Below are positions 1 to 64,000 of a DNA stretch of 64,000 bases, piece after piece; positions within the stretch are counted from its first letter, which is position 1, and each line of letters opens with the position of its first letter. The DNA comes from a virus. Below the pieces are notes generated by a model. It had not been told where the DNA came from, did not search any database, and was given only the letters and a program-made list of their open reading frames with translations. The DNA lies in the IMG/VR virus record IMGVR_UViG_3300035189_000033, positions 22,539 to 86,538 of that record; one strand, written 5' to 3'. Position numbers and translations under genes: made by a program.

Positions 1-1497
1 GCAACGTCGCTCGAAGACCTGCAATCACTGGCCCGCGACGCAGCGGCGGACCTCGAACACACCGCAGCGCAGCAAACCACCGCCCAGCTTGCGGCCGAAT
101 CGCTGGCGGCGCTGCGGGGCGACGCAGCGGCATCGCTCGAAGCCCTGGCCGGGCCGCAATCCACCGGCGCAAGCCCGCTGGAAACGCTGGCCGGACTGCG
201 CACCGACGCCAACGAACCGGCCGAAAACCTCGCTGCGGAAGCGACGAACGCAGCGATCGGGCAGGAAAACACCGGCACCGTTCGCGGTGACGAAGCGATC
301 CCGCTCGAATCGCTGGAGGGCTTGGCGCGCGACAGTCAGCCACCCCTTGAACACCTGATCGGCGCACAAAGCGACGCAGCGAGCCCAGACGAAGCCAACT
401 CTGCGCAGATATCGACCGGCGCGATCGCGGTTGAGCACCGCGCCAGCGAGCGGGCAGATGCGACCGCGCCGCTGGAAAACCTCGGATCGGTCGTCACCGA
501 TGCAACCAACCCGCTCGAAAGCAAGGCGGGACTGAGCAGCGACGGGGCCATCGCCGCGGAACAGAGCGCGGCGCAGCAGACCACCGGCGCGAGCCCGCTG
601 GAAAGCCTGAGCAACCAGCGCGCCGATGCCGCAGAACCGGCAGAAACACTCGCTGCAGAAGAAACCGATGCCGCCAGCCCGACAGAGTCCACCCAGGGGC
701 TTGCCACCGATCAGGCATCGCCGATCGAAACCCTGGCGGGCGAACAGACCGACACCGAAGCAACGTCGGAAAGCGGGCAGACCGTTGCGGCTGATACAAC
801 GACACCGGCCGAGACACTCACCGGGCTGCAAACCACCCAGGTCAATCCGCTGGAATGGACCGGCTCGGTGGTCGCGGTCAGCACCACGCAATCGATGCCG
901 ATCGAATGGACCGGCACGGTCGAGGCCGACGCAGCGACCGGCGCTGAATTTGTTGCATCGACGGCCGGGGGCGCGGCGCAACCACTGGAAAGCCTTGCCG
1001 CAACCGCAACCGACACCGCGCCATCGCTAGAGTCCTCGGCCGCAGTCACCAAAGACACCGCAAGCCCGGTGCAGCCCGCCACGACCACGCCGGCCTACGG
1101 CGGTGCGACCGATGACACGCTGGCGGAACCGCCGCCCGGCTACCGGCGGATGCTGGACACCAGCGGGATCAACCTGCGTGAACTGCAAGAACAACGACTT
1201 CAGCAGGCGCGCCGTGAAATCGGGCTGTTGCAGGGTGATGAGGTGCCGCTGCTGCCGGCGCCGATCGCAGCCGTGCCGCTGGCGGAGCGCATCGCGTTTG
1301 CCGAATTGCCGGTTATTCAGATCCCGGAACTGCTGCGCGACATGTACGCAGAAGAGATCGCCGCCGCGCTGCTGGCCGCGATCCGGGCGGATGATGCGGC
1401 GGAACTGGCGCGGATCGAGCAGGCGCGTGCGGCGCGGTTACTGCGGATCAATCGTGACGACGCCGACGTTCTGCTGTTGCTTTCGGCACTGATCTGA
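1..1497 (+). CDS. 14-residue repeat virion-associated protein (5' truncated)
   Basis: Frame is open from base 1 (ATSLEDLQSLARD...) through the 322..1497 ORF; repeated xPxExLxxxxxDxx units; sits before the scaffold gene. Confidence 0.75.
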   Translation, partial: ATSLEDLQSLARDAAADLEHTAAQQTTAQLAAESLAALRGDAAASLEALAGPQSTGASPLETLAGLRTDANEPAENLAAEATNAAIGQENTGTVRGDEAIPLESLEGLARDSQPPLEHLIGAQSDAASPDEANSAQISTGAIAVEHRASERADATAPLENLGSVVTDATNPLESKAGLSSDGAIAAEQSAAQQTTGASPLESLSNQRADAAEPAETLAAEETDAASPTESTQGLATDQASPIETLAGEQTDTEATSESGQTVAADTTTPAETLTGLQTTQVNPLEWTGSVVAVSTTQSMPIEWTGTVEADAATGAEFVASTAGGAAQPLESLAATATDTAPSLESSAAVTKDTASPVQPATTTPAYGGATDDTLAEPPPGYRRMLDTSGINLRELQEQRLQQARREIGLLQGDEVPLLPAPIAAVPLAERIAFAELPVIQIPELLRDMYAEEIAAALLAAIRADDAAELARIEQARAARLLRINRDDADVLLLLSALI

Positions 1498-1527
1498 TCG
1501 CAAAACCGATACGCTCGCGGCAACATA

Positions 1528-1555
1528 TTGACGACACACGATGATATCCCATAAG
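1528..1555 (+). promoter_or_regulatory. Putative sigma70-like promoter for head genes
   Basis: TTGACG-N16-CATAAG in an AT-richer intergenic gap before the scaffold gene. Confidence 0.45.
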
Positions 1556-1601
1556 AGTCGCTCCGCGAACCTACGACGCGACCCGATGGAGACCTGTTTC
1601 C

Positions 1602-2759
1602 GTGGCATCTACTGCCGTTTCGCGACCGCCTGACATCCTGATCCGCGCCGCGCCGGCGCTGTCGGCGACGGCGGACGGGCCGCTGGAACAGGCTCCACGG
1701 CCGCCCATTTCTGCGTCGAACCATGCGGACGACCAGGACGCGGGCATCCCGGCGGAGATGACGCTGGAAGAGAAAGCCGCCGCAGACGCCGCCAGAACCA
1801 CCCCGGCGCTAAGCGCCAACAACCCTAAGAAGCAAAGCGACTGGCCTGAACCGGGATCGGAGCCAGGACGCGAACCGGCCGCGAAGCCTGGAGACAAGCC
1901 CGCAGCGGAATCGCAAAACGCGACGGAAGACGACGACGTCGATGTGTCGGACCTGCCGCCCGAAACGCAGGCTTTCGCGGTGCGCGAAATTTCCAACGCG
2001 CGCAAGGCCGCACGCGCAAAGGTCAGGGAAGCCACCGCTGCGGCGGACGCTGCCAGGGCTGCCGCCGAAGCCGCACAGGCCGAACTCGCCGAGATGCGCG
2101 CCAAGATTGCTGACGCCAGGCCGGCCGAACCGCCGAAGCTGGATCCGCGTCCGACGCGAGACGGTTTTGACGATCCCGACAGCTACGACAGCGCGCTGAC
2201 CGACTGGGCCGAGCGCGAGGGTGCGCGCAAGGCGGAGGCGAAGATCGCCGCAGAGGCCGCCGCCGCCCGCGCGGCCCAGGAAACCGCCGCACAGGCCGCA
2301 CAGGCTGCCGCCGCCGAAGCGCAACGTGAGGCGCTGAACGCGGACTGGACCGCCAAAGTCGCCGCTGCCTCCGCCAAATATCCCGATTATATCGCCGTCG
2401 CCGAGGGCAATCATCCGGTCTCCATGCCGATGGCCGAAGCGATCATGCGAGCCGATAACGGCGCGGACATCGCCTATTACCTCGGCAAGAACCCCGAAGA
2501 GTCGGCGCGGATCGCCGCGTTGCCCTACTTCGCGAGTCAGATCACCGAGATCGGCAAAATCTCCGCCCAGCTTGCCGCCCCACAAAGCCGCCGGACGCGA
2601 TCGCGCCCGATCGAACCGGTCGAGAGCGGCGCCGCGCCAGCCGACATCGGCACGCGCGAGCCGTCGATGGACGAATGGGGTGCCAAGCGGACGAAAGAAA
2701 TTCTCTCTGCCCGACGGCCGTTCTTCCAGGTGGCAGAGCAGATCGCTAACCGGCACTGA
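1602..2759 (+). CDS. Scaffolding protein
   Basis: Ala/Glu-rich coiled coil, PTRDGFDDPDSYDSAL and IAYYLGKNPEE motifs, directly upstream of the coat gene; GGAG SD. Confidence 0.85.
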   Translation: MASTAVSRPPDILIRAAPALSATADGPLEQAPRPPISASNHADDQDAGIPAEMTLEEKAAADAARTTPALSANNPKKQSDWPEPGSEPGREPAAKPGDKPAAESQNATEDDDVDVSDLPPETQAFAVREISNARKAARAKVREATAAADAARAAAEAAQAELAEMRAKIADARPAEPPKLDPRPTRDGFDDPDSYDSALTDWAEREGARKAEAKIAAEAAAARAAQETAAQAAQAAAAEAQREALNADWTAKVAAASAKYPDYIAVAEGNHPVSMPMAEAIMRADNGADIAYYLGKNPEESARIAALPYFASQITEIGKISAQLAAPQSRRTRSRPIEPVESGAAPADIGTREPSMDEWGAKRTKEILSARRPFFQVAEQIANRH

Positions 2760-2770
2760 CGCCGTGAGGG

Positions 2771-2903
2771 CCGAACCGGACGGCATATTCCGGGTGGCTG
2801 AAGCCTAAAACCCGAACCGGACGGGATATTCCGGGTGGCTGACGCCTGAAAACGCCACCGGCGCGACGAAGCCGGGACCGCCACCGGGGCATATCCCGGG
2901 TCG
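2771..2903 (+). repeat. Tandem 41-42 bp structured repeats in capsid leader
   Basis: ccgaaccggacggcatattccgggtggctgaagcctaaaac (2771-2811), near-identical copy at 2812-2853, partial third copy at 2881-2903. Confidence 0.9.
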
Positions 2904-2969
2904 AGGAACCATCACTCATGCAAACAACCAGATAGCCGCTCCGCGTGCGGGGCGCGCAGGAGTTTAACC

Positions 2970-4154
2970 GTGGCCTCGAACGCCCTTCTCACGCCTGCCC
3001 TGATCTCCAAGGAAACTCTGGTGATCCTGGAAAACAATCTGGTTGCGGCTGGCAAGGTGAACCGCCAGTTCGAAAATCAGTTCGTCAAAATCGGCACCAC
3101 GCTCACCATACGCAAGCCGAACCGGTTCAAGATCAGCCTCGGACCCGCGCTCCAGATCCAGGACATCAGCGAGCCCTCGACCTCGATCGCCATCTCGACC
3201 CAGGCGCACGTCGATTTCCAGTTCTCCAGCCAGGAACTGACGCTGACGATCGAGGAATACAGCGAGCGCTACTGCAAGCCGGCAGCCGTCACCATCGCCA
3301 ACACGATCGACGTGTCCGTTCTGGCGAACTTCACCTCGGTCTACAACGAAGTCGGCACGCCCGGCACCTTGCCGGCGAACTTCCCCGCACTCGCCGCCGT
3401 CGGCCAGCGGCTCGATGAATCCGCCGCTCCGCAGGACGGGCGCGTGCTGATCCTCAACCCCGCCGCGTACTGGTCACTGGCGAGCGGGCTGTCGAACCTG
3501 TTCACCCGTTCGGTTGCCGAACCGGCGCTAAAAGGCTTCCTGGCCGCGATCGCCAACTTCGAAATCTACGAAGACCAGAACGTCCAGTCGCAGACCGTCG
3601 GCGCACAGGGCGGCACACCGACCGTCAACGGCGCCGGCCAGACCGGGGCATCGCTGATCACCCAGGGATGGTCGAACAACATCACCGGTCTGCTGAACGT
3701 CGGTGATGTGTTCACCATCGCCGGCGTCTACGCGATCAATCCGCAAAGCCGTCAGTCCACCGGCACGCTGATGAACTTCGTCGTCACCACGGCGGCCAAT
3801 TCATCGGGCGGCGGTGCGGCGACGCTGGCCATCGCGCCGGCGATCACCACCACCGGCGCCTATCAGAACGTCTCGGCTGCACCGGCCAACAACGCCGCGA
3901 TCACCGTGTTCGGCACAGGTGGATCGACGTATTTCCAGAACATCGGATTTACCCGCGATGCGTTCGGTCTGGTGAGCGTGCCGATGGAGCTGCCGGGCGG
4001 TGTCGACTTCGCGGCGCGCGAGATGTGGAAAAACATCTCGATGCGGATCGTTCGGGCGTTCGACATTTTCAACGACGTCACCCCGTGCAGAATCGACGTC
4101 CTGTTCGGAACTTCCTGTTTTTACCCTGAGTTGGCTTGCAGGCTGACCAACTGA
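2970..4154 (+). CDS. Major capsid protein, P22 coat (gp5) family
   Basis: MASNALLTP...LENNLV, KIGTTLTIRKP, GDVFTIAGVYAINPQ, RIDVLFG...YPELACR; AGGAG SD at 2958-2962. Confidence 0.95.
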   Translation: MASNALLTPALISKETLVILENNLVAAGKVNRQFENQFVKIGTTLTIRKPNRFKISLGPALQIQDISEPSTSIAISTQAHVDFQFSSQELTLTIEEYSERYCKPAAVTIANTIDVSVLANFTSVYNEVGTPGTLPANFPALAAVGQRLDESAAPQDGRVLILNPAAYWSLASGLSNLFTRSVAEPALKGFLAAIANFEIYEDQNVQSQTVGAQGGTPTVNGAGQTGASLITQGWSNNITGLLNVGDVFTIAGVYAINPQSRQSTGTLMNFVVTTAANSSGGGAATLAIAPAITTTGAYQNVSAAPANNAAITVFGTGGSTYFQNIGFTRDAFGLVSVPMELPGGVDFAAREMWKNISMRIVRAFDIFNDVTPCRIDVLFGTSCFYPELACRLTN

Positions 4155-4157
4155 GCC

Positions 4158-4466
4158 ATGACCAGCCGCCAGATACGCCGCCTGCGCCGCCAGTTCGCCG
4201 AACAGGTGGACCGCGAACGCAACGGCGCGCCAATTCCGGGCGATATCCTCGAACGGATGACCAAGCCGAAGTCGCCGGATGTGTTGTTTCAGGTGGTGGT
4301 GACGGTGCGCGAGAACCGCGCGCTGTTGCCGGTTGGTCCGGCGATGAACCGCGACGCCTGCGGCTTGATGGCGGAAGCGGTCAACAAGCAGATTGCGCTA
4401 GGCCGCGAACGCACCTGGATGAATGCCGCCGTCGTTCCCCTTACCCCGATAACAGGAGTACACTGA
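4158..4466 (+). CDS. Hypothetical head-module protein
   Basis: Tightly packed in operon, plausible codon use. Confidence 0.7.
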   Translation: MTSRQIRRLRRQFAEQVDRERNGAPIPGDILERMTKPKSPDVLFQVVVTVRENRALLPVGPAMNRDACGLMAEAVNKQIALGRERTWMNAAVVPLTPITGVH

Positions 4467-4469
4467 GCC

Positions 4470-4778
4470 ATGTCCGGTTCAAACAACGAACCCGTCACCG
4501 TGGGCACCGTCACCACCACGACCAACGCGCGGAACCTGTCGGACGGCAACCCGGTCGGCACCGTGTTCGGCCTGAGCCCGACCGATCTGATCAGCCATTA
4601 CGGGGCGGCAGCGGTGCCGCAGTTCAGCCAGCCGGGTGCGCCCAACACCACGACCGGGGCGGCGGGCAGCGTGACGGCGGCGTTCACCAACACCACCTTC
4701 ACCGGCGGCATCGGCACCTCCGCCTACAGCATCGGCGACATCGTGACGGCGCTGAAGCGATACGGGCTGCTGGCGTAA
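4470..4778 (+). CDS. Putative capsid decoration/cement protein
   Basis: G/T-rich small protein ending IGDIVTALKRYGLLA, after the coat gene; AGGAG SD. Confidence 0.6.
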   Translation: MSGSNNEPVTVGTVTTTTNARNLSDGNPVGTVFGLSPTDLISHYGAAAVPQFSQPGAPNTTTGAAGSVTAAFTNTTFTGGIGTSAYSIGDIVTALKRYGLLA

Positions 4779-4874
4779 CCCGGCCGAAACGCGAGGGGAG
4801 CCTGGCGGGTGTGCCTACCAAGCGCCCGCCGGTTGCGGTAATCGTGTCTGGATTGACACGGGGACGAGGCGGCA

Positions 4875-5249
4875 ATGGGCACGGTCGAGATGGTGGCGCG
4901 GGCGATGTGCTTCTCGGAAGGCGAAGACCCGGACACGCCGCTGGTGCCGTGGCATGTGCCGATCATTGGCCCGCGCGGCTATTGCGTGGCACCGCCAAAC
5001 GAACAGGTGATTGCGGCGTGGATGGTCTACGCGCGTCAGGCACGCGCCGCCATCGAAGCGATGCACGAACCGTCCGGGGCGATGATCGAGGCCGGCATGA
5101 GAGCGATTCTGCTGCGGAACACGGGGGAGTCCGGCGAGGTGGTGCGTGAGGTCTGGCGCGCGATGACCGCTGCCATGATGGAACAGCCAACCAAGCCGGG
5201 CGAGGCGCCGGACCGGGGCTTCGGCATACGAGAAAAGGCTGCGGGATGA
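4875..5249 (+). CDS. Hypothetical phage protein
   Basis: GAGG SD; ARAAIEAMHEPSGAMIEAG...VWRAM motif common in phage ORFs. Confidence 0.7.
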   Translation: MGTVEMVARAMCFSEGEDPDTPLVPWHVPIIGPRGYCVAPPNEQVIAAWMVYARQARAAIEAMHEPSGAMIEAGMRAILLRNTGESGEVVREVWRAMTAAMMEQPTKPGEAPDRGFGIREKAAG

Positions 5250-5493
5250 AGAAACCACCACCCAAGAAACCGTTGGCCGCGGCAAAACCGCCGAGTATTC
5301 CGATAAACCAACGATACGACGCGCAAGCGGCATTGCCCCGCATTCGGGCGGGCTTGGCTCGCCGCAACCGAATGCGTAGAACACACTCAAACGTGCGCAT
5401 GAGATCAAGCAAGATCCGAAACTAATGCACCACGTACGCTTGCACGCCAAGCAAGAAAGAGCGGCGTTAACCAAGGTCATCGGGAGAAAGTAA
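5246..5493 (+). pseudogene. Small phage gene interrupted by a 44-nt hairpin (frame-disrupted)
   Basis: ATGA-coupled start at 5246 and TAATG-coupled stop at 5491-5493 lie in different frames; removing 5336-5379 gives a 67-aa ORF MKKPPPKK...RYDAQAALNTLKRAHEIKQDPKLM...VIGRK. Confidence 0.6.
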
Positions 5494-6431
5494 TGGCGAT
5501 CCTACAGCAGCACGCAGACGCAATTGTTCGAGGCGCACCGCCGGAACGGGTGCACCAGAAATACCCGCGGCACATGACGCATCCGGCCTATACGCCGGGC
5601 TCGATCGGCACTGAGGTCAAGTCGCCGGGCGGCTTCACCTATCATGTCGGCGGCACACCGATCCGCTACGCGCCGGTGCTCGTTATGGATGAGGGCCAGG
5701 AAGAATACTACAAGTCACAGGGGTATGTGACCCAGGGCGAATCTGATCCGGCCGCGTTCGCCGCTGCCGTCGCCACGATGCGCCCGGCGGGCGAGGAATA
5801 CGAACCGCAGGAATATCCGAAATGGGTCGGCGGCAAGCTGGTGCAGAACGCCGAAGAGGAGGCGCGGGCGGCGCGTGAGCGGCGGGTGCAGTTGGGCATC
5901 GAAGAACCGGCTGAGAAACCGGGCGACGATCCGACGCCAAAGGAGCCACCTCCGCAAGAGTCCACACCACCAGCGCCCGAAAAGACGACCCCGCCGGACG
6001 AGCCCGAGCCGCAGCCAGCCGCCGCGCAGTCTGCGGTCACTGAGCGCATTGCCGCGCTGGAGGGATCGCTGTCGGAGATCAAGCTGATGCTACGCGCTCT
6101 GACACGGTCGGCGGCAGAAGCCGACCAGCCGGTGCAGGTGCTGGCGGCTCAGGGCCCGGGGCCGCAATCCGCGCCGGTTGCGCCGCCTTGGGACGAACCC
6201 GCCGGTGCCAATGAACCGACCGACGTGACGGCGGAAAAACCCCCCGAAATAGCGGAAAAACCCCCCGAAAAGACTGCAAAACCCGAGAAAAATGCGGTCG
6301 CAGCACATGACAAACCCATCAAACAGCGCAAGGCCCGCCCGCCCTCAAAGCGCAAGATGGAGGAGCAGCACCGCGCGCAGGACGCCGCCCGCCGGGTCGC
6401 CGCGGTCATGCACCCCTCGCACGCGCACTGA
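5493..6431 (+). CDS. Hypothetical head-module protein (YPK/YPR motifs, Pro-rich tail)
   Basis: KYPRHM and EYPKWV repeats; coupled start. Confidence 0.75.
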   Translation: MAILQQHADAIVRGAPPERVHQKYPRHMTHPAYTPGSIGTEVKSPGGFTYHVGGTPIRYAPVLVMDEGQEEYYKSQGYVTQGESDPAAFAAAVATMRPAGEEYEPQEYPKWVGGKLVQNAEEEARAARERRVQLGIEEPAEKPGDDPTPKEPPPQESTPPAPEKTTPPDEPEPQPAAAQSAVTERIAALEGSLSEIKLMLRALTRSAAEADQPVQVLAAQGPGPQSAPVAPPWDEPAGANEPTDVTAEKPPEIAEKPPEKTAKPEKNAVAAHDKPIKQRKARPPSKRKMEEQHRAQDAARRVAAVMHPSHAH

Positions 6432-6449
6432 TCGGCGGTCTAAGCAACG

Positions 6450-7175
6450 ATGACCACCGCGCTTGATCTGATCCAGGACAGCCTCGAAATGCTCGGCGTC
6501 TACGGCCCGGGCGATACCATCAGTGCGGCCGACCTCGACCGCTCATTGACCGCACTGAACGACATGATCGACTCGTGGTCCAACGAGTCGATGACGTGCT
6601 TTGCGTGGCAGCAACTGAGCTTCGCGCTGCAACCCAACATCACGCAATACACCTGCGGCACCGGCGGCTCGATCAGCACGATCCGCCCGCTGCGGGTGTC
6701 CGACGCCGCAGGGTCCGCCTACCTGCTCGATGCGGACAACAACAAATACCCGATGGACGTGCTGGGTCAGCTCGCGTTCAATCTGCGCACCACGGCGGCA
6801 GTGAGTTCCAATCTGCCGGACACGCTGTTCTACGATCCGCAGTTTCCGCTTGGGATCGTCAACATCTGGCCGACGCCCTGCCAGGTTTATCAGTGCTATT
6901 TCTACTCGTACCTGCAACTCGGCGACTTTCCGACGCCCGAAACCAACGTGTTGCTGCCGCCCGGCTACAATCTGGCGATCAAGACCAATCTGGCGATCGC
7001 ACTCAAGCCCTATTTCACCGCCGCCCAGCTTGATCCCATCGTGGTCAGCCGCGCGGCGGAATCGAAGGGCAACGTCAAGCGCAACAACAACCGCACGCAG
7101 CGGTCGGTGTTCGATCCGGAAATCATCGCCCGCGGGCAATCGACCTATAACATCAGAAGTGACCGGAACTACTAG
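6450..7175 (+). CDS. Head-tail adaptor (P22 gp4-like)
   Basis: TALDLIQDSLEMLGV...ALNDMIDSW...LPPGYNLAIKTNLAIAL; canonical position. Confidence 0.85.
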   Translation: MTTALDLIQDSLEMLGVYGPGDTISAADLDRSLTALNDMIDSWSNESMTCFAWQQLSFALQPNITQYTCGTGGSISTIRPLRVSDAAGSAYLLDADNNKYPMDVLGQLAFNLRTTAAVSSNLPDTLFYDPQFPLGIVNIWPTPCQVYQCYFYSYLQLGDFPTPETNVLLPPGYNLAIKTNLAIALKPYFTAAQLDPIVVSRAAESKGNVKRNNNRTQRSVFDPEIIARGQSTYNIRSDRNY

Positions 7176-7193
7176 CGTTTTGAATGGGTTAAC

Positions 7194-9527
7194 GTGGCGC
7201 AATCCCCGATCCTCGGCGGCTTCTCCAGGTCGCGCTCAACTTCGGCCAGCGATAACGAGGCCTACAACCTGTATCTGGAAGTGATTGAAACCAAGGACGG
7301 CAAGGTTCCCGGCGCGCTGTATCTGACCGCCGGGCTCGACCTGATCGGCACCCTCGGGCCCGGCCCGGTCCGCGGCGTGAAACGCCTCAAGGACGTGCTC
7401 TACGTGGTGTCCGGCAACGAGGTCTACAGCCTGACACCGAACGGCACCGCCACTCTGCTAGGGCAGGTGGTGATCGGCAGCGCCCCCGTTTCGATGTTCG
7501 AGAACGGCCAGCAGATCATGATCGTCGATGGCGTCGGCGGCTGGCTCGCACCCGGCGGCTATCCGGTCACCGGCGGCACTATCACCGGCCAGACGACCAA
7601 TCCCTCGACCGGTGCGAAGGTGACCCTGACCGGCCTCGCCGGCGGGCTCTATGCGGTGGATGACACGATCACCCTGCAATCGGCAAGCGGCACACAGACC
7701 AGCTATCCAATCCTCACCGTGACCGCGGTCGCCAACAATCCGGTCACCGTCTACACGCTGGTCAATCCCGGCACGACATACGCCAGCACGGCCAGCGCCA
7801 GCACCACCGGCATTAACGGCCAGGTCGGCGCCGGTAGCGGCCTGACCCTCAATGTCACCGCAGCCGACGGGGTTGTGACGGCGGCCACGGCCGCCGCAGG
7901 CGGCGCCGGCTATGCCGTGGGTGACACCGGGCTGATCAATGTCTACTCGGAGGATGCCGTCTACCAGGTGACCGCCGAAAGCGGCGGCGCCGTCAGCGCC
8001 GTGCAGATCATCTACGGCGGGACCGAGTACGGCACCGCCAGCGCCCAGGCGACCAAGGCCGCCCCCGGCGTGCCGGCCAGCGTCGGCACCGGCCTGACGT
8101 TCGCTATCACCGCCAGTTCGGGGCCGATCACCGCCTCATCGATCGTCAGCGGCGGCAAGAACTACGTCATCGGCAATGTGGGCAAGATCAACGGCGGATC
8201 CGCCGATGCGATCTACCGGGTGAGCGCGGTGGGCGCGACCGGCATGGTGACCGGCTTCACCGTCACCCAAGGCGGCACGGTCAACGACAAGGCCGCCACC
8301 TTCACACAGAAATCGACCTCGGGATCGGGTGCGGGCCTGACCCTGACAGCCCCGACTTATGGCGCGTGGCTGGGCCTCGTGCCGGTCATGCTGCCGTTCG
8401 CCAACCCCCTTGTGGGGGGCATCTCGGACGGCTTCGGCGTGCTGGTGTTCCAGGGCACGCAGTATCTGGCCTCGTCCGACGAACTGGACCTCTCGACCTG
8501 GGAAGCGCTGGCCTACGGGGTGTCTGACTCATCGCCCGATCAGTGCATGTCGCTCGCGGTGATCCATGACGAAATCTACCTGATCAAAGAAAAGCATACG
8601 GAGATCTGGATCGATGCGGGCCTCGTGCCGTTCCCCTTCCAACTGGTCACGTCGGCGCGGATGGAGTCTGGCACCATCGCGCCGTTCTCTGCGGCGGCTC
8701 TCGGCGAACATCTCTTTTTCCTGTCGCGCAATGACCAGGGCCAGGGCATCGTGGTGCGCGCGCAAGGCTACAATCTGGTGCCGGTTTCGACGCAGGCGCT
8801 GATTGCTGAATTTGACACCTATCCGAACCTCGGCGATGCCATCGGCTACGGCCGCCAGCAGGGCGGGCATCAGTTCTATGTGCTGACCTTCCCCGAGGCG
8901 AACAAGACCTGGGTGCATGACCTGACCGCGAGCGAGATGGCCGGGTTTCCGCTGTGGCACCGGATCGCCGCCTGGACCGACGGGGCATGGAACCGCCACG
9001 CGGGCAACTGCTTCACGCCCTGGCAGGGCGCGGTCACGCGGGTCAACACCACGACCGCCTATCAGGCGCAGTCGGTCAAACTGACCACCGAGACGCTGGC
9101 CACGGCATCGGGGCTGGTGGGGCTGCCGACAGCGTTCTTCAGCGCGGTGTTCTCGGTCTGGCTCAATCTGCCCGACACCGGCGCGGCCGGTGTGGTGTTC
9201 TCCAATCAGGGCGGATCGGCAACACCCGGCTTGTCCCTCACCATCAAGAACGACGCCGCCGGATCGCCGCAGATCACGGTCGAGGCGTGGGACTCTGCTG
9301 CCGCGCCGATCGTCGCGGCAACGTATGATTTCACCAATTGGGTCGCCTGGGTGAACATCCTGATCTCGATCGACACCGCCACGCAGCAGTTGCAGGTCTA
9401 CGCCAACACGCTGGTTGCCAACGTGCTGACCGAAACGCTGCTGACGGCGGCCTCGATCACGTGGTCATCCTCGCACGCGATTGCGCCAGCGGCCACGCAA
9501 CCGTGGTCACTGGTGGCGGTGGCATGA
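7194..9527 (+). CDS. Tail hub (P22 gp10-like), N-terminal part with inserted domains
   Basis: NLYLE...GPVRG...LYVVSGNEVY, QQGGHQFYVLTFPEANKTWVHD...WHR...RHAGNC; lacks the gp10 C-terminus. Confidence 0.85.
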   Translation: MAQSPILGGFSRSRSTSASDNEAYNLYLEVIETKDGKVPGALYLTAGLDLIGTLGPGPVRGVKRLKDVLYVVSGNEVYSLTPNGTATLLGQVVIGSAPVSMFENGQQIMIVDGVGGWLAPGGYPVTGGTITGQTTNPSTGAKVTLTGLAGGLYAVDDTITLQSASGTQTSYPILTVTAVANNPVTVYTLVNPGTTYASTASASTTGINGQVGAGSGLTLNVTAADGVVTAATAAAGGAGYAVGDTGLINVYSEDAVYQVTAESGGAVSAVQIIYGGTEYGTASAQATKAAPGVPASVGTGLTFAITASSGPITASSIVSGGKNYVIGNVGKINGGSADAIYRVSAVGATGMVTGFTVTQGGTVNDKAATFTQKSTSGSGAGLTLTAPTYGAWLGLVPVMLPFANPLVGGISDGFGVLVFQGTQYLASSDELDLSTWEALAYGVSDSSPDQCMSLAVIHDEIYLIKEKHTEIWIDAGLVPFPFQLVTSARMESGTIAPFSAAALGEHLFFLSRNDQGQGIVVRAQGYNLVPVSTQALIAEFDTYPNLGDAIGYGRQQGGHQFYVLTFPEANKTWVHDLTASEMAGFPLWHRIAAWTDGAWNRHAGNCFTPWQGAVTRVNTTTAYQAQSVKLTTETLATASGLVGLPTAFFSAVFSVWLNLPDTGAAGVVFSNQGGSATPGLSLTIKNDAAGSPQITVEAWDSAAAPIVAATYDFTNWVAWVNILISIDTATQQLQVYANTLVANVLTETLLTAASITWSSSHAIAPAATQPWSLVAVA

Positions 9528-9556
9528 CCACACGTAGTGGGAATAGGTATTAAACC

Positions 9557-10588
9557 ATGGGTATCTACTTTGTCGGGGCCGAGGATTGTGACTTCCTGAA
9601 TTTTGGCGGTGGGGTGGTCACCACCGATGGCAGCCATTTCCGTTCCGCCTATGCCCGATGCGCCTTGCAGATCAACGTCACGACACCGACGAGTTATGGG
9701 CTGTCGTCCTACTGGGCGTCACCAACTGGTGCTTTTACGCAATCGTCATTCTGGATGACCGCCCGCTACTACGACGCTTCAATTTCAAATGGAGGCGATG
9801 CTGGCTATCTCGTCCGCTGGAATGATTCCTCCGGGAACGCCCGCCTCCTCGTCGGCTATGACTGTCAGAGCAATGACACCGGACCATCGACGTGGCTGTA
9901 TCAATTAAAAACCGTGGACAGTTCAGGGAATGTCACCATCCTCGCCAATTCGGTAGCCGGTATCAACAGTGGCTATGTCGCCAAGCTGGATTTTTATGTC
10001 GATTATGCCAGTGCCGGCTCATTCCAAATGTATGTTGATGGCGTGCCGTTCCTCTCCTACACCGGCAACCTCACCACCAACGGGCTGACCACGTTGGCTG
10101 GCTTCAATCTCGGGCAATCCACACAGGGTAATGATAATGCGGGAATCGTGGCATGGTCGGAAGTGATCGTATCGTCATCAGACACCCGCTCCATGTCGCT
10201 TGAGACGCTTCCGCCGAATGGACAGGGCGCGACCTCGCAATGGACCGGTGATGCGACCGGCAATTCCGTCAATGAAGTGGTGCTGAATGACAGCAGCGGG
10301 ATCTCCTCGGACACCGCCGATCAGATCGAACTCTTTACCCAGCCCGGCACCTCTGTTGCCCCGTTCATCGCCGCCGTCGCTGTTACCGCCAGGGCGATGA
10401 CGGCGTCCGGTGCCCCGCAGAACATTGGTCTCCTGCTCCGTTCGGGCGGTGTCACCGGCAGCTCACCGCCAGAGGCACTGGCAAATTCGTTTGGCTTCCA
10501 TCAGTACATCTGGACGACCGATCCCGCGACCGGAAATCCCTTTGCCAGCCTCTCTACCGTGCAGACTGGCATTGAAAGCCTGGCGTAA
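9557..10588 (+). CDS. Inserted beta-rich putative receptor-binding/lectin-like tail protein
   Basis: Lower GC and different codon use than flanks; S/T/G/Y-rich; TAATG-coupled to the next ORF. Confidence 0.65.
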   Translation: MGIYFVGAEDCDFLNFGGGVVTTDGSHFRSAYARCALQINVTTPTSYGLSSYWASPTGAFTQSSFWMTARYYDASISNGGDAGYLVRWNDSSGNARLLVGYDCQSNDTGPSTWLYQLKTVDSSGNVTILANSVAGINSGYVAKLDFYVDYASAGSFQMYVDGVPFLSYTGNLTTNGLTTLAGFNLGQSTQGNDNAGIVAWSEVIVSSSDTRSMSLETLPPNGQGATSQWTGDATGNSVNEVVLNDSSGISSDTADQIELFTQPGTSVAPFIAAVAVTARAMTASGAPQNIGLLLRSGGVTGSSPPEALANSFGFHQYIWTTDPATGNPFASLSTVQTGIESLA

Positions 10589-11412
10589 TGACCGGCGTTG
10601 GCGTCAGCAAACTCAACACCTACGCCGCCATCGTTCCGCAGATCACAAGTCTGTCGAAATTCAACACTTACATCATCGGCAGCACCATGGCGCCGCCACC
10701 CGTCACAATCGCCGATCTGTTCTTCACGCCGACCGCGGAATTCGTCGATCTGACCGTGCTGGCGAACCGCCGCGCCTTCATCTCGGCCGCCGGCGGGGCA
10801 CAGCTCCTTAGAGCGGACGGATCAGCCCCGTTCGGCGTCACCCCGCCGGTGTTCCTCACCTCGAACGGCACGCCTGCCACCTTCGCCGACAACAACGGCC
10901 GCGGCGGCGCCTTCTCGATCTCGGGCGGGACTCTGACAGCAGGCCCATCCAACCCGCCCGGATCGTCGCAGACCGTCGTCACGTCGCAACAGAACTCGCC
11001 CGGCGCCGGCGTGCTGGGCGACTACGCCTCGGGCAACCTCTATGCGTTCAATGTCAACAGCCTGACCGACAACGGCATCCGCCGCCGCTGGCTCCGCCGC
11101 TGGCGGGCGCTGCCCAAAGCCAGCATGGCCGCTGACCGGTTCTACTCGCTGTCGGTGGCGATGCAGACCGGCCAGGGTGTGCCGAACGGCGTCGAACCGC
11201 AGGTGGTGCTGCGGTGGAGCGATGACGGCGGGCGAACCTGGTCCGATGAACGCATCGTCGCGGCCGGGCCGCTGGGTGCGACGACGCAGACCGTGAAGTT
11301 CAACCGGCTGGGCGCGACGCGGCGGTTTGGCGGATCGGACAGGATTTTTGAACTGTCATCCTCGGACCTGTTCCTGGTAGCGATCCTGGACGCAGATGTG
11401 GACGTCGGATGA
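10588..11412 (+). CDS. Tail hub (P22 gp10-like), C-terminal part
   Basis: VLGDYASGNLY...PQVVLRWSDDGGRTWSDER...FNRLG...DRIFELS, typical of the gp10 C-terminus. Confidence 0.85.
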   Translation: MTGVGVSKLNTYAAIVPQITSLSKFNTYIIGSTMAPPPVTIADLFFTPTAEFVDLTVLANRRAFISAAGGAQLLRADGSAPFGVTPPVFLTSNGTPATFADNNGRGGAFSISGGTLTAGPSNPPGSSQTVVTSQQNSPGAGVLGDYASGNLYAFNVNSLTDNGIRRRWLRRWRALPKASMAADRFYSLSVAMQTGQGVPNGVEPQVVLRWSDDGGRTWSDERIVAAGPLGATTQTVKFNRLGATRRFGGSDRIFELSSSDLFLVAILDADVDVG

Positions 11413-11996
11413 TGCCAATCCCGTTTCTGATCACCGGACTGCCGCGCTCGCGGACGGCCTGGATGGCGGCGGCGGCGTCCAACGACCTGTCTATCTGCAT
11501 CCATGAACCGCTGCGCTATGTCGAACGCTGGCAGCATGTGTTCGAGACCGTATGGGGCATGTCGGGTTTCCGGTATGTCGGCGCCTCTGACCATGGCCTG
11601 GGCTTCCATCTGCCTGAAATCTTCCGGCGCCTGACCCCGCGCACCCTGATCATCGAACGCCCGATCGCCGAGGTCGAGGCGTCGCTCGCGCGGATCGGCA
11701 TTCCAGGGAGCAATTTCTGCGAGCTGCTGATGGAGGCGCTGAACGGGTTTGATCATCCACTGATCATGCGCGTGCCCTATGCCGATCTGGCGGACACAGA
11801 GGTCGTGGGGCGCTGCCTTGCCCACCTGATGCCGTTCAATCCCGTCTCAGCGGCGCGCATCGAGGCACTGCAGAAGATGAATATCCAGGCACCGAACCTG
11901 AATGCGGTGGTCGCGGAGGGCATTCGGCGCGGCCAGCAAGGCGATGCCGCCGCGCTGGTCGGTGAGGATGTTGTGGCGCGGATCCGCCTGCATTGA
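11409..11996 (+). CDS. Sulfotransferase-like P-loop protein
   Basis: FLITGLPRSRTAW (PSB-loop-like) and HEPL motifs. Confidence 0.65.
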   Translation: MMPIPFLITGLPRSRTAWMAAAASNDLSICIHEPLRYVERWQHVFETVWGMSGFRYVGASDHGLGFHLPEIFRRLTPRTLIIERPIAEVEASLARIGIPGSNFCELLMEALNGFDHPLIMRVPYADLADTEVVGRCLAHLMPFNPVSAARIEALQKMNIQAPNLNAVVAEGIRRGQQGDAAALVGEDVVARIRLH

Positions 11997-12769
11997 CCGA
12001 AAAGCCCGTCATCCTCGCCCCGCGCGAGCCGCTCGTCGACCGCTCCGGCCAGATTTCGCGGTCCTGGTGGCGCGCATTGAACGGGCTGTTTGAGCAGTCC
12101 GGCACCTTGGCAAAGGCGCTGGTAACCAATCCCTCCGCGGTGCTGGCCTCGGTCGACGTCAGCAGCGGCGGCACGATTTCCGCACCCGACCTCGCCGCGA
12201 AAAGCCTGATCGGCAATCCGGCCGACACCACGGCGCAACCCGTGGCAATCGCGGTATCTGACTCGTTCGCGCTCAATTCCGGCACGCTCGATCTCGCCTC
12301 GCTGGCGGCTGGCACGCTGTCGGGCAACGGCGGGCTGTTCAGCGCCCCACCCGGGGCTGTCAGGGTCGGCAGCAACCTCACCCTCGCCAACGGCACGCTC
12401 GACGTGTCCTCGACCAGCGACATGACAGACCAGACCTATGCCTATTCGATCCGCGACACGCGCGGGCCGGTCAACACCGCCGACCGGGCTGCGGCCGATG
12501 CGCTGACCCTCGCACTGCTGGGGGGATCGACATCATCACCGAGCGCGGCGCCGATCACCGTGGCCGCCGACAGCCTGTTCGGTAACGCCGGCACGGTGGC
12601 CGCCAGCGGCAGCAGTATCGCCGTCGGCACCGGCCTGACGCTCTCGCCCGCCGGCACGCTCTCGGCCACCGGCGGCGGGATCTACGCCCCGCTGGTCAAC
12701 GGCGACCTGCCAAGCCCGGGGCTGATCGCCGATCCGTTCGGCCAGTGCATCATGGTGCAAATCCGATGA
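11993..12769 (+). CDS. Tail/virion structural protein
   Basis: PREPLVDRSGQISRSWWRAL N-terminus typical of the post-gp10 gene; G/S/T-rich fibre repeats. Confidence 0.7.
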   Translation: MTEKPVILAPREPLVDRSGQISRSWWRALNGLFEQSGTLAKALVTNPSAVLASVDVSSGGTISAPDLAAKSLIGNPADTTAQPVAIAVSDSFALNSGTLDLASLAAGTLSGNGGLFSAPPGAVRVGSNLTLANGTLDVSSTSDMTDQTYAYSIRDTRGPVNTADRAAADALTLALLGGSTSSPSAAPITVAADSLFGNAGTVAASGSSIAVGTGLTLSPAGTLSATGGGIYAPLVNGDLPSPGLIADPFGQCIMVQIR

Positions 12770-13284
12770 CCTCCAGCATTCTCACCGACTATCTCGGCCA
12801 AGGGCCTGCGGCATCGCGGCCGGCGACGCCACCGATCGGCACTGCGGCGCTGGCGTTCTACTACGCCGACGATACCGGCGTGCTGTCGCTGTGGGACACC
12901 GCGACCAGCGCCTGGGTAACGGCGGGCGGCGCCGGCCTGTCGACCTCCAACACCTGGACGGCGGCACAGATCGGCGCCGTCGTGACGCTGACCGACGGCG
13001 CGACGATCACCGCGAATTTCAGTCTGGGCAACAACTTCGCGGTCACGCTTGGCGGTAACCGCACGCTGGCCAATCCATCCAGCGTCAATGCCGGGCAGGG
13101 CGGGCAGATCGTCGTCACCCAGGACGGCACCGGCGGCCGGACGCTCGCCTATGGCTCGGACTGGAAATTCCCCGGCGGCACGGCTCCTGTGCTGTCGACC
13201 GCGGCCGGTGCGACCGACATCCTGAGCTATTACGTCGTCAGCTCGACGTTTATTGCTGTCAGTCCGGCGCTGGCCTTCGCTTAA
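12766..13284 (+). CDS. Tail fibre-like structural protein
   Basis: ATGA-coupled; TLTDGATI...VTLGGNRTLANP...QDGTGGRTLAYG fibre-type domain. Confidence 0.7.
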   Translation: MTSSILTDYLGQGPAASRPATPPIGTAALAFYYADDTGVLSLWDTATSAWVTAGGAGLSTSNTWTAAQIGAVVTLTDGATITANFSLGNNFAVTLGGNRTLANPSSVNAGQGGQIVVTQDGTGGRTLAYGSDWKFPGGTAPVLSTAAGATDILSYYVVSSTFIAVSPALAFA

Positions 13285-13760
13285 TGGCCGCGCACCGTTA
13301 CTGGCGGATCAATATAACCGCGGTGCTGCCAAGTGCGACCAACGTCAATCTTGCTGAGATACAAATGGCATCTTCGGTCGGGGGCGCCGATCTGTTCGGC
13401 TCAGGCACGGCTTTGGCGTCGTCTACGCAGGGCGGTATCTATGAGCCGTCTGCCGCCTGTGATGGCAATCTAACGACATTCTGGAGCAGTGCGCCCGCGG
13501 ATTCGTTGCCTCAATGGTGGGGCTATGACTTCGGCGCGGGCAACAGCGTGGTGGTGAATGAGGTTCGGATCTACCCGCTCGACTACAGTAGCGTTCTCTA
13601 CGCACCCACCGCCTTCACGCTGGACTATTCGGACGACGCATCGGCCTGGACGGCGGTGCAAGCCTTCACCACGGCCGGCTGGTCGGTCGACACGTGGCAG
13701 AGCTTTGACGTGACCGTGGCGCCGGCTGCGGTAAGGTTTCGCGGCTTGTTGGGGTTCTAG
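13284..13760 (+). CDS. Discoidin/F5-8 type C-like carbohydrate-binding protein
   Basis: HRYWRI, ACDGNLTTFWSS, WWGYDFG, LDYSDDASAWT; lower GC. Confidence 0.65.
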   Translation: MAAHRYWRINITAVLPSATNVNLAEIQMASSVGGADLFGSGTALASSTQGGIYEPSAACDGNLTTFWSSAPADSLPQWWGYDFGAGNSVVVNEVRIYPLDYSSVLYAPTAFTLDYSDDASAWTAVQAFTTAGWSVDTWQSFDVTVAPAAVRFRGLLGF

Positions 13761-13779
13761 CGTCGTAAGGGGACTTTCC

Positions 13780-14121
13780 GTGACCGTTCAAGTCATTCAG
13801 ATGTTCACCCCGACCGTGCTGACCACCACGGCGGCGACGCTGTACACGGTCGACACCGGCAACGTCGCCACGGTGCTGGCGCGCGGGCGGATCCGCTTCA
13901 CCAACACCTCGGCGTCGGCGGTGACGGTCACCGCCTACGGTGTGCCAAGCGCCGGCACGGCGGGCAGCGGCAACGACTTCTGCCCGGCGCTGACTGTTCC
14001 GCCGAGCAGCAACCTCGACATCGACGTGCCGGTGCTGTCGACCGGCGGGCTTATTCAGGCGCTTGCCTCGACCGCCGGCGTGGTGGTGGCGCACGCGATG
14101 GATGGGGTGCTGTTCAGCTAG
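13780..14121 (+). CDS. Small structural protein
   Basis: Beta-rich, position in tail module. Confidence 0.7.
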   Translation: MTVQVIQMFTPTVLTTTAATLYTVDTGNVATVLARGRIRFTNTSASAVTVTAYGVPSAGTAGSGNDFCPALTVPPSSNLDIDVPVLSTGGLIQALASTAGVVVAHAMDGVLFS

Positions 14122-14641
14122 TGCGTCAACAGGCGGAACAGCACGCCCGCCGTCAGCACGAGGTTGGTGCCGCACATCCAACGCAACAGGTTGATTTCAC
14201 CGCGGACTTTGGCGAATTCCTGATCCACGCGGGCAAACTTCTGGTCAACGCCAGCAAACCCCTCGCGCATCTCGCCGCGCACCTTGGCGAACTCCTGATC
14301 CACGCGGGCAAACCCCTCGCGCATCTCGCCGCGCACCTTGGCGAACTCCTGATCCACGCGGGCAAACCCCTCGCGTATCTCGGAGCGCAAGCCTGAGAAC
14401 TCTGCGTTGTAAGCGGCCAGTTCCTCCGCCGCCGCGGCGGCTTTCGCCTCTGGCACGTTCGCCGCGAGGAACGCATCCCGGACCGCACCCAACTGCAATG
14501 CCATTACGCGAACGCCTCGATAATCAATGGTGCCACGCCGCCAATCCCGTAGTATCGGCACCGTTTCGGTGATTTCACATACCGCGAGGCCGAGGGCACG
14601 GCAAATCGCAATAAAGTATGGACCTCGCGCTGTTCAGCTAG
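14109..14641. repeat. 13-bp direct repeats flanking moron
   Basis: GCTGTTCAGCTAG at 14109-14121 and 14629-14641. Confidence 0.85.
14118..14504 (-). CDS. DUF1640/CCDC90-like membrane-anchored coiled-coil moron
   Basis: 18-aa repeats REGFARVDQEFAKVRGEM (54-bp DNA repeats), C-terminal LLRWM plus TM helix; GAGG SD before ATG 14504. Confidence 0.75.
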   Translation of the reverse strand: MALQLGAVRDAFLAANVPEAKAAAAAEELAAYNAEFSGLRSEIREGFARVDQEFAKVRGEMREGFARVDQEFAKVRGEMREGFAGVDQKFARVDQEFAKVRGEINLLRWMCGTNLVLTAGVLFRLLTH

Positions 14642-14715
14642 AAGTTGTGGGATCGTTGCGGCTCACAGCCCGAGGGTGCTAGTCCTGTCAGTGTCTTAGC
14701 GCAGGAAGGTGTGTC

Positions 14716-15558
14716 ATTCCCTACATCGCTGCCTCGATCCTGGGCGCTGGTGCTCTCTCTTCCGGCGGATCACTGCTTTCCGGCCTGATGGGATCGAACG
14801 CCTCCAAACAGGCGGCCAACGCGGAGCAATCCGCCTACGCCCGCGCCACCGGGCTTGAGCAGGCCAACTACGAGCAGGCGCAGGGCCAGTTCGCGCCCTA
14901 TGTGGCGGCTGGCGGCAATGCGCTCAGCGCACTGCAGAAGCTGCTGGGCATCGGACCCGGCACCAGCGGCGGTGCCACCAACCCCATTCTGCAAATGCTG
15001 GGCATCGGGGGCGCGGGCGGCGGCGGCACCGGGAGCATCAATCCGGCGACGTTCCAGGCCTCGCCGGGCTACCAGTATGCGTTGCAGCAGGGGATGCAGG
15101 GGGTGACCAATCAGGCCGCCACGCAAGGCGGGCTCGGCGGCAATCAGTTGAAGGCGTTGCAAGCCACCGGGCAGGGGATGGCGAACCAGAACTTCAACCA
15201 GTATCTGAACAACGCGAACTCTGCCTATCAGGGGCTGGTCGGCAACGTGTCGAATCTGGCATCCAACGGCCAGAACGCGGTCGGCACGCTGGCGGGGCTT
15301 GGCGCCAACGTGGGCGCGCTGGAGGGCGCCAACGCGATCGGCGCGGGCAGCGCGCAGGGATCGGGCATCATGGGCTCGGTCAACGCTCTGACGGGCGGGA
15401 TAAACCAGGCGGTGGGCAACGCCGGCAGCACCGGCATCTACGGCACCGACAACCCCGGTTTGGCGAACAACCAGAACATGATCGCCGCGCTTATGTCGTT
15501 GTTCGGCAGCGGCGGGGGCGGGTCGGGCGGATACGGCTCAATGGGCGGCGCGGCCTGA
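14716..15558 (+). CDS. DNA ejection/pilot protein (P22 gp7-like); probable ATT start
   Basis: QFAPYVAAGGNAL...FQASPGYQYALQQG...G/N/Q-rich; SD AGGAAGG then ATT CCC TAC in frame with the annotated ATG 14788. Confidence 0.8.
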   Translation: MPYIAASILGAGALSSGGSLLSGLMGSNASKQAANAEQSAYARATGLEQANYEQAQGQFAPYVAAGGNALSALQKLLGIGPGTSGGATNPILQMLGIGGAGGGGTGSINPATFQASPGYQYALQQGMQGVTNQAATQGGLGGNQLKALQATGQGMANQNFNQYLNNANSAYQGLVGNVSNLASNGQNAVGTLAGLGANVGALEGANAIGAGSAQGSGIMGSVNALTGGINQAVGNAGSTGIYGTDNPGLANNQNMIAALMSLFGSGGGGSGGYGSMGGAA

Positions 15559-15561
15559 TCC

Positions 15562-17697
15562 ATGGGCCTCGATCCGACCCTCGTGCACGGGTTCCAGCCG
15601 ACGCAGAATGTCGGGCCGAACCTCGGCGGCATGCTGCAAGACGCGAACTCGATGCTGCAAATCGGCGAGCAGAAGCGGGTGTTGCAGCAGCAGAACGCGC
15701 TGCGCGGCATCCTGGGGACGCCGGACGCGCTCGATGCGCAGGGCAATCCGACCGACGCCACGCTGAAGCGGGTTTCGGGCGTGGACCCCGCGATGGGCAT
15801 GCAGTTGCGCCAGAACATGCTGGTCTCGCAGCAGCGGCAGCTTCAGACCGAGTCGATGCAGAGCAAGGCCATGCAGGACAAGATGGAGCTGCTGGCCAAG
15901 ACGTATGAGCCGATTTGGGACGACTACAATGACGCGATCAAGCATGGCGCCACGCCCGAGGAGGCGAAGCGGGCGGCGCAGGAGGGGGTGACCGAGGGCA
16001 ACAAATTTCTGACGCAGCACGGGCTTCTGGCGCCGCATGAGGTCGCCAACCTGCCGACTCAATTTGACCCCATCCAGTTCGGGCATTTCATCAAAGGATC
16101 GCAGACTTACCGCGAGGATATGACGGCGCGGGCGGCTGCGGAGCAGAAGGCGAGAACCGAGCAACAGCGCGAGCGGCAGCTCGATATTGAGCAGCAGCGG
16201 GCGGATCAGGAAAAAAGCAAAGAACAGCCCACAATGGGGCCTGATCCAAATGACCCGAGCAAGCTGGTGCCGGGTGTCGTGCGGAGCAACGCCGGCAGCA
16301 ACGACCCGCCGGTCTTCATTCCTTATCCGACCGGCGTGCAGGCGCCGGCCGGCAAAACCGCCCCAGCAGGATCAGTTGCGGCGGAGCGGTCAACACGGTT
16401 CGAGGAAGAAAAGCGCAACCAGCAGGCCGCCGGGACCTATAAGAACGACAGCGGGGTCTACGACGTCGTCGATGCGAAGCTGAAGACGATCAAGGATAAC
16501 CACTTCCCGCCCGGCACCGCGAAAGTTCTCGTCCAGCGCGCGCTTGCCGGCGATTTTTCAGGCATGACCGGCTTTAGCCGCTCGCCCGGGCTTTTGGTGG
16601 AACTCGACACCGAGCTTGCCAAGCAGATGGCGGAGCACGATCCGCCGCTGACCGGCTTGGATCTGGCGCGAATGAGGGCCGGATTTGCCGCCTACACGCA
16701 GGGCGTCAAAGCGTTCGAGGCGGGCGGCAAGCTGGAACAGCCGGTGCGCAGCCTGTCGGTCGCGGTGGATCACCTGGACCTGCTGAAACATGCGGCGACG
16801 GCGGTTTCCCAGCATGACAGCGCGACGCTCAACAGACTCCAGAACGCGCTGAAGACAGAGTTTGGTTACACCGGGCCACCGACGTTGGACGCGATCAGGG
16901 GCACGGTTGCGGCCGAAATCGAGAAGGCCGTATCGGGCAGCGCTGGTGCTGTGTCAGACCGCGAAGACCTGAAGGCCAACCTCAACAAATCGCTGCCCCC
17001 TGCCGCGCTGATGAGTGTGATCGACGGCTACGAGGGGCTGATGAGCGGCCAGCTTGGCGGCTTCCGGAAGACCTATCAACGGCTGCAAGGGATCGAGCAA
17101 GGCAGCGGTGAGGATTTTGACAAGAAATTCCTCAGTGACCGGGCGACCGCGGTCCTGACCAGACGCGGACAGATGGGCGCCGCGGGCGGCACGAATGAGA
17201 AGCCCCCCGCTGCGACCGCGCCGGCGGCAAAGGCAGATCAAGCCGCGATTGCCGTTCCGACAACGCCGGCCGAACTTGCCGCACTGCCGCCAGGGACCAA
17301 ATACCGCAGACCGACCGATGCGCCTGGCGTGGTTCGGCATGCGGCGGCGGCGACTGCGACGCCGGAGGCGGCCAAGCCAGCCGCCGCGGCGCCCGCAGCA
17401 GCAGCGGCACCCGCAGCAGCGACGCCGGCAGCCGCGCCCCCGCCCGGAGCCTACACGGTGCCGAAATCTCGCGCGGACGATCCGGACGGCACCACTTACA
17501 ACAACGGCAAGCTGGTCAAACAGGGTGGCTTCATCGTGCCGGTGAAACCGGCCGAGGCCGCACGCAAGGATGCAACGCCGCCTGCGGGCGGTCGACCGCT
17601 GCCGAAGTCGCGGGCCAGCGATCCCGACGGCACGACCTATAACGACGGAAAGTGGGTCAAGCGGGGCGATTTTGTCGTTCCTGTAGGAGCACAATAA
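15562..17697 (+). CDS. DNA ejection protein (gp20-like position)
   Basis: Helical Q/A-rich protein; duplicated C-terminal PKSRAxDPDGTTYNxGKxVKxGxFxVPV module. Confidence 0.75.
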   Translation: MGLDPTLVHGFQPTQNVGPNLGGMLQDANSMLQIGEQKRVLQQQNALRGILGTPDALDAQGNPTDATLKRVSGVDPAMGMQLRQNMLVSQQRQLQTESMQSKAMQDKMELLAKTYEPIWDDYNDAIKHGATPEEAKRAAQEGVTEGNKFLTQHGLLAPHEVANLPTQFDPIQFGHFIKGSQTYREDMTARAAAEQKARTEQQRERQLDIEQQRADQEKSKEQPTMGPDPNDPSKLVPGVVRSNAGSNDPPVFIPYPTGVQAPAGKTAPAGSVAAERSTRFEEEKRNQQAAGTYKNDSGVYDVVDAKLKTIKDNHFPPGTAKVLVQRALAGDFSGMTGFSRSPGLLVELDTELAKQMAEHDPPLTGLDLARMRAGFAAYTQGVKAFEAGGKLEQPVRSLSVAVDHLDLLKHAATAVSQHDSATLNRLQNALKTEFGYTGPPTLDAIRGTVAAEIEKAVSGSAGAVSDREDLKANLNKSLPPAALMSVIDGYEGLMSGQLGGFRKTYQRLQGIEQGSGEDFDKKFLSDRATAVLTRRGQMGAAGGTNEKPPAATAPAAKADQAAIAVPTTPAELAALPPGTKYRRPTDAPGVVRHAAAATATPEAAKPAAAAPAAAAAPAAATPAAAPPPGAYTVPKSRADDPDGTTYNNGKLVKQGGFIVPVKPAEAARKDATPPAGGRPLPKSRASDPDGTTYNDGKWVKRGDFVVPVGAQ

Positions 17698-20600
17698 TGC
17701 CACTCGACGGTGCTGATGACGGCGCATGGCTGGTGCCGGATAAGCCGGTTGGCAAAGCACCGCGAGCGCCGGACTTCGACCTGATCCCCGACCCGCCGGC
17801 GAAACAGGCGGCAGCGGATGATTCGGGGGATTGGCTCGTGCCGGATCGGCCGCGAGCGGCCGTCGCGCAACCGGCGGCGCAGCCAGCCGCACTCGCACCG
17901 GCACAGCCCGCAGCGCGCCCTGCATCAGCACAGACAGCCCCGGTTCAGCAGATGCCGCCGCTCGATGAGTTGGGTATCGGCCAACTCGGACCGCAAACCG
18001 GCGCACCGCCAGGGCAGAAACCGGTCGAGGTGGGACAACCGGGCGTCAATATGCTCGCCGCGATCGCGCAGGGCGCCAAAGCGGGCTGGCAGGGCGGCGC
18101 GTTCCAGGAACAGCCGGGCCTGGTTGACGCTGAACTTCAAACCCTGAAAACGCCGGTCTATGGCTCCGGTCCGACGGCTATGCCGGGCTTCGCTGCTGTC
18201 CCCGCCGTGACTGGCCTAGCCGGGCACGTCATCAACCAAGCGCTCGGCGCACTCGGCGGTGGCTTCACGTCTGGCGTCGTGCAAGCTGGCGAAGAAGTCG
18301 GGCCGAAACTGGGCGGACCGCAACTCGCACGAGACTATCTCGGCTACCTACAGGCAATCGGCAATGAGATCGGCATGGGGGGCGTGTTCGCGCCCAAAAC
18401 GATAGCCGAAGCGGAATCAGGTGCGAACACGCGGATCTTCCGGGGTGGAAGCCCCGGGCCAGGCGATTCGCCTGGGCGGGTGCTCAATTGGGATGTGATC
18501 GAACAACGGCCGCCGGCGCCGCCAGCGCGTTCTGTGCCCGGCGTCAAACGGAGCGAAGTAGACATTCAGCTTGAGTCTGATGCGTTCCTGATCGCCCATC
18601 CTGAAACCGCGGCGATCTACGACAAATACCATGGCGAAGGTGCCGCACAGAAGGTGCTCGACGCCGCTGCCAAGAAGCCCGAGGGCGGCAAGCCGCAGGC
18701 GACGACGCCGACTGCCGCGAGCGCGGCCCCCGCGAAACCAGCCGAAGAACCGCCGAAACCCTCTGCGTCCGACGATACGGTTAAAACAGCCACCAAACCC
18801 ACCGGTCCAACGGCGCCCAAAATCCGCACGATCTCGCAAATCCAGAAGGAAGACGGCGTCGGCTACAACGAGGCGGCGCGCCGCCGGGATGCTGAAAAGC
18901 TGGTGGCACAGCTGGTCTCGTCCGCCGCCGCGCCGACCGCAGCAGATGCAGGCACCCCTGCGCCGGATGGTGCGCCTGCCGCTGGCGACACCGGAACTGT
19001 GACCACTAGCGAAACACGACCCACCAAACTTAAACCGGGGCAACGATTTCACGAGTACCCGGACTCCGCGCTTGTGGCTGATGGGCTGCGTGAAGGCGAC
19101 GAGATAACCACCAGCGCAGGAGATAAATTCACCGTACTTGGGGTCTTCGCCCATAACAGGAATCGGCCTGACTTGGGCAACAGGATCGACATCCGCTGGG
19201 ATAATGGAAAAGAAGTCTCCTTCAAACCACGCGACCTCGAATCCGTCCTCGTGCCGCACTATTATTACGACGCCAACACTGGCGAGCGAAAGCTGGGCGA
19301 GGGAGCGACGATCCAGCGGGCCAAGGCTGCGGCCGAAGACGCGGCTACTGGCGGCAAGGGCACGTCCGATGAACCGCCTGTGGCGACGGCCGCCGATTCC
19401 GCCACCACGGCACCGGCCCCGGCAGATGCAGGCACCGCACCGCCCGCTCCTAGACCCGTCAGCCAGATCCAGGCCGAGGACGGCGTTCCGCTCGGGACGG
19501 CGGTGCAAACCCATGAGGCGGAGAAGCTGGCAGCCGAACAGGCGCTCACCACAACCGAACAGCCCAAAGCCGATGAGCCCGACCTCGAAAACGCCCATGA
19601 GGGACCATGGGAAGCCGCCGGCACCAACGCCGAGGGCGAGACGGTCTACCGCAACCCCAAGGGCCGGCTGGCGACATTCGATGCCGGCGTGCCGTGGCTG
19701 GGTGCGGCGGACGGCTCGGACGACGACAACAAGCGGCTGAAGGTGGTCAAGCCCGTTGAGGCGGCGGCGGCACCAGAACCCCGCCCGGTCGAGCAGATCC
19801 AGGCCGAGGACGGTGTTGGCCTCGGTGCTGCGGTGCAGACGCACGAGGAGGAGAAGGAAGCGGCGAAGAAGGCTGAACAGGAGGCGGCAGGCGAAACCGA
19901 AAAGCCCGAGAAGAAGCCCGCGGCGAAGAAAGCCAAGCCCGCCGCGGCCGAACCGGAGGATGAGGCGCCCGCCGAACCGGCCGCCGAACCATCCGGCGAT
20001 CAAAAGACTCCGGGAAAATCCGGGATTAAAGCGAACGAGAAACCGCAACAAACGCAGCCCGCCCAGTCGCCCTCGGGCTCCTTAGTGATGGCGCCGATCG
20101 GGGACGACTATTTCCCGCCCGTCCAGTCGGGGCAGAAGTTGCGCACACAATCGGGCCGCGACATCACGGTCCCGACGTTCAGCAGCGGGTCAAACCGGGC
20201 GGACAATCTCGCCCGCCGCAAGCTCAACGCCTGGCTGGCGGACGAGACGCGCAAGGAAGTCGCCGCGAGCGGGGCTGACAGCTATCTGGCCGGCATTGTG
20301 GCCGGAATGAACCCCAAGAACATGTCGCAAACCGACCGCGACACCGCGAGCGATATCCTGTTCGGGGCGGATGGTCCGAAAGCCGCTCCCAAGGCGGAAC
20401 CGGCCAAGAAACCGGCGGCTGCACCCGAAGCCGCAGCGCCGGCGACGCCGGTCACGAAACCCTTCACGTCGCAAGACATCGGAACGAAGGTGCGGCCGAA
20501 GCCGGGCAGTGGCCTCGATCCGGTCAAGAACGCGGGCATTATCTCGCACGTCCAGACATCGCCGCAGGGGCCGAAAATTTCGGTCAACGGCGGCCCGCAC

Positions 20601-23600
20601 TTCCTGGGATCGGACTTCGAGCGCGTGCCGGAAGCGATCCCTGTGACACCCGAGGCGCTGCACGACCGTATCATCGCCCAGCTTCAGGCCGACACCAGGC
20701 TGCAAGCGGTTTTGTCGAACGCCGAGGAAAGCCCCGATGGCGCGCGCGAGACGGTTCGCAAGGCATACCGCGCCGCGCTGGGCCAGATGCTGGCCGACGC
20801 GGATATGCCAGACCTGCACGCTATCGCTGCCGCGTCGGATGCGTTGCGCGACAGGCCGATCGGCATGGATGACGTGCGCGAGATCACGGCGGCCCGCCCG
20901 GGAGCCGCACCCGAACCGGCTGCAGAAGCCACCGGCACGCCGACCACCGACGCGAAACCCGCCGCACCCGCGCCAGCCGCAACGCGCACGATCACACCCG
21001 AAGAGCCAACTTACGATCCCAAAGACGAAGATCAGCGGAACGCCCCGGTTGGGGAGTTTGGCTGGAGAGACCTCGGGGGAGGATACGATTATCGCTTTGG
21101 CGAAACGGGTGATGATCGTGTCCGGCGCCGATTTATCCAGGTCAGAATTCTCGACAACTACAACGACCCAACCGATTGGTTCACTTGGAACACGGTTCGC
21201 GCGGAATCGCTCGACATGACACTTCAGGCGCCCCTGGTGCACAGCTACGTGCGCAAGGGTCGGGACGGCGAGATGGAGCCGGATGAGGTCTGGCCGGAGC
21301 ACGGCCCGGAGATCGAGCACCGTTTACGCGAAGCGGCGAAGCAACAAGGTGACCAGCAAGGTCTACCCGCACCTGATTTGCAAACGCCGGGCGGAAGCGC
21401 CATATCGGAAACTCAGGAGTCCGCAGATGGCGATCGACCCGACAGTGCTGAAGTGGGTGAACCGACAGGTGGCGGACCTCGCGCATCGGGGGCTGGTGCC
21501 CGGAAGCCCAAGGGAAACCGACCTGCTGCAACACTGGCTCCAGAATCGGCCGAAGATGATGCACCGGCTGGACTCAGCGGGGATGGCGGAGAAGCTGGCG
21601 TTCGTCCTGGATCAGAAGCGGTGGGAGGCGCGCCAGCAGTACATAGCGGCGGGGATGCCGCCACCGGACGCGGAGGAACAGGCGATGAGGGAGTGGTGCC
21701 TGATGGAGCCGGAGGACGAACCCCAAACCCAGCCGTTACCCGCCCCAATTTCCACATTGACGACCCAAAGCGAATAATCGGCGGCACTGGACCTAAGCAG
21801 CGTTTCGCCCGCAACCGGGCCGCTTTAAAGGCGCTTGAAGACATCCAGGCAGAAGGCCGCGATCCGACCCAGGAAGAATTGGAGACCATGGCCGGGTTCA
21901 TCGGCTGGGGCTCGTTTGGCCAGGAGGTCTTCCAGGGCAGTTTCGAACGGCAACCCTACCGCGATGGATGGGAAGAAGAAGGCCGTTGGCTGCGCGAGCA
22001 CCTGGGCAAAGAGGCGTGGGACAGTGCCCGCGACTCCATCCGCAACGCCCATTACACCGACCCGCCCACCGTCGCCGCGATGTGGGACATGGTTCGCCAC
22101 ATGGGTTTCTGGGGCGGGCGGGTGCTCGAACCGTCCATGGGCGTCGGCAACTTCTTCGGCCTGATGCCGCGCGACCTGATGGGTCAAAGCGATCTGACCG
22201 GCATCGAGAAGGAAAAAACCACCGGCGAAATGGCTAAGCTGCTGTATCCGCACGCCGGTATCCACGTGCGGGGCTACGAGGAAAGCAAAACCGCAGATAA
22301 TTTCTACGATCTGGTTATCGGGAACTGGCCGTTCGCTGCGCAAAGCCCGCCCGACCGACGCTATGACAGGCTCTCGCCAAGCCTGCACAATTACTTCTTC
22401 CTCAAGGCGCTGGATCAGGTCCGCCCCGGCGGGCTCGTGGTCGGCATCACCAGCAACGGGACGATGGACAGCGCCGGCCGCGCCGCCCGGCTGGAAATGG
22501 CGAAGAAGGGCAAGCTGATTGCCGCGTTCCGCCTGCCGTCTGGCGCGTTCAAGGATTACGCCGGGACTAGCGTCGTCGCCGACATCATCATCCTGCAGAA
22601 GCGGGCGCAACCGCTGGCGAATGCCGTCGATGAGCCATGGATCGATGCCACGGAGATGAGCACCGGGCACGGCGACATCCGGGTGAACCGGTATTTCCAG
22701 GATCACCCCGAAAACGTGCTGGGCACCCTCGATTGGGGCCACGGCACCACCTCGGGGCGCCCGGGGATGATCGTGCATCGTCCGGACGACCTGGAGCAAC
22801 GGCTGCAAGCTCTGGCGGCAACGCTGCCAACAGACGCCTATCAGCCAGTGATCCGGGGCAAGGAACCGCGCTTTCTGGTCAACAACACGACCGACCGGCA
22901 CGGCAGCATCGTCATTGGCGACGACGGCCATCTCTACCAAGTCCAGGGTGAGCGGCTGACCCGGCTTGACGACCTGAAAAGCGGGATGACAACAGGGCCG
23001 GCCAAGGTGGTGAAGGCGCGCGAAGATCAGGTTCGCCGCATGGTCGCGATGCGCAAGGCGTATGGCGCGCTGATCGACGCCGAGCGGGACGGCAAGCCGG
23101 AAGCCGACACGCTGCGCAAGTCGCTGAAGGCGCAGTACGACCAGTTCCGCGCCGAGCACGGCCCGATCGGTAAATCCGATGGCTTGCGTGTGCTTGACCG
23201 GATGAAAGACCCTGGCCGTTCGGCGGTTGAATCGCTGGAACGGCCGGACGGGACGCCTTCACCCATTCTGACCGAGCCGACGGTGCGTTCGAGGCGGAGC
23301 CTGGAAAACCCCTCGATCGCCGACGCATTTGTCCTGGCGCGAAACGAGCAGGCAAATTTCGACCTCGACCGCGTCGCCGAACTGACCGCCAAGCCGCGCG
23401 CCGCGGTTGAGGATGTGTTGCTCGACCAGGGCGCCATCATGCGAACGCCGGGCGGCGGTTTTGAGGCGACCGACGATTATTTGTCAGGCAACGTCCGGCG
23501 CAAACTGCGTGAGGCCAAGGAAGCCCTGGCCGCTGGCGATGAGAAAATGCAGCCGTCGATCGATGCGCTGACCAAAGTTCTGCCGCCAGATACGCCGTAT

Positions 23601-26600
23601 TACAACATCGAGGCGAAGCTGGGCGCCACCTGGGTCGGCGATGACGCCTACCGGTCGTTTATCGGCGACCTGTTGAACCTGACACCCGATCAGCGCGCGG
23701 GCGTCGATGTCCGCTTCACCGGGAGCCGCTGGCGGGTGCGGTTCGGTGACCGTGCCATCAACGGCAAGGCCGAGGCCAGGACTGTCCACGGGCACGAAGA
23801 TTACCCGTTCAACCAGTTGATCATGGCGGCGATGGGCAACCGCTCCGTCAAAATCACGTACCGGGACGATGACAACGTCAAGCACACCGACGACAAGGCG
23901 ACCGAAGAGGTCAACGCCAAAGTCCAGGATCTGAAAGAGAAGTTCACCGACTGGGCGTGGTCGGACCCGGAACGCAAGGTGGCGTTCGAACAAGCCTTCA
24001 ACGAGACGATGAACGCCATCGCCAAGCCGCGCTTTGACGGCTCGTTCATGGATATGTCGGGGATGGCGCTGCGCCGCGGCAATGACCCGTTTTCCATGCG
24101 GCGGCATCAGCTTAACGCCATCTGGCGCGGCGTGGCGCTTGGGCGCGGACTGTTCGCCCATGAGGTCGGCACCGGCAAGAGCTACACCATGGCCGGGATC
24201 GCTGTTGAAGGCCGCCGCTATGGCAAATTTCGCAAGCCCGTGGTGTTCGCGCACGGCGCCAACAGCGCCGCCGTCGCCCAAGAGTTCCAGGACATGTATC
24301 CGGGCGGCAAGTTCTTCTACATCAGCACGCTAAAGCCCGACCAGATCGCCACCAGCCTGCGCCGCATCGCCAACGAGGACTGGGATGCGGTGATCATGCC
24401 GCACAGCCTGATCGACCGCATGGCGCTGACCAAGCCGACCCTGGTGGCATTGGCGGCGGAGCAAATTGCCGAACTGGAAAACGCGGCGATCGAGGCGGCG
24501 GCGGAAGATGACATTACGCTTACGCCCGAAGAAATTTACAGCCTGATCGAAGAGTCCAAAACGGACAAAAAGGCGATGGGCCGTCTGCGCAGCCCGACCG
24601 CGAAGGATGTTGTCCGGCAAATCCAGTCGCTTCTGAACAACATCGAGAAGCAGGCCAGCCGTGCCTCGAAAGAGGACGCCGTGCCGTTCGAGCAACTGGG
24701 CATCGACGCAATTCTTGTCGACGAAGCGCACGAGTTTAAAAAGCCGCCGTTCGCCACGGCGATGAAGATGCGCGGGCTGAACACCCAGTCCAGCGACCGC
24801 TCCATCGCGCTGGACTTCCTGACCAAATACGTCAAGGCCAACAATGCCGGGAAGGGCGTGTTCCTGTTCACCGGGACGCCGGTGACCAACACGTTGAACG
24901 AAATCTTCAACATGGCTCGCTACTTCATGGATGACCGGATGGCAGATGCCGGCATCAAGGAGTGGGACGCATGGTTTAACACTTTCGCCGACGCGACCAA
25001 CGACATCGAACTGACCAGCACCGGCGAGATTGAGCCGGTGAAACGGCTGGCCGCGTTCAACAACGTCGATGAACTGGTGCGCCAGATGTCGGAGTTTGTT
25101 GACGTCGTCCAGGCCAAGGACATGCCCGAGTTCAAGCCGCGACCGACGCCGTCGGGCAAGACCCTGACATCGCCCGACCTCACCGCGGAAGAGCTTGATT
25201 TCCTGATGAACGGCCGGACCCTCAAGCCCGAGGGCCGCCCCTACGTCAAGGTGATGACCGACGTCGGCGAGATGTCGCCCGCCCAGGTGGACATCCTCGA
25301 CGAACTGCGTGAACTGGCCCGAGAGTTCAAGACTGCTGACGGGAAGCAGAAAAAGGAGTGGATGCAGGAGGGTGACGAGCGGGTGCCGATCCGCATCGAA
25401 ACCAACTCCGCCAACACTGGTATCGACCCGAGGCTGTACAACCCGGACGCGCCGGACACCGAAGACAGCAAGATCAACCGCATTGTGCGCAACGTGCTGC
25501 GCCACTATGGCGAGCCGGACGCCGCGCAGGCGATCTTCCTCGATCGCGGCTTCAATCCTGTGAAGTCGTCCGAGGGGCGGGCGAGCCGTTTCGTGGTGGT
25601 CGATGAACTGATCGCCAAGCTGGTCGAGGGGGGCATCCCGCGCGAGCAAATCGCCGTCGTCGCAGGCGGGATGAAAGCGGAGAAGAAGAAAGAGATCGCC
25701 GACGGCATGAACTCGGGCAAGTACCGGATTGCCATCGGCCAAAGCGGCACGTTGGGCGTTGGCGTGAACATGCAGGAACGGCTGCGCGCCATCCACCACT
25801 TTGATGCGCCCTGGCGTCCGGGCGATCTGGAGCAGCGCAACGGCCGCATGAACCGCCAGGGCAACACCTGGAACATGGCCTACGAATACCGCTACGTGAC
25901 CGAAGGCATCGACGGCCGCCGCTGGCAGGTTCTTCAGGTTAAAGACAAGTTCATCAAGGCGTTCATCGCCGCGTTCAACGACACCAGCGGCAAGCGCATC
26001 GGCAATATTGAGGGCGATGCGGCGGATATGTCGGAAGATGAGGACTTCTCGAAGACCTTGTCGGCCGCTGCCGGCGATCCGAGGATTATGATCAGGGCCA
26101 AATACAAGGCCGATGTGGAGCGTTTGCAGCGCCGCGAGCGGTTGCACACCAGGGGTCAGGCCGAGGCGATACAGCTTGCCCGCAGTCGGCGGCCGATCGC
26201 CCAGCGTTTGCAAGAGCAGGCCGCAGCGCAAGGCCGTTACGCCGATCGCTGGGAAGCATCGGTTGCCCGTGCGGCGAAGGCTGCGGAGGCCGATGGAGAC
26301 GACCGCAAGTGGTATGAGATTGACGGCGACAAAGCCCAGGCGGCGGCCAAAATCGCTAACCTGGAAACATCGCTCGCGGGTTGGGACGATCAAATCGCCA
26401 AGGCGCGGAAGGCGCTGCAAGAGGCGAAGACGGCAAACAATCGGTTCGAACATATCGAACGGCGCCTTGACCGGCTGATTGGCGCCAAAAACCGGGCGCA
26501 GGCCGCTGTTGAGACCGTCAGGTCCACCGGGCGCTGGTTTGATACCGGCGCCGATCTTCAGGATACGCTTGACAAGGCGATCACTGAGGTCGCCAGGGGC

Positions 26601-29600
26601 GAGAAGCGGAAACTCGCGACCGTGGGCGGTTTTGATATCGTCGGTAACTGGAGCAGCCCGTTCAACTTCTTCGAGGCGCCGCGCATTGAGATCTACGACC
26701 CCGCAAGCGGGGAAGTGGTAGACTGGGTAACCGGATTGACGGTGCTGCGCATCGCCAATGAACTGAACCAGCGGCGCCAAAAACAACAATCCTGGGCGAC
26801 TGACGCCGCCGAGAAAATGGCGTCGATCCCCGCGCTGGAAGCCGCTGGCAAGCAGGATTTCCCGCAGCAGGAAAAGCTGACCAAGTTGCGCCAGCAGCTT
26901 GCCAAGCTGGAAGACGACCTACAGGCCAATCCAAACCCGCCGCCGTCCTGGCTGCGCAACGGCGCGCCGATCGACACCGATATCTACGTGGATGGAGAGC
27001 CCCGCACGGTGCGTGGGCATCGGGTGGTGGACGACTATTTCCTGGTCACCGACGAGGGCGAAGTGCCCTACCTGGCGGCGATGGACGCCAACGGGCTGCG
27101 GATGTTCACGGTTCACGAGCCGCCGCAGGTCGTGTCGCGGGAAACGCCAGACTGGGTGAAGCCGCATCTCGAAGCGACCAAGGGCGTCTCCGAGGGTGAC
27201 CCGCATGTCTGGCACGGCGAACTGGTCTGGCACAACCGCGACCTGGCGCTGATAAGGGGCACCACGAACCTGTGGGGGCCGGACGAAACGGCGTTCCTGG
27301 GGTTCAAGAAGGGCGTTCCTGCCGAGCCGGGCCGCAACCTCATCGGCATGATGTCGCCGAAGGGTTTCAAGCCGCAGGAGTGGGAGCGGCTGGGTGAAGC
27401 GCGCGACGACTACGTTGCCCGCGAGGCGAACAAGGCGGCGCTGGCGGCCGCGGCACAGCCGACGCCCGCGAGCGGGTTCCAGCCGACGCCGGGCCTGGAC
27501 TGGACGGTGGATGAGACTGAGCGTTGGGTGCGCGGGCTGCCGCGGGGCGGGCTGGCCGAGGGATCTGGGGGCATCTCCGTGCCGCTCTACAGCGCGGTGC
27601 AGCGGGCGGCCGACGCGCTGAAGCAGGCCAAGGGCACCGGCCAGCAGATGCTGGCGCAGATCGTCAAGACGCCCGGGGTGAAGCCGGAAGAGATCGAGTG
27701 GATGGGGCTCGATGATTGGCTGAAGTCGCAGCCCAGCGTGACCAAGCAGCAGATCCAGGATTTCGTCGCGGCGAACCGGCTGGAGGTGCGGGAAGTCACC
27801 AAAGGCGACTATCGGGCCCGGCTTGAACCGGCGCACACAGCGGTCAGTGAAGCTGCCGACCGGCGACAGATCGCGGCCGAACGGCTGGAGCGCGGCGTGG
27901 ATCAGAACGGCTACACGGTCGAGATCGACGGCGAGCGCTTGTATCATGACGAGATCATGCGCGGGCTTGCTGATGGCGCAATCAAGCCGGGCGATTTGCC
28001 CGTGGCGCACGGGTTACGTTCCCGTGCCGCGCTTTTTGTCGAGGCTGTCGCCGACGAAGCGCAGGCCGAGGCCAAGCTGAAGCAGGCGCAAGAGCGGGTC
28101 AGAGCCAACCCAGACCCAACCAAGTTCGGAGGCTGGCTGGCGCCGTTCCAGCCCACGGACCAATACCGCGAGATCGTATTCACTTTGCCGGCGCCAGAAC
28201 CGTCGCCTGCTGGCGACATTGAGAGGCTACAGAACGGTAAGTTTCGGGTTACTTACGGCGGATCGGGTGACGTGTTTGCTACGCGGGCTGAAGCCGAAGC
28301 GGAAACCCGGCGACTGGGCGAAATCTTCAACAAAACAAATGATTCACGGGTTTTTCGTGGTGGGCATTGGAGCGAACGGAACGTCGTGGCGCATGTCCGC
28401 TTCGATGTAGTCGAGGCGCCGGACGGCGCGCGCGTGCTGATGGTCCACGAGGTGCAAAGCGATTGGCATCAGGCGGGTCGAAAGAAAGGCTACCAGACTG
28501 GCGAAAAGCCCAAGGGCGCGGGCAATTTCATGGACTGGACCGCGCGCCAGGGGATCAGCGCGGACGACGCGGGCCGGATCTGGGAATACCGAGAAAAGGG
28601 CGACCCCAACACGCCTGACAACGTGATCTACGCGCGCTGGCGGCAAGAGAGCGACGCGGCGATCGCCGCCATCGATCGCTGGAACCATGCGGTGCCGGAT
28701 GCGCCATACAAGACCACGTGGCCTACGCTGGTGATGCGGCGGACGATCAAATACGCCGTGGACAACGGCTTCGACCGGATCGCGTGGTCGCCGGGTGCGG
28801 TGCATGCGGATCGCTACGACCTGTCCAAGCAGATCAGCCGCGTCGAATATGACCAAAGCCCCAACAACCCCGAGGGGGGCTCATTCAAGGCGTTCGATAA
28901 GAGCGGCAGAGCGGTTATCAACCGCTACGCCAAGACGGCCGAACTGCCAGACATGATCGGCAAGGCGGCGGCTGACAAACTGCTGGCGCAAAAGCCCGAA
29001 GGCGACGGCATCACACGGGGCAACAGTCTGAAGCGAACGCTTCGCGGCCTCGATCTGAAAGTCGGCGGCGAGGGGATGACCGGCTTCTACGACGACATTC
29101 TGCCCAAGACGGTGCAGAAGATCGTCGGCAAATACGGCGCCAGGGTGGGCAAGAGCGAGATACCGACGGGCGGCGGCAATGCTGCGGCGCGTGCCGAGTA
29201 TGCCCAGGAGATTGAGGACATCGAGGCCGCTATCGTCCACAACGAAGCGGCCGGCGCCGAAGAGCACTACCTCGACCAACTGCGGGACCAGTTGGCAGAG
29301 GTTGAAGCCCAGATGATGCAGGACACAATGGATCGTTCCGCGCAGCCCGGCGCGTCCGCCGTCCACTCCTTCGACATCACGCCGGCGCTGCGTGACGCGG
29401 TGCGGACTGAGGGGATGGCGCTGTTCGAGCGCAAGCCGGGTGGTGCGGATAGGCCAGCCAGCCCGGCGCCGGCGACGAAACCAACCTGGGCGACGCCGCT
29501 GGCCAGCGATATCAACGGCACTGTGGCATGGCAGAGCAAGGGGCTGGCGCTAATCCAAGGGCACTCGATCAGCGGCAAACGCATCTACGTGCCGGCCAAG

Positions 29601-35668: not shown

Positions 35669-35932
35669 TTACAGCGGGTCGATGTTCTCGCGCAGCGCCA
35701 TCTTCATCCACTCGTTGATGTTCGCCTGCGTGGTGATTTCTTCGATCTTCGAGCGCAGCGGGTCAATCATCGGGCCGGCCCAGTCGGCTTGCATCCACTG
35801 CCGCAGATAAGCGCGCATGGCGCCGATCTGGTTGGGCGTCATCGGCTCGCGGCGCAGATACGCCTCGACCGCAGGCCGCAGCACGCCGCTGGTCTCGTTC
35901 ATCCAGTAGCCGGGAACGATCGGCATCGGCAT
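35669..35932 (-). CDS. Hypothetical protein
   Basis: PGYWMNETSGVLRPAVEAYL...IDPL; coupled. Confidence 0.7.
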   Translation of the reverse strand: MPMPIVPGYWMNETSGVLRPAVEAYLRREPMTPNQIGAMRAYLRQWMQADWAGPMIDPLRSKIEEITTQANINEWMKMALRENIDPL

Positions 35933-36546
35933 CAGCGGAAGTCCCGGAGCACCGCGGCCTCCTCGGCGTCGCGTGCCTCGATGGTGCCGTCTCTGATTTC
36001 ATGCCACTGGCGATCGGAACTGATCGGCGGCGGGAAGATCGTCATGGCGTCGCGGCTGTTCCAGCGGACGATGGTGGCGATGCCGCCCTTCTCGGCCTGT
36101 GAAAGCATGTAAGCGCGAAGCTCCGGCGCGCGGTGCGCGTCCGGGAAGGCCGGATCCACCCAGACTTGCAGCACCGTGATCTTGGTGCTGACGCCGGTCT
36201 CGTGGTTGATCATGGTGATATAATCGTAGGACAGGTCGATGACGTAGTGACAGCGATCCGGGCGCGGCATTGCGGCGGTGAGCGGGTCCGCGAGCCAGCG
36301 GCACGACCATGCCCGGCAGACATTCGGCCGGCGTGCATAGATGGTGCAGCCTTTGCCGTACTTGGCGTGCTGGCATTTCTTCCCGGCTGGTTTGGTGAGC
36401 TGCGGCACCGGCACAAGTTTGCAGCAGAGCGTGCATTCGCCGCACCTGCGTCCGGTGCCCTTGTTGTCCCAGGTGATGCTGGCGGAGCCGTCGGGGTTTT
36501 CGGTCAGCCGCATCTGGTCGCCGGCAAAACTAAGTTTGTCGCTCAT
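35932..36546 (-). CDS. YkgJ/FliB-like Cys-cluster protein
   Basis: CGECTLCCK...CQH...GCTIYARRPNVCRAWSCRWL; ATGA-coupled start 36546. Confidence 0.75.
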   Translation of the reverse strand: MSDKLSFAGDQMRLTENPDGSASITWDNKGTGRRCGECTLCCKLVPVPQLTKPAGKKCQHAKYGKGCTIYARRPNVCRAWSCRWLADPLTAAMPRPDRCHYVIDLSYDYITMINHETGVSTKITVLQVWVDPAFPDAHRAPELRAYMLSQAEKGGIATIVRWNSRDAMTIFPPPISSDRQWHEIRDGTIEARDAEEAAVLRDFR

Positions 36547-38589
36547 GCACGCTCCTCCGCCGCCCGGACTTTGCGGGCCAAGTCGCAGAGCGTCTTGGTT
36601 GTGGCATCGCTCTGGCCAGTCAGGACGACCCACATCTCGCGGTCGTACGGTGTCCATTCTCCGCCGCGATGAAACAGCAGCACCGCCCGCGCAAGCTTTT
36701 CCGCGTCGCTGATCGGGGTTTCGCTCATGCCTCTGGCCCGTGGATAATCGCGGCGTTGATCGGCACCAATTCCCGCACCAGTCCCACGTGACTCGCGAGG
36801 ATCTTTTCGCGGATGTCATTGGTTGCGGCCGGATTGCCGCGCACGATGTGACCGGCCAAAAAAGTCGCCAGCAGGTCGGCCAGGATCGCGGATTGAATCT
36901 CCGGCGGCCGGCCAGCAAGCACCACGGCGATCATCTTGACGACCGTTGCAAAGTCTTTCGGACGGCTATCGCTCATCGCGGCTCATCCTCCCGCCGAAGC
37001 GCGATTTCGGTCATCCGCTGCTTCACGAGAAGCACGAAATCCCGAGCCTCGTCGTCGGACACGTTGTGCATGAGCGCGGCGCGCCATTCCTCCAGGAACA
37101 GTTCGAGCGCGATCGGCAGGACGGGCGGAATGGTCATCGGGCTTGATCCGGCAAGCTTTGCATGATTTTGGCGGCCCAGCGTCGGGCAGCCTCCGCGTCG
37201 GGCGGTGGGATCGACACCAGGCCTTCGGCCACGGCCTCGGACTGACCGCCGAACGCCACCGCCGTTACGAGGGCGATCACCGGGTTACCTGCATCGTCCG
37301 TGCCTTGCCACATCCGCACCATCACCTCGTCCGCCATGAAGAAATGTTCGGTCGGTGTGATCGTCAGTTTCATCGGGTTTGCTCCTGCACCACCACCGCG
37401 GCATGCCCGGCCAGCGCCGCCGCATGGGTGTGATAGCGGATCAGCCGGGTCGGCACGCCGTCGGCGGTGAAACACATGGTTTCAAAACAAATTGGCGGTT
37501 CCCCCTCGCGCCTTGCGCTGCAATCGACGCCGAGAAACACCGTGGAGACGACAACGGGCGGATCGCCGACAGAACTGAGCGCAAGCTGGCTATCATGATC
37601 TCCCATCCACAGCGCCCAATCGACGATATGAGCGGCTTCGGGCTCGTTGTCGGCGTTGAGCACGTAAAACCGCGGACGAACGAAGTCGCCAAGCGACCGG
37701 CCTTTCGGCGGGACGTCCATTATTCCCAGCCTTCTGCAGGGGCGTCGCGGAATTCGGCGCGGTAAGCATCGCGCATGGTCTCGATGTCTTCCAGCCGCAC
37801 CGGCAGATCGGGCAGAACGCCATGCCGCGCCCCATGACCGGGAATAGCGCGGGCGCAGATGCCCAGCGCCTCAGTGCGCGAGAACGGCGCCGCTTCGGAG
37901 AGTCTGGCGGTGTAGCCATGCCGCTTCAACCACCACATACGATGTTCGACCGACCAGACCAGATAGGTTTCTTCCATCTCGTATCTCCGCCGCTTCCATT
38001 CGCTGAGTCGCCCGGTCAGCTTCTGCAGTGGCCGCTGGAATGGCGCTATGCCGGGTCGATTATCGTTCCCCAAAAATGCGTCCTATGGCGGCTTGCTCGC
38101 GTTCGCTCTGCCGTAATGCCGGTGCGGCTTCCTCCATCGAGGTGAACCGGGTGCGACCGAGTTCGTACAGCCAGCAATCGCGGGGCGAGTGGCACAGTCC
38201 GCACCACGGATCAATCGTACCGCTTCCTATCATCCTCGCGACGTGCGTGCGGAGCGGTTCCAGCGCCGCCTGTTCGGCAGCGTCCCGATCTTCAGCGACG
38301 ACAGCCGCGGCCAGGATGGCGTGACGCCTGGGGCCACAGAGGCATTGGGCGATCCAAACCGCGCTCATTTGCCGTCCTCTTTGCGGGGGGGAATTTCCGT
38401 GCACTCTCTCGCGCGGCGGATATGTCGGCCGAGTGACCAGATCACGCGATCAAGCGAGTGTGCGCCATCGCGCAGATCGCACCTCAAATCATGGGAGGCG
38501 TTCTCGCAGAGCGGTTGCACCGTGCGCACGATCGCCAGGGCATCTTCCAGCCGTCTATAGGCGGAGAGCCATTCGCTTTCGTGGCTCAT
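36543..38589 (-). CDS. Run of translationally coupled small hypothetical genes (36543-36728, 36725-36976, 36973-37137, 37134-37373, 37370-37720, 37720-38073, 38060-38368, 38365-38589)
   Basis: Consecutive ATGA/TAATG overlaps; no recognisable domains. Confidence 0.65.
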
Positions 38590-38804
38590 GACATACCGAG
38601 CCTGCGCAGGCGGCCGGGAACGCGCGCATCACGTTGTGAGTCCGCGCTCCATACCGCTTCGGTTACGGCTGTGATAGGATAAGGGTTAGAGAAGGGGGAG
38701 TGCCTGAGTGCCTGAGTGCCTGAGTGCCTGAGTGCCTGAGTGCACATCCGAGACCAACGGCTTGGCCGCACGCTCGCAACAGGGGGGCAAAGGTAGGCAC
38801 GCAT
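38586..38804 (-). CDS. Short ORF containing 8-bp tandem repeat
   Basis: GGAGGG SD; TGA overlaps ATG of the next gene. Confidence 0.45.
   Translation of the reverse strand: MRAYLCPPVASVRPSRWSRMCTQALRHSGTQALRHSPFSNPYPITAVTEAVWSADSQRDARVPGRLRRLGMS
38698..38743. repeat. (GAGTGCCT)5.75 tandem repeat
   Basis: Perfect 8-bp units. Confidence 0.95.
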
Positions 38805-38986
38805 CGGGCTTCCCTCCCAGGCAGAAAGATACTCATACGAGTATCATTCGTTACGCCGTCGCTGATCGGTTGCGGCGGCGGTGTTCGGCACTACCAAAAC
38901 GGCAAAGTCACCGAACTGTCAAGTCCGGATCTGTCGAATATCACACATGCCAAAGCCGTGATCGGGTCTTGCGAAGTCGAAATTGT

Positions 38987-40061
38987 TTAATTGTCCGTTA
39001 TGACTTCGCCCGGCTCCAGCCCCGCCTCGATGGCCTGCTGGATCAGGCTTAAAGCCTCATCGACCATCAGCCGCCGCGCGCGGCCGGGTGCGGGCAACGG
39101 GCGCTTGCACCAGAATTCGCCGCGTCCGCTGAAGCCCGAGATCCGCACGCAGACGGCGTCGGTGGACGGGTCATAGTAGCGAACCGACTGCCAAGCGTTC
39201 ATGGACGGCATTCACTCGTCCGGCCACGTGCGCTCGGTATAGGTGGTTTCCATGCGACGAATGAGGCCGAGAACGTGATGCTCCTCGCCATCCGCCCATG
39301 CCTTGGACGCCTCGATGCACTTCTGGCGGTTGCCGTCCTCGGTTTCGATAGTGGCCACGATGGCATAGCCGGCGACCTTGCCGGCACGCGCCTCGGCGAT
39401 CAGCCATATCAGCGTAGATATGAAGTTGGTGTCGTCGGGCTCGGGCGGGGTGTTCAGCACCGAGATCGAGGCGCCGCCGGTCTTGTAAGTGACCTTACTG
39501 ATCCGAACGCGCGCGGCGCTCATGCCGCGCTCAATGGCCCGCCGGGCCGCATCGGCTGGTCGGGGGCGAGCATCAGCGCCTTGATCCGGTCGATCAGCCA
39601 GTTGCATTGCGCCATTGTCAGATCGCTGTCGAGGAACACAAGGCTGCCGTCGGCCAGCTCGGACAGCACCAGCACGTTGGGCAGGTCCATCCGCTGGGCG
39701 ACGGCCAGCACATCGACGACGCTGTGAAACTGACGCGGCACCCGCAGCAGCGTCACCTCGCCGTCACTCATTGCAGTGTGCCGGCGATCTCTCGCGCGCC
39801 CATGCGGAGCTTCCGCAACCGTTCCTGCAACGCCGCGTGCTCTTCCGTGACAGCCTGGCGCAATCGCCCGTACGACGCCGCAACCTCGGCCATCTGATCG
39901 ATGTCCAACTGGGTCGGTTCGCGCCATTCGTCGGTCTGGATGTCGTAAATCCGCAGCGCCATGCTCGCCTCCTCTGTGCCGGGTTTCGCCCAGCCGCAAT
40001 AGACGCATGTTTTTGCGTTCGAGCGGTACAGGCACCAGCTATTGCACCGCTCGATCCGCAC
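38987..40061 (-). CDS. Four coupled small hypothetical genes (38987-39211, 39212-39523, 39520-39771, 39768-40061)
   Basis: Abutting or overlapping start-stop codons. Confidence 0.6.
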
Positions 40062-40399
40062 TCACATTTTCTGTGTCTGGCTCGGCTTGCCGTAGCGCTG
40101 CTTCATGTCGACCTGCGGCACCTTTGCCTTTGTGACCGGCATGTTGATGCCGGAACCCGTGTGCGCCTGCTTGCGCTCCTTGGTCGACTTGCCGCCGCCC
40201 TTCTTGTCCGCATTCTTCTTCATGACAGATCCCCTAGCTTGTTGCGCATCGTCGACGGCTTCTTGCCGCCACCCAAACCCGCGGCAATCGATTGGTCCTG
40301 TCGCGTTTCGTCCCGCATCATCTTGCCGGGCGTCGGCATTTTCGGGACCGGGCCTTTGATGGGGGCCGCGCGCTTGGGCTTGTGTATTCCCTTCTTCAT
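40062..40399 (-). CDS. Two Lys-rich small proteins (40062-40223, 40220-40399)
   Basis: MKKNADKKGGGK... and MKKGIHKPK...; ATGA coupling; AGGAG SD before 40399. Confidence 0.6.
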
Positions 40400-40427
40400 G
40401 TCGGCTGTTCTCCTGCTGGTGGCGCGT

Positions 40428-40796
40428 TTATCGGCGCCGCGGGTTTGACGACGCTTTTGCCGGGATCTTGCCTTTGTTGATCATCGCGAGCGCGTTCGGG
40501 CCAAGCTTGGCGACGGCGGCCTTCTTGACGACGTATTCGCCCTTTTTGGCAGGGATCATGCCGTCGTCCTTGCCGACCTTGGGGCCCGCCACCTTGCGGA
40601 TAAGGCCGCCTTTGGCCTTGCCATCTCCGGCCATCGCTTTCGCCGCGTTGTCCAAAAACATCTGCTTCATCTTTGGATCGGTTTCTTGTGCGGCTTGACC
40701 CTTGAGGAATCGCTGCACGTCTGGGTCCGCACGGTAGGTTCCGCCAGCGGCGCGAAACTCAGTTTCGATCTCATCGTCAGGAGGTTTTCTTGCCAC
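40428..40796 (-). CDS. Basic protein with AKGG...KDD.IPA..GEYVV motif
   Basis: Motif resembles those in phage tape-measure/ejection-type proteins. Confidence 0.7.
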   Translation of the reverse strand: MARKPPDDEIETEFRAAGGTYRADPDVQRFLKGQAAQETDPKMKQMFLDNAAKAMAGDGKAKGGLIRKVAGPKVGKDDGMIPAKKGEYVVKKAAVAKLGPNALAMINKGKIPAKASSNPRRR

Positions 40797-40802
40797 GGGG
40801 CT

Positions 40803-41153
40803 TTATCCTTTTCCGATGACTTCCAGCTGGTCTTTTGGTGTGTATCCGGCCTCGAACGCTTCCTTCGGCGAGACGGAGCAAAACCCGTCGGCGTAGACGA
40901 CTGCATAGCCGCCAATCTCGGCGCGGGCGGCCATTGCCGGTTCGGACGGATAGAACCGTTCGACCCGGTCATCGCCGTAGGGTTTGACCAGGATGGCAAC
41001 GCCGCTGTCCCCGACCCCGCATTCGGGTCGGCCTAAGCCGTGGATGACCGCCGCTGCCACGATCTTGTGGGAAACGTAGCGTGGCCAAAGTTGAAACTGC
41101 GCTTTGGCTCGGGTGTCGTCATCGGGCTGATAAGCCAACGGCTCGATGGACAT
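40803..41153 (-). CDS. Conserved small phage protein (GYxVxYxDG...SPKxxFExGY)
   Basis: YVSHKIVAA...GYAVVYADGFCSVSPKEAFEAGY. Confidence 0.75.
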   Translation of the reverse strand: MSIEPLAYQPDDDTRAKAQFQLWPRYVSHKIVAAAVIHGLGRPECGVGDSGVAILVKPYGDDRVERFYPSEPAMAARAEIGGYAVVYADGFCSVSPKEAFEAGYTPKDQLEVIGKG

Positions 41154-41241
41154 AGCGGGCACGCCTTTCGCGATCGTCGATAAGTCATTGCTAACAGAGC
41201 GCTTGCGCGCTCGCAAGAAAACGGTCTGGCGTCAGACAGGC

Positions 41242-41526
41242 TCACCGGCGCCGCATTTCATCTTCCAGTTTGCTGATGCGCTGACTGAGCGTGAGGTTTT
41301 CTTGCAGTCCGTACAGCACATGCGCCCGCGTGGTGTCGGCATCGGTTCGCAGCGCCGGCATCTTATCGAGGATATCGTCCAGCTTGTTGTTCAGTTGCTC
41401 GCGCAGCCGGGTTTGCTCGGCTTCCACCGCCACCATGCGGGTTTCAACGCGGCTAAGGCGTTCAGACATATCCGCCTGCCCTGTTTCCAGGCGGGCGAGT
41501 GCGGCAAGGATCTGGTCGTCGGACAT
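41242..41526 (-). CDS. Coiled-coil protein
   Basis: AAGGAG SD; heptad pattern. Confidence 0.75.
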   Translation of the reverse strand: MSDDQILAALARLETGQADMSERLSRVETRMVAVEAEQTRLREQLNNKLDDILDKMPALRTDADTTRAHVLYGLQENLTLSQRISKLEDEMRRR

Positions 41527-41550
41527 CGGTTCTCCTTGGTAATGCCGGTG

Positions 41551-41781
41551 TTAGTGGGCGGGCGGAACAACGATCGATCCGGGCTGAAAGATGATTTGCG
41601 TTACCGGTGGGTTGTTCTGGCCGATCTTGAAGCCAAGCACGCCCGCGATCGCTGCAACCGCAGTCACCAGCAAGGCGATGTTCCGCGGCGTTTCCCAGAA
41701 CGCCTGCTTGTCCTTGAGTCGCAAATCCGTCTGCATGACGCTGATTTTCCAATCCTGTTCTTCTTGGTCGCGTGTCGGCAT
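41551..41781 (-). CDS. Small single-TM protein
   Basis: IALLVTAVAAIAGVLGF hydrophobic stretch. Confidence 0.6.
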   Translation of the reverse strand: MPTRDQEEQDWKISVMQTDLRLKDKQAFWETPRNIALLVTAVAAIAGVLGFKIGQNNPPVTQIIFQPGSIVVPPAH

Positions 41782-41824
41782 AAACTCAGTATGCGGCGCG
41801 GCTCAGGCGCCGGACAATACCATT

Positions 41825-43168
41825 ATGGTGATGGAGGTTACCGTCCGAACATTGATTATTGATGCGGACCACGTCGGACTCGATGCCGCGATGCGGTTCG
41901 CCGCGGCCGGGCATGAGGTCCGGCTGTTCCGCTGGTCGAAGAAGCCGACCCGCTACGCCGAGGGCTTTGCGGGTATCGAGATCGTGCCCGACTACAAGGA
42001 GCACATGGCCTGGGCGAAAGACGGTTTGATCTTCAACACCACCAACAGCCGGTATTTGTGGGAGCTTGACCGCTACCGCAGCGACTTCGGCTACAAGATA
42101 TTCAGCCCGACCGTCGCCTCCGCCCGCCTCGAAATCAACCGCCAGGCTGGCATGGACGCCATGGCGAGCATCGGCATCGAGGTGCCGCCTTTCCAGACCT
42201 TTGACAGCCTCGCCGCGGCCGAGGCGTTCGCGCGCAAGTCCGACCGCGCCTGGGTGTTCAAGCCGATGGGCGACGAAGAAGACAAGTCGCTGACCTATGT
42301 CGCGAAAGACCCGGCCGATATGGTGGGCTGGCTGCGGCGGCAGATGGCGCTCGGCAAGGCGCTCAAAGGCAAGGCGATGCTGCAAGAGAAGGTCGAGCGC
42401 ATCGCCGAACTGGGCGTGTCGGGCTGGATGGGGCCGGAAGGCTTCCTGCCGGAGCGGTTCCAGGTCTGTTTCGAGCACAAGAATCTGTTCAATGAAGAAC
42501 TGGGGCCCGCCACCGGCGAGATGGGGTCGGTCTGCCAGTACACCGACAAGGACAAGCTGGCCGAGCAGATGCTGCTGCCGCTGGAGCCGATCCTGCGCAC
42601 CCTCGGCCACCGCGGGGACTTCGCCATCGGCGCCATCATCGACGCCAAGGGCCGCGCTCATTTCCTCGAAGTCACCGCCCGCTGCGGCTATCCCGCGTGG
42701 TGGATCCAGGCGGCCTCGCATCGCGGCGACCCGGCGCAATGGATGCGCGATCTGCTCGACGGCAAGGACTCGCTGAAAGTCTCCAACGACGTCGCCATCG
42801 GCGTGGTCATGGCGCAGCCGCAGTTTCCCTACGAGACCGCATCGCCCGAACAGGTCGAAGGCGTGCCTATTCGCGGCGCCGCGGAAGCACTGGCCAACAT
42901 TCATCTGGTCGAGGTGATGATGGGCAAGGGGCCGGTCATGGAGGGGGGCCGCGTCGTGGACCGGCCGACCTATCAGACCGCCGGCGAATACGTCCTGGTC
43001 GCCACCGCGCTGGGCCGGACGCTTGGCCGTGCGCAGGCCAAGGTCTATACCACGATAGACACGATACACTTTCCCAACCGGATGTACCGGACGGATATCG
43101 GGAACAAGGTGATTGACAGTCTCCCGAGGCTTCATTCTTTCGGTTACGCCTTGACCATGCAGGCTTAA
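41825..43168 (+). CDS. PurD (GAR synthetase)-like ATP-grasp ligase; start uncertain (41825, 41831 or 41843)
   Basis: ARLEINR, WVFKP, LQEK, FEHKNLFNEELGPATGEMG, FLEVTARCGYP, MYRTDIG. Confidence 0.85.
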   Translation: MVMEVTVRTLIIDADHVGLDAAMRFAAAGHEVRLFRWSKKPTRYAEGFAGIEIVPDYKEHMAWAKDGLIFNTTNSRYLWELDRYRSDFGYKIFSPTVASARLEINRQAGMDAMASIGIEVPPFQTFDSLAAAEAFARKSDRAWVFKPMGDEEDKSLTYVAKDPADMVGWLRRQMALGKALKGKAMLQEKVERIAELGVSGWMGPEGFLPERFQVCFEHKNLFNEELGPATGEMGSVCQYTDKDKLAEQMLLPLEPILRTLGHRGDFAIGAIIDAKGRAHFLEVTARCGYPAWWIQAASHRGDPAQWMRDLLDGKDSLKVSNDVAIGVVMAQPQFPYETASPEQVEGVPIRGAAEALANIHLVEVMMGKGPVMEGGRVVDRPTYQTAGEYVLVATALGRTLGRAQAKVYTTIDTIHFPNRMYRTDIGNKVIDSLPRLHSFGYALTMQA

Positions 43169-43198
43169 ACGACACCCCACTGAAGGACTGTCTGCGCC

Positions 43199-44152
43199 GT
43201 GTCCACGATGATCCTAGCGCCTAGCCCGGTTCAGCAGTTCGTTGACAATAACAACAACCTGCTGGTGGGCGGGCTGTTGTTCGTCTACGCCGCCGGCACC
43301 ACCACCAAGCAGGCCGCGTTCACCGACGCCTCCGGCGCCACCGCCCTGCCTGATCCCGTCGTGCTCAATGCCCGCGGCGAGGTCGCAGCTTCGTCGACCG
43401 GCACGTCCTGCGGGCTGTGGCTCGATCCGACGCTGGCCTACAAGCTGGTGCTGGCGCCGGCCACCGACAGCGATCCGCCGACCCATCCGTTCTGGACCAT
43501 CGACAACATCGTCTCGCCGCAATCGGCGATCCTGGCGGCGGTGAGCGAGTATCAGGCCAGCCTCGGCGGCACCCCGATCGGCGGCATGATCGCCTATGGC
43601 GGCGCCGCCGCACCCCCCGGGTGGCTGCTCTGCTACGGCCAGGCGGTGTCTCGCACAAGCTATGCGCTGCTGTTCGCCATTCTCGGCATCGACTACGGCG
43701 CCGGCGACGGGTCCACCACGTTCAATCTGCCCGACAAACGCGGCCGGATGTCGATCGGCGCCGACAACATGGGCGGCAGCGCGGCCAACCGCGTCACCCA
43801 GGCGGTGTCTGGCATCCTGGCAACCACGGTCGGGCAGGCGGGCGGCAACCAGTTGGCGCAGCAGGACACACTGACCGCGACAACCACGGTGAGCGTCGGC
43901 GATCCCGGCCACCAGCACACCGCCGCGGGGTCGCTGATCAATGGCACGGCCGCTCCTGGCGCCAGCACCGGCGCCGGCGGGGTGACCACTTACCCGCAGC
44001 CGATCGCCGAAGGGTTCATCACCAACGCGGCCTCGACCGGAATATCCGCCACCGCAGCAACCACGGTCACGTCGGCGCTGACCGGCGCGAGCCAGAACAT
44101 GCCGCCAGCGGAGGTCGACAACTGGATCATCTACACCGGAACGACGTCATGA
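43199..44152 (+). CDS. Tail fibre with head-binding-like N-terminus and tail collar domain
   Basis: QFVDNN...GGLLFVYAAGTTT...PVVLNARGE; PIGGMIAYGG..APPGWLLCYGQAVSRTSYALLF...FNLPDKRGR. Confidence 0.85.
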   Translation: MSTMILAPSPVQQFVDNNNNLLVGGLLFVYAAGTTTKQAAFTDASGATALPDPVVLNARGEVAASSTGTSCGLWLDPTLAYKLVLAPATDSDPPTHPFWTIDNIVSPQSAILAAVSEYQASLGGTPIGGMIAYGGAAAPPGWLLCYGQAVSRTSYALLFAILGIDYGAGDGSTTFNLPDKRGRMSIGADNMGGSAANRVTQAVSGILATTVGQAGGNQLAQQDTLTATTTVSVGDPGHQHTAAGSLINGTAAPGASTGAGGVTTYPQPIAEGFITNAASTGISATAATTVTSALTGASQNMPPAEVDNWIIYTGTTS

Positions 44153-44745
44153 ACATCGGGCAGGCGTTGGGCTACGCCGTGACCATCGTCAACGGCTCCG
44201 AGGGGTACACACCCGTGGCCTTCCTCGACACGCTGGCGAGCGAACCGGTGTGGACGATCGGGCACGGCACGACCCGGGTTGCCGGTCAACCGGTGCAGCC
44301 CGGCATGACCTGCACCCGCGAACAGGCCGATCTCTGGGCGATGACGGACATGACCGCGGCGGCGCATTATGTGCTGGAAGAGTCCAAGGTGCCGCTCAAC
44401 GAATTTCAACTCGGTGCGTTGATCTCGTTTTGCTACAACATCGGCGACGGGAATTTCCGCGCCTCATCCGTTCTCGAAGCGCTCAACCTCGGGCTTTACA
44501 CTGTCGCCGCCGATCGCCTGCTGGAATACGACGAAGCGGGCGGGGTGGTTCGCGGCGGTCTGGAAACGCGGCGCGGCCGTGAGCGAGCGCTGTTCCTGTT
44601 GGGCTGCCCGCATGGGGCGCTGACCCTCGCAGCCGAGCGGGCCAGCGTCGAGCAGGCTGCGGCGGATGCGGAAACAGCCCGCGAGGATGCGGAGACCGAC
44701 GCGCTTAATCAAGCGTCGCTCGATCGCATTGCGAAAGGAAAATGA
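44149..44745 (+). CDS. Endolysin, GH24 lysozyme
   Basis: SEG...D...WTIGHG, ALISFCYNIG, GLETRRGRERALF; ATGA-coupled. Confidence 0.9.
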   Translation: MNIGQALGYAVTIVNGSEGYTPVAFLDTLASEPVWTIGHGTTRVAGQPVQPGMTCTREQADLWAMTDMTAAAHYVLEESKVPLNEFQLGALISFCYNIGDGNFRASSVLEALNLGLYTVAADRLLEYDEAGGVVRGGLETRRGRERALFLLGCPHGALTLAAERASVEQAAADAETAREDAETDALNQASLDRIAKGK

Positions 44746-44764
44746 ATCGGCTAAAAGCCGTTAC

Positions 44765-45340
44765 ATGCTCCCATTGATCCCGTTGGTTATCAGTCTTGTT
44801 CCGAGTTTGACGAAATGGCTGTTCGGCTCGCAGGCGGCAGCCACCGTAACCCAGGTGACGCAGGTCGTGCACAGCCTGACCGGATCGACCGATCCGGCGA
44901 CCGTCAGTGCCGCGATCACCGCAGATCCAGCGCTGGCGAACCAGATCACCTTGCAACTCGCGCAGATCGCCGCGCAACGCGAGCAAGAGGCTGACGCGAC
45001 GAATCAGGCGGCACTGGTGGCAACGCTCTCCGACATCGCCTCGGCGCGGGCTCAGACGGTGGCTCTTGCCACAGCCAAGTCCCCGATCGCGTGGGGGGCG
45101 CCGGTGGTGTCGACCCTGGTTCTCGGCACGTTCGGCCTGATGCTGGGGTTGGTCCTGTCGCGCACGGTGCCGCCGGGCAGCGAGGCGCTTGCCAACATCA
45201 TGATGGGCACGCTGGCGGGCATGGCCTCGGCCGTCGTGTCGTACTGGGTCGGCTCCAGTGCCGGATCAGCCCGCAAATCCGATGACCTCGCGCGTGCCCA
45301 GGATCAACTTGCCGCCTCGACACCACAGCCCGCAAGCTGA
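44765..45340 (+). CDS. Holin-like membrane protein
   Basis: TM segments, YWVGSSAGSARK C-terminal motif, adjacent to endolysin. Confidence 0.75.
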   Translation: MLPLIPLVISLVPSLTKWLFGSQAAATVTQVTQVVHSLTGSTDPATVSAAITADPALANQITLQLAQIAAQREQEADATNQAALVATLSDIASARAQTVALATAKSPIAWGAPVVSTLVLGTFGLMLGLVLSRTVPPGSEALANIMMGTLAGMASAVVSYWVGSSAGSARKSDDLARAQDQLAASTPQPAS

Positions 45341-45378
45341 TACGTTGCCGCCTCGGCTAAAGCACATCCCGCCTCAAA

Positions 45379-45416
45379 CCCCTCGTCGGACCCGAAACCG
45401 GCGGGGGATTTTTTTG
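45379..45416 (+). terminator. Rho-independent terminator
   Basis: cccctcgtcgg...ccggcggggg hairpin followed by T7. Confidence 0.7.
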
Positions 45417-45637
45417 TCGCGATCCGACTTCAAACTCCTCAGATCAGTGCGTGACACGAACGTTGCTCATCGGTATTAACGGGCCGGGGCGGGCGCTGCG
45501 CATTTAAAGCAGCGGGACGTGCGTAAACTCGAAATCGTCGTCCTGCTTCGCGCGCTCGGGTGTGCGCAAGCACGCTTGGGACGGTGGCGGCGAGGCATGA
45601 CCGGACAACGTCCGCCCGCCCCAGTTCCAGAGGTCCC

Positions 45638-46636
45638 ATGCGTACCGATCCGCTTCATGTGTTCAAGACGTCGCCGGCGCTGTCGCCTGCCGCGTTGCAT
45701 GTCGTGACCTGCGTCGCCAACCCGATGCGGTGGGAGTCGCGGATCCGTTTGGCGAAGCGGTTCATCGAGCACATGCTTGACGCCGGGGTCGACGTGACGG
45801 TGGTGGAAACCGCGTACGGTGAACGGCCGTTCGAACTCGCCGAGATCCCGCACATCCGCCACGTGCCAACCCGCGCGGCCACGATGGCATGGTCGAAAGA
45901 AAGTTCGCTGAACGTGGGCATCCGCGCCTTGCCGGCGAGTGCCAAATATATCTGCTGGCCGGACGCAGATATTACATTCGCCTCACGGACATGGCCGACC
46001 GACATCCTGCACGGGCTGCAATTGATGCCGGTTCTGCAGCCATGGTCCGAGGCGCTGGATTTGGGGCCGAACGGCGAGGTCATGACGATCAAAGGCCAGG
46101 AGATCCAGCGGTCGTTCGGCTGGGTCTGGCGCGCCCACGGCAACGTCACCGACTGGTGGCAGAAGAAGCAGGCCGGTGAGCCGTACGCCTACCCGCATTC
46201 TGGTTATTGCTGGAGTGCGACGATGGACTGGTTCAACGCGGTCGGCGGGCTGCTCGACTTCAGCGGTTTGGGCGCCGGAGACCATCAAATGAGCATGTCG
46301 ATGGTGGGCCAGATCGAGAAAGCGATCCACGGCTTGTCGAGCCCCGGCTACGTCGCGCGGGTCAAAGCCTGGGGCGACCGCTGCTACGGCGTCACGAAAG
46401 GCCACGTCGGCTATGTGCAGGGGCGCATTGAGCATTCGTTTCATGGCGCAAAGGCCAACCGGCTCTATGTGGAGCGGTGGGACATCCTCAACAAATACGC
46501 CTTTGACCCGAACACCGACCTGATCTTGAACCGCTGGGGCATTCTCGAACTCGCCGGCAACAAGCCTGAGATGGAACGGGCATTTCAGGCTTATTTCAAG
46601 CAAAGGGACGAAGACAGCTACTATTCGGTGGTTTGA
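45638..46636 (+). CDS. GT-A fold glycosyltransferase-like protein
   Basis: WSKESSLNVG, ICWPDADITF (DxD), HSGYCW, GGL.D..GLGAGDH, H.FHG; GAGGT SD. Confidence 0.75.
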   Translation: MRTDPLHVFKTSPALSPAALHVVTCVANPMRWESRIRLAKRFIEHMLDAGVDVTVVETAYGERPFELAEIPHIRHVPTRAATMAWSKESSLNVGIRALPASAKYICWPDADITFASRTWPTDILHGLQLMPVLQPWSEALDLGPNGEVMTIKGQEIQRSFGWVWRAHGNVTDWWQKKQAGEPYAYPHSGYCWSATMDWFNAVGGLLDFSGLGAGDHQMSMSMVGQIEKAIHGLSSPGYVARVKAWGDRCYGVTKGHVGYVQGRIEHSFHGAKANRLYVERWDILNKYAFDPNTDLILNRWGILELAGNKPEMERAFQAYFKQRDEDSYYSVV

Positions 46637-46640
46637 ACAG

Positions 46641-47549
46641 ATGCCGCAAACCTACGCTTTCGTCACCATCGGCCACGCGGCCGATTTCGGACTACTCGAA
46701 TTGCAGGCCCGCTCGATGGCGCTCTATTGCCCGCCGGCGTTGGTGCATGAAATCCTCATCGTCGAGAACTTCGACGCACAGACGGCAATCGACTGGCGGC
46801 CCGCGCTGCTCAAGGCCTACGGACCGCTGGCGCATCTTGTTTGGTTTGTCGATCAGGCCACCCTCGCCCCGATGGAGGCGCGGCACGGCGGTTGGTGGCG
46901 GCAGCAGGTATTGAAGCTCGCGGTGGCCCGGGTGGTGACAGCCGAGCGGTATCTTGTGCTGGACTGCAAGAACCATCTGTTTCGCCCGCTCGAAGCCAGC
47001 TTTCTGGAGACCCCGGCCGGTCAGCCGAAGCTAAACGGCTACGGCTTCGAAAAGCACAGCCTGCGGGACGCGCTGATCCGCACGCTGGGCTATTTCGCGA
47101 TCGACGCGGCACCGTTCATTTCCCACTTTACGCGGACCTCGACCCCGTTTTTGATGCTGACAGCGGTCGCGCTGGAGGTTGTCGCGTATGTCGAACAGCG
47201 CGAAAAGCGACCGTTCGCCGAGGCGTTCCTGGATCTGCGCCTGACCGAGTTCTTCTTGTATTCGGCCTATCTGCAATCCAAGGGACGGCTGCAAAGCACG
47301 TATTCGATGACGCAGCCGTTTTGCGCCCAGATCTGGGAGTTTTCGGCGATCGAGGCGGGCGTTCGCGAGGCGCTTGGGCGGGCCGCAGAGATCAAGGGTG
47401 GGCCTTTCATCGCGGTGCATCCGCGCGCGTTGAAAGCCATGGGCGAGCCCGCGCGGCGCCTGGTTGCGGAGTTCTGGCACGCCGCCGGCCTGTTCCCGTC
47501 TGTCGCTGACGCAGCGACCGCCCAACTCAGCACGCGATCACGTGTCTGA
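46641..47549 (+). CDS. DUF6492-like putative glycosyltransferase
   Basis: GWWRQQVLKL...YLVLDCKN.LFRP, TPF, TEFFLY. Confidence 0.7.
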   Translation: MPQTYAFVTIGHAADFGLLELQARSMALYCPPALVHEILIVENFDAQTAIDWRPALLKAYGPLAHLVWFVDQATLAPMEARHGGWWRQQVLKLAVARVVTAERYLVLDCKNHLFRPLEASFLETPAGQPKLNGYGFEKHSLRDALIRTLGYFAIDAAPFISHFTRTSTPFLMLTAVALEVVAYVEQREKRPFAEAFLDLRLTEFFLYSAYLQSKGRLQSTYSMTQPFCAQIWEFSAIEAGVREALGRAAEIKGGPFIAVHPRALKAMGEPARRLVAEFWHAAGLFPSVADAATAQLSTRSRV

Positions 47550-47979
47550 CGATCTCGTTTCCTTTCTAACGGCAATCCCGGGCGCTGCCTATGCGGCCGT
47601 CGCGGCTATCGCCAGCAGCGGTCTGACTTGGTGGCTGGGAATACGCACCCTGCGCAGCACGGCCCAGCAAGCGCGCCTGAAGATGATAGAAGAGATGGCC
47701 GCCAGCGAGCAGGCCGACCGCAACCAGTTCCGCCAGACCCTCATGGAAGATCTGGGGCAAATGCGCGCCCTGCAAAAAGAGTGCGAGCTGGATCGCATAC
47801 ATTTGCGGGGCATGATCAACGCGAACGAGAAACAGATCAGCGTGCTCAAGGCATCGGCCGAGATCATGCAGCGGTGGCTGGATTTTTTCCGCAAGGCCGA
47901 AACGACCAACCCAGGCACGCTCACCGCACTGCTCTCGGCCCTGCCGATCGGCCCGATCGACCCGGAGTGGAAGCCTTGA
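47542..47979 (+). CDS. Membrane-anchored coiled-coil protein
   Basis: GTG start overlapping the previous gene; N-terminal TM then heptads. Confidence 0.65.
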   Translation: MSDDLVSFLTAIPGAAYAAVAAIASSGLTWWLGIRTLRSTAQQARLKMIEEMAASEQADRNQFRQTLMEDLGQMRALQKECELDRIHLRGMINANEKQISVLKASAEIMQRWLDFFRKAETTNPGTLTALLSALPIGPIDPEWKP

Positions 47980-48371
47980 GCAGCCTCGTTCTTGTCGTAG
48001 ATGACGAATTGATCAACCGCGAGATCATCGGCAGCTTCGTCTCGCACACCGGCCGGCGCATCTGTCTTGCGGCCAGCGGCGCGCAGGCGTTGGAACTGGC
48101 CGCTGCACAGCGGTTTGACCTGATCCTGATGGACATCCGCCTCGGCGCCGGCATGAGCGGGCTTGAGGCGGCACGTCATATCCGCGCCACAGCGGGGCCA
48201 TGTCGGTTCACGCTGATCCTCGCACTAACGGTCAACGACAGCGCCGAGAAGGCCAGGGCATGCCTGGCCGCGGGCATGGACGGGGTGATTATCAAGCCGA
48301 TCTCGTACGAGGCGCTGTCGAGCGCGCTCAATGAGTGGGATCTGGGCGGCACACATGGGCCTGGTGCTTGA
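47976..48371 (+). CDS. Stand-alone response regulator receiver (REC) domain
   Basis: TTGA-coupled; VLVVDD, LILMDI, ALT, IIKP residues intact. Confidence 0.9.
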   Translation: MSSLVLVVDDELINREIIGSFVSHTGRRICLAASGAQALELAAAQRFDLILMDIRLGAGMSGLEAARHIRATAGPCRFTLILALTVNDSAEKARACLAAGMDGVIIKPISYEALSSALNEWDLGGTHGPGA

Positions 48372-48729
48372 TCTGCAAAGCTGCACCCTGTCAGACGGCG
48401 AGCGTTCGATCCGGTTCACAAGACATCAGGCGCGGATTCTCGCCCGGCTCGCCAATGGTCCGGTCGGAATGTCCGAACAGGGCGACAGCCAGGAATGGTG
48501 CGGCCTGCGCGTGCATATCTGCACGATCCGCAAACGGCTGCGCGCTGGCGGCTTTGCGCCGCTGATCGCCAACACGGTCGGGGCCTACCACCTGTTGGTT
48601 CCGGTCGCGGTGACCGGTGCCGCCGTGGCTGGGGTCGTTGTCCCGGGCCACATGGTCGCCGCGCTGCGCACGCTGCTCTGGTCGCATCCCGATCACGCGG
48701 CGGCCGAGCCGTTCCTGGTTATGTTTTGA
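48355..48729 (+). CDS. OmpR-type winged-helix DNA-binding protein
   Basis: IRFTRHQARILARL...LRVHICTIRKRL...IANTVGAYHL. Confidence 0.7.
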   Translation: MGLVLDLQSCTLSDGERSIRFTRHQARILARLANGPVGMSEQGDSQEWCGLRVHICTIRKRLRAGGFAPLIANTVGAYHLLVPVAVTGAAVAGVVVPGHMVAALRTLLWSHPDHAAAEPFLVMF

Positions 48730-48743
48730 CGCGGCGGGCTCGA

Positions 48744-50066
48744 TCAGGGCGCGTCCTCGATTACCGTGCGGGTGGAAAATTCGATCAGGCGGACCGGGCG
48801 CCCGCTTTTGCGGGCGAGATTGCGGGCTAACGAGCGATAGCTTTCGATCCGGACGCGGTCGGCGCCGACGAGCGGGCAGAAGAGATCGATCCCGGTCATA
48901 GCAAACGGGTGAGCGACGATGCCCTCGCCGCCATCGGCCGCGGTGCCGACCCAGGCATACAGCCGCTCGATGGTTTGGCCTGTGCCCGTTTTCGGGTCAG
49001 CCATCTGCGGTGCATTCCTCGATGAACGCGCGTGTCTCGTTCAGCGTGCCGTAGACCGCGATGTTGACCGAGCGTCGGGTCATCGGCAGCGTCGGGACGG
49101 TCTGCTCGTGCTTGCCGAGATCGCTCATGAGCGAAGTGATCGCCTGTATTGGATCTCCGAGATCGAGGTATTCCAGCGCCCGCTGGCGGCACCACGCCAG
49201 ATGGGCTTCGCGGCCGTCGAAGTCAGGCATGGGCACTCATCGATCCGCCGCCTTTCGCGGTTCTGGCTCCATCTCTGCTTCGGCCGCCGCCACCAAAACC
49301 GAGATCAGCGGCCAGTTCCGCATCTGAAATGCGCCGACGCACAGGAACAGCAGCACTTCGTTGAGGCGCCGCCCCAGAAGGACCAGCCGAATGTGATAGA
49401 TGCACATCCCCAGGTTGAGCGCAGTCGATGCCAACATGACGATGGCGAGCAGGCTCATCGGGGCCGCTCGCTCTCGGGCGCTGGTATCCCCTCCGGGGCC
49501 GGCCAGACCGGGCGTTCGCCGACGGATGACTCGATGATGTCGGACACGATATCGCGCATCAGTCCCATGAAGGTGGCTTTGTGCTGCGGATCGGTCACCA
49601 CCGCCATTTGGATTGTCGCCAGCAGTAGCGCGCCGTCCATCGTCTCCGGCGAGGCAACATAAGCATGCCAGAATTCGCCTTCCTCGCGGAACGCCAGGCG
49701 GGCGGCGATCTGCGCTTTCGGATCGGGCGCTTCCTGTCGGCGTCCCGCTCTGTGCCGCACCTCGGGGTTCAGCAGATGCGCGAATGTCTCACGCCCTTCC
49801 TGGCTGGCCGCGAAGGCATCGCTTTCTTCCTTAGTGGCGTCGAACTCGCCGTTCATGTGCCGCGCCAGCACCGTGCGCACGGCGAGGCGGCGCAGTTCAG
49901 ATAATGACGGCGCCTCGGCGAACGTGCGCAGGTCGTGTGCAAGCTGCACACTCGGTGTGTCGAGCGGGGAGACGAAGTCGTGGTAGTAGCCGGTGGCGGC
50001 CTTGTTTGCCATCTCGTTGAGCCCGGCCGCGCGGAGCGCTTCGACCAGACGGTCCGTTGATTCCAT
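48744..50066 (-). CDS. Four leftward small hypothetical genes (48744-49004, 48997-49236, 49237-49458, 49455-50066)
   Basis: Coupled ORFs; GGAGG SD before 50066. Confidence 0.65.
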
Positions 50067-50246
50067 CCCAACCTCCTCGCATACGATTCCCGTTGCAGGG
50101 CTTCACGTTTACAGCACGCTCAAATTTTATGAAGAAAGCAGCGCGGTCGGACGGAGCCGACGCGGAAATCCCGGTTACCGCATCACCGGATTGGTGTAAA
50201 CCCCCGCCCGGCGAGCGATAAATTAATTATCGGGGGGGCGGCGCCA

Positions 50247-50843
50247 ATGACGGCTGAAGGAAGCATCGGCGAGGCGGCGGTCGCCCTGATCCGCATGCGG
50301 GCGCGCAGCGGCATCACAACCGGCCACGACCAGCACCCGGTCGAGCGGGCCTATCTGCGCCGCTGCACGCATTTTCACTGGCGCACGGGGACGGTGGTGA
50401 TGTTCACACGCGACACCGGGCACCATTCCAGCGGGTGGATGAAGAACCCGGATTTTGAGCATTGTCGGCATTTATCCCTGTCATTCCGCCAGCCCTACCC
50501 GGAACGCGACCCGGCGAGCCTTGCCAATGTCCACACGCTCGGGACGCTCATGCGCAACGCGGACCGGATCATGGAACTTGCGCCGTTCGACCCGGGGCTG
50601 GCTGCAGAATGGGTGAAGCTGATCCACGGCGAGGACCGGCGCCTGGCCTGGGAGGAAGGGCCGTTTTCGCGGGAGGGCCAGCAACTGTCGGTTCGCCATT
50701 ACCGCGTGTTCACCGATCCATCCGGGGCGGCGATCAAGCCGCGCGGGGAGGTGTATAATACGGAATTGACGGAGCTAGGCTGGAAATCATGGTCCGAGGT
50801 GCAGGGCGAGTCTGCGCCGCGGAACTGGGTGGATGCTGAGTAA
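50247..50843 (+). CDS. Conserved hypothetical phage protein
   Basis: FTRDTGHHSSGWMKNPDFEHCRHLSLSF; stop codon supplied by the IS end. Confidence 0.75.
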   Translation: MTAEGSIGEAAVALIRMRARSGITTGHDQHPVERAYLRRCTHFHWRTGTVVMFTRDTGHHSSGWMKNPDFEHCRHLSLSFRQPYPERDPASLANVHTLGTLMRNADRIMELAPFDPGLAAEWVKLIHGEDRRLAWEEGPFSREGQQLSVRHYRVFTDPSGAAIKPRGEVYNTELTELGWKSWSEVQGESAPRNWVDAE

Positions 50844-52086
50844 TGTACCGTCAGCTAAAGCAGACGGCTTTGCCCTACCGCTTACGCGGCGAGCACATCA
50901 GGGCTCATTACTCGCCCATGTGCCAGCAACGCCCGCGAACGGATGTTGTCGGCCGCGTTCTTGTCGGCCGGCGCTTGGCGCCCACACGAAATGCAGTGAA
51001 ACCGGGCCTGGTCCGGTCTGTTCCGCTTGTCGATACAGCCGCACGCGGCGCACTCACGCGACGTGTTACGGGGATCGACGCAGGTCAATGGCACACCAAC
51101 GCGCTTTGCCTTGTAGCTGGTAAAGGCGCGCGTTTGGCCAAAGGCCCAGTTGGAGAGACGGGCTCGTTGGCAGCGTCGGGCCGTGACCCGGCTGCGAATG
51201 CCTCGAAGCTCTTCGAGGGCAATGCCGCGACCGGTGCGTTGCGCTTCCTGGACGAGAGCCTTGGATATCACGTGGTTCTGGTGGGTCTGGTATCTCCTCT
51301 GTTTGCCAGCCAGCTTACGAAGGCGGCGCTTCGCACCCTTGGTGCCGATCCTTTGCAGATCAGTCCGGCGTTTCTGATGCCGGCGCCGCTGTGTCTCGAC
51401 ATCATCCCCGGTGTAAACGCGGCCGTCACTGTCAACCGCGAGACTGACGATCCCGAGGTCAACACCAAGCCAGTCCTCCGCCTTAAATTCCTCGGTTTCG
51501 GGAATGTCGCAGGTTGCGGCCAGCATCCACTTGCCGCGGACGAAGCACAGATCGACCTCGCCTTTGCGGAAGGCCATCAACCGCTTCTGGTGCTCGCCCA
51601 TCACGATGGGCACGACCAAGCGACCCTCAATCGTCCACAAGCTGACCGCACTGCCATCCTTGACGAAGCGGATTATCCGATCGTCGTAAGGCTGGGCGGC
51701 GTCGGGGCGGAAGACTGGGGCGACTTCGCGGCTGACCTTGAAAGCGTCGGCAACCTTGGAGATGGACCGGACCGCGGCCTGGGCTGTCAGACCGAACCGT
51801 TCCCTGATCGCCGCATAGCCCATTTTGTGCAGGTCGTATTGCCGGAACGTCTGGCTCTCAAAGCCACGCTCGGCAAGCCAGGAACACGCCGCGTTGCACC
51901 GGTTCAGCGTCGCAGCAAGGCATATAGCATGCTGCGGCGTCGGCAGCATCTTGAGGGCGGCAACAAGCTTCATTCCGTCAAGTATGGAAGACTTCCGGTG
52001 CGCCATCCAGTAACAGAGAGGCGAACTGCGTTCGCCGCCGCTATCCCTCCGTCGCCTGAAGGCGACGGTTTCTCGCGGAGTCCCCT
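50840..52086 (-). mobile_element. Non-autonomous IS200/IS605-family (tnpB-only, IS1341-like) element
   Basis: Subterminal hairpins CCGTC...GACGG at 50848-50867 and 52049-52068; right end ...ACATTAC; no tnpA; empty site reconstructs cleanly. Confidence 0.8.
50882..51973 (-). CDS. tnpB: TnpB RNA-guided endonuclease
   Basis: GVDLG (RuvC-I), IALEEL (RuvC-II), TSRECAACG...FHCISCG zinc finger, ADKNAADNI (RuvC-III). Confidence 0.93.
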   Translation of the reverse strand: MKLVAALKMLPTPQHAICLAATLNRCNAACSWLAERGFESQTFRQYDLHKMGYAAIRERFGLTAQAAVRSISKVADAFKVSREVAPVFRPDAAQPYDDRIIRFVKDGSAVSLWTIEGRLVVPIVMGEHQKRLMAFRKGEVDLCFVRGKWMLAATCDIPETEEFKAEDWLGVDLGIVSLAVDSDGRVYTGDDVETQRRRHQKRRTDLQRIGTKGAKRRLRKLAGKQRRYQTHQNHVISKALVQEAQRTGRGIALEELRGIRSRVTARRCQRARLSNWAFGQTRAFTSYKAKRVGVPLTCVDPRNTSRECAACGCIDKRNRPDQARFHCISCGRQAPADKNAADNIRSRALLAHGRVMSPDVLAA

Positions 52087-52090
52087 ATGA

Positions 52091-52387
52091 TCAGCGCCTG
52101 GGCAGCGTGATCCCGAGCCGGGTGATGACCGCCTTCGCCCGTTCCTGCGCGCCGGCTTCGCTGCTTCCCATGCCCACCGCATTGAGCGATTCGATGTCCT
52201 GGCGGAGATCGGCATCGAGGTCCGAAGATCCGGCGAGGTAGCCGCGATAGGCGTCGGGATGGTCGCGCTTGATCCGGCGGACGGCGGTGAAGCAGGTTTT
52301 GCGGAGCGGCATGGGAGATTCGATACGAGTCGCTGGGCGTGGAACGCAAGGTGATTGTTGCCGACGACGAGCCCAAATCTGCGGCAA
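52091..52387 (-). CDS. Small hypothetical protein (start uncertain)
   Basis: Stop abuts the IS left end, convergent with the 50247 gene. Confidence 0.45.
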   Translation of the reverse strand: MPQIWARRRQQSPCVPRPATRIESPMPLRKTCFTAVRRIKRDHPDAYRGYLAGSSDLDADLRQDIESLNAVGMGSSEAGAQERAKAVITRLGITLPRR

Positions 52388-52560
52388 ATCGGCGTGCCGC
52401 CGTTTCGCAGATTGGCCGCCGATTTCGGGAACAACATGGGAACATCCTATTTGTAGAAACGCGGCGGCATGTGGCCGATTTCCGCCATTTCACAATTGAT
52501 TGAGCAAATGGACCGTCAATATAGTATTGAAATATAAGAGAAATTTTCCGAGCAGTCCGA

Positions 52561-52606
52561 ACTACGAATCTGGGGGTTGGAAGTTCGAGTCTTTCCGGGC
52601 GCGCCA
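52561..52606 (+). other. attP core: 3' half of tRNA-Arg(ACG)
   Basis: ACTACGAATCTGGGGG...GTTCGAGTC...GGGCGCGCCA (anticodon loop, T-arm, CCA) with no 5' half; next to integrase; CATTTGT-like arm repeats on both sides. Confidence 0.9.
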
Positions 52607-52633
52607 TAACACTCTGAAAAAACTCACAAAAGA

Positions 52634-53860
52634 TCAGGTTTTTCGTTTCGTGGCACGGCCGTTCATTTGTCCATTTGTGGTTTCATTTGTGGAAACCCCG
52701 CCCCTGTCGCGGCGCGATTGAGCCTCAGACTCTCGCGCCGTTTCGTCCGACAACCGCACGACCCGAGGCCCCTTCTTCTCGGACGCTTCCCAAGCCTCGA
52801 TCCCGCCCAGCGCCACCTCGGTCCGACGCGGCAGATAGGTGTCGATGATCCGCTGGCAGTAATCGATCTGGTGCCCTGACACGGCGGCGATCTGCGGCGT
52901 CGTTGCCCCACCCTCGGCCATGCGGACAATCCCCGTCCGGCGAAGGTCGCGCCGCTGTCGGTGGCGCTGCGCCAACTCCTCGTCGACCTTCCGTTGCACC
53001 CAGCCGCGCGCCTTCAACTCGGCGGCCAGCTTCACGTCGGCGTCGGCAAGATCATGGTCCCATGCGCGCGATGCGTTCCGCCGGCTCCATTCCCGTCCGC
53101 GCGGGCTCGGCACCAGCAGCATGGTCTTCAACTGCCGATCGGTGCCTCTCTCCGGGATCGTCACATCCTCGGCCAAGCGTTGGCGCAACAGAACCGCCAA
53201 CGCATCGTGCACCGGGATGCCAACCAACTCGTCGGTTTTGGACTGGCGCAGGGTAATGTAGAGGCGGCCTTGGTGTTCCTGAACCTGATTGAGTGTCATC
53301 TTCAGCACGTCCGAAAGCCGCTGGCAGGTGTAGAGCATCAGCATGAACAGCAGTTTCAGGCGCGGGCGGAAATACGCGACGTATCGCGTCTCTTCCTCGC
53401 GGCTCCAAACCTCGATCCTGGCGCGGACTTCCAGCTTGCCGATGCCGGCGGCGGGATTGTAATGGACCGTGCCCTGGCTCATCGCCAGTTTGAACAGGAT
53501 CGACAGCAGCGCCAGCGCCCCATTGAACTTGGACGGTTGCGCAGACAGAGACTCCTTGAATTCCAGGATCACGACCGGCGTGAAACTGCGAATCTTCATG
53601 TCGCCGAATGTGGCACCGAGGAAGTCGAGGGTGCTGCCATAAGTTTCGCGGGTGCGCGGCATGCGGGTTTTGAACTGGTTCGATGCCCGATAGGCCAGGA
53701 TCAGCGCCGCCATGCTGTCGGCTTGGACCAATGGCGCGACGGTCGCACACTCCTTGCCAAGCAACGCACGGGTGACGCGATCGTAGAGATAAACGACCGT
53801 CGAGCCGTCTTTCAGTTTACGGACTTCGCGCCTTGGTCCGTCCTTGCGTTGTCTGGGCAT
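52634..53860 (-). CDS. int: Tyrosine integrase
   Basis: CQRLSD (R), QSKT (K), RRDLRRT, SGH, YL; start MPRQRK at 53860. Confidence 0.93.
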   Translation of the reverse strand: MPRQRKDGPRREVRKLKDGSTVVYLYDRVTRALLGKECATVAPLVQADSMAALILAYRASNQFKTRMPRTRETYGSTLDFLGATFGDMKIRSFTPVVILEFKESLSAQPSKFNGALALLSILFKLAMSQGTVHYNPAAGIGKLEVRARIEVWSREEETRYVAYFRPRLKLLFMLMLYTCQRLSDVLKMTLNQVQEHQGRLYITLRQSKTDELVGIPVHDALAVLLRQRLAEDVTIPERGTDRQLKTMLLVPSPRGREWSRRNASRAWDHDLADADVKLAAELKARGWVQRKVDEELAQRHRQRRDLRRTGIVRMAEGGATTPQIAAVSGHQIDYCQRIIDTYLPRRTEVALGGIEAWEASEKKGPRVVRLSDETARESEAQSRRDRGGVSTNETTNGQMNGRATKRKT

Positions 53861-54152
53861 GGAGCTGGATTCTCCGGGTGATTTCGCCTGGTGGGATGAC
53901 CGGATGCGGCGCCCGCGCCTGATCCGGGTCTTCCAATCCAGCAGCACGATCGAGCGCGAGGTCAAGCAACCGCCGATCCCAGGTGCGCAACCCCTGGTTA
54001 GGGCCGCGCCGCTCCGCATCCGGCCATTTCCCGCATCGCACTTCGTAGAGGAACATGTCGGGCGACACGCCGACATAGGCCGCAGCCAGGGTCAGCGACA
54101 GCATGCGCGGCCAGTGGGGAAGCTGGTCAAGCGCGAGGGATTTACGGCTCAT
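53817..54152 (-). CDS. Excisionase-like HTH
   Basis: WPRMLSLTLAAAYVGVS...WDRRLLD, overlapping the int 5' end. Confidence 0.75.
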   Translation of the reverse strand: MSRKSLALDQLPHWPRMLSLTLAAAYVGVSPDMFLYEVRCGKWPDAERRGPNQGLRTWDRRLLDLALDRAAGLEDPDQARAPHPVIPPGEITRRIQLHAQTTQGRTKARSP

Positions 54153-54197
54153 CGGGGTCCGTCCGTGGCGAGGTAAAATGCGGGGGCGAATTTTGCC

Positions 54198-54719
54198 TCA
54201 ATGCTTGGTGCTCCGGTTGAGCATCATGGAGTCCCCGAAAAGGCCGACCCATTGCGCGATCGCGTCCGTATCGGGGTTCAGTTCGCCCTTGGCGATCATC
54301 GCCACCGCGGCGGCCACCTTCGCCGTGGCCTCGGCGTCGGTTTCCACAATCATCTGGGCGCCGAAGTTGGCCGGCATCAGCACCTCGAACGCCATCTCGT
54401 CGAACATCGGCTGGCGCGGTTCGTCAGGGTCGAGCGCCATCAGCATCATCTCGTGCGTCGCACCATCGAAGTAGCAGACGGGCGGCGGCTGCCCCTCGAC
54501 CGGGCGCAGACTGACCAGCGACAGCACGTAGCTGTGCCACAGCGGATGCGCCCAGGGCGCCTCGATCAGCCACAGCGCGACGCCGCCGAGCGCCTTCGCC
54601 GCCTCGAACTGCGAGATATCGACCTGCCAGATGCGGGTGTGCACGGTTTCGATCGTCGGTGGGATGGTGATGATGTCGGCTCGCCATGGCGGCACGGGGT
54701 TGTCGTTTTGCGTTTCCAT
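54198..54719 (-). CDS. Hypothetical protein
   Basis: GGAGG SD; WLIEAPWAHPLWHSY motif. Confidence 0.7.
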   Translation of the reverse strand: METQNDNPVPPWRADIITIPPTIETVHTRIWQVDISQFEAAKALGGVALWLIEAPWAHPLWHSYVLSLVSLRPVEGQPPPVCYFDGATHEMMLMALDPDEPRQPMFDEMAFEVLMPANFGAQMIVETDAEATAKVAAAVAMIAKGELNPDTDAIAQWVGLFGDSMMLNRSTKH

Positions 54720-54787
54720 GCGGTTGCCTCCGGTTTTGTCGGCTTCTGGCGGCGGGCGTTTTGCCCCCCGGGCTGCTCTAAGGAGGC

Positions 54788-56191
54788 TTAATCGGCCGCC
54801 TCCGACGCCGGTTCGCCCAGGCGTTGGGCGCTGGCGCGGAACAGCGCGTCAATCTCTGATCGCACCTTTGCCGGCGCGTCGCGGCGATTGCGCACGACCG
54901 ATGGCTCGACATGCAGCGCGGCCAGATCATCCATCGTCGGGCATTCGCGCAGCAGGGTTTCCAGCGCCTGCATCCACTTGTAGCCGACACCCATATCGAC
55001 CATCAGCGCGATCGCGGCGCGGGTCATGAACGGCGGTTCCGCCTCCGCTGGCGGCGCCACCGGTCGGCGCCGGCCGTTCGCCTTCTGCGACGGCCTCTCG
55101 TGCGGCGGCTCGACGATGGCGCCCTGGCGGGGCTTGACATGCCCGGGATGGCGCGCCGAGGGCGGTTCGGTCAGCGGTGTCTTGGCCTTGCTAAGAAGCG
55201 AAGCGACTGGGGCGGTCAGCAGTTCCTCCAGCGTGCCCAACCGGTCTTGCGGTGCGGCAAGGGCGGCCGGTTCGGACTTGTCTTCGCTAATGCTCGCGTC
55301 CTGGCGCTCGAAATCAATCTCCAGGTCAGCCATCATCGCCGCCTGGAAGCGCTTGGCCGCCGCACTGGTGGTGTCGAGGTTGATCCACTTCGCGGTGAAC
55401 AGGATCATCCCTTTCAGGAACATCTCGTCGATCCAGCGCCCCGACCACGGGCCTTTCTCGGCGCGGGTGCTCTGCCACAGGCTGATCAGCCGCTGGCGGG
55501 TCATCCAGCGCCGCGTGATGGTGCCGTCGGTGGCGGTGATGAGGCAGTAGGCGGCGCGCAGGTGAGCGATGAACGCATCCGGCTTGGAGATCATGGCGCC
55601 GTTGCCGTCACGGCCACCGTTCAGCGCGGCATAGGCCGCATCGACAATGTCGGGGTCGACCTCGTGCTCGATGCGGTCTTCCTCGCCCTGGATGATGCGG
55701 AACGGCTCGCCGTTGAACACCAGCACCGCGCGGATGCTGCGGATCGCGCCGGTTTCGCGGCCCAGCTTGACCACGCCCCAGACCATCGGCTGCCAGGCGA
55801 TTTCAAACGTCTTGGTATCGGCGTTGTAGCGGGGCACCAAAGCCCCTTGCTTGCCGTCCGGCAGCAACCCCATGCTGGCCGCCCGCATCACCCCGGTCAG
55901 CAGCGACGGGCGCAAATCCGCGCGCAGCAATTGCGGCTTGAGCACGACTGCGGTTTTGGCGGTGGCGATGAACACCGGCGCCTGGACGTGATCGGGCAGC
56001 ATGATTTTCAGTTGCCGCAGCGTGTCGGCGTGTTCCAGCCAGTCGTAAAAGTCCTCACCGGCGGCGGCCAGTTCCTCCGGCGTCATCGCCGGCGCAGCAT
56101 TGCCGCGGCCACGCCCGCGACCGGAGCCGCCACCGTGCTGCGGGCCGTATTCAGGGGGCGGGATATCGGACCAGTCGGGCGCGTCGGACAT
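54788..56191 (-). CDS. recT: RecT-family single-strand annealing protein
   Basis: AASMGLLPDG..GALVP, WQPMVWG..KL, KGPW...EMFLK. Confidence 0.85.
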   Translation of the reverse strand: MSDAPDWSDIPPPEYGPQHGGGSGRGRGRGNAAPAMTPEELAAAGEDFYDWLEHADTLRQLKIMLPDHVQAPVFIATAKTAVVLKPQLLRADLRPSLLTGVMRAASMGLLPDGKQGALVPRYNADTKTFEIAWQPMVWGVVKLGRETGAIRSIRAVLVFNGEPFRIIQGEEDRIEHEVDPDIVDAAYAALNGGRDGNGAMISKPDAFIAHLRAAYCLITATDGTITRRWMTRQRLISLWQSTRAEKGPWSGRWIDEMFLKGMILFTAKWINLDTTSAAAKRFQAAMMADLEIDFERQDASISEDKSEPAALAAPQDRLGTLEELLTAPVASLLSKAKTPLTEPPSARHPGHVKPRQGAIVEPPHERPSQKANGRRRPVAPPAEAEPPFMTRAAIALMVDMGVGYKWMQALETLLRECPTMDDLAALHVEPSVVRNRRDAPAKVRSEIDALFRASAQRLGEPASEAAD

Positions 56192-56956
56192 CTAGGCTGG
56201 GCTCCTTGGTTGATAGGCTTGTTCCGCGCGTTCGAGCAGCGACAGGTGGCCCTGGTCACTCGGTCGACGCTGCAATTCCTGGGTGGCGGTGAACCGGACG
56301 TCCTCGTCCATGTCGGTCTGGCGCATGATCCATTGCAGGTAATCGACCGGGACCTCGGACCAGCGGGCGAGGCGGTGCTTGCCGAACAGCACCCTGGGCA
56401 GCAGCCCGGGTTCGCGGGTCCAGGCGAGCAGCCGTTTCAGCCGGTGCTCGCCGCCTTCGAGCGCCAGCATCGTCGAGAATATCCAGGCGGTGACATAGGC
56501 GTCGGGCCCGGCGCGGTGCGGCGGCATCGCCAGGGTGGGATCGAAGCCCGCCATCGCATCGAGGCCGAGAACGTAGCGCAGCACCTGATTGGTATGGCGC
56601 GGCGCGTCCGGCCACAGCCGCAGCGCGGCTTTGTAGGTGCAGATCCAGGGTGCTGGGGCGTCGGGCCAGAAACTGGCCTCGAACGCCGCATGGTGGGCGA
56701 CATAGGCGACCGGTTTGCCGTCCGTGAGCGCGTCCTGCCAGTCCTGCTTGCGGACGCCGCGCTCGACCTGCTGCTCGCTCAGGTGGTGCGCCGCCATGGC
56801 CTCGACCGAAATCGGGTGGGCCGGGCGGCACAGCATGCTGCGCGGTCGGGTCATCTGCCCGTCGGAGCGGACATCGACCCAGCCGACTTCGATCACGTCC
56901 GCCGCGGCCGGATCGAGGTCGGTGGTCTCGAAGTCGATGACGCGGGCGAAGGTCAT
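56192..56956 (-). CDS. DEDDh 3'-5' exonuclease (ExoX-like)
   Basis: IDFETT, AHHAAFE, WICTYK, HRAGPD; C-terminal FGKH...VPVDYL.W. Confidence 0.88.
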   Translation of the reverse strand: MTFARVIDFETTDLDPAAADVIEVGWVDVRSDGQMTRPRSMLCRPAHPISVEAMAAHHLSEQQVERGVRKQDWQDALTDGKPVAYVAHHAAFEASFWPDAPAPWICTYKAALRLWPDAPRHTNQVLRYVLGLDAMAGFDPTLAMPPHRAGPDAYVTAWIFSTMLALEGGEHRLKRLLAWTREPGLLPRVLFGKHRLARWSEVPVDYLQWIMRQTDMDEDVRFTATQELQRRPSDQGHLSLLERAEQAYQPRSPA

Positions 56957-57930
56957 GGGTGCACCAGTTCCTTGACCTTCCACCAGATCGATGCAGCGCG
57001 CTTGCCGACGATCTTGTTGGGGTCCATGTCGCCGGCGCGCTGGCCCGGGTTTGCCGCGGTGAACACGCCATTCAGCGCGTAGCCGGTGCAGACCGCGTGT
57101 TTGCGGCCCTTCAGCTTCTCGCGCAGGCGGTTCTTGAATTCCTCTTCGTTGTCCGCAGCGGCTTTGCGGTCCGCTGTCGCCACCAGCAGCCCGGCGCAGA
57201 TTTCCGGCATCTCGTTGTCGGTGGTCAGATCCAGCGGCAGTTCGACCGGCAGGGTCGGATACAGCGCGGTCACGGCAGCGGCGGTGCTTTCCGACCCGTC
57301 CACCAGCGGCGGGCGGCGCTCGCGCAGGCCGTTCCAGAACTCGGTCACCCGGGCGCGGATCAGGTGGATGGTCTTGTCGCGGCGGGCATAGCGGTAGGCC
57401 GGCAGTTCGTTGCCGCCGACCATGCCGATGATCACCCCCCAGGTGCAGTTCGCGCAGGCGATTTCGTGCTGCAACTGCAGAAGGATCGGGAACGGCGGTT
57501 CGTCCATCGTCCATTTCTGGCGGAACTGCAAACCGTCAACGTTCTTGATCTGCAACACGCCCGGCCCCTGGAAGCCGAGTTTGATTTCCTCGGGCCCGGG
57601 TTCCGTAATCAGATAATCGAGGCTACAGGCCATGCCCGGGGTCGTGTCATCGAGGCAATAACCGCCCTTCTGAATAGTCCAGCCGTGCAGCTCGGCCGCC
57701 ATCGCCGCGATCTGCGGTTCGAGTTTGATGCCGAACCAGATGCGCGAGCCCGGGCTGTCGTCCACTGGCGGGGCCGGGATCTGGCCGGACTTGACCATGT
57801 GCAGGGTGTACGCGGACTGCGCATAGTCGGCCTGCACGCCGAACAGGCCGGCGATTTCGGAGCCGCCGATGTTCTGCAAGCGGATGGCGTGCCAAGCGTC
57901 TGAGTGTTCGATGATATCGGCGACGATCAT
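56953..57930 (-). CDS. YqaJ/lambda-exonuclease-like nuclease
   Basis: WHAIR..IGGSEIAGL, CSLD, LQIK, QLQHE. Confidence 0.88.
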   Translation of the reverse strand: MIVADIIEHSDAWHAIRLQNIGGSEIAGLFGVQADYAQSAYTLHMVKSGQIPAPPVDDSPGSRIWFGIKLEPQIAAMAAELHGWTIQKGGYCLDDTTPGMACSLDYLITEPGPEEIKLGFQGPGVLQIKNVDGLQFRQKWTMDEPPFPILLQLQHEIACANCTWGVIIGMVGGNELPAYRYARRDKTIHLIRARVTEFWNGLRERRPPLVDGSESTAAAVTALYPTLPVELPLDLTTDNEMPEICAGLLVATADRKAAADNEEEFKNRLREKLKGRKHAVCTGYALNGVFTAANPGQRAGDMDPNKIVGKRAASIWWKVKELVHP

Positions 57931-57944
57931 TGCGGGCGTTCCTT

Positions 57945-59024
57945 TCAGTAAGTGATGGTGACGTGACGGATTTCGGACTTGGCGATCGCGATGATGATGG
58001 CTTTGCTCAGACTCTCCAGCATCCCGACCGAGGCGGTGGTCTGCGCGCCCGCCGCGGCCGTCATCATGTCGTGCAGGGCCTCGCGGTGGATGCGCTGGCG
58101 ATGGGCGGCGTGACGCTCGCGCCGGGCGGCCTCGTCGGCGGCGGCCTGGGCGTCATCCTGCTGGCGCTTTCGCTCGCGCGCGACGGCCTGTTCGGCTGCG
58201 ACCTCCGCCGCCCGGGCCTTAGCCTCGGCCTCGGCAATCGCGCGCGCCGCCGCTTCGCGTTCGAGCGCGGCCTGCTGTTCGGCCTCCATCAGCGCCACCG
58301 CTCGGGCGTTGGCCGCGATGCGGGCTTCGTGCTCCAGCCGCCTTGCCTCGTTCTCCGCGGCGACCCGCGCGGCGTCAGCCTCGCGCCGCACGGCCGCGCG
58401 GTGCGCCTCGACCAGCTTGTCCCGCGTCGCCTCGATGGCGCGTTCGGCACGCACCGCGAATTCCTGCCATGGGCGATCGGACGGTGTCGGCAGCGACCAG
58501 ATGCGTTCGTTGATCGCCTCGGCGGTCATCCACTCGGTGTTGGCGAGCGCCTCGATCGCGGCGATGGCGGCCTCGTGGTCAGCAATGCGCCGGGCTTCCT
58601 CCGCCTCGAACGCATCGAGCGGCGCGCGGACCTCGGCTTTGAGCGTGTCGAGGCGGTCGCGCAGCAAGCGCCGGTCGGCATCGACCAGTCCCGCCATGCG
58701 CTTCCATTCGACGGCGAGATCCTTGCCCATGTCATCGAGCGCGGTCTTGGACTGCGCCACCTTATAGGCAAGCGAGGCGACCGCCTTGCGGCCTTTCGGG
58801 GTGCTGGCGTCGAGCGTGCCGGCTTGGGCGCGCACTTCGGCTTCCAGCGACGTCAGCAGCGCATCGACGCCGCCCGGGGCGAACACCTGCGCGGGCACCA
58901 GGGCCGCGACGGCGACCAGCGCCCGCTCGCCGCCGCCCTGCTGTGTGGCCAGCGAGGTGGGCGCGGGCGACGGGATCACGCCAGTCTCGTCCATGAAGCA
59001 AAGTTCGGACGCGGTCAGCATCAT
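57945..59024 (-). CDS. Conserved phage coiled-coil protein
   Basis: DASTPKGRKAVASLAYKVAQSKTALD motif; A/E/R-rich. Confidence 0.8.
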   Translation of the reverse strand: MMLTASELCFMDETGVIPSPAPTSLATQQGGGERALVAVAALVPAQVFAPGGVDALLTSLEAEVRAQAGTLDASTPKGRKAVASLAYKVAQSKTALDDMGKDLAVEWKRMAGLVDADRRLLRDRLDTLKAEVRAPLDAFEAEEARRIADHEAAIAAIEALANTEWMTAEAINERIWSLPTPSDRPWQEFAVRAERAIEATRDKLVEAHRAAVRREADAARVAAENEARRLEHEARIAANARAVALMEAEQQAALEREAAARAIAEAEAKARAAEVAAEQAVARERKRQQDDAQAAADEAARRERHAAHRQRIHREALHDMMTAAAGAQTTASVGMLESLSKAIIIAIAKSEIRHVTITY

Positions 59025-59467
59025 CAGAATTGCACCGCGAACGGACGGTTGCCGGCCATGCTTGAGGCACGCGCGGACGCAAATTCGTGGAATTCGGCGA
59101 TTTCGCCGGGCCGGAAATCACGCTCGGCCAGCATCTCGGCGGTGGCCTCGCCGGTAGCGTCGGTCAGATCGATGATCGCCATCGCCAAGCGCCGGACGAG
59201 CGTGTCGAGGCGTTGCTGGTTGTGCGATGCAGCCCAGACATGGGCGTTGGCGAAAGCCTCGGCGACCGTCGGGGCATCGAAGAACTTGGTTTCGCCGACC
59301 CCGATGCCGTCCGGATAGACCATCAGAAAGACTTTGTTCGGGCCGGCGCGGCGCATGATGTTCACCGAGGCGTCGGCCTTTGGTCGTCCCAGCGCCGCCA
59401 CCAGCCGGTCGATTTCGCTCACCACGGTCTCGGCAAGTCCAGCATCAAAGAGAGAAGTGGTGTCCAT
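59024..59467 (-). CDS. Hypothetical protein
   Basis: Coupled ORF. Confidence 0.7.
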   Translation of the reverse strand: MDTTSLFDAGLAETVVSEIDRLVAALGRPKADASVNIMRRAGPNKVFLMVYPDGIGVGETKFFDAPTVAEAFANAHVWAASHNQQRLDTLVRRLAMAIIDLTDATGEATAEMLAERDFRPGEIAEFHEFASARASSMAGNRPFAVQF

Positions 59468-60009
59468 CAGGCGGCGTCCTTCTGTTCGAGACAGGTGATT
59501 GCATCAGTAATGAGTTTGGCCGCGGCGGCGACGGTGTCTTCATCGACCGGCTTTTCCTGCCGGCGGCCGGCGTAGAGGTATTCGGCGTGTGGGTGATCCA
59601 GCATCCGCGCGCGCAACACGGCCTGCGCGCTGAGCAGCCGCCGTTCGTCGAGGGTGGCGGGGAGATAGAGCGGTTCGCCCAGGGCATCGGCGACGGCTTG
59701 CAGCGACCGGGTTTCGACCAGGCGATGGGTGGCGACGTAGACGGATCCGGCTTGGTGCTGAATGCGCTCGAACGCGCAACTGACGGTGGGATTGATGACG
59801 GTGCCGGACAACCGGCTGCCCGGGGACAACTGCATTGCTGCGCGGAGCAGCATGGCGGCTTCGATCTGGCTGATCATCCTGGGTTGCACCGGCATGCAAT
59901 CCTGGCTAGAACCGCAGGAGGTCGTGTCTGTGATGACACCGCCGGCTTCGCCTGATCCGGGCATGGTCCCTGATGGCGGGCACTCGTGACATTGGTGGGG
60001 ACTATTCAT
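59467..60009 (-). CDS. Hypothetical protein
   Basis: First gene of the leftward early unit; start uncertain. Confidence 0.55.
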   Translation of the reverse strand: MNSPHQCHECPPSGTMPGSGEAGGVITDTTSCGSSQDCMPVQPRMISQIEAAMLLRAAMQLSPGSRLSGTVINPTVSCAFERIQHQAGSVYVATHRLVETRSLQAVADALGEPLYLPATLDERRLLSAQAVLRARMLDHPHAEYLYAGRRQEKPVDEDTVAAAAKLITDAITCLEQKDAA

Positions 60010-60040
60010 CGCGCGCCGACCCTGAGTTGGTGCGGCGCAG

Positions 60041-60092
60041 TTAACCAATTTGGTGAGTTAGTTGTCCAGGGGAAATTTTACCAAACTGGTTA
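60041..60092 (-). promoter_or_regulatory. PL-like promoter with two operators
   Basis: ACCAATTTGGT (60044-60054) and ACCAAACTGGT (60080-60090); minus-strand TGGACA...TTAACT. Confidence 0.7.
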
Positions 60093-60131
60093 GTCTCAAT
60101 AAAATTCGGGGAGGGCTGTTAGATGACGGTT

Positions 60132-60668
60132 CTACGATTTCCGGCTTTGTCTGACGCTCAAGGTTCGGTCTTGCCAAAGGGTCACGATATCGAGAACGAA
60201 TTTCTGGTCCATCGGCTGGAGACTGCGCCAGAAGTCGAGCAGCATCCGCTCGACCATGGTGGCGCCCGGCGAGCGCAAATTCTGCGCATCGCGAATGCCT
60301 GGCAGCGGGCGTGGACTGCGGCCGGCTTCTGATTCAGTGACTAAATCGGCGAGCAGATTGATCACACCGAGCACGTAGGACTGGTCGCGCGGCGACAGGC
60401 TGCGCCAGAACGCCAGCAGGAAAGCCTCGATTTCGCTGGCGCGCGGCCGGCGGCCGGGTACGGTATGCGCGTTCGCCAGCAGATCGGCCTTGGTCAGCCC
60501 CAGCGCCGCCGACAGCCGCTCCAGCCACTTGTCATTGAGCCCGCGCTTGCCGTTTTCGAGCCGGGAAATCGTCTGCGCGGTGGTCCCCGCGGCGATGGCC
60601 AAGCTCTCCTGGCTCCACTGCCGGCGCTCGCGCTGCTCGCGTATGCGATTCTTCGATACCTGCTCCAC
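60132..60668 (-). CDS. CI-like XRE repressor without S24 peptidase domain
   Basis: NRIREQRERRQWSQESLA...TISRLENGKRGL HTH; divergent from cro. Confidence 0.85.
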   Translation of the reverse strand: MEQVSKNRIREQRERRQWSQESLAIAAGTTAQTISRLENGKRGLNDKWLERLSAALGLTKADLLANAHTVPGRRPRASEIEAFLLAFWRSLSPRDQSYVLGVINLLADLVTESEAGRSPRPLPGIRDAQNLRSPGATMVERMLLDFWRSLQPMDQKFVLDIVTLWQDRTLSVRQSRKS

Positions 60669-60704
60669 GGCTCTGTTGTGGCACGATTCGCCGGTAGTGA
60701 CAGC

Positions 60705-60751
60705 GCCAATATGGTAAATTTCCGCTTGCCGTGACCGGGCCAATATGGTGA
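60705..60751. promoter_or_regulatory. OR-like operator pair
   Basis: GCCAATATGGT at 60705 and 60739, between cI and cro. Confidence 0.75.
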
Positions 60752-60762
60752 TGTGGCATACC

Positions 60763-60987
60763 ATGATGCTCCGGACCTATCTCGCGCACCACAAGATCAG
60801 TGCAACCGCTTTCGCCGCCGAGATCGCAGTCTCGGGCGCCGCGCTGCATCGCTATATCAACGGCGAGCGCATCCCCCGCCCCGAGGTCATGCAACGCATC
60901 TGCGCTGCCACCCGCGGGAGTGTGCAGCCGAACGACTTTTTCCCTTTCACGCAACCTCAAGACGGGCCGCCCCTGGTGGCGGCGTGA
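60763..60987 (+). CDS. Cro-like HTH
   Basis: LRTYL...SATAFAAEIAVS..ALHRYINGERIPRPEVM..I...T.GSVQPNDF. Confidence 0.85.
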   Translation: MMLRTYLAHHKISATAFAAEIAVSGAALHRYINGERIPRPEVMQRICAATRGSVQPNDFFPFTQPQDGPPLVAA

Positions 60988-61133
60988 CGGCACACACAAA
61001 CCCGCCGGCAGGCCGGGGGCGTTAGCACGCGCATGTCTGCTTTGTTCCCTCCCTTCGATTGCGGACGGTCGGCAAAGCGGCTGTCCGACTTTTTCTAGGG
61101 CCAACAAACCTACCCAGGGGAAAGGTTACTTTC

Positions 61134-61847
61134 ATGGCACGCCGAAGCAGCGTCGATGAGCCGTCAGCACCCAGCAACTGCTCGGACGAAACCAAACGAC
61201 AGGCCTACCGCGAAGCGCTGATCCTGAAGATCGCCGCTGAAGGGGCGGCCGAAGCAGCAAAATCGAAGCTGGGATCATACCGCGCCTATCTGAAGGTCGC
61301 GGGCAAGCGGGGCGTCTCGACGCAGGCCATCATCAATGCCCTGGCGCATCGGTTCGAGGATCCGGATCTGGTGCTGATCGAGGAGCGCGAGCGGCTGCGC
61401 CTCTACGAACTCTCCGGCTTCCTGCCGGGCATCCGCGACAAACTGCTGAGCCGGCTCGACGTGCAGGAGCCGACGACGCGCGAGGAAGAAGAAAATCAGG
61501 TTCTCATCGCTTTCGATCGCGGCGCCCTGGCGGGACGTTCGGGCCATCCGCAGACCGTCAACGACTATCCGGTCGGATCGCCGGGCTACGTGAAGTGGAT
61601 CGAAGGCTGGCGCGCCGGCCAGCAGGCCATCGCCGACGAGATGGTTATGGAGCAAGAATCCCCGCGAACGGTCGAGCGGGTCGCCTCGCCGCCGCCGCCG
61701 CCGCCGCCGCGAGGGACAGCGGCCAAAGGGCGAGGCCGCCCGCGCAAGGCTGCCAAGTCAAATGCGCAACCCGGCCGCGGGGAGGCCGCGCTGCTTGCGC
61801 ATGACAGCAATGAATTACCCGGAGCGATCCCCCCGGCCGTCTTCTGA
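61134..61847 (+). CDS. GapR-like domain plus RMF-like motif protein
   Basis: KRGVSTQAI...R..DP....E...LRLY..SG; AFDRGALAG...YP....KWIEGWRAGQ. Confidence 0.55.
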   Translation: MARRSSVDEPSAPSNCSDETKRQAYREALILKIAAEGAAEAAKSKLGSYRAYLKVAGKRGVSTQAIINALAHRFEDPDLVLIEERERLRLYELSGFLPGIRDKLLSRLDVQEPTTREEEENQVLIAFDRGALAGRSGHPQTVNDYPVGSPGYVKWIEGWRAGQQAIADEMVMEQESPRTVERVASPPPPPPPRGTAAKGRGRPRKAAKSNAQPGRGEAALLAHDSNELPGAIPPAVF

Positions 61848-62383
61848 TGGACGGCTCCGGCGCGCTGCCGGACGAGCCGGTGATCCGCATCGTCGTGCCG
61901 GGCCCGCCCCGCGGCTGGCAGCGCGGCGGCCACAAGATCATCACGCCGAAGGACAAGACGAAGAAAGCCTTCGTCTCGACGTTCACGCGAGACGCAACCC
62001 GCAGCGAACAGGGTGCGATCCGCATGTTCGCCGAGCAGGCGATGGCCGGCCAGGCGCCGTTCCAGGATGCCGTCGACCTGCGCTACGGCGCGTTCTTCGA
62101 GATCCCGGCAAGCTGGTCTGCGGTGAAGCAGCGCCGTGCCGCGGCCGGCATGATCCTGCCCACGGTGCGGCCCGACTTCGACAACCTCATGAAGCAGGTC
62201 GATGCGCTGAAGGGCATCGTCTGGCGCGATGACGTCCAGGCGACGGACGTTCATTTCTGGAAACGCTACGCCGCCCATCCGCGCGTCGTGATGGAAATCC
62301 GCCTGATCAGCCCCGAGCGGCTGCGGCGGGAAGCGGCGGCCCTGGCAAGCGCGGCCGGGCTCACCGAAGGGTGGTTCGGATGA
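61847..62383 (+). CDS. rusA: RusA-like Holliday junction resolvase
   Basis: RPDFDNLMK.VDALKGIVWRDDVQ. Confidence 0.9.
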   Translation: MDGSGALPDEPVIRIVVPGPPRGWQRGGHKIITPKDKTKKAFVSTFTRDATRSEQGAIRMFAEQAMAGQAPFQDAVDLRYGAFFEIPASWSAVKQRRAAAGMILPTVRPDFDNLMKQVDALKGIVWRDDVQATDVHFWKRYAAHPRVVMEIRLISPERLRREAAALASAAGLTEGWFG

Positions 62384-62571
62384 TCGCCTCGCTGCGCCAG
62401 TTCCTGGCCCGCTGCCCCGTCGTTCTCGATGAGAAAAATCGGGACTGGCAGATCGCCGGGGCGCTGCAACGCCAGGGCATGGTGCGGCTGGAATGGATCG
62501 CCACCCGTGTCGCCCGGGTCTGGGCGACCGAAGCGGGCAAAAACGAACTGCAGAAGGTCGAAGCGTCATGA
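62380..62571 (+). CDS. Small hypothetical protein
   Basis: ATGA coupling at both ends. Confidence 0.6.
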   Translation: MIASLRQFLARCPVVLDEKNRDWQIAGALQRQGMVRLEWIATRVARVWATEAGKNELQKVEAS

Positions 62572-63560
62572 GCGCCGCCTATTACAACGAGGTCAACGCG
62601 CATGCCGCCGGATGGCTCCGCAACCTTGTCGCAGCCGGACTTATTTGCGCCGGCGACGTTGACGACCGCGATATCCGCGACGTCTGCGCCGATGACCTCA
62701 AAGGCTACACGCAGCACCATTTCTTCGCTGGCATCGGAATCTGGTCGCTTGCGCTCCGGATGGCAGGATGGCCAGACGATCGCCCCGTCACCACCGGATC
62801 CTGCCCATGCCAGCCTTTCAGCGGCGCAGGCAAAGGCGATGGGTTTGCTGACGAGCGGCATCTATGGCCTGCATGGCACTGGCTCATCGGCCAGTACCGC
62901 CCTGACACGATCTTTGGGGAGCAGGTTGCAGACAAGGGTGGCCGGTCGTGGCTCGACCTTGTATCGGCTGACCTGGAAACTCTCGCGTACGCCTTCGCGC
63001 CGGTCGTTCTTCCTGCTGCGTGCCTCGGAGCGCCCAACATCCGGCATCGTTTCTTCTGGGTGGCCGACGCCGACCCGGATGGATGGGCAGTCGAGCGGCA
63101 CCAGCGCGGCCAACGCGGGCAAGACGTTGACGGACGCGGCGCGGTGCGCGGGCTGGCCGACGCCGGCGGCGGTCGACGCAACCTCGATCTCGGAATCGCT
63201 GGCCAGCAAGCGGGCGCGGGGCTCGGGCGGGATCAATCTGAACACGGCGGCGCGCACCACAACCGGCTGGGCGACGCCAGCCGCGCGGGATTACCGCACG
63301 CCGAACCACAAGGCGCTGAAGGACCGGGGCGGCGGGACGAAGGGCGAGCAACTGAACAACCAAGCGGCCCATGTGATCCCTGGCGCGAGCTTGAATGGAT
63401 TGCCTGCCTCGACGGCAGGCGCCGGCCTACTCAACCCGGACTTTTCCCGCTGGCTGCTCGGCATCCCGGCGACGTGGCCAAACTGCGCGCCTACGGCAAC
63501 GCGATCAGCCCGCAAGTCGCCGCCGAAGTGATCCGCGCATACATGGAGCAGGCATCATGA
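62568..63560 (+). CDS. C5-cytosine DNA methyltransferase (main frame)
   Basis: FFAGIG (I), GSCPCQPFS (IV), GEQV (VI), IRHRFFW (VIII), LRAYGNAI (X). Confidence 0.92.
   Translation: MSAAYYNEVNAHAAGWLRNLVAAGLICAGDVDDRDIRDVCADDLKGYTQHHFFAGIGIWSLALRMAGWPDDRPVTTGSCPCQPFSGAGKGDGFADERHLWPAWHWLIGQYRPDTIFGEQVADKGGRSWLDLVSADLETLAYAFAPVVLPAACLGAPNIRHRFFWVADADPDGWAVERHQRGQRGQDVDGRGAVRGLADAGGGRRNLDLGIAGQQAGAGLGRDQSEHGGAHHNRLGDASRAGLPHAEPQGAEGPGRRDEGRATEQPSGPCDPWRELEWIACLDGRRRPTQPGLFPLAARHPGDVAKLRAYGNAISPQVAAEVIRAYMEQAS
62602..63531 (+). CDS. Overlapping +1-frame MTase partner (WPTP repeats, motif IX-like); start uncertain
   Basis: GWPTP/GWPTP/GWATP repeats; LLNPDFSRWLLGIPATW. Confidence 0.7.
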   Translation: MPPDGSATLSQPDLFAPATLTTAISATSAPMTSKATRSTISSLASESGRLRSGWQDGQTIAPSPPDPAHASLSAAQAKAMGLLTSGIYGLHGTGSSASTALTRSLGSRLQTRVAGRGSTLYRLTWKLSRTPSRRSFFLLRASERPTSGIVSSGWPTPTRMDGQSSGTSAANAGKTLTDAARCAGWPTPAAVDATSISESLASKRARGSGGINLNTAARTTTGWATPAARDYRTPNHKALKDRGGGTKGEQLNNQAAHVIPGASLNGLPASTAGAGLLNPDFSRWLLGIPATWPNCAPTATRSARKSPPK

Positions 63561-64000
63561 GCGGACAGCCATGGGACGATCCGCAGGACGCCCAACTGCG
63601 CGCCTTGTGGGCGACAGGCATGTCGGCCAAGGCGATCGGCGTGGCGATGGGCCGCTCGAAGAGCAGCATCATCGGCCGCGCCCATCGGCTTGATCTGGAA
63701 GGCCGCCCCTCGCCGATCAGACCTTTCACAAGCGCGGGGGAATGCGCGCCCTCCGCACGACATGCCGAAGGCGCGCCCTCCGCGCGACATGCCGAAGGCG
63801 CGCCCTCCGCGCGACGCAAAGCGGCGTCCGGCGACGCGCCGCCGAATCTGCGGGCGAGGAATGCACCCGCACCAAAGGTCACCTTGCCGCCGATTCAAAG
63901 GACTGAACCGCCCCTCGCGCCCCCTCGGGAGGCACCCCAAGCGCCGGTTGTGATCTTCAAGCCCCCCCCCCCCCCCCCCAGCACGGGGGCCCAGGTGGGC
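63557..64000 (+). CDS. GcrA-like cell-cycle regulator (3' truncated)
   Basis: WDD..DAQLRALWATGMSAKAIG..MGRSKSSIIGRAHRL.L..RPSPI; ATGA-coupled; 27-bp repeats at 63744-63815; C18 tract at 63962-63979. Confidence 0.85.
   Translation, partial: MSGQPWDDPQDAQLRALWATGMSAKAIGVAMGRSKSSIIGRAHRLDLEGRPSPIRPFTSAGECAPSARHAEGAPSARHAEGAPSARRKAASGDAPPNLRARNAPAPKVTLPPIQRTEPPLAPPREAPQAPVVIFKPPPPPPSTGAQVG

Follow-up and report, generated by a model that had tools for sequence, protein, structure and literature searches.

Can DNA that a phage reads as part of one giant enzyme gene also encode a second protein with a start of its own? The question is raised by a 64,000-nucleotide (nt) window from an 86.5-kb peat phage (IMG/VR record IMGVR_UViG_3300035189_000033, positions 22,539 to 86,538). 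In it, an open reading frame (ORF) of 116 codons, here called X, lies entirely inside a giant ORF, on the same strand and in a different frame (+1) (Table 1). On the evidence of sequence comparisons, we consider it highly probable that X is a genuine gene that encodes a protein, has its own translation start, and is nested in the +1 frame of a giant DarB-like methyltransferase-helicase gene.

Table 1. Coordinates of X and of the surrounding features in the window
Feature	Positions	Strand	Description
Giant ORF	17652-30746	+	4,364 aa; DarB-like polyvalent protein; from ORF list and translation
X leader	21365-21426	+	Contains AGGAG; conservation with a relative (locus L002) begins here
Promoter-like hexamers	21378-21406	+	TTGCAA (21378-21383), 17-nt spacer, CATATC (21401-21406)
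Giant-frame linker over X	21426-21743	+	Low complexity, stop-free; 83% G/A/P/R/D/S/T/E, 10% hydrophobic
X	21427-21777	+	ATG at 21427, TAA at 21775-21777; encodes 116 aa; frame shifted by +1 from that of the giant ORF
LPD36-methyltransferase module, start	21744-23399	+	Opens NFHIDDPKRIIGG...GWGSFGQEVFQG; conserved in 22 loci; PHROG and Pfam matches

The giant gene and the frame inside it

The giant protein begins with a variable N-terminal region, which is followed by a disordered linker, an LPD36-adenine methyltransferase (PMC5512222 uses the name LPD36), an SNF2/SF2 helicase, and C-terminal domains. Its Pfam matches are Eco57I-like MTase, ResIII, SNF2, and Helicase_C, and it matches phrog_10089, "DarB-like antirestriction," with an E value of 1e-160. 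The feature that defines the DarB-like class, an LPD36-adenine methyltransferase joined to an SF2/SNF2 helicase, is thus present. The stop codon of X sits within the first codons of the LPD36-methyltransferase module.

A preliminary description of this DNA had reported a nested 116-aa ORF directly upstream of the methyltransferase module. Its coordinates and quoted residues agree with the sequence, the location is as described, and homologs were found when sought. It had also held that the giant frame reads the same DNA as a linker, and the amino acid composition bears this out (Table 1). The predicted switch in GC content at the third codon position was likewise found. Between 21360 and 21780, the GC content at position 3 of the X codons is 0.83 to 0.90, and that at position 2, which is position 3 of the giant frame, is about 0.42; outside this interval, position 3 of the giant frame has values of 0.75 to 0.90. 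The signal moves to the X frame exactly over X, and the evidence that the X frame is coding is far above the chance level. The first codon of X can be changed without altering the giant protein: a T-to-C substitution at 21428 converts the X ATG to ACG and the giant-frame GAT to GAC, a silent change (both Asp).

Start signals and selection on two frames

A Shine-Dalgarno (SD) sequence, AGGAG (21415 to 21419), lies 7 nt before the ATG of X, as had been described. Among 19 nonredundant phage loci, an SD core precedes the X ATG in 17, versus a background of 18% (P about 1e-11), and a 5-mer core precedes it in 14, versus a background of 5%; in these counts the start was picked partly by the presence of an SD sequence in one locus (L016) clearly and in another (L017) possibly. 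In the mechanism that we propose, ribosomes would start at X's own SD sequence and ATG within the giant mRNA and make a five-helix protein of about 12 kDa. For ribosomes on the giant ORF, these 350 nt would encode a disordered linker, rich in G/A/P/R/D and without stops, between the variable N-terminal part and the core formed by LPD36, methyltransferase, and helicase.

The preliminary description further proposed that X has a complete promoter. The hexamers are present as described, but we have dropped this reading because the −10 hexamer, CATATC, lacks the invariant final T, a sigma-70 promoter scan does not call the site TTGCAA-N17-CATATC, and the conservation of the region is not promoter specific. 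Nucleotide identity with the relative L002 begins abruptly at 21365, is 90%, and extends past 27762, and the 62 nt upstream of X are conserved merely as part of this 6.4-kb block. Upstream of 21365 the matches to L002 are only patchy, which places a module boundary at that position. In a peat metatranscriptome library, one 172-nt contig is identical to 21413 to 21584; we take it as a weak hint that X is transcribed, not as proof. Three other RNA-library contigs (X18 to X20), which come from an L002-like relative and whose match begins at 21365, are uninformative about a separate X transcript because they are long (up to 19.6 kb).

The giant frame is open across X in 19/19 loci, including genomes of 50 to 57% GC in which the chance of this is at most 0.006. 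When X was recoded synonymously, the giant frame remained stop-free with a chance of 0 to 0.17 per locus. The joint chance of an open giant frame is 1e-36, or 1e-17 if only X's own codons are permuted, although these joint probabilities overstate independence, the loci being related. T is depleted at position 3 of the X codons, the position at which it would create stops in the giant frame.

These results bear on whether the giant ORF is an illusion of annotation. If it were, there would be three genes, encoding an N-terminal protein, X, and a methyltransferase-helicase, and the long frame would be open by chance in a GC-rich genome. Long chance ORFs do occur in GC-rich DNA, the block shared with L002 starts just before X, as expected of a former separate operon of X and the methyltransferase-helicase, and in phage PBC5 the gene is split at X. 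We nevertheless judge this explanation very improbable, given the open frame in every locus, the moderate-GC genomes among them, and the specific depletion of T where stops would arise. In addition, translation of the upstream gene, which lacks its own stop, would continue through X anyway, and no start codon is conserved near the beginning of LPD36.

In 170 of the 171 pairs of loci, the X frame is the better conserved of the two. In five independent close pairs, 138 changes are synonymous in X and nonsynonymous in the giant frame versus 55 of the opposite kind; the neutral ratio is 44:56. To judge from these comparisons, substitutions are sparing the X protein and not the linker of the giant protein, and both frames are under selection, X for its amino acid sequence and the giant frame for openness only.

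Relatives of X in phages and chromosomes

Homologs of X were found in 25 phage loci or records, 24 of which have X in the same +1 position, ending just ahead of the LPD36-methyltransferase module; for 22 loci the distance to LPD36 is at most about 25 codons. All 19 nonredundant loci have X in the +1 frame of the open giant ORF, with amino acid identities down to 25 to 30%, and the same layout is seen in the cultured phages USP_25, PEp14, Itty13, and Mwe-JY07. In phages Bcep22, Gervaise, and Y7, inspection of the gap between the ND domain and LPD36 showed a positionally equivalent ORF, also +1 and accompanied by the GC switch, that has diverged too far for the HMM scan to detect. The records that we fetched for USP_25, PEp14, Mwe-JY07, Bcep22, Gervaise, and Y7 carry no annotation of X. 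No match to X was found in the plasmid collection, and the surroundings of the methyltransferase-helicase genes in Listeria pLIS36 and a Roseomonas plasmid lack an X-like ORF. The window X has no match in PHROG, and an NCBIfam search, made for the PBC5-type subfamily only, gave no meaningful match.

The X family comprises 201 proteins and 312 clusters at 50% identity, nearly all of 100 to 135 aa. It would be extremely improbable for such a family to be unexpressed, with the +1 signal being a compositional artifact or the fossil of an in-frame domain displaced by compensating frameshifts. The domain is indeed found in frame elsewhere (PBC5 and Psychrobacter), but a fossil would decay, and yet X is conserved across at least 312 such clusters with purifying selection in its own frame. 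Its start signals are kept, and its length is constant across loci at 99 to 132 codons.

The in-frame forms involve a helical domain, ND, that directly precedes X in many relatives. In Psychrobacter chromosomes X is part of a 222-aa ND-plus-X gene with no overlapping ORF, and P0245, P0252, and PBC5 are further in-frame ND-X forms. PBC5 is the exception to the +1 layout, its X sharing the frame of the upstream part. X there, as in phrog_938, forms the in-frame C terminus of a 2,185-aa upstream protein, and it is the downstream frame that runs open through X; the C terminus of phrog_938 is matched by the PBC5-type X. The X and PBC5-type families are related with an hhalign probability of 95% (E = 2e-8).

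The arrangement that PBC5 encodes directly, an N-terminal part plus X, is also what would be produced, beside the full-length protein, if X had no initiation of its own and were reached by a programmed +1 ribosomal frameshift. A frameshift would fit both the in-frame position of X in the 2,185-aa proteins and the fact that in many loci the giant-frame ND ends just 30 to 90 nt before X. It is nonetheless improbable in our estimation. In many loci (e.g., L007 and L010) the X frame has in-frame stops 1 to 12 codons upstream of the ATG, no conserved slippery site was noticed when the junctions were read, and the SD-plus-ATG combination is strongly enriched. Even the PBC5-type homologs are called as 101-aa proteins, all of which start with MNLQNW, and PBC5 itself carries GAAGGAAG-N8-ATG at that point. 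We therefore retain separate initiation as the preferred reading.

The preliminary description likened X to TnpV (PF14198), a small protein of Tn4451-type transposons for which a role in excision has been postulated from its homology to lambda Xis (PMC3158075). X is of similar size and has a similar all-helical pattern; unlike TnpV, which belongs to a serine-recombinase transposon, it sits in a phage virion-type gene. The likeness shows, below threshold, in sister subfamilies and not in X itself. TnpV does not match the window X at E ≤ 1, a six-frame search of the whole phage gave nothing at E ≤ 10, and 0/70 family members and 0/149 cluster representatives match, so that X and 219 close relatives have no TnpV match. 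In the PBC5-type and Bcep22-type subfamilies, no Pfam family other than TnpV recurs below threshold (PBC5, E = 6e-4; 10/23 of the PBC5 type; Bcep22, E = 0.045). The highest TnpV score anywhere was 20 bits versus the Pfam gathering threshold of 27 bits. A language-model search with an X homolog gave a weak lead, one listed cluster in which 11% of the members carry TnpV. By these profile comparisons, any relationship between X and TnpV would be very distant.

Possible roles and known parallels

In the AlphaFold2 model of X (pLDDT 79, pTM 0.63), five helices lead into a tail that is acidic and disordered. Searches with this model gave no convincing match in the PDB with Foldseek (best E = 1.6) or in BFVD, where the best hit (E = 0.023) was to a chunk of a polyvalent protein; in the VIA wide fold search the best Z score, 5.6, was within the noise for helical proteins. 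A model of a natural ND-X fusion had a pTM of 0.45 and no confident domain packing.

We tentatively suggest that X may be a noncovalent partner of the giant protein, for example, a helper in folding or virion packaging or a modulator of activity; the preliminary description had proposed that it may regulate the methyltransferase-helicase. One late transcript would yield both X and the giant protein, and in many relatives X would contact the preceding ND domain, which is fused to X in the stand-alone Psychrobacter genes and in PBC5. The ND-partner idea cannot hold literally in the window because the giant protein there has no detectable ND domain. More broadly, DarB-like methyltransferase-helicases of virions could depend on X and its Bcep22- and PBC5-type counterparts as separately translated subunits without which folding, loading into the capsid, or control of the enzyme would fail, with TnpV proteins as distant relatives in the same partner role. 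We regard this wider proposal as doubtful; if true, it would give both families a first function and explain why a 115-codon "junk" linker is tolerated.

The host gene has the same LPD36-adenine methyltransferase-SNF2 helicase core as P1 DarB and the Bcep22-type DarB-like proteins (phrog_10089; PMC5512222). The difference is the nested gene, of which keyword searches of PMC5512222 and PMC9144972 gave no mention, and no description of it was found in the other literature searched. The first 50 kb of P1, which contain darB, have no match to X (hmmsearch, E ≤ 10). The P1 Dar helpers Ulx and DdrA were ruled out as counterparts of X (hhalign probability, 0.1% for both). Because X is unannotated in the phage records fetched, proteomic and genetic studies of DarB-like antirestriction proteins are blind to a conserved component.

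The closest parallel in layout is Rz1 inside Rz of phage lambda, a small gene wholly inside a larger one, on the same strand, in the +1 frame, and with its own ribosome-binding site; an embedded class of spanins is also known in Bcep22-like phages (PMC9144972). As with Rz and Rz1, both products would come from one late transcript. The differences are that the host gene of X is a 13-kb virion-type enzyme gene, that the proteins are unrelated to spanins, and that what the overlap covers in the host protein is a disordered linker instead of a functional domain. X also occurs elsewhere as a normal, nonoverlapping domain, and it was therefore probably created otherwise than by overprinting. This suggests an evolutionary model in which a large polyvalent protein can join its modules over a gene already in place, whose other frame then serves as the linker. 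In dsDNA phages and bacteria, few long overlaps of genes on one strand are well supported by comparison; in the present case, selection on the X frame and the giant frame is evident across hundreds of sequences, and dozens of related phages retain both.

In hepatitis B virus, the spacer of the polymerase overlaps preS/S. There, too, one region is a disordered, change-tolerant spacer in a long enzyme ORF and encodes a constrained protein in the other frame; the virus type, the proteins, and the mechanism of expression differ, and the likeness is an analogy only.

The giant gene and the reading frame within it

The source phage is an 86.5-kb IMG/VR record judged complete, with a G+C content of 64.5%; near-identical DNA is present in numerous metagenomes from peat and permafrost. 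The giant ORF contains Eco57I-like adenine methyltransferase, ResIII/SNF2, and Helicase_C domains (Pfam), and its methyltransferase region matched phrog_10089, "DarB-like antirestriction" (E = 1e-160). From these domains and this match, we conclude that the product is a giant polyvalent virion-type protein built around the LPD36-methyltransferase-helicase dyad, for which see the polyvalent-protein survey (PMC5512222).

The preliminary description placed a small gene (here X; product P0001) in the +1 frame of this ORF, directly upstream of the methyltransferase domain, and every sequence element that it named is present in the DNA (see the table). The predicted switch of GC3 to the +1 frame is also there: from about 21360 to 21780, GC was 0.83 to 0.90 at X codon position 3, ∼0.70 at position 1, and ∼0.42 at position 2, and on either side the pattern was that of the giant frame. 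The pattern over X is the normal coding pattern, in the +1 frame. Giant codon position 1 also reaches a GC of 0.9 at 17772-18041; this Ala/Pro-rich repeat region (PAAQPAALAPAQPAARPA...) is a compositional effect, not another frame switch.

Coordinates of the giant ORF, X, its upstream elements, and unannotated ORFs in other phages
Feature	Record	Position	Strand	Details
Giant ORF	window	17652-30746	+	single ORF, 4364 codons
TTGCAA	window	21378-21383		followed by 17-nt spacer
CATATC	window	21401-21406		
AGGAG	window	21415-21419		7 nt before the X ATG
X	window	21427-21777	+	ATG 21427; TAA 21775-21777; 116 aa; +1 versus giant frame
Unannotated ORF	L028 (Bcep22)	3293-3613		+1; between ND and LPD36 within annotated DarB-like CDS
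Unannotated ORF	L029 (Gervaise)	3257-3577		as for L028
Unannotated ORF	L033 (vB_PalP_Y7)	4055-4348		as for L028

Conserved layout and selection on both frames

Homologues of X, for which a search had been proposed, exist in the same nested layout. The X profile matched 19 viral contigs, BLAST found Pseudomonas phages USP_25 and USP_18, and in all 19 non-redundant loci, down to 25 to 30% identity, the homologue lay in the +1 frame of a giant ORF open across it. In 22 loci, at most about 25 codons separated the end of X from the conserved start of LPD36 (NFHI.NP..IVGG ... GWGSFGQELFQG), the module directly downstream. Over X the giant frame of these 22 loci reads as 75 to 87% G/A/P/R/D/S/T/E with 5 to 11% hydrophobic residues; this low-complexity composition agrees with the linker originally proposed, and the region is predicted to be a disordered linker in the giant protein.

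An ATG (or GTG) yielding an X of 99 to 132 codons was present in all 19 loci. A four-base SD core occurred at −17 to −4 in 17 of the 19, versus 18% of positions in the same genes (P ∼ 1e-11), and a five-base core in 14, versus 5% of positions (P ∼ 1e-14); because the start was picked with the SD in view in L016 (clearly) and possibly in L017, these P values are somewhat generous. The SD enrichment, together with stops just upstream of the X ATG in many loci, argues against a programmed frameshift into X, which we consider unlikely.

We swapped X codons for synonymous ones from local codon usage and counted giant-frame stops. The giant frame was stop-free in 0 to 17% of recoding trials per locus (≤0.006 in loci of 50 to 57% GC). 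The joint probability of openness was 1e-36 by this recoding and 1e-17 when X's own synonymous codons were permuted, figures that are upper bounds on significance since the loci are related; at the distances between them, synonymous sites are saturated. T at X position 3, the potential first base of a TAA, TAG, or TGA in the giant frame, was depleted (3 to 10% versus 8 to 26% elsewhere). Three separate genes, with the long frame open by chance, are a very improbable explanation given these openness statistics.

Of 171 pairs, 170 were better conserved in the X frame than in the giant frame (mean identity, 43% versus 31%), and the nucleotide position varying least was X position 2 (giant position 3). 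Across five independent close pairs, 138 changes were silent in X and altered the giant frame, versus 55 of the opposite kind (expectation from all possible single changes, 44:56). Thus, X is constrained as a protein and the giant frame only not to stop. That X might be an unexpressed fossil is scarcely credible in the face of purifying selection on it over hundreds of clusters.

X is on the same strand as the giant gene, in a different frame and wholly inside it, with its own start signals, and both frames are under selection. Five independent lines of evidence (composition, conserved arrangement, own start, giant-frame openness, and direction of selection) establish X as more than chance and agree with the original claim of a genuine nested gene with its own start directly upstream of the methyltransferase module. 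One stretch of DNA carries two predicted products: X, and a giant protein with a stop-free flexible linker. Full-text literature searches, and keyword searches within PMC5512222 and the JC1/Bcep22 paper (PMC9144972), uncovered no report of a gene nested within DarB-like genes. The giant CDS alone is annotated over the locus in the GenBank records of USP_25, Bcep22, Gervaise, PEp14, Mwe-JY07, and Y7; the Itty13 record annotates it differently from those six.

Mosaic junction, promoter, and transcript

Relative to the closest relative (L002), 90% nucleotide identity begins abruptly at 21365, 62 nt ahead of the X ATG, and extends at least 6.4 kb downstream, past 27762; upstream, matching is limited to short, rearranged segments. 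The 3.7 kb for the N-terminal part of the giant ORF form a different, rearranged module, and 21365 is a sharp mosaic junction. The match to L002-like phage contigs in RNA libraries likewise begins at 21365.

The complete promoter initially assigned to X was not supported. TTGCAA-N17-CATATC was not called by a sigma-70 scan because its −10 lacks the final T, and its hexamers are conserved in L002 because they lie inside the 90% identity block. The scan called TTTCCA-N18-AATAAT (21749-21778, 9/12 matches; 2 overlapping sites versus 0.1 expected), which spans the X stop codon and the LPD36 start; its sequence is likely dictated by the codons of conserved NFHIDDPKRII, an AT-rich stretch. The scan of the locus gave no evidence of a separate promoter for X. 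The simpler view is that X is translated from the mRNA of the giant gene; both proteins would come from one late message. One peat metatranscriptome library held a 172-nt contig identical to 21413-21584, which is compatible with X expression but not proof of it.

Family, origin, and possible role of X

A word-indexed search recovered 201 X family proteins, and an exhaustive profile search gave 312 clusters at 50% identity (165 with E ≤ 1e-10), nearly all of 100 to 135 aa. RefSeq annotates one member, a hypothetical protein of Halopseudomonas aestusnigri (WP_338212884.1). A second subfamily (PBC5-type; ∼101 aa, all beginning MNLQNW; hhalign probability versus X 95%, E = 2e-8) is nested +1 in Erwinia phage PEp14, Pseudomonas phage Itty13, and Microcystis phage Mwe-JY07. 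Bcep22, Ralstonia phage Gervaise, and Pseudoalteromonas phage Y7 had no match to the X HMMs. Their 330-nt gap between LPD36 and ND, a helical domain preceding X in many relatives, holds a +1 ORF of ∼98 to 107 codons with the same GC switch (in Bcep22, 0.92 to 0.94 at giant position 1 and 0.40 at position 3); these ORFs are a third, more divergent subfamily.

The AlphaFold2 model of X (70 sequences) has five helices over residues 5 to 90 (pLDDT ∼86 to 92) and a disordered acidic tail, and no structural neighbor stood out in fold searches. X had been called TnpV-like. As membership, the label fails: Pfam TnpV matched neither X nor any of 70 family members or 149 representatives, and a six-frame search of the whole phage found none. 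What survives is that TnpV, also a weak language-model lead, is the sole family that recurs with sub-threshold scores among the sister subfamilies (PBC5, 20 bits, E = 6e-4; 10 of 23 PBC5-type proteins; top sub-threshold Pfam match of the Bcep22 nested ORF, E = 0.045). A remote relationship, not membership, is plausible from these profile matches. The label says little about function; for TnpV of Tn4451, PMC3158075 reports only that a role in excision had been postulated from homology with lambda Xis. The P1 Dar helpers Ulx and DdrA were ruled out as relatives, X being unrelated to either.

Three Psychrobacter genomes have a 222-aa gene, in AT-rich DNA and without an overlapping ORF, whose C-terminal half is X and whose N-terminal half is ND, which many DarB-like genes encode in their giant frame. 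In Psychrobacter sp. R86515 (L022 7980-8666; also L023 and L024), this chromosomal gene adjoins one for a 948-aa MmeI-type restriction-modification enzyme, encoded on the opposite strand, and may be what is left of a phage giant gene, retained in a defense neighborhood. In 9 of the 19 loci, the giant frame encodes ND right before X; no ND was detectable in the giant protein of the window itself. Sinorhizobium phage PBC5 has ND-X as the in-frame C terminus of a 2185-aa protein, and its 3210-codon downstream frame runs open across X; phrog_938 has the same C terminus, and proteins P0245 and P0252 are further in-frame forms. Given these non-overlapping and in-frame forms, X is probably an older domain that did not arise by overprinting. 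One frame change between ND and X separates the nested state from that of PBC5. PBC5 either has a giant gene that is naturally split at the ND/X junction or contains a one-base error there. In the PBC5 record (L025, NC_003324, 24524-26581), RefSeq gp21 starts at 24523, 24524-26154 is unannotated, and the gp21 frame is open from 26581, overlapping the X-encoding end of gp22.

Variable N-terminal modules would be joined to the LPD36-methyltransferase-helicase cassette by read-through of X in another frame. Because the position of X at the head of this cassette is invariant and covalent ND-X fusions recur (a Rosetta-stone argument), we tentatively suggest that X acts with the giant protein, possibly as a helper for folding or capsid loading or as a modulator of enzyme activity. 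The AlphaFold2 model of a natural ND-X fusion had a pTM of 0.45 and showed no confident packing of the two domains.

Near the C terminus of the giant ORF is another +1-frame ORF (30388-30597, 69 aa, MSGRLIDPPDEF...), with a GC signature like that over X (0.88 to 0.90 at its own codon position 3 and 0.32 to 0.34 at giant position 3); it is probably a second nested gene and lies past the end of the L002 sequence. In the annotation of phage P1 (L034 26577-26975), iddB runs antisense within ddrB, a further case of a gene nested in a gene of the Dar system.
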